Assembly (NCBI GenBank): GCA_010093605.1
Contig: MU004203.1
Location: forward strand, 148,156-200,385
Length of the DNA stretch: 52,230 nt
Direction of reading: 5' to 3'
DNA from: Lophium mytilinum
Taxonomy: Eukaryota
Positions 1 through 52,230 of this stretch are shown here, in pieces. Positions within the stretch are counted from its first letter, which is position 1; every line of letters starts with the position of its first letter. A program made the translations under genes and the position numbers. The notes under the pieces were generated by a model. That model was not told the DNA's origin. It saw only the letters and a program-made list of their open reading frames with translations, and ran no database searches.

Positions 1-321
1 CCGGAAAAGACAGTGCCGAGAAAGAGCCGCAGGCCACGATCACGTTGTGAGGGAAGCAGATCGCCTACCGTGCCTACCTCATTACGCGATACCAACCTCC
101 GCCCTACGCGAAAGACCTACCTAGTTGTCGATGAGCTTCCGGAGTGTACTTTTACTTCTGATTTTACGCGCTGTCATTGTCTTGTTTGATGTACAACGAG
201 AAGATCTGGGACACGCGAAAGGGTCTCTCTTCAGGGCTCGCACCCACGATGCCGCGAAGCGTGGCGCATGTCGCAGTATAGAAACAACGTCGCCAAATAA
301 TTTGTGAGCGGGCGAGGTTCA

Positions 322-1967
322 CTGGTTGAAGGTTAGTAAGTATCCCGTCCTGCGAGGTGCATAGCCGTAGCTGACATACCTTTCCATACTGGCAAGAAAG
401 AAACCATATACCAAATAAACACGACCGGTATCCAAGATCAAACCGTAACACACCCAGGTTCAAGCTCCAAATATCCAGAACCGCCATCTGGAACTAGGGG
501 TAACGATCCAGACTCGTATACGAACGACTAATATGGATCAACGCCAACTCCATCATGGGCTGGAACATCTTGAAACATCTGGCCTAGCGTATCAGACCCT
601 TATGCGACGCGACGGAGTATGTCGTCGAGCACCCGCCGCTAGTAGCTGAGATCGCTTTGGCGCCGAGTCAATCCCAGCAATTGCAGCCTTCTGCGCTCTC
701 GCGACCGATGATATGGCCTAGCTCTGCCTCCATTATAGGCCGAAGGATCTTACGCAGCCTTTCGGAAGATCTTATACGAAGCGAAGAAGGGGTATATGGT
801 CGGACATCCGGCGCCCGCTGGGATCGATTACTATCAAGTCGACCCCAGCAAAGGCAGCCTCCTGCGCTCTCGCGACAAGATGTACTCAGCCCAGAGATAT
901 CGCATTTCCCGAGGATCATAAGCTATCGTCGTTGTCTTCGGCTGTTATACTGGTCGGCATCTGTCTGGGAAAGGAAGCCGTGACGTGTCTTCGTGACGCT
1001 ATGGAGCGCGAGAAGGTGCTGACGTGTTGGCCGGCCCTGGACGTTGTTCATGCGACGGAGAATATGCTGGAAAGACCTAACAAGAGTTAGCATCACGACT
1101 CCGATCCCATGGATGAGTATTGCGAAGGCCCGATGGAATGCGCATCCCCGCGCATGGAGTGCCGCTTGGGATGAGTCGAATGGGAAGCAGCAACGGCTCA
1201 AGAATACTCTCTCTCAGCAAGTGAGGAGATGCTTGATTAGGAAGAGATGACTTACTTCTTCGCGGCCTCTATTTCGCGAGGGCTCGTCCTCCCATGGATG
1301 CATGCCGAGGGGGGATGTTGGGAGGCCAAGTTGCCGCGACGGGATCTCCAGACGAAGCCGGACATTCTGGGTTAGGCTTTCGGGAGACTCTGCATCTCTG
1401 GTCCAATTTTGAGGAGTGCGCGCGCCTTTTACGTCCTGGATTGCCGGAATGCCCGCTGCGACTGAGGAGCAGGCTCTGATCAACGCGGTCAGCATGGGGA
1501 GCAGCGGACGAAGCCGGCTCGATCGAAGGAAAGCTTACCATAGAGGTTATCCAAGGGATTCCGGAGCCGCTATACCTGGCTAGACTCTCGCTGCCCCCTA
1601 GGAGGATCTCGTGCGAGGATGTCGCCGTCGTCGTCGTGCGGTGTCGCAGACAGCTCCCGCGGGGATCCAGGGGGGATAGATCTGACCAGCTCATATTGCT
1701 GGAGCTCCTGCTCCGTTATGCGGTCCGTTGCTGCCATGGACGAGTATGCCTGGCCGATGTTGTAGGAGGGATGGTTGTGGGCGGGACGAAGCGACCCAAA
1801 GGTCCAAGCGGGTCATCGATGGCCGGCGCCCTGTGAGAGGCTGCGGAGCCCCGGAGTAGCCACGAACCCGCTCTATTCGAGCTGTAAGAAGATGAGGAGC
1901 TGTAGATGGAGTCCAGAGTCGGTCTTGGGCAAGGCCGAAGCCCGAAAGATGGATGGGTGGGTCTTAC
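322..1967 (-). pseudogene. Candidate spliced minus-strand transcript (decayed gene or lncRNA) divergent from RMT3
   Basis: Canonical-looking minus-strand introns: 1538-1476 (GTAAGC..GCTGAC..CAG), 1255-1077 (GTAAGT..GCTAAC..TAG), 379-322 (GTATGT..TACTAAC..CAG), plus a donor GTAAGA at 1967. I found no open frame through all exons and no recognisable domain. Confidence 0.3.
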
Positions 1968-2517
1968 CTTGGTGTTGAGGGTCGTGCCTGCCCGGGATCG
2001 CCGCTGCCCCCTTCTGCACGGCCCAACATCGCAACTACTACGTTGTAGAGCTACATGGAGCTTGCGGAGACGATGCGGATGTCTATCTCGAGCCCCGCGC
2101 GCAGGTCTGAGATCGAAAAGAGGCGTGTTGAGGGAGAGAGACGGGGGGATAGCTTCTCGTCGCCGCGCAGCATTCGGGGCATCTCACCGGCGGGGCTTTG
2201 CACAATTCGCATTCAAAATGGATGCTGAGGATCGCAGAAGTATGGAGCAGCTCTGGCCCGTGTTGCAGAGGCCATGCTCAATGTATGGTGGAGCTATCAG
2301 GGGGGAGGGCTGCGGATAGGGCCATGGTGTTGAGGCGAGCCAGCAAAGTCCGCAAACTCCACAGCCGTTCTGCTGCCCCTCCTGCCCTCCAAAAAAATAT
2401 CGCGGCGCACAACAGACCCTCTTCTAGCGACCTCACCTGCACGCTTCTGTCCGCCGACAACAACTCTCCTTCATCCATCCGCGCAACCCTTGTGCAATCC
2501 TCCAGCGAGCATCCACC

Positions 2518-4482
2518 ATGAAGCGTGTGTGCTATCCCGTGTCAGATGTGCGCCTGCCGGGATACGACAAACCCGAGAACCTCCCCATCCTGCATGACGG
2601 CTCCTCCGACTCTGAGGCCTATGAGGGGGACTCGGGCTGGGCTGAGGCAGACGACGACGACGATGCGGTTGCGATCAAGTGCTTCTTCTGCGACAAGACC
2701 TTCGCGAACGCCACTGCCATGTGTGATCACTGCAAGGCCGACGAGAGCTTTGACTTCCTCGCAGCGAAGGCAAGAATGAGTTCGTTATATCCCCCCTGTC
2801 CCAGCTTCCCACAGCATGCGCCGTCCCGCAAGCCGCAGGACCTTGCAGCCGATGATACGCAGACCTACCAGGCGGCTTTATCAGCAACCTGGGCGTCTGC
2901 ATCTGTATTTTCATCGCTCATATATACTGGCATTCATGGTTGCTAATTTCACGTGACTTAGATCTCGATTTCGTCGAAACCATCAAGTTCATCAACTACA
3001 TCCGCACGCAGGTAATGCTAGGCCATAGAGACTTCAGTATGGATAGAGAGACCTTCGACATCGAAGAATACGCACGCTCTCCGCTCGACGATGACCCGCT
3101 GCTCTACTCCCTGGACGACCTTCCCGCCGACGACACGCCCGCCCAGGATGACACACCTCACAACGCAGCTGATCTCGAACGCATCGCCGAGCTAGAGAAC
3201 GCCATCCAGCAGCTTACCCTGGTGCACAAGGCTCACAATGAGATGGTTCAGCGAATGCTAGCCGAAAATTCGTCCGAGACCTCATCCGATTCCGATTCCA
3301 ACACCAAGACTGGCCCCATCAAGCCGAAGAAGGCTGCAGAGGAGAAGCTATCAGGTCCGGCGCTCGAGAAAGACAACGACAACTACTTCAATGGCTATGC
3401 CTACAACCGTACGTCCTCCCTCCCTTCTAATCTGGTCCCAACCCCTCTCTCTCACTACGCTACTAACCCCCACCCCAGAAATCCACCGCACCATGCTCGA
3501 AGACACCGTCCGCACCGACGCCTACCGCGACTTCATCTACGACAACAAAAACGTCTTCGCCGGCAAGGTCGTCCTCGACGTCGGCTGCGGCACAGGCATC
3601 CTCTCCATGTTCTGCGCCAAAGCCGGCGCCGCACACGTCTACGCCGTCGACAACTCCAACATCGTGACCAAAGCGCGCGAAATCATCTTCACCAACGGCC
3701 TCGAAAAGACCATCACGGTGCTGCGCGGCAACATCGAAGACATCGCGCTGCCCGTCGCCCACGTCGACATCATCGTCTCGGAATGGATGGGCTACGCGCT
3801 CCTCTACGAAAAAATGCTCGACAGCGTGCTTATCGCGCGCGACCGCTTCCTCGCCCCCGGCGGCCTCATGGTGCCCTCCCACTGCACGCTACGCATCGCG
3901 CCCTACAGCAACGAGAAATTCGGCTCCGAGAACCGCGAGAACGACTTCTGGACCGACGTGTACGGCTTCGACATGACGCCCATGATCGACAACGACAAGC
4001 TCGCGTTCGCCGTCATCGACATCGAGCACGTGATCCCGCAGCGCGTGGCTGGGTCCGCGTCGACCTTCCGCGTGCTCCCCCTCGCGACGGTTTCGGCTAA
4101 AGAACTGCAGTTTACGGCTCCGTTTGAGGTCGAGGTGTCGCGCGATGTGCCGCGGATTGACGGCTGGGTGGTGTGGTTTGACACATTCTTCCTGCCGAAG
4201 CGGGGGGATGTGCTGCCGCTGGACGCGGTGGCGGAGACGTGGCCGGAGAGTGCGCCGGGGAATGCGTTCACGACGGGGCCGTTTGGGGAGAAGGAGACGC
4301 ATTGGGGGATGGGGGTGATGCCGCTGGCGAAGAAGAACGGCACGAAGGCGCTCGCGAAGGGCGCGAGGGTGGGAGGGAGCGTGGCGTATAAGTACGTTGG
4401 GCGGGGGGTGGAGGTAGAGGTGGCGTGGGAGGTGGAGGGGATGGAGGGGGAGGTGGTGCAGACGTGGGTCTGCAACGAGTAG
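2518..4482 (+). CDS. RMT3: Protein arginine N-methyltransferase 3 (ribosomal protein arginine methyltransferase); exons 2518-2779, 2962-3408, 3479-4482
   Basis: N-terminal zinc-finger-like CFFC..H followed by FDF..LDF..IKFINYIR; YFNGY and IHRTMLED.VRT.AY; SAM motif VLDVGCGTGILSMF; double-E loop SEWMGYALLYE; THW loop. Introns GTTCGT..GCTAAT..TAG and GTACGT..TACTAAC..CAG join the ORF pieces in frame. Confidence 0.93.
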
Positions 4483-4879
4483 GGGTTTGGGGGGTTCTTG
4501 GGCCCTGAGGGGCGGTGGTTTGGGTAGTTATGATGAATGAAGTCACGTATGTGACGGGTCCTGCGGGACGCTTTCGGGCTATTTGATGCTTATGACGCTT
4601 TTAGTGCTTATGAGACTCGTGATACTTAGTTCTCTTGATGCTTTTAGTGCTTTTGTGACTTGTTTAGCACGTATATAGGTCGCTTTCGGTACTTTTACTA
4701 CTTCTAGTACTTCTATATCTTGTTCGCTATATTCGCGATACCCCCCTAATGCCCAAAATGTAAGAAAATGTCCCACCACCTCCTCGCCACGTGACCTACC
4801 CCCAAATACCCCCAAAACTCCCATCACCCAATCCATTTCCCCACTCCCCAAAACCCTCTCTTCCTATCAGCCTTCTGGA

Positions 4880-5600
4880 ATTCTCCAAATAGGCCTTAAG
4901 TCCTCCAGGCCTACTTAGAAGCAAGAAAATATGGATGTCACGTTCTAAAGTGTGAGAATTGGGAAAGTGACATGTTTATGTAATATATAAGCTCCGATTC
5001 GAACGCCTTCATTTCGCTATCCTCACGTGTTGCTTTTGTGGAGGATGGAAAGGATTTGAAGGGCTCCTAGGCTAATTAGGAGTAAGAGAGTATGAATGTT
5101 ACGTTCTAGAGGGCGCATATTAGGCCCGAGGCAGATGGATATGGCTTTGGAGATGCTTTGGACGCTCATCTCATATGAGCTATACATAAGCATTCGTTTT
5201 ACGGGGTTGGTTGCGTGTTTAGAGGGCTCCTGAGGGTGGAATGGAGAAGGAGAATAGGATGTAAAGGTCCGGCGCGTGCGAAATAGATCGGTGGTGTTTC
5301 AATACCGCTACATGATCTCTTTCACGCTGCTTACGAATTGAATATACTCATCTATTCATTTTGGTGGGGCTGAAACGGATTTGAAGACTTCCGAGGTGTA
5401 GATGGAATGGGCACAATGGACGCTGCAGCGATGCAAGTCTGAACCTACGTGGTGAATCCGAGCCTTCTAAACTTTGAATTTGAATCATGTCTACTCAATC
5501 GCTCACCTTCATACAGCTATCTGGGTGGCTTGAAGCGCATATCAGGGTTGTCAATATTGCTTTTGAGTGGCTTCGATAAGGATGAGGTTGATTTAAAGCT
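4880..5600 (+). repeat. Degenerate tandem repeat, ~161-163 bp period, ~5 units
   Basis: GGATGT-like motif at 4933, 5094, 5257, 5418, 5580; in several units it is preceded ~40 bp earlier by a TTTGAAG/TTAGAG-GGCTCC-like motif. Confidence 0.5.
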
Positions 5601-5738
5601 GGGCCGTCACCCCACAAAATCAGCCGTGCATCGTCGCCGTTCTCACATGCTTGGCGTAGACGTCAAGGGATCCTCAACACCACCACCATCAATCACATAG
5701 CGTGCCCTCTCTCGCCCCAACATGTCGACCCGATAGCC

Positions 5739-8700
5739 ATGCGCGGCATTCTCCCAGGGCGGCCGCAGGCGAAGCTCCAGGCCGTCACCACCGGGCTTTG
5801 GGGAAGCCTGCAGGTCATTGTGAGCGATCCCGGGCCTTCAACTCGATGCGCATGACGTGTAATACTAATTATTATATTTATAGGCGTATATTTCTGGGAA
5901 CTCGGTCGTTGTCCTCGATGGATATAACCATGTGCTGCAGACCATCTATATCGAGGAAGAAGAGGACCTGGAGGCGATAAAGCTCGATGAGGAGACCGGA
6001 AAGATCGCGACGTGTTCCGGCGAGCATATCTACATATACAAGCCCTATGGCCAGGATGAAGGAGCTTTGAAGGTTCTCATACACCATCTCCCCATGACGA
6101 TCCGAAGCTAACCAGCGCACTTCAATAGTGGTCCCTCCAAGGCACCCTCCCCCTCCCCGAACCGAACGACCTCATCACCACCCTCTCCTGGGGCCTCGAC
6201 GAAGAGCTCCTCGTCGGCAGCACCTCCCTTACCCTCTTCTCCACCCACTCCCATCCCGAACAGATATGGTCAAAACGCCTCGCCAACCCCGCCAAATTCG
6301 CCCAGTTCTCCCCGGACGCAACTTTCATCGCTTCGACGGGGACACACGACCGATTATTGAAAGTATGGCGGCGGCTAGCATTTGGCTCTGTGGAACAGGC
6401 ATTCGATTATAGCTACCTCCCACACCCCTCTGCCATCACGGGCATCCATTGGCGGAAACCATTTCATAAAGAGTCGGCAACGGAAAATGTGCTGTACACC
6501 ATTTGCGCGGATAGCAAGGTGCGGGTGTGGACAACCGGAGAGAATCATGGGAGCGATGGGTTAGTACTGTGGGCGGAGATCGATTTGCTGGAGTCGATAC
6601 AGCCGCGGCATCTGGACCAGCAGAGCAAGAAGCGATACGCCTTTTTCATCGACAGTCGGGACTTCACATATGCGACGGAACGCGCGGTACAAAGAGCGTC
6701 GAATGATGATAAAGAACAAATGGCGCTCGCGCATCTTATCGAAGTCGCGAATCGGAGCCCGGAGGTTTGTGTGGTGCTGGACGATCGGGGGAACATGTCT
6801 GCGTGGGGTCTTGAAAGTATCGGCTGCAAAGTCAGGAAAACGACCGATATATTCAACATCGCGCACGTCGAAGGGCTGCATCTCCATTTCGCGAAAGGGG
6901 CAAGCGGGTTGGACGACAATGTACAGTTCCATGCTTTCTGCGGTGACAAGCCGGATAGCGTCTTTACGCTACTCACGCATCATTTCGATGGCAGGATTGA
7001 GTGGCTGGAGAGCCGTGTTGATCATCTCTTTGACCCTTCGGCGCAGCGGAATCGGATACTGCGGAAGGCGGTTTGGACGGGACATTCGCATGCCATCAAG
7101 AAAGTCAACCGGACAGCGAGCGGAAGAGCTCTGATCTCGCGTACGGTTAATGATGAGAGTGTCGTGTGGGTGCAGAGGCATATCCAGTCCGGGATGACGC
7201 TCCATCGGCATAGCACGGTCAGGCATGAAGGCCATATCCACCGCACTTCTATTCTTCACGAGGGAAATTTCGTCGTCTTCCTGCATCACGATAGCATCTC
7301 GCTCTGGGATTCGCGAGGCCCCGTAGCGGTAGAGGTTGCCCGATGTCAATACAAACTACAAGGTAAACCGCTATGTCTTCTTGTCGTCCCTGAGACCGAA
7401 CCCGGCCATGGTCACATGCACATCGCGACTATCAGCTCCGATATGAAGGGATTGGCTTGGGAGTTACGACTACCGCCAGAGATTGACCCACTGACGGGAC
7501 GAAAACTTTCGACTATCAGCGCATCAGCTCCTGTGTATACTAAGGCTGCGCAATCGAATGGCCACTCTGAAATCACGATGAAGGAGTACGGTTCGTTTGA
7601 TCTCGGCTCTGGCGACGATCTCGCCTTCGTGCTCCCAGTTGATCCCGCCGGTACAGCACCCGTGATCTCAGGATTCCTGGACACCTTCGCACGGGATGTC
7701 GCTATCTCATACACAAAATCTGGCATCATCAAGTCGTGGACCGCGAGGGTCAACTTTGAGGAGCAGAAGCTGGACTGGTTACGCACGTCAACCGTCGAGA
7801 CAAGCATTCCAAACCCACACCTCGCCAGCGGTACATCAATACGGAAGGCTGCACTGGTGGATGCCGAGCAGACTACGCTCACAATTTGGAACACCAGAAG
7901 CGCTCAGCTAGAATACGAAGAACGGTTCGACGGGCACGGCACGATCCAGGATCTCGATTGGTCATCCACACCAGACAACCAATCCATTCTAGCGGTCGGC
8001 TTCCCGCACAGAGTTGTCATATATGCCCAGTTACGGTATGACTATCTCAATGCCGGTCCATCATGGACGCAGATCAGAGAAATCCGCATCCGCGACCTCA
8101 CACCTCATCCCATCGGCGACTCTGTCTGGTTGGGCAGCGGCAACCTTGTCATTGGCGCGGGCAATCAGCTCTTTGTACAAGATGAGCATGTTGAAGTCGA
8201 CGGTCTCTTCCCGAGTCTACGACTCCTCTCGAGGAAGAAGGCAGAGCTTGACATCTTTACCGCAGTCAGCAGGCTTAATGGCCCGCTGCCAGTCTTTCAT
8301 CCCCAGCTACTTTCGCAGTGTGTGCTCTCCGGAAAGGTGGCACTTGTACAGCGGATCTTGCTTACCCTGTACAAGAAGCTGAAGTTCTTCGTGCCCGGTG
8401 ATGAGTTGGAAGGGTTCTTAGGTTTTGAGGCGCACGACTTTTCAGAGGATCTCGATGTAAGCTATGCCGGTTCCTTCCTATCCTCGCTTATGCTAACTCT
8501 ATAGACTGCCATGACTGCCTCTCGAAAGGAAATGCACTCCTCCTACGCCGACTTCTCTGAAGACCCTGATCCCGACACCGTCACCGAAGCTGTCGCCAAT
8601 TCCCTCAAGGAGACTCTCACTAAAATCCAGCTCCCCCAACTCTCTTCCCAAGAGCAATTCCATCTCGCCGACATCATTGAGTGTGTGGGCATGGTCGAGA

Positions 8701-10078
8701 AGCATCGCCGCTCTATTGACGACAACGCCGGTCGCTTCCTACTTTTCTTCAGACAGCATGTCCTCCGCTCTGGCCAGCATTCCGCAGAGGAGGTCCCCAT
8801 CTCCTGGCGCGAAATCACTTGGGCTTTCCACAGCGGCAGCCAAGACATCCTTGTCGATCTTGTCTCCCGCCACTTCAGCGGCCGTATGCTATGGCGCCAC
8901 GCGAGGGAAAGCGGCATCTTCATGTGGATGACTGACCTCGCCGCCCTAGTAAGCTCGTCAACTATTCCCTCCCCAAATGATGCTAATAAACCTAATAGCG
9001 CGCCCAATTCGAGTCCGTCGCTCGCAACCAATACACCTCCACCGACGACAAAAACCCCGTCGACTGCTCCCTCTTCTACCTCGCCCTCCGCAAAAAAGCC
9101 GTCCTCATCGGCCTGTGGCGCATGGCCACGTGGTCGCGCGAACAAACTCCCACCCTCCGCCTCCTCTCCAACAACTTCACCGACGCACGCTGGAAAACCG
9201 CCGCCTTAAAAAACGCATACGCACTCATGGGAAAACGCCGCTTCGAATACGCCGCCGCCTTCTTCCTCCTCGCCGACCACCTCGCCGACGCCGTCTCCGT
9301 TCTCTCCAACCAACTCAACGACACCCAACTCGCCATCGCCGTCGCGCGCGTCTACGAAGGCGACGACGGGCCCATCCTCACCGCCTTCCTCAAGGAAAAA
9401 GTCCTGCCCCAGGCCGCGCGCGAGGGCAACCGCTGGCTCGCGACGTGGGCGTTCTGGATGCTAGGGAAGCGGGACAGCGCTGTGCGCGCCCTCGTGCAGC
9501 CCCTCACGACGCTAATGTCGCCGCCAGAGACGCCGTCGTTTGAGTCGAGGCTGTTTTCGACGGACGATCCGGCGTTGGTGGTGTTGTATAAGATTCTTCG
9601 CGCGAAGAGTTTGCAGACGCTGAGGGGCGCGGCGATGGTGAGTCCGCGCGCGGAGTGGGAGTTTGTGCTGCATACCGCCGGGTTGTATGAGCGGATGGGG
9701 TGTGATCTGTTAGCGTTGGATTTGGTCAAGACGTGGGAGTTTTTGTTGCCAAGGCTGCCGCAGAGTCGGTTGCCGCGGACGCCGGTGGATGGGGGGGTGG
9801 TGAAGGCGAAGGGAACGTTGGATGCGGAGTTTGATCCGAGGATGCTGTTGAGGCGGAGGAGTAGTTTGGTTGTGGCGGATTTGCCAACCAGGGAGCATGT
9901 TAGGAATGCGTTGCAGGAGGCTGAAGGGGACATTGAGAGCGATGATGAGGAGGATGAGGAGGAGGAGGCGGAGGGGAAGATGGATGGGGTTAAGGAGAAG
10001 GAGGGGCCGAAGAAGCCGCCGCCGACGCAGTTTCAGGAGCCGGATGCTGGGAGTTTGTTGGATGCGTTTGGGTTTTAG
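5739..10078 (+). CDS. RAV1: RAVE complex subunit Rav1 (WD40 / Rav1p_C; rabconnectin-3/DMXL family); exons 5739-5819, 5884-6072, 6129-8456, 8505-8948, 8999-10078
   Basis: N-terminus MRGILPGRPQAKLQA; WD repeats (YLPHP..TGIHW, WTGH); C-terminal motifs NGPLPVFHPQLLSQ, WREITWAFHS.SQ, WKTAALKNAYALMGKRRFEYAAAFFLL, YERMGCDLLALDLV. Four GT-AG introns with CTAAY branch points restore one continuous frame. Confidence 0.93.
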
Positions 10079-10917
10079 GGAGTCGTGGGTGTAGTATAGT
10101 GCTGTATGTATCAAGTGGGCATAGGCGGTGTTGGTGGTGCGATTGCTAGACTCGAGCGGGTTGTTTGTGGTAATGGGATGGACGTGTAAGTGTGGTTTCG
10201 ATCAATCAAAGATCCAGTCACGAGTCCACTTCAACATGTCTAGTTTGTACTGTGAGGTCTTCTGAGAGTTCATTCCGTCTAAATCGAAGGTCATGCTGAA
10301 GAAGATCCCCGATGACCTCGCCCTGTGAGTATGTGGTAAGATTGCTTCAAGTCAGCTCTCTCTATCGCTCTGGATTCTTTGATTGCTTCTACGCACACAT
10401 GGCAGATGACACCGGATACTAGCAATTGACGCAGTAGTATAAGAATCCGCTTCTTCTCCCTCTCTAAATCCTCATCGCAGACTACTCATTCTTTCCATAC
10501 GACTACTTCTAATCTTTATAGCTTTTTCTGCTTTATATAACTTTCCGTATCTCCTGACGTATACTCCACTTCTCCCAACTTTATCGACAGCACTTGAAAT
10601 GATCTTTAATGGTGCTTGAGCCTTGCTCGGCGGGCGGACGCCTGCACTCTACGCTCCAACACGTGCATAAAAAGCTGGAGGCGCACCAGTTCATGAGACC
10701 TGGACGCGTCCACTCCGCTTGACGCAGATCGACTGGCTGTGTTCGTCAATGAGTCGATCAAAAACTCTTGTAGCAAAAATAACGACACTTGTGTTCCCAT
10801 GAGCGGGACAGCGAACAGCCAGGATGTATACTTTCGTGGCAGAGTTCTCTTTGGGCGCAAATCGACTCGCTATCTACATGCATGAGTGGATCATAACATC
10901 CCATCATGTTGATCAAT

Positions 10918-11100
10918 GGTACCTGCGGCACCTGCGAGCGGGACGGCAAAATAGCGCGAATGTACACCTTATGAGACGGAGACGAGCAACTTCGCTCAGA
11001 CGCACACAGCCTTGCCGGATCTCCGAATCAATCGATCAAAGCATCATGTCTTCTCCACCAATTGTACCTGCGGCACCTGCGAGCAGGACGGCAAAACAGC
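10918..11100 (+). repeat. Direct repeat pair of ~36 bp within a degenerate local duplication
   Basis: GTACCTGCGGCACCTGCGAGCGGGACGGCAAAATAGC (~10919) versus GTACCTGCGGCACCTGCGAGCAGGACGGCAAAACAGC (~11064). Confidence 0.8.
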
Positions 11101-11445
11101 TCGTCCGTATATAGTATGAGCCGCGCTGAACCGCTGTCGGTGTAGATTCGACCTGGAAGCTTCTCTCGAGGAGCCGGAGAGCGACTGGTGAAGTTGCAAA
11201 GCGTTCGTTTCGGCCACAAAGCGCCTGCTTCCAGTCGCTCTCGGGCGGATTGGCGAGCGGCTTAACATTATTCACTTTTTTGGAATTCTGGCAAGTTGGG
11301 GTACTTAAGATTGGAAAGTTTAGGCAGGTTGCTTTCTTCTTCAGAACAACCAACAAGTTTCGATTGTGAGTTATCCTTTTGACGGCTTGGAACTGCTGGA
11401 GTACTGATCATTTTAGCAAGATCTTCATAATCGAACACTTCCAGC

Positions 11446-12111
11446 ATGTCTTCCCCAAACCGAAACCCCGCGAGCCCAGGCAAGGCTGCTGGGAGCCCAG
11501 GCAAAGCCACCGCCAGTCCAGGCAAGGCCACCCCAAGCCCAGGCAAGGCGACCCCAAGCTCTTCTGGGATCTATATTCCCACATCACCCACTGATGGCGA
11601 GGCCATCATGCCCGCTGCACGTCCTGCCACCCCCGACGCCGTCAACGAGACGCGGTATGCTCTTCCTGAACCTCCAACTACACCAAGCACCACTGACACC
11701 AATACTAGTCCCCCAGTCCTCCCAGCCCTCTCCGCCAACGTCGACCTATCGGCGTATGAGACTCCGGCCTTTTTGGCGGCCGAGCAGATGGTCCTCGGAC
11801 ACCGGGTGGTTGGTCGGATGACGAGAGACGGGGCCCGTACCTACACGATGCGTATCGGCGGCCCTCTTCCGATGCAGAACGACTACCAGTTCCCAACTGC
11901 TGACGAGGCCACTGCCCTCGCCATCTACATGAAAAAAGCGAGCTACGATGTCCGCGCCGTCGTCCACGGGGAGCGGGTGTGGCTATTCGTCATTCACTCC
12001 ACAAACCGTGCGGAGGATGAAGCCTACTGGATTCAGGACGTCACGACGGGCCATGCCCTCAGCGCCGCGGAGGTGGCTAGCGAAGACGCTGCGAGGACTT
12101 GGGGCCGTTGA
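11446..12111 (+). CDS. Hypothetical protein (221 aa) with N-terminal SPGKA heptad repeats
   Basis: Long ORF from CAGCATG with coding-like composition; four 21-bp repeats encode SPGKAxx; globular-looking C-terminal half. A canonical intron (12126-12174) just after the stop supports transcription. Confidence 0.6.
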   Translation: MSSPNRNPASPGKAAGSPGKATASPGKATPSPGKATPSSSGIYIPTSPTDGEAIMPAARPATPDAVNETRYALPEPPTTPSTTDTNTSPPVLPALSANVDLSAYETPAFLAAEQMVLGHRVVGRMTRDGARTYTMRIGGPLPMQNDYQFPTADEATALAIYMKKASYDVRAVVHGERVWLFVIHSTNRAEDEAYWIQDVTTGHALSAAEVASEDAARTWGR

Positions 12112-12269
12112 AGGCGGCGAGCGAGGTATGTGTGATATGTTCTACATTGTTGACATAAGGCTAACATGTTGCAGACAGCAGCGAAGAGTGCTTGCTAGAT
12201 GGTGGCTTGGGAGGGAGTCTGGGAGTTAGACTTCATTCTACATACAGGCCATAGATGGCACCTTTCTCG

Positions 12270-13500
12270 GCATAGAGCTGGCATGCTAGACAGCAAGTTG
12301 AAGCAAGTCTAGACCTTCTACGATTAATTATGCTTGGATGTTTCTTGTGATGCTTTTTGAATCAGATGTGCGATTTCTGCTCTCGAACATCTATTGAAGC
12401 AACTCTACACTTTTCAGGTTAGGCTTCGACAAACTCGACATACTCTGGTTCTATCGGGAGGGACTAGAAATTTTGACTTCATTTTGCATAGACGCCCTAG
12501 ATGACACTCTTCTCGGCTTAGAATTAGCATTAGCATTCCAGACAGCTTAACGAAGCTAGTCTAGACCTTTCATGAAGGGTTAGAGGAAGTCTTTGATGAA
12601 CCAGACTTTGCACTGAAGCTTCTCGACACTATTCAAACCCAATCCAACGTGAATGTAACATGTGATGCCCTCTGAATCTGACACTGCGTTGTCATACCTA
12701 AAAATCCGTTGAATCAAGTCTAAACTAATCGTGACCTGTTACTTGTGAATGTAATGATGACCACGCTCTAAATCTTAACGGCCTCCAGCATGCTGACAAC
12801 CTATATACAAATTAGCTGTATGTTCGCTTAGAGCTCACAGTTTAGACTAGCCGTCTCTATAGTGCTGATATCAGACAACATAAGCTACACCTTTGCAGGA
12901 CCAGACATAATTTTCAAATCCCCCTGCCTAGGTCGATATGTTTAGATATGCATGTTACGTTCTAGATACTCCAGACCTGATCTTACTCCAACACATGCAA
13001 AGATCTTATAAGAATTCTCTACAAATACCGACAAACCTCAAATCAGAATCTTCAATTCAACAAGTCTCAAGTCAGGCGTCCAAAGAAGTATTCACTGCAG
13101 CCCGACAAAGTCTTTTGAAGAACCTCTACACCACGCAATATAAATGGCCTATACATGTAAAGTTTCACCTGTCTAAACCTAGCCTGGTTGTTCTAGATGT
13201 CCAGCCGCGGTCCAAATCACGATGGCATTTCATGGAGCTCGCAATCCTGACCCTTTTCTCAAACACTTTCCTTATTAGAGAAGGAAACTCGCCCCATTGT
13301 ACCTCTAGATATCCGTTTCAACCACCCAAGACCTATGCAAAACGTACGGACCGTGGATGTCACGTTCCGAGGCTCTCCAAACCTGATCCTAGCTCTCTTG
13401 TGGGTTGAGATTATCGCGAAACAGCGCCTTATTTCCATCAAGATCCAGATCGTGACGCCCTATTTCAACATCCTCAAAACCAGCTCAATAATACCACATC
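12270..13500 (+). repeat. Degenerate intergenic repeats, possibly the same family as the 29-33 kb array
   Basis: AGACAGC..GAAGC.AGTCTAGACCTT at ~12281 and ~12534; TGTGATGC..TGAATC..TTGAA.CAA.TCTA.AC at ~12347 and ~12661; ATGT.ACGTTC at ~12952 and ~13357. Confidence 0.4.
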
Positions 13501-15371
13501 AATGCGACTCAAAAAACTCCTCCTGCCGCCCCTAGCCTATCCAGGCTTTCTACATTCGAATGAAACGGTCACAACCGTCCAGATTAAACCAGCTGACTCT
13601 CCTGTTGTGTTCCCCAATGCTTCTTCCTCCCGACAAGGACGTTCCTAGGCAGCCAGCCTGCCTAGGGCTCGATATATCGAGCGTTTATAGGAAGGCGTGC
13701 TCTTGGCCGAAGGGATTGAGGTTGGTATGGCAAGCGGTCGAGAACGGGTCACACGTTGTGAGCGTTTGGGGCGTGGGAGAGATTGTCGAGGGAGGCAAAG
13801 GTCTCATTTCCCGCCCGTCGAAGAGAGTGGCAGAGTAGCTTATGGATCTGGAATGGAGAGAAGAAGGGCTGGGGATCTGTTAGCTGGCATGAACGAAAGT
13901 GTTTTGGTGTTGTAATGTTTGTCTGGCCGCCTCGTTGATGTGAAAATTGAGAGGGTAGCGGACAACGCGGTCGTCACTAGAAATGTGAGATAGGATTGAA
14001 GATACAGGATGAGCTGTCCGCGTCTGACTTGAAATATTGTGAATTGTCTTAAGACTTGGGAGTCGGCGTCCATGTGAGTTGGCCCGGCCGCCATCTTGCG
14101 CAAGACCTGACGAGCGCCGCTTGTACTGAATTGGCTCTGGACGCCGTATGAGCTTACCAAGGGTCCAAAGCTGTTCGGCCGGTGGGTTCGTTGATGCAGA
14201 GCCGTTGGTGTTGAGGTTCACAACCTCCTCGCGCGGTCTACGGGTGGATTGAAGGAGGCGGCTGGCAGTGCCATCGCCATCGGCAGCAGAGTTTTGAACA
14301 TGGAAGGCTCTTGTAGCTGTTGCTTGAGTAATGTAGAGGGACTAGAGCATGGTGAGGCCGAAGCAGACGCGTCAGAAGATACTGAGTATGTCGTCGTCTC
14401 AAGGAAGATCTGAGTGGTGTCGGCCATGCTGAAGCCATCGGTGGAGCAGAAATAAGGATAGTCTCTTCCTTAGCTCTTTTGCGATCATAAGTAATATCCA
14501 TGAGGTTTCAAGATGCGCGGTGGTGTAGGGAGAGAAGGCCTGTTGGAGGCGCTGTCTTGACGGCCGTCTTGTGGGATAGGCGGCGCCGTCGACCTCCGGG
14601 GAGCAGATATCTCGATGGGAGTCTTTTAGTTAGCTATTCAAAGAAAAGTCTTCTGTTCAAAGGGATCTCACGATGCGTCGCGGGGTGGCCAATGAAGGAA
14701 TGCTGTGCTGTCCGTGACGGTTTCTCGCCCACCGTATGGCGGCGGCATCGCCATCTAGAAAGTATTCACGGGGCAAACCACTCTCCCGACCAAACAGCTG
14801 GCCTTGGGACATACTCATGATTACGATGCATGGCCCTCTATCTCGACAGATCCTGGGTTGATCGCCGTCTCGCAGACGCCCGGTGTCAGACGGCACAACA
14901 CACGAAGTAGCTCACGGGGATGGCTTCCTATTGTTTAGTAGACCTTCTTAGGATACCTAGAGCTCTACGGAGATCGTGAGACGCGCCTTTCCGAAGGCGC
15001 TGCTCTTGGTGTGGCCACCGGAGCTCTTCAACACCATCGCCAGCTCACTCCCGTCGGGCCGCCGCAACGATCGCTGACAGTCATCAAGCATGCTTGCTAC
15101 CGCTCTACAACATACATAGAGCATGAGACCAACGCGCGGCAAGCATGGAGAGTAGCAGCATGACAGCATGGAGCCCTACACCAGAGGCGCACAGCCATTG
15201 CCTATCATCATCACAACAAGACGCGTCAAAACCACCGCGACCAACACCGCACACCTAGACACAGTCAAGGCAAGAGCTGATCAAAACACCAAAGCATTTC
15301 TTCTTCGAGTACCCAGACAAGCTGAGCAGTTCAATGAAAAAAGAGGTTGAAGAGATATCTCATTCGAGTTT

Positions 15372-15553
15372 GTTTGTTCCAAAAATTCCCTGCCGATCCC
15401 GAAGGACCAACAGGAGCAGGTCGATTGTAGTTTTCAATCAGCAAAAGACACGGTCTCGGACGAATCCTCACTGACGCGCGTAATGCCCTGAGAAGATGTT
15501 AGTGAGGAGCTGTGGAAAGGAAGGGGTGGAGTGGACGAACCTTGCACTAGGAT
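15372..15553 (-). ncRNA. U4: U4 spliceosomal snRNA interrupted by a spliceosomal intron (exon 1 15553-15541; exon 2 15487-~15372)
   Basis: The spliced sequence AUCCUAGUGCAAG|GGCAUUACGCGCGUCAGUGAGGAUUCGUCCGAGACCGUGUCUUUUGCUGAUUGAAAAC closely follows S. cerevisiae U4 as I recall it (AUCCUUAUGCACGGGAAAUACGCAUAUCAGUGAGGAUUCGUCCGAGAUUGUGUUUUUGCUGGUUGAAA). It has the kink-turn 5' stem-loop, stem I UUUGCUG, a 3' hairpin CCUGUUGGUCC-UUCG-GGAUCGGCAGG and the Sm site AAUUUUUGG (15387-15379). The 3' end is approximate. Confidence 0.93.
15488..15540 (-). other. 53-nt U2-type spliceosomal intron inside the U4 snRNA gene
   Basis: Minus strand reads AAG|GTTCGT (same donor as RMT3 intron 1), a pyrimidine-rich body, branch point CACTAAC, then ATCTTCTCAG|GG. 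Removing it restores a colinear U4. Confidence 0.88.
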
Positions 15554-15585
15554 GAAGAACGGAACTTGGTCTGGGGGCTGAGGAG

Positions 15586-15593
15586 TTTATATA
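15586..15593 (-). promoter_or_regulatory. TATA box of the U4 gene
   Basis: TATATAAA on the minus strand, 33-40 nt upstream of the inferred U4 5' end (15553). Confidence 0.7.
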
Positions 15594-15617
15594 GCTGGCG
15601 GCCAGGCGCTAGTGGAG

Positions 15618-15630
15618 TGATGACTCATCA
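15618..15630. promoter_or_regulatory. AP-1/Gcn4(CpcA)-type site upstream of U4
   Basis: TGATGACTCATCA (perfect ATGACTCAT core with extended dyad symmetry), flanked by direct GCGCTAG copies at 15606 and 15631. Confidence 0.4.
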
Positions 15631-16587
15631 GCGCTAGACAGTTTAACGGGGGTAGTTTAATCGTCCCGGTGCACCTACACTGTAGAGGGGTGGTGCCTGG
15701 GGCCGTGCGTTGGAGAGCGCCGGGCGGTGGAATGTCGCGGAATCTGGCGGAAGCTCTGGAGTGGTGCCTGGTTCCAGGACGTGGCTCGTGAGTGAAGCAG
15801 TGTGGCGCGGGAGGTGAGAGTGGCTTGCCCGAGCGCTAGCTACGCCCCGAGCAGCCTAATACTATGCCGTTCCTGCTCGGACCGCCTTAGAGATTGTGAA
15901 GAGGACAAATTTGTGTCATCTGAACCCTCATGCCTTCTTATGCCTATTCCACCACTCTGCGTCTGCCACCGGCCTTGCTTCTCTCCTGTTGTATCCAGTG
16001 TCGAACACTCTGATCTGAGAACTATTTAATCACATTCGTATCCTCTAAATATATCTTGCATTAGCATTATGTGTCCTGAATTCACAAATCTGTACTTTGC
16101 GGGTTGTGCGTCGCGAGAATTTGGTGATGCCTCTTCCGTTCATCCATATTACACACTTTCACATCTACACTACACTCTTATTGACACCTGCATGCTTTCT
16201 ACTCTACGGAACTTCTTTTAGCAGGATCTATCTGTTGTCGTACATGCTGCAGCTCTTAGATATTCTCAACACGGTAGCCGATTTGATACTTTGAAACTGG
16301 ATATTTCCATCGAGGATATGTTACAATTCCCCTCTCAAAGTCTCGAGACTGCAAATCAATCTAGTGTCACGGATAGTAGCTCACTTAAACACCGACAATA
16401 GTTCACTGTGTTGCGAATAGTAGCTCACTGTGATCTAGATCGTAGCTCATTGTATTTTAGGAAAAACTCATTCGGCGTTATATTAATTGTCAGCAAGATA
16501 TCGATTCGTTCTCGAAGTTCTGCGTCATGTACTACTCGACCCTTACTCACGGCTCCCGCTCTTCGATTATCTTGAAGGAGCGATCTC

Positions 16588-17656
16588 CTAGCTGTCTTTG
16601 CTAGTGGCGAGAGCGCTGTTAATACCCGCTTCAATATTCTCCAATACCCGCTCGACCAACCCCTGACTCCTGAATTGCGCGAGCAACCTTTCAACCTTGG
16701 GCCCCGCACTCTCCCCATTCGCGTCAATCGAATACACGCCACTGCCAGCCTGGCCGTCCATCCCCCTCGCAAGAGCCACCCCGTCAGCCAACGGAACCCC
16801 AGACATCGCGTCTTCAGCCCCCGAAGAATACCGCGCACTGGTACAAAGAAACAAATGGCGATCGCCCGCTTCCATGAGCGGGATATGCACGAGCGGGCCC
16901 AGCACAGCCCACACAGTCTTCAAAAAGCGCATCAGCCCGCCAATGGAGCCGCGCGCGATGCCCGACTCCACGGCGCCGGGGAAGTTGTGCACGAAGGAGA
17001 CCTCGGGAGCCGCCTTGTGGTGCGCCTCTAGGGCTAAAGTCGTGATGGCGGCCTCATGGCCTGCAAGCGCCATGCGGCCGAGATTCCAGCCTTGGAAGTC
17101 GGCCATGTCGATCTGGCTCTCGAAGGTGGCCATGAAGACGGTGACGACGCGACGTAGGCCTTTACCGCGGCGGATCAGAGGGAGTAGGTTTGAGATGAAG
17201 CGGTTACGGCTGTATACGGTTAGGGCGGCTGGATAGTTGAGCCCTTCTTCTGTTTCTGCGTGGGTTTAGCGGAGGAAGCGAGGGAGAAGTGTTTGCGGAC
17301 TCACTGAAGCTGAGTTGTAGGGTACCAACGGTCAAGCAGAGCAAGTTGATGACCTCTTCCTTGCTCCCCAGCTCCTTGCAGATCTCGTCTACGTTGCGCA
17401 TAAGGCTTGTTTCTCGTTGAAGGAAGACAAAGGTGCCTTCAGGGTTGAGCGCTTCGCACTCGGCGGTGATGCGGTCGCCAGCCTCCCGAGAGCGCCCGAC
17501 GATGTAGACTCGCGGCTGAGATGCGTGCTTCGCGAATTGTCTCACTGTTGTTTCTCCAACTCCATTGGTGCCTCCAACAAAAACCGCGACAAGTCCGGCG
17601 GGGAGGGTAGACTTGATGCGGTCGTTCGAAGACTCTATGATATCAAGAGAGACCAT
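16588..17656 (-). CDS. Short-chain dehydrogenase/reductase-like oxidoreductase; exons 17656-17305, 17255-16588
   Basis: Rossmann motif VAVFVGGTNGVGE, YIVGRS, TEEGL..A..VYSR.RF..NLLP and SFVHNFPGAVES. Intron GTGAGT..GCTAAA..CAG (17304-17256) joins the two ORFs in frame. Confidence 0.88.
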
Positions 17657-19119
17657 GTTGATGTTCGGATCTTTTGAGACGATTTTCGAGGATTAGGGCA
17701 GGCTTGTCTACTACCGAATCTTGTGTTTAGGAAATATACTACCTTTGTACAAACGTCGTCTTACGGACCACTTATAGATGCACCGACTCAGAGAGCAGTG
17801 ATAGTCATGACGTCATTACGGTACCGGTCGTTTCTTGTCCTGGCTGGAACATCGACTCTTCTGCATCCCTAGGAGAAGGGAGGCTCCATGTTCGCGAGGA
17901 AATAGGCCTACTAATGCGGGATGCATTCTGTCTCGGGGTCCGCGGCCTCCGGAGTCCAACCCGAGGCATCGGCGAATCATCGTCCAGAGTCGAAAAGGTG
18001 AACACAATTAGACTAGCGAGTCTTCAGGGGGATCATTGGCATTCAAATGAAGCTGTTCGGGAAAGGAGTGGGTAGCCTGGAGGGAGCTCTGGACAAGTGA
18101 CAATGCATGCCTGCGGAAGAGCGGCGAGGCTGGCTATAGCTGTGCTAACCTCATTGGGACTCTAAAAGATATGTAAAGTCCGCATACCCAAGAACATCGA
18201 TTTGATTCATATCTCCGTGCTATATTCAGTTGGTCGTCGCTTGTTTCACCGGTTCCTGATCTATCAATTAATTAGGAGTTTCTTGGATTGGTGGCTGCGC
18301 CCGCAGTCGTCCTGTGCAGGCATGGAAATTTCAATACTACCCTTCTAGAGTTCTTGATGTGCCCTTGTGCTTTCCATCTCAGTGGAGAAGTGCTAGCTCC
18401 GAAGTTTTTGCACAACGCCTTCATTATCTAACTATGACGGGCTTGGATATACTCTAAGTCAGTGACTTCGTCCACAATCATGCAGTGTGAGCATAACAAT
18501 ATCAGGCCTCTGTTTCTAGGCCCTACATATGCTGCCAGAAGAGCTGTTGCTCTGACCAGGCCGCAATACTGAGGCTGCTGTTCGGGACATCCATCTTTGG
18601 GTCTCACAGTATGGCCAGAAGTCCTCCGAAGAGGTCACTGACCCGGCAGCCATCGAGTATGTGCAATGTCGTCCCAATGCTCTGTCTATAGGCTCTGGGG
18701 ATGTGCTCAGAAGTAGCATAGCTACAGTAGCATCCTGATACTGAACATGCCGCTCTTGAAATCCCTTCTGCTCAAGTGTCAACACGCCAGAGGTGGCTCA
18801 ACCAAGTGACTACTCCCGCAGCCCTCCTACTCTCCGCCTACAGCATCGCCCCTCCTCTCCTAAGCCCCTAAAACTCCAGATAATGCTCTGTTAGCCTGCC
18901 TGTGGTGTGGTGGCAGAGTAACCGACCCCACTCCCACATCACAAGTCTTGGCGTAGCCGCCATCAACAACCTCACTTCACGCCCTCCAACCTTCTCCTCT
19001 CCACCACCACAGCGTCACAAACCGTCACACCCCCCTACACCGCGTGCGCCCGCTCTTCTGCCGCTTCGTCCGCTTCATCAACAACAACTCACACAATCAA
19101 CCACTCTCCGCGCGGAACA

Positions 19120-19848
19120 ATGGCCGAAAACGCCCCCAACACCACCCTCCCCGACCCCGCCGAGCTCACAGACTTCCTCGACGCCGGGTATGTCCCGGAG
19201 TGGAGCGTGCCCGCCAACGGCCGCCCAAGGCTCACGCTGAGGTGGGCTCCAGGTACGATTTCGCTCCAAAACGTTCGAATTAGAGAGGAAATAGCTAACA
19301 GAACCGCAGCCGCCGTCACTACCACCGCCCCCGAGGCACCAGAAGAAGAAGAAGAAGAAGACGCCGAAGAGGAAACCGAGGAGCACGAAGAAGAAGAAGA
19401 AGCCGCCGAAGCCGCCGCCGCCACCTCCACCAACCCCACCCACGCCAACCGCTTCGCCTTCCAGTACGTCCCCGCCGAGCGCGCCTGGCTCGCTGCCGCC
19501 CTCATCGGCGAGCACCCCGCCGCACACTGCGGCATCCCGGACCCGCTGTGGTCGCGGCTGGCGCGGCGCCACGCGGCCGAGATCGCGGGACGGGTGCTGG
19601 CAGGCGTGCAGTATGCGCCGCGGCCGAAGCGGACCGGACGGAGCCTGAAGCAGGAGTATCTCCGCAATGCGGAGTGGTACGATGCGGGGGAGGCGCCGGT
19701 GTGGTTTGCGGGGAAGGTGATGAAGAGGGAGACGTTCTTGGCCGGGGGGTGGGGGACGAAGGGGGGAGAAGAGGGGGAGGAAGAGGTGGAGGTGGAGGTG
19801 GAGGAAGAGGATGAGGAGGAGATGGAGGAGGAGGAGACGGAGGAGTGA
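19120..19848 (+). CDS. Hypothetical acidic protein; probable in-frame 57-nt intron 19253-19309 (223 aa spliced)
   Basis: Long ORF with strong codon bias and poly-Glu tracts; the internal GTACGA..GCTAAC..CAG segment differs in composition from its flanks. No recognised domain. Confidence 0.65.
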   Translation: MAENAPNTTLPDPAELTDFLDAGYVPEWSVPANGRPRLTLRWAPGTISLQNVRIREEIANRTAAAVTTTAPEAPEEEEEEDAEEETEEHEEEEEAAEAAAATSTNPTHANRFAFQYVPAERAWLAAALIGEHPAAHCGIPDPLWSRLARRHAAEIAGRVLAGVQYAPRPKRTGRSLKQEYLRNAEWYDAGEAPVWFAGKVMKRETFLAGGWGTKGGEEGEEEVEVEVEEEDEEEMEEEETEE

Positions 19849-19949
19849 GAGGGGTTGGGGATGTTCTGGGGGGGCTTGGGCCTGAGGCCGTTGACAATGC
19901 TGCTGGGGAGTAGATTCTGGGGGTGATAATGGAATGGAGAGGTTCGAGA

Positions 19950-21120
19950 CTGCGTATTTGGCTCTTTGAGATTAAGTCTGTGACTGTGGTGATGATGTAT
20001 GAGGTGCTATGCCTTACTACTATATATACCGGTGTAGTGTAGCCTTTTGGACTTGCGAATCGGAGGGCTGACTTCACTGATCTCCTTTTCAACTAGCTAT
20101 AGCACCACCAAGTTGTAAAGATGGGTATTGTTTTCACCGCGACGGGACTGTGGGAGCGAGGTGATAACGTTTGAGGTGCCCTGACTTACTTCTATAGAAT
20201 TTAGCATAGTGTATCTTCTAAGGACTGCGGATCGGAGAACTGCTACACACTGACCTCTTTTTGAACTAGCTGTGGCACGACTAGGTATTGGATGATGGAT
20301 ATCACGTACTCTTGAATGCAATTGTGCGAGCATTATGACGCTGTAAGAGGTGTCATGATTCTGAGCAAGGATATAGAATATAATGTACCTTTTTCAATCG
20401 ACGGATTAGATAGCTGACTTTACACACCTGCTCCTGGCCTCATATAGCACTACTAGAGCGGAGAGATGGATGTTGTGTGCTGTACAACATGATTGTGAGA
20501 GAGGGATGATGCTGTAAGAGGTGCCCTGGCTCCCTCCTCTAGATTAGACCGTAATGTAACTTTTCCATCCTCGCAAATTAGATCACTGACCTTACAAACC
20601 TCCTACTAGCTTCCTATAGCATCACCAGCGCCGAGAGATGGATATCGCACGTCTTGCCTTGTAATAGTGCGAGTATGATGACGCTGTAAGAGGTGACCTG
20701 ACTGTCACATATGAATCGAAGGGCAATGTCCCTCTTTTAGACCTGTGAATTAGACCGCTAGCTTTCCACGCCGTTCCTTAGCACCCATAGCACCGCCAAA
20801 CATCAAGAGACCAATATCGTGAACTACACAGCGTGCTATTGTGAGGGCGCTGACGCTGTACGAAGTGCCCTAACTCTCAGTCTTGAATCGAAGGGCAATG
20901 TTCCTCTCTCAGACCTGTGAATTGGACCGTAGCTCTACGCACCTTCTCCTAGCGACCCACCGCACCCCCAAGCGTAGAGAGCTGGATATCGTGTACTATA
21001 CAACGCAATCCTGCATGCGGGGTGACGCTGTATGAGGTGCCCTGACCCTCATACATCTATCTAAGTGAATGTTTCTTTCCAAGACGCGTGAATTACGCCG
21101 CTGACTCCACACGGCATTTG
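19950..21120 (+). repeat. Degenerate tandem array, ~172 bp period, ~7 units
   Basis: GAGGTG(CCCTG)-type core at 20001, 20173, 20347, 20518, 20690, 20862 (GAAGTG), 21034; most units also share ATAGCAC, GATGGATAT and GACGCTGTA motifs. Confidence 0.85.
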
Positions 21121-21644
21121 CTAGCAGCTGGAGCAGCTTCATGCGTTGAAAGAGAGGGCATGATACGGAGGTAGTGCATGATGATTTGAAGGAAATGAGA
21201 CACGGGGAATTGGATTGAGGGTCATTTTGGATTACGGCGTAGAGAGTGAAGTGGGAGGACGGCAATGTCAGAGGTGGCTTCACGTGTTTTCAGAGAAACC
21301 AAGGTCTTGAGGATAGAGACTGTGATTTGAAATATATGGGACTTGAAAAGCTAACTCTGAGGGCATATTTCGCCATCTGAGGGAACAGACAGCATGCCAA
21401 TGATACGGTGTGAGACGGTTTTGTATGTCGAGAGGGTATGGAAAGCGATGAAGTGACAAGAGCAGATTTACCATCTACCTACCTAGCTTGCAACCTCCAC
21501 TATCAAAGTTGGTATAGGCACGAACCATACACCTGAAATCAGCATGCCAGACAGCCGATTGTGTCACTCATCTACCACCGTCTGCCATGGCTCAACACAT
21601 TGTGAAAAATTTCGTCTCACCAACAATTTTGTCGACTCCAACTA

Positions 21645-24600
21645 TCAATCCACAGCATCGCTATCCTCAGCATCCTCATCCTCACCTTCGCCCTCTTCCT
21701 CCTCATCCTCCGCATCCGAAATCTCTTCTCCAAGCGCTTTAAGCCGTTCCTAGAACACATTAGCAACCCACCCTCACAAAATCCTTCATCTCCCGAACGA
21801 CAACATACCTTATCCCTCCCCCGCTTCTCTTCCAAATCCCCAAGCACCACAAACAAATCATCCAACTCCGTCTGCACCGCCTTCCTCTCTGCCTCCTTCT
21901 CCTCCAGTCCCTTCTCCGCCTTCTTCATCTTATCCTGCGCATCCTTAACTTTCCACACATTCTCCTGCACCTCCGTCTTCAGTTGCCTGTTATCCGCCTT
22001 CAGCTTCTCCACCTCAGCCTCTCTAGTCGCTTTCTCCTCTTTCAACGCCTCGGACTCGTCCTCCGCTTTCTTGAGTTCCGCTTCGAGCGACGAGATAGTC
22101 TGCCGCACGAGCGCGATCTCGTCTTTCGTGCGGCGCTGGGTGGCCTGGAAGCTCTGGATCGTTTCGAGCGCATCGCCGCGCTCCTCCTCCGTTTTCTCGT
22201 TGCGGGCTTCGGCGTCGCGGAGGGCTTTGCTCAGGTCGTGGAGCTTGCTTTCGTACTCCTGCTTCGTCTTCGCGACAGCGGTGGGCGTCTCTTTCTGCGC
22301 CTGCGCGAGCTTGGTGTTCAGTGCAGCTAACTGCAGGTTGTGCTTATTCTCGAGGTCGAGCGTCGCCTGGCGGTGTTCACGGTCGAGCTTCGCAGCGGCT
22401 TCGTCGTGTGTGCGGTGAAGGTCTTCGTTAATGCGCTTGATGGTGTTGAGTTGGGTCAGTGACTGGTCTTGGGTTTTGCGGTGGTCGGCTAGTTCTTGGT
22501 TGAGCTTCTGCTCCATGGCGAGGAGCTCGGCTTGAGCTTTTTCGAGGGCTTGGATCTTTTCGTCGAGTTGGCCGCGTAAGGAGTCGACGAGGTCTCTATC
22601 GATGCCTTGCTCGGTCTGGTGGATCTCTAGTCCGGGGTCACGATCGATGGTCCTGGACAGGCGGCTGAAGTTATCTTTGAGAAAATCAACGAAGGTTGTG
22701 TCGAAGTACACCTCCGGCAGGTTGCCGCTAGAGGCGTGAGAGGAGACCTCAAAATCGCGGACTAGCGGGTGTTGGCGGAGATTCGTGATGGCGTCTAGGT
22801 ACTTCTCTCGGCCCAGGCGGGTGGTGAGGAATGGCTGGAGGTCGCGGCGCGAGATGGGGGAGTCCTTGGTAGAGAATTCGTAAATGATTCCGAGGAGAGC
22901 AGCACAAAGACCTCTGATGACAGCTAGATCGGCGCCTGGTTTCGATGCCGCGTTGACCAGACTCTCAAGACTGCTACCCTCGTTGAGAAAATCGTTCACT
23001 GCGTTGGCATCCTCGAACAGCCAACCACAAAGGAGCATCAGGTAGCCAATCGAGATCCGCTCGTCTTCCCCAATCTGGAGACTCGCGATCAGGTTGCCGG
23101 TAATAGCCTGAATGCAGGTCACGACTTCCTCTCCACTTTCCGCGTCCCCTTCCTCGACTGCCATCAGTAGATCCTTCCCTTCTCTGTCGTCATAGATGAG
23201 ATGCAACACTAAGATGGCCGCAAACCAGGTCCGGTAGGGGTCGATGGTCTGAGAGCCTTGTGGGCCTGCGACGAGCGTCGTGAGAACGTTCGCTGTTTCA
23301 TCTGCGCCAGAGACGTGCCCATCGATGGCTCTCTTTAGGAAGTGCAGTCGAATGGGAGTGTGATTGTAGAAGTACGCTTTTATACATTCACAAGCTGCGA
23401 ATCTCGCATCAAAAAGCTCTGTTGACGCGGGGCTCAGGGCGAGGTCCAGCAAGGCATCGATAACGTAAACTTTGGGAACGCCATTTGACAATGCATCGCC
23501 GTTTGTGTCTAGCTGTGTTTGGACCAAGGGACTGACTTGGAGTTGCGCGAAACCTTCTTGTAGGCGAGCGTTTCCTCTGATCATGTCTGCGCAAGTGTTC
23601 AAAGCCTGGATAGTGAGCCATGGATGATGATAAATAAAGGGATTCATTTACCTCGACTTTGATGGGGATGGTTGTCGATTTGTCAAATGCCATGTTCAAC
23701 ACCTTCTGCAGCAACCCATGCTTTTGGAATGCATTTTGATTGAGTAGAGTGCTTGTGCTGCCTTGAAGAAGAAACATGCGCACTATGGCCAGTAGTCCCC
23801 AGATGTTCTTGTCTTTCTGAGGGCTCGTCCAATCATCTTCTGGTGGCCCGGGCGACTTCGCTTTCTTGATGGCTGGCTCTGGCAATAGTGCTGCGAGCCT
23901 CGCAACACCGCCTGTCTCCCGAAACGCGGTCTGATTGGAAGCGTTGTAGTGCACGAGATTCGCGAGCAAGGAGAGACAATCCTGAACGATTATTCCGCCT
24001 TGTAATAGAGATCCCTCGGCGTCAATGAGACTGAAGACCCTTTCAAACGCGTTCTCGAAGACGAAGAGTTTCTGAAGCTCGGTTGACGACTGGGACAGGT
24101 CGTTGAGAACCATGAGGCCAGCTACACACCAAAAGAACATATCAGCAGGTGTTCTCCATCATCCCCAGATTGTTCCTACCATTCCGTACTGCGTCTCGAG
24201 TGTCGTCCAGGGTTGCTACCAGCCTTGTGGTGCCGAACGGAGCTGTCAGGACACACTCCTGAGTCCTGTCGGGGCGCGCGCTCGAGATTGCTTGTATGAT
24301 TTGTAATGCATACAGCCTAGAATAGAAGTCGTGCGTCTCAAGGAGGTCGAGGAGGATCGTTATGTTATCTTGACGCTACCATAAGCTCAGTACGTGCAAG
24401 GTTGTGGAAAGGGAGTGGTAGTACCTGCGTAAATTCATCTGCGAGCCAAAGAGCAATCTCGTCGGAGGCTTCAGGCTGTCACTTCATCAGCACAACATCC
24501 CACAACCACCAACATGCCCTGGGTCTCGTACACTTGTCTCGTTGGGGTTGAACAGCATCAGGAGGGTCTCGAGGACCACCTTGATTGTGTCCACATCCTC

Positions 24601-24807
24601 GGCGTCCTTTGTCAAACAACTTATCAGGCCACGAAGCGAGCCTGATGCCACTGACGCCGGAAATTCTTTGGCGAAGCTGCGGAGCCCCAAGATGGCTCCC
24701 CGGCGGTCCTCGAGGAGGGTGGCGTTCGTCAGGCGGCTGCTGAGGGTACTGATGGTGTCTGTAGCCGTCTGCTTGGCCGGCGCCTGGGCCTCCAGCATAC
24801 GCAGCAT
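21645..24807 (-). CDS. USO1: Vesicle tethering protein Uso1/p115; exons 24807-24532, 24475-24425, 24375-24180, 24121-23652, 23605-21809, 21749-21645
   Basis: Head motifs ATLLEDRR.AILGLRSFAK, EIALWLADEF, DFYSRLY, LQKLFVFENAFERVF, GGIIVQDCL.LL.NL; a long coiled coil; C-terminal QTELDDLFVVL.DLEEKR..DK|ERLKALGEEISD and an acidic tail. Five GT-AG introns keep frame. Confidence 0.93.
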
Positions 24808-25495
24808 CGTTCAGAGCAGACTCGGAGATGGAAAAGACAGCAGGGCTCAAATCTCCATCGCTGGTAGAGGGGGTATACGTGGTCACTGGGGGCGAATCGA
24901 AGCGTGGATGTGGCAGGCAGACAACTGGCAGTGCATTGCCGTGAATGTAGGAGTAGACAGCCCCAAAGCACTCAAAGGGGGGAATATAGCAAGCAGTGCA
25001 GGCCTGTGGTGTTGCAAGCTGTCGTCTGGCCCTAATAGACAGCTCCTGCGTCGTCCTTGACTCGTCGCCGGCCCGACTCCTACAGAACGCAGCTGCTCTA
25101 CCAAACGGCCCTACCGCACTGAACCCACCCCTGCCACCCGCCAGCCCTGCACACCCCTGCCGCCTGCAGCCCTGACGCCAAGACGGCAACCCCCGGCCAG
25201 TCGAGCTTTGAACTTTACTTCACTTGCCCTCCACCACAACACTTCCTTTCATCACCGACACACCCTCTTTCACCAACCCCAACCTCCACCACACTCTCTT
25301 GTGTGCATGAGCGGTCCTCTCCACCTTCACTCGAGCTGTTGCCAGCTCCCCCCTTCACTCTGCTCGCGCGTCTGAACACGCCTGCGCAACCTTCAAAAGC
25401 CCGCTCCCGCGCGCCCTCTCTCCGACCTACAACACTCTCTCTCCTCCACCCTCTTTCCTCCACCACGACCAAGCTCTCGTGTGCGCATCGCAGCC

Positions 25496-28400
25496 ATGGG
25501 TGTACCAGCCTTGTTCCGCTGGCTGTCGAAGAAATACCCTAAGATTGTCTCCACCGTTATCGAGGCGAAGCCCAAAGATCTCGATGGCGTCGAGGTCCCC
25601 GTCGACTACACCCAGCCCAATCCCAATGGCGAGGAGTTCGACAACTTGTACCTGGATATGAATGGCATTGTTCATCCGTGTTCTCATCCCGAGGACAAGC
25701 CCGCCCCTCGCAACGAGGTCGAGATGATGTTGGCTGTGTTCACCTACACCGAGCGCGTTGTCAACATGGCTCGTCCGCGCAAGTTGCTGTACCTTGCAGT
25801 TGGTATGTCGTCCCATCCCTGCTTCAATCCCTATCCCCAAGATCTATTCCCTTGCCATGATCTTGGTCGTCGGCTACAAGTCCTGGGATGCGCCGCATCC
25901 TTAATCTGCCTCCCAATTCCCACTTCCTCTCCTACTCCTTCTCCTTCTCCTTCTTCCACTCCTCTCAAGTCAATTCAGCTTCGCTAACAGGAGATCTTCT
26001 AGATGGTGTTGCCCCTCGCGCAAAACAGAATCAGCAGCGGAAGCGACGCTTCATGTCCGCTCGAGAGGCGGCCGAGAAGGACGAGATGAAGGTTGAATTT
26101 GACAAGATGCTCCGGGACAAGCGTATGGCCGCTTTCGCAACGGGCGACGCAGAAGAGGAGGATGACGGTGAAGAGGTGGAAGCGGATGACGACCTGCCCA
26201 AGAAGACGTGGGACAGCAACGCCATCACCCCCGGCACTCCGTTCATGCACTTGCTTGCCGCGTCCTTGAAGTACTGGACTCAGTACAAGCTCAGCACCGA
26301 TACCAGCTGGAAAAACCTCAAGGTGATCATCTCCGACGCGTCTGTTCCTGGCGAAGGAGAACACAAGATCATGAACTTCATCCGGTCGCAGCGTCGCTCG
26401 CCCGACCACAACCCGAACACCCGCCACGTCATCTATGGCTTGGATGCAGATCTCATTATGCTTGCTCTTGTTACCCACGAGCCGCATTTCAGGGTTCTGC
26501 GCGAGGATGTCTTCTTCGAGGCTAACAAGAACGCCTGTCGGAAGTGTGGACAGCAGGGACACTATGCTGACCAGTGTACCGGTGCCGTCGCCAAGAAGGA
26601 GGATGAGCACAAGAACGCCGAGCCAGAAGAGAAGCCTTTCATCTGGCTTCATGTCAATGTGCTCCGGGAATACCTCGAGGTCGAGATGTCTGTTCCGGGC
26701 ATGCCGTTTTCAACCGACATCGAGCGTGCGATCGACGATTGGGTTTTCATGTGTTTCTTTGTCGGTAACGATTTCCTTCCCCACCTTCCAAGTCTCGAGA
26801 TTCGCGAGGATGGCATCGATACTTTGATCGGTCTCTGGCGCAAATTGTTCCGCGAAATGGGTGGATACGTCACCGAGGATGGCCAGGTCGTTATGGCGCG
26901 TGCCCAGATCATTCTCAAAGGCCTAGCGGCTCTGGAGAACGGTATCTTCAAGCGTCGCAAGCAGAATGAAGATCGACGAGAGGAGGGCATTCGTCGGCGA
27001 GCTGAGCGAGACGCCCAAAATGCGGCTCGGCGAGGAGGCATCGGAATGCCCCCAGCGAAGCGTATCAAGGAGACCACCGAGACTTATACCAATATTGCAT
27101 CTTTCGCGCCGGACAAGCTGCAGTCCGCTGAGGCGAGACAGGCCTCGCATGCTATGCTTGATAAGGACGCTCACAACAAGGCCAATATGAGCGCTGCCGC
27201 TGTTCTCAAGGAGCAACTGAAGGGCAAGAAGCGTACTGCCACCGATGTTGATGCTGAGGATGCAGCCTCAAATGTCGAAGAATCTCCTTCGAGCAACAGC
27301 AGGAAGTTAGAGCTCGTGGATGACAGCGACACCGGCACACCAGGTCGCGCGACGCCTGTTGTCGAGCACAAGCACAAGGGCGGCGAAAAGGACCCAGCTC
27401 CGGACACAGTCATGCTGTGGGAAGACGGCTATGCCGAGCGCTATTACGAGCAGAAGTTCAACGTTGCTCCCGACGACTACGAGTTCCGCAACAAGGTTGG
27501 ACGATCGTACATGGAAGGCCTTTGCTGGGTGCTCCTCTACTATCTCCAAGGCTGCCCGGACTGGGAGTGGTACTACCCGTACCATTACTCTCCCTTCGCG
27601 GCTGACTTTGTGGATATTGATCAGATGACGATCGACTTCAAGAAGGGCGAGCCGTTCAAGCCCTACGAGCAGCTCATGGCAGTCCTACCCGCTGCTTCGA
27701 ACCACGCCATCCCTGAGGCGTACCGGACTCTCATGACCGACGAGGACAGCGTCATTCGCGAGTTCTACCCGGTCGACTTCGTCCTGGACCTGAACGGAAA
27801 GAAGTTCGACTGGCAGGGTGTCGCGCTTATTCCATTTGTCGACATGGACAAGCTCAAGGAGGCCATGCGCACTAAGGATCATCTGCTCACCGACGACGAG
27901 AGGGCTCGCAACGCCATGGGACATGAGATGCTTATCTTCTCGATCGAGCATGACCTCTACGCAAAGGTCACCGAACTCTTCTATTCTCTCAAGGCCGAAG
28001 AGAGCGAGACTATGACGCTGGACCCAAAGGCCAGTCATGGATTGATTGGCAAGGTTGTCAAAGACGAGGACTATCTTCCAGGCAGCTCTTTGACGTATCC
28101 TCTTGCGTCAGACCAGATGCCTGACATCGAAGACAACAAGTCGATTAGGTATCGTTTCGTTTTTACCCTTCTACTTTTCATTTCATTATTGAACTTTGCT
28201 AACACTGCTACTCTAGTCTCGTCTACTTGATGCCCAAGCACAAGTCGGCCCACAAGTCCATGCTCCTCACCAACCTGGAGCATCCTGCCCGCGTCCTTAG
28301 CGATAGCGACAAGGCTGAGACACGTGACCGAGCCGGAGGAAATCGAAGCAATCAGCGCGGAGGCTTCAATCGAGGCGGCTCCAGCAACCGCGGTGGCCCT

Positions 28401-29090
28401 AGCAACCGTGCCCGGGGGAACTCCAGCGCAGGCTATCACAACGGCAGCGCGAACAACGGCGGTGAGCCTTCTCAAGTTCAAGTTCACTCGAGCATGCCAG
28501 AGGAGCCTCAGTATACTGCGGCACCTGTGCAGAGCTATGGGCCTGGAGTGGTGATTCAGAAGGCGGCGGTGATATACGCCACGCCTAGGATCGCAAACCC
28601 TACCCCTACCCCTCCCCCTCCCCCTACCTTTAACGCGTACATACCGCCTCCGCGTACCCCCGCGATGCATTGGTACCCACACAATGCGCACTACAATGCT
28701 CATTATAATTACGCAGGCCCCCCCGCTTACGGCTGGAATGGTTACAACACTCCCGGAAACAACTACGCCCCGGGCCAATACAACGGCGGATACAACCAGC
28801 CACAGCGTCGTCCCCCTCCACCCCCGGCGTACAACCCAATGAACGCGTTGTACGCGGAGCTCGGCCAGGCCCCCCCTCCCCCTCCGCCTGCCGCGCCGTG
28901 GCGCGGAGGCAATGGAAATGGTGGTTATGGTGGTTATCAAGGCGGAAACGGCGGCGGAAATGGTGGTTATCGAGGCGGAAATGGCGGCGGAAATGGCGGT
29001 TATGGCGGCAATGGCGGAAATGGTGGTTATAGGGGAAATGGCGGTTATGGTGGCAATGGTGGTAATGGCGGTTATCGTGGCAGACGCTGA
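25496..29090 (+). CDS. RAT1: Nuclear 5'-3' exoribonuclease Rat1/Xrn2/Dhp1; exons 25496-25802, 26003-28148, 28217-29090 (possible extra in-frame intron 28462-28716)
   Basis: [70 protein letters not shown], zinc knuckle [44 protein letters not shown]; Gly/Asn/Tyr-rich tail. Confidence 0.96.
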
Positions 29091-29329
29091 GGGCCCTAGG
29101 TGGCAGTTCCTTCGGTGAGTAGTTTGAACGGCGTGGCGGGGTGCTTGGGATTTGGAGCCCGGTGTAGCGGTTTTGACCGTGTTGATACCCAATTGAGAGG
29201 CTTCTATATAGGTTTGAACGGCGAAAAAAATGAATCGGCGATAGGCTGATTTCGAGCCTGCGGGCTCTGAATAGATCCTTTTCTATTCAAATTTGGTATT
29301 CTGCGTGATGGTGTCGTGAATTGGCTATG

Positions 29330-32300
29330 GGTTTGGCACGTGATGCCAGCGTTTGAGGTGCCCTGATTTGTAGAAGAAGATTTTGAGGCGATGTTAAAGT
29401 TTGGAGGGTTCATATTGTATAGCGTTGTTTTGGGGCGTTTTGAGAGGTGTTTGGTACCGTCTGAAGTCCTTTGATAGTGCGAGAAAATGTAGCATAGGAT
29501 GTCAAAAGCTGTAGTTGCCGTATTTGGCATGGTTTTGGGGGTTGGGATAGCTGGTTGAAGCCGGTAAGTAGGTGCGTGTCGGGGGCTAGTAAACGGGTGT
29601 TTGACAGGTGTTTGGTACCGTCTGAAGTCCTTTGACGGTGCGAGAAAACGCAGAACAGGATGTCAAAGTTCAAGGAGTTCAGATTGTACTACGTTGATTC
29701 ACGAGGGTTTGGGGGGTGTTTGGTACCGTCTGAGGTCCTATGACAGTGCGAGAGAATACAAGGGAGGATGTCAAAAACTGTAGCTTTCGTATTGGGCTTC
29801 GTTGTGGGGGCTGGGATAACCTGTTGAAGCTGCTAAGTAGGGGCGTGCAGGGCTCTAGTCAACGGGTGTTGGATAGGTGATTGGTACCGTCTGAGGTCCC
29901 TTGGCAGTGCGAAAAAACGCATAGTAGGATGTCAAAAACTGGGGCTCTTAGATTGTACTGCGTTGATTTGGGGTTGTTTAAGTAGTAGTTGATACCGTCT
30001 GAAGCCCTCTAGCAGCGCGAAAAATGCGGAACCGGATGTTAAAGTTCAGAGGCTTTAGATTTTACTACGTTAATTTATAAGGGTTTAGGGGCTGGATGGT
30101 ACCGTCTGAATTCCTCTGGCGGTGCCAAGAATTTGGGGATAGGATGTCAAAAACTGGGGTCCTCAGATCGTATTCCGTTGATTTGGGGTCGTTTGGGAGG
30201 TGTTTGATACCGTCTGAAGTCCTCTGGCACTGCTAAAAAATGTAGAAGAAGATGTTAAAGTTTAAGGCGTTCAGATTGGATGAGGCTGAATCAAGAGTGT
30301 TTGGGCGGTGGTTGATACCGTCTGAAGCCCTCTAGCGGTGTCAAAAATTGGGAGATAGAATGTCAAAGTTCAGTGGATTAGATCGTATTTTGTGGATTTG
30401 GCTGGCTTCAGCATACGTTTAATACCGTCTGAAGTCCCCTAGAGGTGCGGAAAATATAAAAGATAGGATGTCAAAAACCGCACGTGCTGAACCAACATAC
30501 TTTTTGGGAGGTTGGATCGCCTATTGAAGCCAGCACGTCAGGTCGTGCTAGCATCTGTTCACCAGCTTTTGGCAGCTGTTTGGTACCGTCTGGAGTCCTC
30601 TAGCAATGCCATAAATTGGGAGATAGGATGTAAAAAACCGCACGCCCCAGATTGACGTGCGTTTTGCGTGATTGAACAACCTGTTAGAGCCAGCACGTCG
30701 GGTCGTGCTAGAATCTGTTCACCAGCTTTTGGCAGGTGCTTGATACCGTCTGAAGGCCTCTGGCAGTACGGAAAATCGAGAGATAGGATGTAAAAAGCTG
30801 CACGTGCTGAATTGAACTGAATTTTGGGCGATTGGACATCCCGTTGAAGCCAGCACGGTAGGTAGTGCTAGAATTTCTTTGCTAGCGTTTGATAGGTGTT
30901 TAGTACCGTTTGAAGTCCTCTAGCAGTGTGAAGAATCGAGATATAAGATATAAAAGACTGCACGTGCTGAATTAACATGCATTTTGGGCAGCATAATAGC
31001 TCGTTGAAGCCGGTAAGGCGAGCCGTGTAGAAATCCACCAAAGGCGTGATTGGCCGTTGTTTGGCGCCGTCTGGAGTCCTCTGGCAACGTGAAAAATCAG
31101 GAGATAGGATGTTAAAAACTGCACGTGTTGAATTGGGTATTCTTTTGGGAGGTTGGATAGCTAGTCGAGGGTGGAATGTAGGGGCGGTGCTAGAGCCAAA
31201 TGACGGACGGTTTGACAAGCGAATGGTACCGTCTGAAGTCCTCTGAAGGTGCGAAAAATTAGTAGTTACGATGTTAAAAACCCCACGCCCTATATCAGAC
31301 TGTGTTTTACGAGGGTGGATAGCTAGTCGAGGCCGGTATATAGGGGCGGTGGAAGTGTGCATTAAGGGATGGTTTAGCAGGTGGATGGTACCGTCTGAGG
31401 TGTCTGAATGGGTCGAAAAAAGAAAAACACGATGTCAAAGGCTACACGAGCTAGAATGGGCTCCTTCCTGGGGGGTCTGATACCCCGTTGAAGCCGGCAA
31501 GCATGGGATGTATAGGGCTCTCACGAATGAGGGTTTGCCAGGTGGGTGATACCGTTTGAGGTGGCTCGAACAGGTAGAAAAATGAAAAACACGATGTCAA
31601 AACCGGTACGCGCTGTATTGACCCGCCTTTTGGGGGCCCTGATAGCCCGTCGAAGCCGGCAAGTAGAGGTGTGTAGAAATCTAGCGAAGAAGGGTTTGAC
31701 AGGTAGTTAATGTCGTTTGAGGTGGCTCAAAGGGGTTGGAAAATGGAAAACAAGATGTCAAAAGCTGCACGTGCTGTATTGGGTATTGTTTTGGGAGGTT
31801 GAATAGCTCGTTAAAGCCGGCACGAGGAGATGTCTACGCGTGCAGGAAGTTCGTGAGTCCGACGCAATTTGACTGTACCTTGCGAGTGTAACGTGATATC
31901 GGCTTCGTTTGTAGGAGATGTTTGCACACGTGATCGTGGCGTTTGAGGTGCCTTAATTGGGTAGCATTTTCGAAGAGAGGATGTAAAGGATTGAACGTGC
32001 CTAATCACCCTGTGTTTTGGCAGGGTAGATGTCTAGTCGAAGCCGGCACGAGCCCCTATGTGCTCGTGCAGTGAATCCGTGAGTCAGATGCGATGTGACT
32101 CTACCTTGCCAGCGTCACATGGGATCTGCTTTGTTTCTAAGAGGTGTTTGAGCACGTGATAGCGACGCTTAAGGTGCCCCAATTAGCTAAATAAATCTAT
32201 AATAGGATGCAAAAGACTGCACGTCCTGAACTGACCTACGATCTGGGGGTCCTAGTAGCTAGTCGAAGCCGACATGTATGGGTGTGTTGCTGCGCAGCGA

Positions 32301-33450
32301 GCTCGTGCTTCCTAGGGAACTTGAAACTGACTCGTGACTGTGGCGTGCAATCTGCTTTGTTTCGAACAGCTGCTGGCGCACGTGATCGTGGCGTTTGAGG
32401 TGGCTCGATTGAGTGAGAATGTTGAAGAGAGAATGTAAAGGACGGTACGTCTTGAGTTGACCTGCGATTTGCGGAGCCGGATCGCTACTCGAAGCCGGCA
32501 TGTAGGCGTGTGCGGCCTCGCAACGAACTCGTGCGTCCTATAAAACTTGGGAGTAAGTCGCGAGTGTGATGTGCAATCTGCTTCATTTCGAAGAGCTGCT
32601 AGTACGTGATGCCGGTGTTTGAGGTGCCCTAGCTGGCTGTGGTTTTCGGGAGAGGATGTAAAGCAATGCGCATGCGAGATTGCGCTTGGGTTTAAGAGTG
32701 CGGATAGCTAATTGAAGCCGACACGTTGGGGCATATAGGTGTGCAGCAACCGTGGTCATCTTTTGCGATCTGCGTAGCTCGCGAGGTCAAAAGCTCAATT
32801 TCTAGGAGCTTTTAGTACATGATGCCGGTGTTTGAGGTGCCCTGACTGCTTGATACCTTTGAAAAGGGAATGTAAAGGACTGTGCTGCTAGATTGCGCTT
32901 TGTTTTGAGGGGCTCGCTAGCCAGTTGAAGCCAGCACGCAAGGGCGTGTAGATGCGCAGCAATGTCGCTCTTCCTAAGCGATCTGTGCAGATCGCGAATC
33001 TAATGTGCGAAATACTCCATGTCTACTTACTATTGGTATGCGATCACGTCGTTTAGGGTGTCTTGAGTGGATATGAGTTTTGAGAAGATGATGCGGAAGA
33101 CTGCACATGCGAAACTGGCCTACATCTTGGCGCGTGTAATAGCTAGTGGAAGCCGCTACGTATGTGCGTATAGGCGTCCAGCGATATTCTGTTTTCTACG
33201 CGATCTCTGTAGCTCGCGAGCGTAGTCTGCGAGTTGCTCCGTTTCTGAAATTTCTGGGACACAATTGCACTGTTTGACGTGTCTCGAATGACTAGGAATG
33301 TGGCGAAGACGATGTAAAGGATTACACATGCCGAATTACCCCTTCAGTTTGGCACTTATGGTAGCTGACCGAGGCTAGTAAGGAGGTGTGCGTAGGGGTG
33401 CAGCGATATCGTTCCTCCTATACATTTGAGTTTAGCTCGCGACGTAATTT
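29330..33450 (+). repeat. Non-coding tandem array of 25 conserved cores with ~108, ~161 and ~213-226 bp units
   Basis: Core TACCGTCTGAAGTCC / GGCGTTTGAGGTGCC followed ~38 bp later by AGGATGT(C/A)AA. Core starts: 29347, 29455, 29616, 29724, 29885, 29993, 30100, 30208, 30316, 30423, 30584, 30744, 30904, 31065, 31227, 31389, 31550, 31711, 31937, 32163, 32389, 32613, 32826, 33047, 33268. Confidence 0.92.
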
Positions 33451-33978
33451 ATAATATGCCTTGTTTTTACAAGCTCTTAATAGTGTAATATTTCTAATTA
33501 TATAATATAAAAATTTAGAGAATAATAGATATTAATTCTATATAGAAATCTAGCTAGGCTATATATATATTAAAGAGGCCTATATAGGTCTTAATTATAC
33601 TAAATCTATATAGAAAAGTATTTCTATAGTAAATCTATATATTATATATATAATATCTAAATATTAACTATATATTAAGAATTTTATATTCTTTTCTTCT
33701 AGATTTAATTTACTATTAAATTATATTTATAATAGTATATTATACTTACTACTTTATACTATATACTATTAGTATATTAGGCTATTAGCTTCTTTAGAAG
33801 CTTTAAAGCTTCTAGAAGTATATAATACTATAAAAGGTATATTAATAGGCGGTAATATTATAGTAATATATCTAAAAGGGGTTTAGAATTCTTTAGAGGC
33901 CTACTACTATATTAGTAGAGGGGATAATAAAGGTATTAGAATATTTAATAGCTTAATAGTAAGAAAGAATTAAAAGAG

Positions 33979-34199
33979 TATTATAGTATAATATAGAATT
34001 ATAATAGAAAACTAGATAGTATTAAGTATATAATAAAGTAGCTATAAGAAAAAAGAGTAGGGCGCGGAGCGCCGGCTAAGAGGTAGGTAAGGCTAGTACT
34101 AAGTAAGGTTATATAATAGTAACACATAATAGAGGCTATATAATACTATTACTTATAATAGAAGTATATTATACTAAAGGTTATATTATAGCTATAATA
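33979..34199 (-). repeat. 3' LTR of the Gypsy element
   Basis: Near-identical to 48151-48371; the differences I could see are transitions. Termini TATTA...TAATA fit a RIP-mutated TG...CA. Confidence 0.92.
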
Positions 34200-37100
34200 C
34201 TACCCCCCTTTAAAAGAAAGCTATATATATATAGCCTTTCTATTCTAGTATATATACTTACTATAGAGTAGTTATTCTTTAATTAATTAGTTAAGTAATT
34301 ATTTTATAGTTATATAAAGAGCCTTATTATTCTTCTAGATTATAGTAGGCGCTTACTAAGCCTTAAATATAAGGTTAGTAATATAGTTAATTATATATAT
34401 TACTAAGCTTTATTATATAGTCTATGTAGTGCAGTATTATCTAATAAATTAGTAATAGCTTAGCCGGCCGGTACTAGTTAAGTTAGTAAGGTAGAGAATA
34501 AGTATTATCTATAAAGCATTATTATAATTAGAGTAAGTAGTAGTTTCTAGTATTTAGGCTTCTAGAAGAACTTATAGAGTCCTTTTACTTTTAGGTAGAT
34601 ATAGTAATAGTCTATAATAATATTATAGTAGATAGTAATACTAGTATAGAATTTCTATTAAGAATTAGTATTCTACTTAGAGTAACTAGTATAAAGAATT
34701 TTATACTAAAGTAGGCCTTTTTAGTTTATAGCTAGGTTAAGTATAGCTTTATTAATATATAAGTTAATAATTTTATTAACATTCTATTACTTATAGCCTT
34801 CTTTATTAATTTTAATAGGTCTAGGTTCTTTCTAGATCTAGCCTTCTAATAGTTTATACGTAATATAATAAAGTAGCTATAAATAGAAGGTATTAAATAC
34901 TCCCTTTATAGTATATAGAAGAGATAGCTTATAGGTAGCGTTATTAATAACTCTAGTAACTTTAAATAGACTAAGTTATTTATAATTAAGTAACTTATTT
35001 AGTTATTAAGTCTTAATATTACGCGCGTCTAATATAACTTAGTTACTAACTTTAAACTCTATAGCTAGTTTCCGCTTATAGTTAGTAAACTCTTTCTATC
35101 TAGCTTATACCTAAATTAAAATATATTAAGTATAAAAAAAATATAATATAATTAAATTTACAGTACTTTAGAAATATAACCTAAGAAGGGCCCCTAGGGG
35201 CTACTTAAGGCCCTATAAATATTTACACGCAGTATTAGAGCTCTATAAGCTATGCTAGCGGCGTCACGGTAGAATTACGCATTGCAACCCCTATTATGCA
35301 GCATTATTAATAATAATAATAATAATAATAACACTACTAATAACACTAATAATAACTCTAAAACTAAACCTACTAACTAAAGACTAAGTAGAATATCTAT
35401 ACTAATGTCTAAGCGCTTATTAAAGAAGCCTATAGCATATAGAACTCTCTATAGAATAAGCCTATATCCTCTAACCCTAAGATAAATAACGCCCTTAAGT
35501 ACCTCTAGAACTTTACCGGGCGCGTACTAGCCAGCCTCTTAGGTACTATAGAGGACCTATAATAAACGCTATAGAGAAAGATAATAAAGATAATAGAGAA
35601 AATATAGAAGGGCGTATAGGCGCTATCTATATAAGAAATAACCTATATAGTAGTAATAGTAGTAGAAAGAAATAGTAAGACTATAGAAAATAGGGAGTAT
35701 ATAATATAGACTACCTATAAAATTACTATATATATTAAGGATAAGAAGAAACGCGCCGCAATAAATAAGAACTTAAACGCAACTATTATCTATAAGCTCT
35801 AAGTAGTAGAAGAGCCTAATATAATAAAGATCTATAGCATTAAAAAGCTCTAGAGTAGAGATATAAAGGCCTATATACTAGACGCAACCGCTAAGAAAGC
35901 CCTATTAAAGAAGAAAGAATAGATAAAGGTTCTAGGTAAAATAGTATAAATCTAACTACCTAAGGTTCTTTTAGAGGTGCACGGAGTACCTAAAGAGATA
36001 GACCTAGAGGACCTAATACTATAAAGTAGCATTATATAAGATAATAAGGTACTATACCTAGGCCTAGCTATATATAAGATTATATAGAAGCACCTAAATT
36101 AGATCTAGGCTATTAGAAATAACTCTAAACGGCGCGCCTTATCAGCTATAGTTACTATAGGTATAGAGGTAATAGTAAATAAGATTATAGATAGCGGGCT
36201 AGCATAGAATAGATATATACTAGAGGCTATAAAGTATAAGGCAGGCTTTATAGCTACCTAATGCTTCTAATACTAGGGCTATAGGTATATTACTAGATAC
36301 TATAAGAAGAAGGCGGTATACATAGCGTGTGTAGAAGCTTATAATATAAGATAATATATAAAGAAGAGTATTAGAAAGTGCGCTAACTATAAGAGAAGCT
36401 ATCTATTATATAGTGCGGTGTGCACTATAAGAAAGAATACTTAACTAAAAGCTAATATAAAGAGGTGGATAGTACTAACCTACTATAGGGCTAATAATAG
36501 CCCTAATAATAATACTAATAATACGCCGGGCATAGTAATATTCTAATCTATAATAGAATTATAAGCTCTTAACGCGGTAAGTAGAAAGAGAAAGGCTACT
36601 AAGAATAGTAACGCACTAGATAGTAGCACCCTAAGAAGAGTAGAACGCCCCCCTATATCTACTATATTTACCGCGCATAAGAACCTAAAATAACTAAAGA
36701 TAAATAGAGTGCTATAGTCTACCTATACTATATAGACTACCTAATTAATATATACTTTCTATTTAATATAGTAGCCTAACTATAATAACCTGCAGCCTTA
36801 CTATAATAGCCCGCAGCCTTTCTATAGAACCCCGCAGCCTACCTATAAAACGCTATACTACTCTTAGATAATAACCTACAGCGATAACACTAGACTATTA
36901 CAATTTAACGTAACTTAGGTGCTGTCTACCTAGAAAGAAGAGGCAGTAAGCTATTAGCTCTATACTAAGGCTAGCCGGGCTATAATAAATAACCCCGAAG
37001 ACTCTATAGATATCTAATATTAGGGCAACCTAATATACTTACTATTATATAGTATAATATTAATAAGAGTTAAGAGACCTAAAGGGAGTTCCTTAAGAAG

Positions 37101-37810
37101 ATAGAGGCGGCCTAGCTCTAGCTATTAGTGCTAGCTATATAAGAACTATAGAAGAATACCTAGAAATACACCTTACTATATATAAAATTATACTACCTAC
37201 TATATAGAGAAAGCCTAAAAGCTAGAATATATATATATATTAATAAGTGCCTAAACCTAGGCTAATAGACTATAGAGTACTACTTACTAGACCTTATTAC
37301 TTTCTCCCTCTAGGCTAGAAAAGAGGATATTTAAATTTATAATATCTATAACCTAAAGCTATATAGAATTATAGCTACGCTGCCCTCTATACTATATAAG
37401 AAGGTAGAGTATATACTTATAGGCAATATAAACCTATACTACCCGTTCTAGAGAGAAATATAGGTAATTAGTATAAAAGAGTAAGCTAAGGAGCTTATTT
37501 GCATTATAATAGAAGCAGGCCTAACTCTAGCTATAGAGAAGGGTATAGAAATATAGGCAAGAGAAATATAGTAGACTATAATTAACCTTATATTTATATC
37601 TAAATAGCTAATAGAATATATAATATCCTGCATAGTTTAAAAGAAGTAGAACTATTACTTAAACTACCGCCCTATATATATAGAATTTAATATTACACTA
37701 CTACTAGTAACTAAATAGCCCCTACGCCGGCTATAGAAGAATATTATATAGAAGGATATATAGAAGTACCTTATAGCCTAGCTAGTTAAGCTAGAAAACT
37801 AGAATAACCC

Positions 37811-38703
37811 NNNNNNNNNNNNNNNNNNNNNNNNNNNNNNNNNNNNNNNNNNNNNNNNNNNNNNNNNNNNNNNNNNNNNNNNNNNNNNNNNNNNNNNNNN
37901 NNNNNNNNNNNNNNNNNNNNNNNNNNNNNNNNNNNNNNNNNNNNNNNNNNNNNNNNNNNNNNNNNNNNNNNNNNNNNNNNNNNNNNNNNNNNNNNNNNNN
38001 NNNNNNNNNNNNNNNNNNNNNNNNNNNNNNNNNNNNNNNNNNNNNNNNNNNNNNNNNNNNNNNNNNNNNNNNNNNNNNNNNNNNNNNNNNNNNNNNNNNN
38101 NNNNNNNNNNNNNNNNNNNNNNNNNNNNNNNNNNNNNNNNNNNNNNNNNNNNNNNNNNNNNNNNNNNNNNNNNNNNNNNNNNNNNNNNNNNNNNNNNNNN
38201 NNNNNNNNNNNNNNNNNNNNNNNNNNNNNNNNNNNNNNNNNNNNNNNNNNNNNNNNNNNNNNNNNNNNNNNNNNNNNNNNNNNNNNNNNNNNNNNNNNNN
38301 NNNNNNNNNNNNNNNNNNNNNNNNNNNNNNNNNNNNNNNNNNNNNNNNNNNNNNNNNNNNNNNNNNNNNNNNNNNNNNNNNNNNNNNNNNNNNNNNNNNN
38401 NNNNNNNNNNNNNNNNNNNNNNNNNNNNNNNNNNNNNNNNNNNNNNNNNNNNNNNNNNNNNNNNNNNNNNNNNNNNNNNNNNNNNNNNNNNNNNNNNNNN
38501 NNNNNNNNNNNNNNNNNNNNNNNNNNNNNNNNNNNNNNNNNNNNNNNNNNNNNNNNNNNNNNNNNNNNNNNNNNNNNNNNNNNNNNNNNNNNNNNNNNNN
38601 NNNNNNNNNNNNNNNNNNNNNNNNNNNNNNNNNNNNNNNNNNNNNNNNNNNNNNNNNNNNNNNNNNNNNNNNNNNNNNNNNNNNNNNNNNNNNNNNNNNN
38701 NNN
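37811..38703. other. Assembly gap
   Basis: Run of N inside LINE ORF2. Confidence 1.
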
Positions 38704-40253
38704 CGTTTAATTAAGTCTTATATAAATAAATAATATATAACCTATAGGTCTAGAGTATACTAGAGTAGATAATAAGGTTTACTAGGTTCTTTCTATAAAA
38801 CCGCATAACTAGGCTCTCTATAGAAAGCTATATAGTAGAACTAATTACAGTTACTATAGGTATTCTATAGGGCTCCTCCCTATTATCTATTCTCTTCCTC
38901 TTCTTTACTAGTATACTACTACTAACCCTTTAGGACGGTAATATAATAGCCTATAGGTTTATAAATAATATAAATATTCTTATATATAGTAGAACTATAG
39001 AGGCAAACTATAGGGCTATTAAGAGAGCCTATAATAGATGCATAGAATAGGTAAGAAAGTATAGCGTAGTATTTATACTAGATAAATATTACCTAATATA
39101 CTTTATAAAAGCCCGTAAAGAAGTTAACCTAAGAGCTATAGTTAATATATAAGGCTTTATAGAGGGCCTTATAATAGATCTAAGAGTACTAGAAGTATAG
39201 GTAGACTTAAAGCTTAAATAGGGCCCGCATATTAGCATTATAAAAAATAAAGCTATAACCTAGATAGGGATACTTACACGGCTTATAGTATCTATCTAGG
39301 GCGCTAGCTTTAGGAAAGCACGCCTAATATACTTAGTAGTAGTCTAGCCTACTATTATATATAGATGCACTACCTAGTATACTATACTAGGCATGCCGGA
39401 GCAGCTTAGTAAGATAAAGATTAAGTAGCTTAAAATAACCTAGAACTAATACCTCTAGAGAATCTTAGGGGCCTATAAAACTATAAGCACTATAGTACTA
39501 GAATATAAAATATTATACCTACTACTCTAGCTAAAACTAGAGGAACTTATAGTAGCTTACGCGGACTATACGCGTAAAGGGCTAGCACGCTAGTATATTA
39601 AAATAGCATGCAGTAATATATAACAGGAAATCTATATCTACTATAGGCTACTTATAAGGCTAAAGTATAGCCCTAGCCGCTATAATATACTCCGTAATCT
39701 TATAGTAAAGGCTATAAGGTTATATACTAGGTATAAAGATAAATTAGATAAAGCTTATAAGCGCTTAAGGTAATTTATAATTAAATATAAATATAAAGAA
39801 AGGTAGAAGAAGGTATAGAAGTCCTTTTATAAAATAGAATAGCGCGGGCTACTAACGCCGGCCCTTAATACTAAATAGAGTAAATAATAGAAGACTATAT
39901 ATAAAGGGCTTATAAAGGTTAAAAGTACTATTCTTATAAACCTATAAATAGAGTATATAGGGCTTAATAGATACCTACACTATATATAGGTGCTAGGCTA
40001 CCTAATACTAGCCTACCCCTGCGGGCATAGCCTCTAATTACTATACTATATAGTAATAAACTACAAGAGGCATATAGAGAGTAGAGGTAAACTATTTAAG
40101 AAAGTAAAGACTTAGATATATAAGGAAATATATAAAAGTAAAAAGAAATCTAAGGTAGTAGCTAGGTAGTTCCTATAGAAAATAGACCTGCTACTCTACC
40201 TCTTAATAGTAAGAGAGATAGAAAGGGAGTAGATCTAGCCCTTCCGCTTAATA

Positions 40254-40417
40254 CTATAGCCCTACTATTACCTATAGCCTTACTATAACTAATAGCCTTA
40301 CTATAACTAATAGCCTTACTATTACTAATAGCCTTACTATTATCTATAGCCTTACTATTACCTATAGCCTTACTATTACCTATAGCCTTACTATTACCTA
40401 TAGCCTTACTATTACCC
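40254..40417 (+). repeat. 18-bp minisatellite, ~9 copies, in the LINE 3' region
   Basis: Tandem CCTATAGCCTTACTATTA and variants. Confidence 0.9.
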
Positions 40418-43400
40418 CTAACTACACTATAGCGGGCCTTAGCGCCTTCTCTTAACTAGTACTTAGTATAGATAGTTAGCTTTAGGTCTCTACTATATAC
40501 TCTATAATATATACTTTCTATATACTTTCTATCCCTTATAGCTCTTCTATTTCTAAATAGCCTACCTACTTTATAATAGTATATACACGCGGCTCTCTTT
40601 CTTCTACTATTAGTTAGTTATACTATAAGGGCTTATACTTACTATAAGCGGCTATATACTTTCTAATTATAGACTATAAACTATATACTCTATACTCTTA
40701 GCCCTTCTATAGCTATTAGCTATACTATAGAGGCTTATATATACTACTATAGCTATAAACTCTATATAGCTACTTATAGCCCTTCTACTCTTACAGCCTG
40801 CCTATAAACTATATACTTTCTATATATCTCTACTATATACTACCTATATACTACGCAGCCTTTCTATCTCTAATAGCCTATATAGCTACTATTTATTTTA
40901 CCTTATTACCTTAGATAAAGGCCCCGCGAGCGCACTACTTATACGCGGGCCCTTATGCTAATTCTATACTAGCCTCGCATCTGGATTCTACTTAGCCTAA
41001 ACCTAGAAGGATAATAATAAACCTTTCTAGATAGATATAGAAAGACGCATCTTAATAGCTTATTCTATAGTAGTTCTTATAGACCTACTATATATTCTCT
41101 ATAGTAAAATATAAAGAAGAAGGGCGCCTAACGCTAGATATAATAGAGGATAAGGTTTTTACCTAAATGCTACCTAGCAGCGAACAGTTTCCCCTTATAA
41201 ATTAGCCTAGATAGAATAGCTATATAGACCCTAACGGGAGCTACACTAGTATAATAGAATTTAATAATAATAATAATACCTAAATTAATTTATTATAGAG
41301 AAAGAGGCGGAGGTTATTTAATTACTTAGTAAGTATATTAGCTTTTTCTCTAAGGGGTTTCTATAGTCCTTTAGCTATAGAGTTATTAGCTAGTTTAAGA
41401 CTAGAGCGCGGATTATACCCTTTTATTATAATAAAAGAAGAGACGCTAGTAGTTATTTTATCTAAATTTACTTTAAATTTAGTAATAGGTAAGAGGTTAG
41501 CCTAGTTACCTTACTTATAATTAATATACGCGCGTAAATACTATTTAAGAGCTATATTAGTAATTTCTATTTATCTATCTATTTTAGAATAAAAAGTAGT
41601 AGAGAGTTTTAGCTTTATTCTAACTTAAGCGCATAGCTGCTTCTAGAAGTAGAAGATAAATTAGGGGCCTTAATTAGAAATAATTAAGTATAGGTATTCT
41701 TCTTCTTACTAGATCTATTTAATAAACGCCTAGATAATATTCTTAGCCTCTATAGAGTCTATAGTAATAAACTTTCTCTTCTTTAAAAATTAGTTAACTA
41801 TAACTATAATATATTTAAGCTTACAACCCTATTATTTATAGATTAGTAAAGAGGTAATAAAGTTAACTAAAATATAGTGCTAGTATTAGTCTAGAATAGA
41901 TAGAGGGCGGAGTAGTCCTTACTTACCTTCTTAAAAGTATTTTAATCTCTTATAAGTAAGATAGACGCTAATATATTAGTCTATATAAGAGGTTATCTAT
42001 AGCTAGTAATAGTACTTATAGAGCTATATATAGGTTAATATTATTCTAATATATTTAGCGGGCTTTAGCTTATATATAGATTAGATAATATAAGTATATA
42101 GTTACTTAATATCTAGAATATAAAGCCGCTTATAGATATAGAGGAGGTTATTAATAACTTTATAATTATCTAGTTCTATTTATAAGTAATAATCTTAATA
42201 GAACTACGCAGGCAGTTATTATTAGTTGCAGCGCTTAGCGTATTTAATAGCTTATATAATAGAGTTACCTTTAGAATACTTTTAAATTCTTTAAAGAATT
42301 TAATTATCTATAAAAACTATTTTATTAGATAAATTATTTAGCTTATTATCTATAGGCAGCTTCTTAATAGTAGAATTATATAGCTTATCTACTAGAGGTA
42401 TCTTATTCTTCTTAGAATATCCTTATAGGTAAGCTAGGCTAAAGTTATTTATCTTATCTAGTGTAGCTACCGTCTAAGAAGGTATAGGCGTAGTTAATTT
42501 CTTAGGGCAGCCTCTTATGTAAACGCGTAGTCTAGAGTTATTTAGCTTATCTAGAGTAGTAGGTAGAGAGTGTATATATATAACTACTACTAAGTAGATA
42601 TTATTATTATCTAGGTAATTAAATTTACTAAGGTTATATATTATTTTAGCTAATTTAATAGAAGTATATTTAAATATATTAGTAAGAATATATATAAGCT
42701 TAATAGCATAATATATTTCTACTTTATAGTTAGATAGCTTTAGTATAACTTATTCTTAATACTTATATCTATTATCTTCTAGGGCTAGCTTATTACCTAG
42801 TTATTAAGTTAGTAGATTAGGCTTCTTATTCTACTTACCTAGTTTATATATAATCTTAAAGTTAAATTTAGCTAGAAACTTAGCCTAGTAAGCTTATTAA
42901 TAATTAAGGTGCTTAGAAGTTATAAATATTTAAAGGTTCTTATAATCTAAAATAATATTAATAGGGCTATTACACTTCTATTCTTATCTAGCGAGCTCTA
43001 GTCTCTATTCTTTAAAGGCGAGTACTATAGTAAGGAGCTCTTTATTATAGATAGTATAGTTAATTTATTATAGTATTATCTATTATAATATAAAGGTAAC
43101 TAGGTAAAGTATTCTATTAGGCTAGACCTATAATAGTATAGCGGTAGTTATATAGTTAGAGAAATTATATTCTATCTAGGTATTATAGTTAGGGTTCTAT
43201 AGTATAAGCTATAGGGCTACACGAAAATATTTCTTAATATTATAGAACGCTTTAGCTTTATTACTATTATCTAGCTATAGGAATTTAAAGCCCTTTTATA
43301 TAGCGGAGGTTAGTATTATTAGTAGAGCTATAAATATAGAGTAGTTAGCTATAAAGTATTAATAGAAATTATAGAAGCTAAAAAACGCTTATATATCTTT

Positions 43401-46400
43401 AAGGTTTTATAGTATTAGCTAGTCTAGTACTATTTAGACCTTAGCTAGATCTATTTAAACTCTATTAACACTAATAAGTATACTAAGATATTTAACTTTA
43501 TTAACGGTAAATTTATATTTATAGATGTTAAGAAATAGTCCTGCGTTATAGAGTTTAGTAATAACTATAAAAATATATACTTTATACTCTTCTAGTATAT
43601 TACTATATATTAAGATATTATCTATATATACTATATAGAAGTTATTAAGATACTCTTATAAGATATTATTAATATATATCTAGAAGGAACTAGGTATATT
43701 ATATAGACTAAATAGAAGGACTATAAATTTAAATAGCCCTTAATAAGTAAGAAAGGCTATCTTATACTTATTACCTTTCTTAATCTAGAGTATATTAAAT
43801 ACACTAATAATATTAAGCTTAGTATAATACCTAGCTTTAGCTAGCAACGCAAGCGTATTCTTAATAAGTAGTGGCACGTTACAACTTTTAATACTAATTT
43901 TATTAAAACCTTAATAATTAATATAAATATAGAGTCCTCCTTCTAGCTTCTTAATAACTAGCGTGGGTGCGGCGTATAATAATAAGCTAGGGCGGATAAA
44001 TTCTTTAGCCCGCATTTTATTAATAAAAGCTTTAACTATTACTACTTAGTCTCTAGATAGGCTATAGACTTTTTAAGTAGGTAGTTTAAAGCCTAGAAGA
44101 ATATTAATAGCATAATCTATTAGCCTATAAGGCGGTAGTTTATTTACTTTTTAAGAGTTCTATGCATTAGCTATATAATAGAGCTAGTTAGGAAGTAAAG
44201 CTTTAATTTTCTAATTTATAATAGGAGGGCGGTTTATTTTCTTAAAGAACTTATAATAGTTAGATAGATTAATAGTAAAGATATTAGTAGTAAAAGCAGC
44301 TATTTACGCGTTATAAAGAATATTATTAATTTTAAATAGGCTATATAGAGCTAGGTCTACTTCTAGAGTAAAGCTTTATAGAGGATAAGTTATAGGCTAG
44401 AGTTAATAGCGCTTATAATCCTCTATTTATTATAGCTTTTTCTAATTATTATCTTAGAGTTAGATAATATAATATTTCTTTTCTTCTTATTAGAGCTTTT
44501 AGTAGGCGGCTATTATATTCTTAGCTTTATTAAGTTCTAGGCTAAGTTTCTAATATTTATTAAAGAGGTTATATAATACTATATTATATAAGCGCTTACT
44601 TATATAAATAATATCTCTATCTTTTCTATTACTCTATACGCGCCTATATCTATTAGTATAGAGGTAATAGTTATAGTAGAAGTTCTTATTAAAGTTAAGG
44701 GCGTGTTTACCCTATATAATATTAGGCTTATATTTCTTAAACTATAGTATACCTAAGATAATATTATAGCTCTTAAGATTAGTAATATAATACTATATAT
44801 TCTTAGTATAGGCGCCTAAGAATAGTATAAGCTAGGCTTTATAAGTAATAAGCTTTATAGGTATACTATTAGCTAGGCGTAGTAGAATAGAATTAGCTAA
44901 GGGTAATATTATTAGCTTATTAGCTTTAGCGTAGAATTTTAAGATAAAGGTAAAGTAGAAGTAGCTTATATCTATAAGATAGCGGCTATTAGTTATACCT
45001 ATTAGGGTGTAGATTCTATATTTAAAGTTTAGTTATTTTCTATAAGTAATATCTTAAGTAGAGTTAGTAGAGTATATAGATAGCTAGATCTTATCTAGTT
45101 CTAGAGGCGGCTATTTTAGTTTCTAGATATAGGTTATAATAGTACTTAGAAAGAATTCTATATAGCTCTATCTATAACTATAGTTAGAGCCTATATAAAA
45201 TTCTTCTAGTTGCTACTACTATTAGTATTACTAAGCACGCTAGAAGATAATACTTTATTAGAGTAGATAATAATAGTAAGGTCCTCTCTATTACTATTAA
45301 TAGAAATTAAGTTATTATTATCTTTATCTATATAGTAGATAGTAGAGAGCTTAAGCTTAAGGCTATTCTTAGCTTTAGATAGGCGCTTAGTTAGTTTACG
45401 CTTAGATAGAGGGGGGTTATTAGCGTAGGGGCGCTTAGAGTTATTAGCTTAATAACCCTTCTTAATATAGTAGAAGTAGTAGCCCTTAGTATATAGAACT
45501 ACTATAATTAATAGAGGAAGGTAAATAGTATAATTACCTTACTTATTCTTATTATTATAAGAAGTAGATAGCTTTTATCTATAGCTCTACTAAGGGCGGC
45601 GGTTTTAGTAGTTATTTAATTAATAGTTACTTAAGTAGGTATTACTATAGCTATTATAGTTATTACTATAGCTATTATAGAACCTAGATAATTAAGGGGG
45701 CTAGGTAGTTATACTACACTAAGTATTATTCTAGAGAAAGGCTTTAGCGTGGAATACTATAGTAATAAGTGTAGGCTAGTTCTAGTAGCTATTAGCGCTG
45801 CTAAATACTTATTAGCTAAGGTCTAGGCGTAGAAGATACTTAAGCTAGCCTTTCTTAGAAGTAAAAGGCATCTAGTTCTTAATATTAATATTAGTTATCT
45901 CTTTAAAATATAGTATATATATATTCTATAACTTCTAGCCCTTTATTTTTATCTTAGAGCTATAGAGAATATTATCTATATATATAGGCTTATTAAAGAT
46001 AGTAAAATATAGGTCTATATAAGTAAATATCTAGTTAAGAGTTATAAAGTTCTTATTTAGTAAGGGCTTCTTAAACTAGATATAGCTGTAGATAGTTACT
46101 TCTATATAATCTTTATATTAGAAGATAGCGTAGGCATAGCTCTTCTAAGATAGGTATTAGTATTTATTACTCTTACTAGTAAATTTCTAGAGGTTATAGA
46201 ATTTAGGCTTATAGTTACTATAGAGTTATAGGCGTATAAGCTAAGCTATAGTATTATTATCTATAATAGTAAAGTTATTATAATTAGCGTTATTATTATT
46301 ATCTTCTAAGTTATAGTTAAGGTCGCCTATAGTAGTAGCGGCAGCGCAATATAATTATGCGGGTGCTAATACTACTTTTTAGTTTACTTTTAAGTTAGTA

Positions 46401-48150
46401 TATTACTACTTATAAGTAAGGCTAAGCTCTTTAAAGTAATTATACTAGGTTTATAGTTAATCTAAATTCTATTATACTATAGTAACGTCTTAATAGAGGG
46501 CTTTATTTTCTAAGTATACTTTACTAAGTAGAAGAACTTTAGCTTTATAAGCTTTTTATTTAGTTATAAACTAATAGTTATACTTAGTATACGCCTTTTT
46601 ATTTTCTAATTAAAGACGCGTAATATTCTTAGTTAGTTAAGTAACTTTAGCTTATAAATATAAAATCTTATTAGAGTCTTAGGCCTAGACTTAGTTATAA
46701 AGAGTAGTTAGCTCTATATCTTAGGCTTAGTAGTCCTTTTAAAGAGATTCTAGGTTCTACTAGAATATAGTAACTCTCTAGTATATATTCTTATAGTACT
46801 TAAAAACTATATTATAGAATACTTTAGTAGAGTTAAAGTTAATATTAATAGTATTAGTAACTCTATTATAGTTAATATAGAATGTAATTTCTTTAGCTAT
46901 TATAGTAAAGTATAACTTATAGCAGCTAGAGTTATAGTATACTAAAGCGTCTAGTATAGGCAACTCTAGGTTAGGCTATAATAGTATAGCTATAGTAGAG
47001 AGGCTCTATACTAATAGAGGTAGATTATTAGTACGCTTATTAGTACGCTAGGCTTTCTAAGTAAATAGAAAAACTAGGCTAGTAGGGATATTCTTATTTT
47101 ATATATTAAGAAGATTACCTTAAATAAAGTAGACTACTTTCTAGAGGTCTATAGCTAATTAGAATTAATTATTCTTATTCTCTTTATTAAGCTTATTAAG
47201 TTCCTAGTTAAGCTATGTACTATTTTTCTTATTAAAGGTAATATAGAATTTCTTATTATCTAGGTTAATAGAGCGCCTACTACGCTAGAGAATAGTAGTT
47301 AGTTATTAACTATAGGCTATAGCTATACCTAGTTTAATAGTACTAGCTTTTAGTATATAGAGTTTACTATAAGTAGCTAGCTACTCTAGAGTAGAACTAA
47401 TACTATACTAAGATAATTTACCTACCTTTTTATATAAGGCTTTAGCGTATTAAGTCTCTTATTATACTTATTAAGAGTTAAAGGCTAGTATTAACTAGGT
47501 AGCTTAGCTATTAAGAGTAGAGTATAGATTAGTATTACTACTCTTATTAGTATATATACTGCTAGAGAAAGCTTTTAAATGCACTATAGTATATTTACTA
47601 TAACTTAGTATTATAGGCGGGTAAGTCTACTTATAGGGTCTTAAATAAGAAGAAACTAGTATTAGAGAGTTACGCTAGTTAACTATTACTAGTTAGATAA
47701 TAGTAGATAGTATCCTAGTAGATAGATAAAGAAAAAAATTAGTATAGATAGAAAGGTTATAGAGCCTTTATAAAAGCTAGTAAGTAGATATAACTTATAC
47801 GCTTCTTAGTAGTAGGCGCCTTAGGCTATTCTTAGTAGCGGAATTAATTAGTAAATAACTGCGCTTAGTTTAGTTAGTTTATATATGCGTAGGTAGAGAT
47901 ATAATAGTAAGTAGGTTTATATAGCCTGCGCATTAGTTTATATTAGTAATAGGGTATAATATTCTTACTATAAGGTTATAGGGCCTTTTAAGATTATAGA
48001 TTCTCCTTCTATTTTATTAGTTTCTTATTAATAAAGGTTATAGAAATTAAATTTTAGTAGCTATAGAGGCGCCGGTATATATATATATAAATAGGTAGGT
48101 AAAAAGTATACTTTTAATATATTCTAGAAGCTAGAAGGGTAGCTATTTTA

Positions 48151-48371
48151 TATTATAGTGCAATATAGAATTATAATAGAAAACTAGATAGTATTAAGTA
48201 TATAATAAAGTAGCTATAAGAAGAAAGAGTAGGGCGCGGAGCGCTAGCTAAGAGGTAGATAAGGCTAGCGCTAAGTAAGGTTATATAATAGTAACACGTA
48301 ATAGAGGCTATATAACACTATTACTTATAATAGAAGTATATTACGCTAAAGGTTATATTATAGCTATAATA
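48151..48371 (-). repeat. 5' LTR of the Gypsy element
   Basis: Direct repeat of 33979-34199, followed by the TSD AAGAG. Confidence 0.92.
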
Positions 48372-48646
48372 AAGAGATTATAAAGTATTTATAATAGAGG
48401 GAATTATAAGGTAATATAAATATTAGTATACTAGCGCGCATTAGATTCTAATATATAATTAGAGCTATAATAGCTAATAATAGGCTTATTAGAGATTTTA
48501 TAAAGTTTCTTATAATCTAGTAAGAAGCTTATAATCTTATATAGGTTTAAGAAGCTATTATTATATTATAGAGTAGTAAGTAGTAATCTAGAAGTAATAG
48601 ATTTAAGAATCTAAAGTATATATAAGGCCTTCTTAATACTTTTATA

Positions 48647-48956
48647 NNNNNNNNNNNNNNNNNNNNNNNNNNNNNNNNNNNNNNNNNNNNNNNNNNNNNN
48701 NNNNNNNNNNNNNNNNNNNNNNNNNNNNNNNNNNNNNNNNNNNNNNNNNNNNNNNNNNNNNNNNNNNNNNNNNNNNNNNNNNNNNNNNNNNNNNNNNNNN
48801 NNNNNNNNNNNNNNNNNNNNNNNNNNNNNNNNNNNNNNNNNNNNNNNNNNNNNNNNNNNNNNNNNNNNNNNNNNNNNNNNNNNNNNNNNNNNNNNNNNNN
48901 NNNNNNNNNNNNNNNNNNNNNNNNNNNNNNNNNNNNNNNNNNNNNNNNNNNNNNNN
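48647..48956. other. Assembly gap
   Basis: Run of N. Confidence 1.
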
Positions 48957-50172
48957 TAGCTCTTTCTCTTAATAAAGCTAATAAGATCTAGTTACTATTA
49001 TACTTATATTAATTATTAACCTTCTAATAGTCTAGAGGTTTTATAATCTCTACTATACTTAGCTAATAGCCTTTAATAATTCTATTCTAATTTCTTAAGC
49101 CTTTTAATACTATACTATACCTTCTAATTATCTAAACTATACTAAATACCCCCTAAAGTTTAAAGGTAGTAGTAGAGCTTAGAGAAATATACTACTTTAA
49201 GAGTTTCTTAGTAATATTAGAAATAATAAACTAATTTTAAATAAGAATTATAGCTATACTTTACGCTTTATAGAGCTTCTTAAATAGTATTTAGACTTAA
49301 GGCTAGAGTATAGTAAGAATTCTAGGGCTTCTTCTATCTATAGGGCCTATAACTACTACTTAAGAATATTCTTAGAAGGCTATTAGTTTAGTAAATATAT
49401 TTAGGCTTATAATCTAGATAGTTCTTCTCTTTACTAAGAATTCTATATAGAATATTATTAGTAGAGTAGTAAGGAAACTTATTTATTCTAAGGTAAGTTT
49501 AGCTTTACTTTTAAAGTATTTTAGAACTTAGCTAATACCTATTATAAAAGAATAGACTCTAGTAGCTTATTAGAAGACTACTAGGGCTTATATTTAATAA
49601 GGTTACTATAATATTACTAAGTTTATATCTTCTTTTTATAACTAAAAATCTTTTAAGCGCCTAGCTAAAAATATAGTATACTTAGCTTTAGCTATATAGC
49701 TACTAATAGAATTAATTTAAAGAAAGACTACTATACTACTATATAATCTAGGTATTTCTTATACTTTTAAATCTCTAATAGCTTAATATTATCTATAGAG
49801 CTCTAGTAGTACTTCTACTTAGACTTCTAGTTTAAGTTCTAGCTTCTAGTAATTATCTATAGCTATATTAGTTTTAGAAAATATAGCTACTTTAGATTCT
49901 AGTACTTAAGGTCTAAGATAATACTCTCTAACCTCTTCTATTTAGCCTTTAACTTCTTTAACTTTTTTAACCTTTTATTATTCTTTTTTAGGTTCTCTAT
50001 AGCGCTTTTAAGAGCCTACTTCTAATATACTATTAAGCCGCCGCTTATTCTAGTTATTTATTAGTAATAATAATAACTCTACTAGAGAGACCCCTTTAAA
50101 CTCTACTTAGTATTAGATAGGCTCTCTAAATACTATTCTCTAGAAGAATAGGGCTAGTAAGTATAGCTAAAA

Positions 50173-50380
50173 NNNNNNNNNNNNNNNNNNNNNNNNNNNN
50201 NNNNNNNNNNNNNNNNNNNNNNNNNNNNNNNNNNNNNNNNNNNNNNNNNNNNNNNNNNNNNNNNNNNNNNNNNNNNNNNNNNNNNNNNNNNNNNNNNNNN
50301 NNNNNNNNNNNNNNNNNNNNNNNNNNNNNNNNNNNNNNNNNNNNNNNNNNNNNNNNNNNNNNNNNNNNNNNNNNNNNNNN
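50173..50380. other. Assembly gap
   Basis: Run of N. Confidence 1.
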
Positions 50381-52230
50381 AATTCTCTAAAGATAAAATA
50401 TAGCTAAATAAGTAATAATAAAAAATTAAACACTTAAATCTAAATTAATAAAGAAAATCTAGATAATAAATATATAGAGTTCTTCTAATACTCTATTAGC
50501 TTAGAATAGAAGCGCTATTTAAGCTCTCTTATACTTTCTTTTATATAACTTTATATTAAGAGCTTAGATAGGTTATATTATAGATATATTAAAATTACTA
50601 TCTAAATCTAACTTATAATTACTGCTAGTATTCTTATTATCTTTAATATCTATTATACTAGTATTACTACTAGAGAAGCTCTCTAATTAAATATTAGAGT
50701 TAGTATTCTTATCTAAGGACTTATTATTTATGCGCATTTTAGTATTCTTAGCTCTTAAGTTAATCTCTTTATTCTGCAGCTCCGCAGTATTATTAGTTTA
50801 AATAATAGTATTACTCCTTAGCTATATAATAATAGTATTTCTATTATACTTATTATTATCTTAGTGCGCAGTATTAGGTAATTAGATAGTAGTATTTATA
50901 CTCTTAGATATTCTATTACTATCTTAAGCTAATTCTAATAGCTCCCTATTATTAGTATCTATAGCTAGTACTAATATATTATTAGGTTATTCTATAGGTG
51001 CTGTATAATTACTAGTTCTCTATAGAATATTAAGCTTATTTTAACTTATCTCTAGCTTATATATATAAACTTTCTAATAGGTATTTATAGTAGTCTTACC
51101 TATATCTTTATATTATATAACTATAAAGCTAGTAACCTATACTAGTATAATAGTTAATTAACCCTTCTTAGGTTTCTTTTTCTTAGTAGCCTATTAGTCT
51201 TTCTTAAGAACTCTTTCTTTAAAATCTCTTAGTATTTAATATAGCTTTAGTTTAGGTAGTTTCTAAGTATTCTTCTTTTCTTTCTAGAAGAGCTCCGCGC
51301 CCTTATACTACTATTTTAATTAATACTTAGTAATCTTCTAATTCTATTCTACTTTAGAAATTATAGTAAACTTAGACTATAGCTTTCTATTAGCGTTATC
51401 TATATCTAATGCATCTATAATAGCATTATTACTAGATTTAATTTCTTCTTAATATATAGCACGCTCTTTATTAGTATTATTAAAATCCTCTTAGTTTTAA
51501 AGTGCTTAGTTATCTTCTAATATATTATTAGAATATTCTAAGCTATATTTAGAGTCTTCTTAGTTCTAAAACTTTATATAAGTATTAATGTATGTATTTA
51601 CTAACCTATTACTATAAATAAGGTTCTTTAATACTTAATTAGTAGGCATTTAAAGTATATAGGTACTAAAAGAATAAGTAGTAATAATTTTAAATAGACT
51701 AAACTATTTTACTCTAAATTTCCTCTTAACCTTATTTTAAAAGAGTATCTAAGAACTAATCTTCTATTAAGTAACTAGATACTTCTTAGATAGAGGATGT
51801 AGATTCTATAGGCCTACTATAATTACTTTCTCTAGTAGCTAATCTTCTACTAGTATATATATATATTAAACTTTTCTAATATAGGCTAAATAATACTCTA
51901 ATTTAGCTTCTTTATCTATAGTCTTATTAAGAGCTAGTACTAAAGTATTATTAGGCACTTAAGAACGTCTACTATATATAAGATAGTAGAGAGTATAGCT
52001 ATAGAAGGTATTCTAAGTATATATTATATATACTATAGCTAGTAACTAGATATTCTATATAGCTATATCTTAATTAATTATTAGCTTTATAAGGATATTC
52101 TCTAAGACTCTATTAAGCCTCTCTATTTTACTATTTACCTAAGAGTAATATAGTATTATAATATTATAGTAAGTCTTAATAAGCTTTTATAGTACTATAA
52201 TAACTTTAGAAAGAAAGTTTAAACTATTAT

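Follow-up and report, generated by a model that had tools for sequence, protein, structure and literature searches.

Introns are known in the genes of several spliceosomal snRNAs. The portion of a 2018 review available to this study (PMC5855946) lists U6, U2, U5, and U1, and U4 is absent from that list. U6 introns occur in fungi, fission yeast among them (Tani and Ohshima 1989, 1991; Canzler et al. 2016; as cited in excerpts of PMC5855946 and PMC5832005), and U1, U2, and U5 introns occur in Rhodotorula hasegawae (Takahashi et al. 1993, 1996; as cited in excerpts of PMC5855946). According to the available part of PMC5832005, no small structured RNAs other than U3 and U6 are often interrupted. 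The introns of U6, U2, and U5 have been interpreted as remnants of reverse splicing at the catalytic centre, and it is pointed out in the excerpts of PMC5855946 that U1 leaves before catalysis, so that U1 introns already strain this idea. A full-text literature search, which covered parts of PMC5855946, PMC5832005, PMC2396436, PMC2586383, PMC6679479, and bioRxiv 10.1101/226894, among others, returned no report of a U4 intron, and an older report may exist. Introns in snRNA genes are therefore already known, whereas an intron in U4 is new relative to the portions of the literature searched.

The locus presented in this study lies on the minus strand of the window, i.e., the whole stretch of 52,230 nt that was analyzed, and is very probably a U4 snRNA gene split by an mRNA-type intron inside its stem II segment, the transcript of which would need splicing. 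As far as the fungal U6 introns are described in the excerpts, this intron resembles them in being a GT-AG intron with a branch site in a conserved, paired snRNA segment, in that the spliceosome would be needed for a part of its own RNA, and in that several insertions are found in fungi. However, U6 is a Pol III transcript located at the catalytic centre, whereas U4 is made by Pol II, belongs to the Sm class, and departs before catalysis; also unlike the U6 introns, the intron of the window U4 is cap-proximal, with a first exon of 13 nt. The U1 intron of R. hasegawae, so far as the same excerpts describe it, is comparable in that U1, like U4, leaves before catalysis, although R. hasegawae, unlike the window fungus, is a basidiomycete yeast. 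For this yeast, U4 was reportedly examined as well and was intronless. The introns of fungal U3 snoRNA genes, as given in the available part of PMC5832005, are likewise small, patchily distributed in fungi, and located in a TATA-driven, independent gene for a capped small RNA, but U3 is no spliceosome component, so there is no self-reference. Intronless U4 genes of the RF00015 family, e.g., the metagenome locus L059, share the mature elements, the first 16 nt, and the promoter spacing with the window gene; L059 is contiguous, whereas in the window gene nt 13 and nt 14 are separated by an additional 53 nt.

The Rfam U4 model (RF00015) matches the minus strand at 15497..15368 with 80.7 bits (gathering score = 46, E = 2e-16), and this is the sole match at the gathering threshold in the whole window. 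A permissive E-value scan of the window with Rfam gave no U6 and no other snRNA, only a chance-level match to PK-IAV (E = 0.32). The parts of the gene, with coordinates in the window, are as follows.

15614..15652, minus strand: promoter-like element upstream of the gene, spanning about -61 to -99 relative to the start, with CTAGCGC and the palindrome TGAGTCA
About 15612..15606, minus strand: second copy of CTAGCGC, about -53 to -59 from the start
15593..15586, minus strand: TATA box TATATAAA, 40 nt upstream of the exon 1 start (15553)
15553..15541, minus strand: predicted exon 1, ATCCTAGTGCAAG, 13 nt, corresponding to U4 nt 1-13, which form the 5' portion of the stem II strand that pairs with U6
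15540..15488, minus strand: predicted intron, 53 nt, GT-AG, with donor GTTCGT, CACTAAC, a pyrimidine run, and CAG
15540..15535, minus strand: predicted intron donor GTTCGT
15502..15498, minus strand: predicted intron branch site CTAAC, with the branch A (15499) 11 nt upstream of the junction
15490..15488, minus strand: predicted intron acceptor CAG, after the pyrimidine run
15487..~15372, minus strand: predicted exon 2, starting with GGCATTAC at 15487, U4 nt 14 to about 129, including the end of the stem II strand
15481..15448, minus strand: k-turn 5' stem-loop (AGUGA .. GA), from the RF00015 alignment with standard pairs, also formed in the cofold
15444..15435, minus strand: stem I strand, from the RF00015 alignment
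15416..15388, minus strand: 3' stem-loop before the Sm site, from the RF00015 alignment
15387..15379, minus strand: Sm site AAUUUUUGG, from the RF00015 alignment
15298..15344, minus strand: short repeated element located 28-74 nt downstream of the U4 3' end, with about 30 copies in the genome

The U4 parts and the split that an earlier note had described at 15372..15553 were all found at those coordinates on the minus strand. The 3' hairpin of that description stands as the stem-loop preceding the Sm site (15416..15388) and falls as a terminal hairpin following it; the RF00015 terminal hairpin after the Sm site has no match in the U4 of the window. The 3' end is approximate, at 15372 or 15368. 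Upstream of the TATA box, CTAGCGC, TGATGAGTCATCA, and CTAGCGC follow one another on the minus strand (about 15652..15606), and the element at 15614..15652 is a putative promoter element; TGAGTCA or CTAGCGC lies at similar distances upstream of the metagenome loci L001, L014, L031, L040, and L053, as well as L013, L018, L030, and L038. A pyrimidine run separates the TATA box from exon 1, as in other U4 genes. The downstream element (15298..15344) is possibly a shared 3'-end or termination element.

The intron is of a size that is usual for its host. The Uso1 open reading frame in the window is 99% identical to a Dothideomycete protein, and the next named matches (72-74%) are to other Dothideomycetes. 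Five Uso1 introns, checked by mapping the protein onto the window, are 46, 49, 56, 58, and 59 nt long, and the 53 nt of the U4 intron fall within this range. The third donor position is T in the GTTCGT of U4, whereas it is A in all five Uso1 introns, which makes GTTCGT a weak or atypical donor. The neighboring genes are ordinary housekeeping genes, i.e., Rav1 (6129-10078), Uso1/p115 (21617-24807), and a 5'-3' exonuclease of the Xrn family (25861-28230). Elsewhere in the window, N runs occupy 37811-38703, 48647-48956, and 50173-50380, and an AT-rich stretch at approximately 36-43 kb contains many TA-rich matches to intron-like motifs.

Metagenome contigs were searched with a 19-nt k-turn core, which gave at least 114 loci with 118 pattern matches. 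In most of these loci, the U4 start, ATC(C/T)NAGTGCANGGGC, is located exactly 27 nt before the core and follows a TATA box and a pyrimidine run. A profile of 120 columns was made from 43 distinct contiguous (intronless) fungal U4 genes, and the splice-aware alignment to this profile allowed introns of 30-300 nt at a penalty of 8 bits for GT-AG and 12 bits for GC-AG. The window sequence aligned with one 53-nt intron after nt 13 at 158.3 bits, against 148.0 bits without introns; the net gain of 10.3 bits that remains after the 8-bit penalty is modest. When 600 random window segments were put in front of exon 2 instead, none matched this gain (maximum 7.64) or the total score (maximum 156.3), and the same alignment called an intron in none of 60 distinct loci with contiguous 5' ends, among the matches listed. 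Among the metagenome U4 genes, the intronless ones have their TATA box 39-66 nt before the start; in those with introns, it lies 35-48 nt before the predicted exon 1. The first 16 nt of the spliced U4 of the window are identical to the first 16 nt of L059, and the bodies of the two are 86.6% identical.

The 99 metagenome matches that reached at least 130 bits represent 76 distinct genes or layouts, and intron calls in 19 loci below 130 bits were ignored. Clear introns are present in at least 12 of the 76 distinct U4 genes listed, with 18 introns and net gains of 10.7-101.8 bits; the carriers are L019, L022 (three introns), L023, the L026 group, L043, L046, L055, L079, L091, L095, L103, and L108. 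The weaker calls in L033, L056, and L065 are plausible, and first exons of 6-7 nt, which the penalty hides, are seen in a further seven (L002, L009/L036, L035, L060, L096, L106, and L109). The intron-bearing fraction predicted by these alignments is thus at least 12 of 76 and perhaps up to 22 of 76 among the matches listed. Two calls were rejected as spurious, namely the doubtful one in L003 (119 nt, gain 2.7) and the 144-nt "intron" of L080, which has no branch motif. The intron in the window is not as isolated a case as the earlier note supposed, U4 introns being frequent in environmental fungi.

The metagenome introns occupy at least 14 positions (after nt 5, 6, 7, 9, 12, 14, 22, 24, 30, 62, 63, 65, 76, and 77), and the gap at nt 28-46 is an artefact of locus finding, as the search pattern excludes introns there. 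Among the positions shared between genes are those after nt 9 (four genes, three at high and one at moderate confidence) and after nt 14 (three genes), and the genes that share them have different intron interiors but keep canonical splice signals. None of the 76 distinct metagenome genes among the matches listed has an intron after nt 13, the position in the window; in L108, a GTAAGT intron follows nt 12. The GTTCGT donor of the window recurs in three related metagenome U4 genes, L002, L033, and L109, with introns after nt 7, 5, and 7, respectively, and L002 is the closest of the three. This hints at a common origin of the GTTCGT introns with sliding, and repeated insertion is kept as an alternative. 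GC-AG introns with GCAAGT donors are found in L055 (after nt 30) and L095 (after nt 9). Judged by their sequences, L087, which is contiguous, and L026, which has a 54-nt intron after nt 24, are a natural presence/absence pair, with promoters identical at 60 of 70 positions and mature regions at 124 of 135. Copies of the U4 5' part only, extending through the k-turn stem-loop and then running into unrelated sequence, were also observed (L015, L074, L082, and L100; L042, L054, L072, L097, and the second match of L104). Such a 5' fragment lies in opposite orientation approximately 300 nt from a full U4 in L042, L054, L097, and L071/L072 (one contig), and approximately 90 nt from a full U4 gene in L104.

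The window gene is not the only U4-like sequence in its genome. Depth was taken as the summed contig depth of two DNA runs that are possibly from the source organism, with 163 in the single-copy flank. The depth is approximately 1200-2100 over the U4 body, i.e., 7-12 times single copy, approximately 700 over the 3' end of the intron, and approximately 300-400 over the 5' half of the intron and exon 1. Paralog contigs that resemble U4 (15386-15509) carry substitutions and small indels; because of this variation and the depth of the body, several U4-like copies are present. Such copies, possibly intronless, could supply U4, and the insert in the window could then be real but located in a dead or minor paralog, the functional RNA coming from copies with or without introns. 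We regard this as improbable. In the window copy, the TATA box and the upstream element are preserved together with all conserved U4 elements, and the splice signals are intact; one paralog contig of 99 nt extends into the 3' part of the intron, to 15509, and the depth across exon 1 and the 5' half of the intron, approximately 1.8 times single copy, may mean that a second copy also carries the intron. The frequency of intron-bearing U4 genes in other fungi also argues against a dead paralog.

The flanking elements are themselves repeated in the genome. The element at 15298-15344 has a depth of 4400-5800 against 163 (approximately 30 times single copy) and that at 15614-15652 approximately 16 times single copy, and other contigs contain both elements with different contents between them. 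No further copy of either element turned up in the window or among the metagenome loci examined (at least 114). Both are approximately 90% alike in a run of a second organism, guessed to be RNA, in which the U4 is uncovered and which has no bearing on expression. The two elements may form a cassette of promoter and terminator that small-RNA genes share.

If the gene began where Rfam places it, at 15497, there would be no intron, and ATCCTAGTGCAAG and the splice-like signals upstream of it would be due to chance. Rfam aligns model positions 1-138 from 15497, where AUCUU matches the consensus start, and MAFFT aligns the region likewise. Splice-like patterns are also unremarkable as such: the window contains 11 occurrences of GTNNGT..CTAAC..YAG by itself, no more than its shuffled versions do (14.5 +/- 3.9), and a search of the window for introns bridging open reading frames gave 2488 candidates and was uninformative. 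What is rare is the combination, in which splice-type ends are placed so that their removal restores the 5' end of U4, and none of the 600 control upstream segments provided an equally good exon 1. In the Rfam alignment, the first bases of the model are placed on ATCTTCTC inside the 53 nt, at the cost of deleting 3 nt from the stem II strand, and in the MAFFT alignment with relatives the 13-nt exon 1 is left unplaced while the 3' end of the intron is aligned in its stead. Several U4 introns (15488-15497 in the window; L002, L009, L033, and L060) end in ATCT..CAG and thereby mimic the U4 5' end, which explains why both programs anchor in the 3' end of the intron (ATCTTCTCAG). This mimicry may be a chance likeness of the pyrimidine tract or a trace of an origin by duplication. 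In addition, no TATA-like match is found within 80 nt upstream of 15497, and the intronless L059 scores higher in Rfam than the window gene (96.6 against 80.7 bits).

Pairing with U6 also distinguishes the two starts. The partner was the U6 of L021 (RF00026, 90 bits), which is from another fungus and serves as a proxy for the U6 of the window fungus. The calculated duplex energies are as follows.

Spliced window U4, nt 1-18, with L021 U6: -24.6 kcal/mol
L059 5' end with L021 U6: -24.6 kcal/mol
Window 18-mer from the Rfam start with L021 U6: -9.5 kcal/mol
Random window 18-mers with L021 U6: -8.3 +/- 3.8 kcal/mol

Only the spliced form makes a normal stem II (nt 1-16) with this U6, whereas the 18-mer from 15497 pairs like random ones. 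Stem I contributes -10.9 kcal/mol, and the cofold of spliced U4 with L021 U6 shows the canonical layout, with stems I and II (stem II at nt 1-16) and both the 5' and the 3' stem-loop. On the contig of L021 (1236 nt; L021:47-289), the complete U6 (90 bits) and an equally complete U4 (106.6 bits) adjoin each other in a head-to-tail arrangement, without a spacer or promoter; this contig may be RNA-derived or a chimeric assembly. With these results, a start at 15497 without an intron is very improbable. The placement of an intron in stem II proposed in the earlier note is supported by the promoter spacing, the profile score, the identity to the intronless L059, the U6 pairing, and the other intron-bearing U4 genes.

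Introner-like elements are a source of introns in Dothideomycetes, and although the host belongs to this class and the intron is short, it is scarcely credible that the 53 nt are a copy of such a multiplying element, as the intron interior (15504-15541) has a depth of only about 1.8-2.5 times single copy at a likeness of at least 85% and a blastn search of the window with the U4 region gave no second copy, so that neither source yielded the many near-identical copies typical of such an origin.

In the preferred reading, an intron-split U4, RNA polymerase II would start at the A of ATCC (15553), 40 nt after the TATA box and below the TGAGTCA/CTAGCGC element, a position that we infer from homology. 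The primary transcript would consist of a capped exon 1 of 13 nt, a 53-nt U2-type intron (GTTCGT .. CTAAC .. CAG), and a U4 body of 116 nt. The spliceosome would then remove the 53 nt and join ..GCAAG to GGCAUUAC, the junction being an AAG|G proto-splice site. Splicing would restore the continuous 16-nt stem II strand, and the unspliced RNA would be without a full stem II. Fungal U4 genes would have acquired many introns, independently or by sliding, and this would be one of them. Most likely it is an insertion that a strongly transcribed Pol II gene tolerates and that may be neutral, rather than a purpose-built regulator. A more far-reaching proposal, which we consider unlikely, is that fungal U4 is often colonized by introns, mainly in both of its U6-pairing strands, and that in this lineage the weak, cap-proximal GTTCGT donor ties the U4 supply to spare splicing capacity, a putative homeostatic loop in which the spliceosome would gauge itself through its U4 precursor.

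The introns affect annotation to different degrees. U4 genes score 53-79 bits in Rfam when their first exon is longer or when they have two introns, whereas L108, with its intron after nt 12, keeps 94.1 bits; the multi-intron L022 and L046 are missed at the gathering threshold (2 of the 20 loci scanned). The expectation that a covariance model would truncate or miss such genes was thus realized in both forms, as the start of the window gene was set inside the intron (15497) and L022 and L046 were lost. Because covariance-model annotation mis-sets the 5' end of intron-bearing U4 genes, as in the window, or misses them, as in L022 and L046, the catalogues of fungal snRNAs are probably incomplete.

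It is reasonable to regard U4 as a poor fit to the reverse-splicing model, and the available part of PMC5855946 already makes the same point for U1. If confirmed, the U4 introns, at no fewer than 14 positions and in 12 or more of the 76 genes listed, would weaken the argument from the catalytic centre, and more general causes would be favored, for example strong transcription by Pol II, proto-splice sites, or a 5' bias. With splicing as inferred here, the spliceosome of this fungus would have to process the precursor of its own U4.
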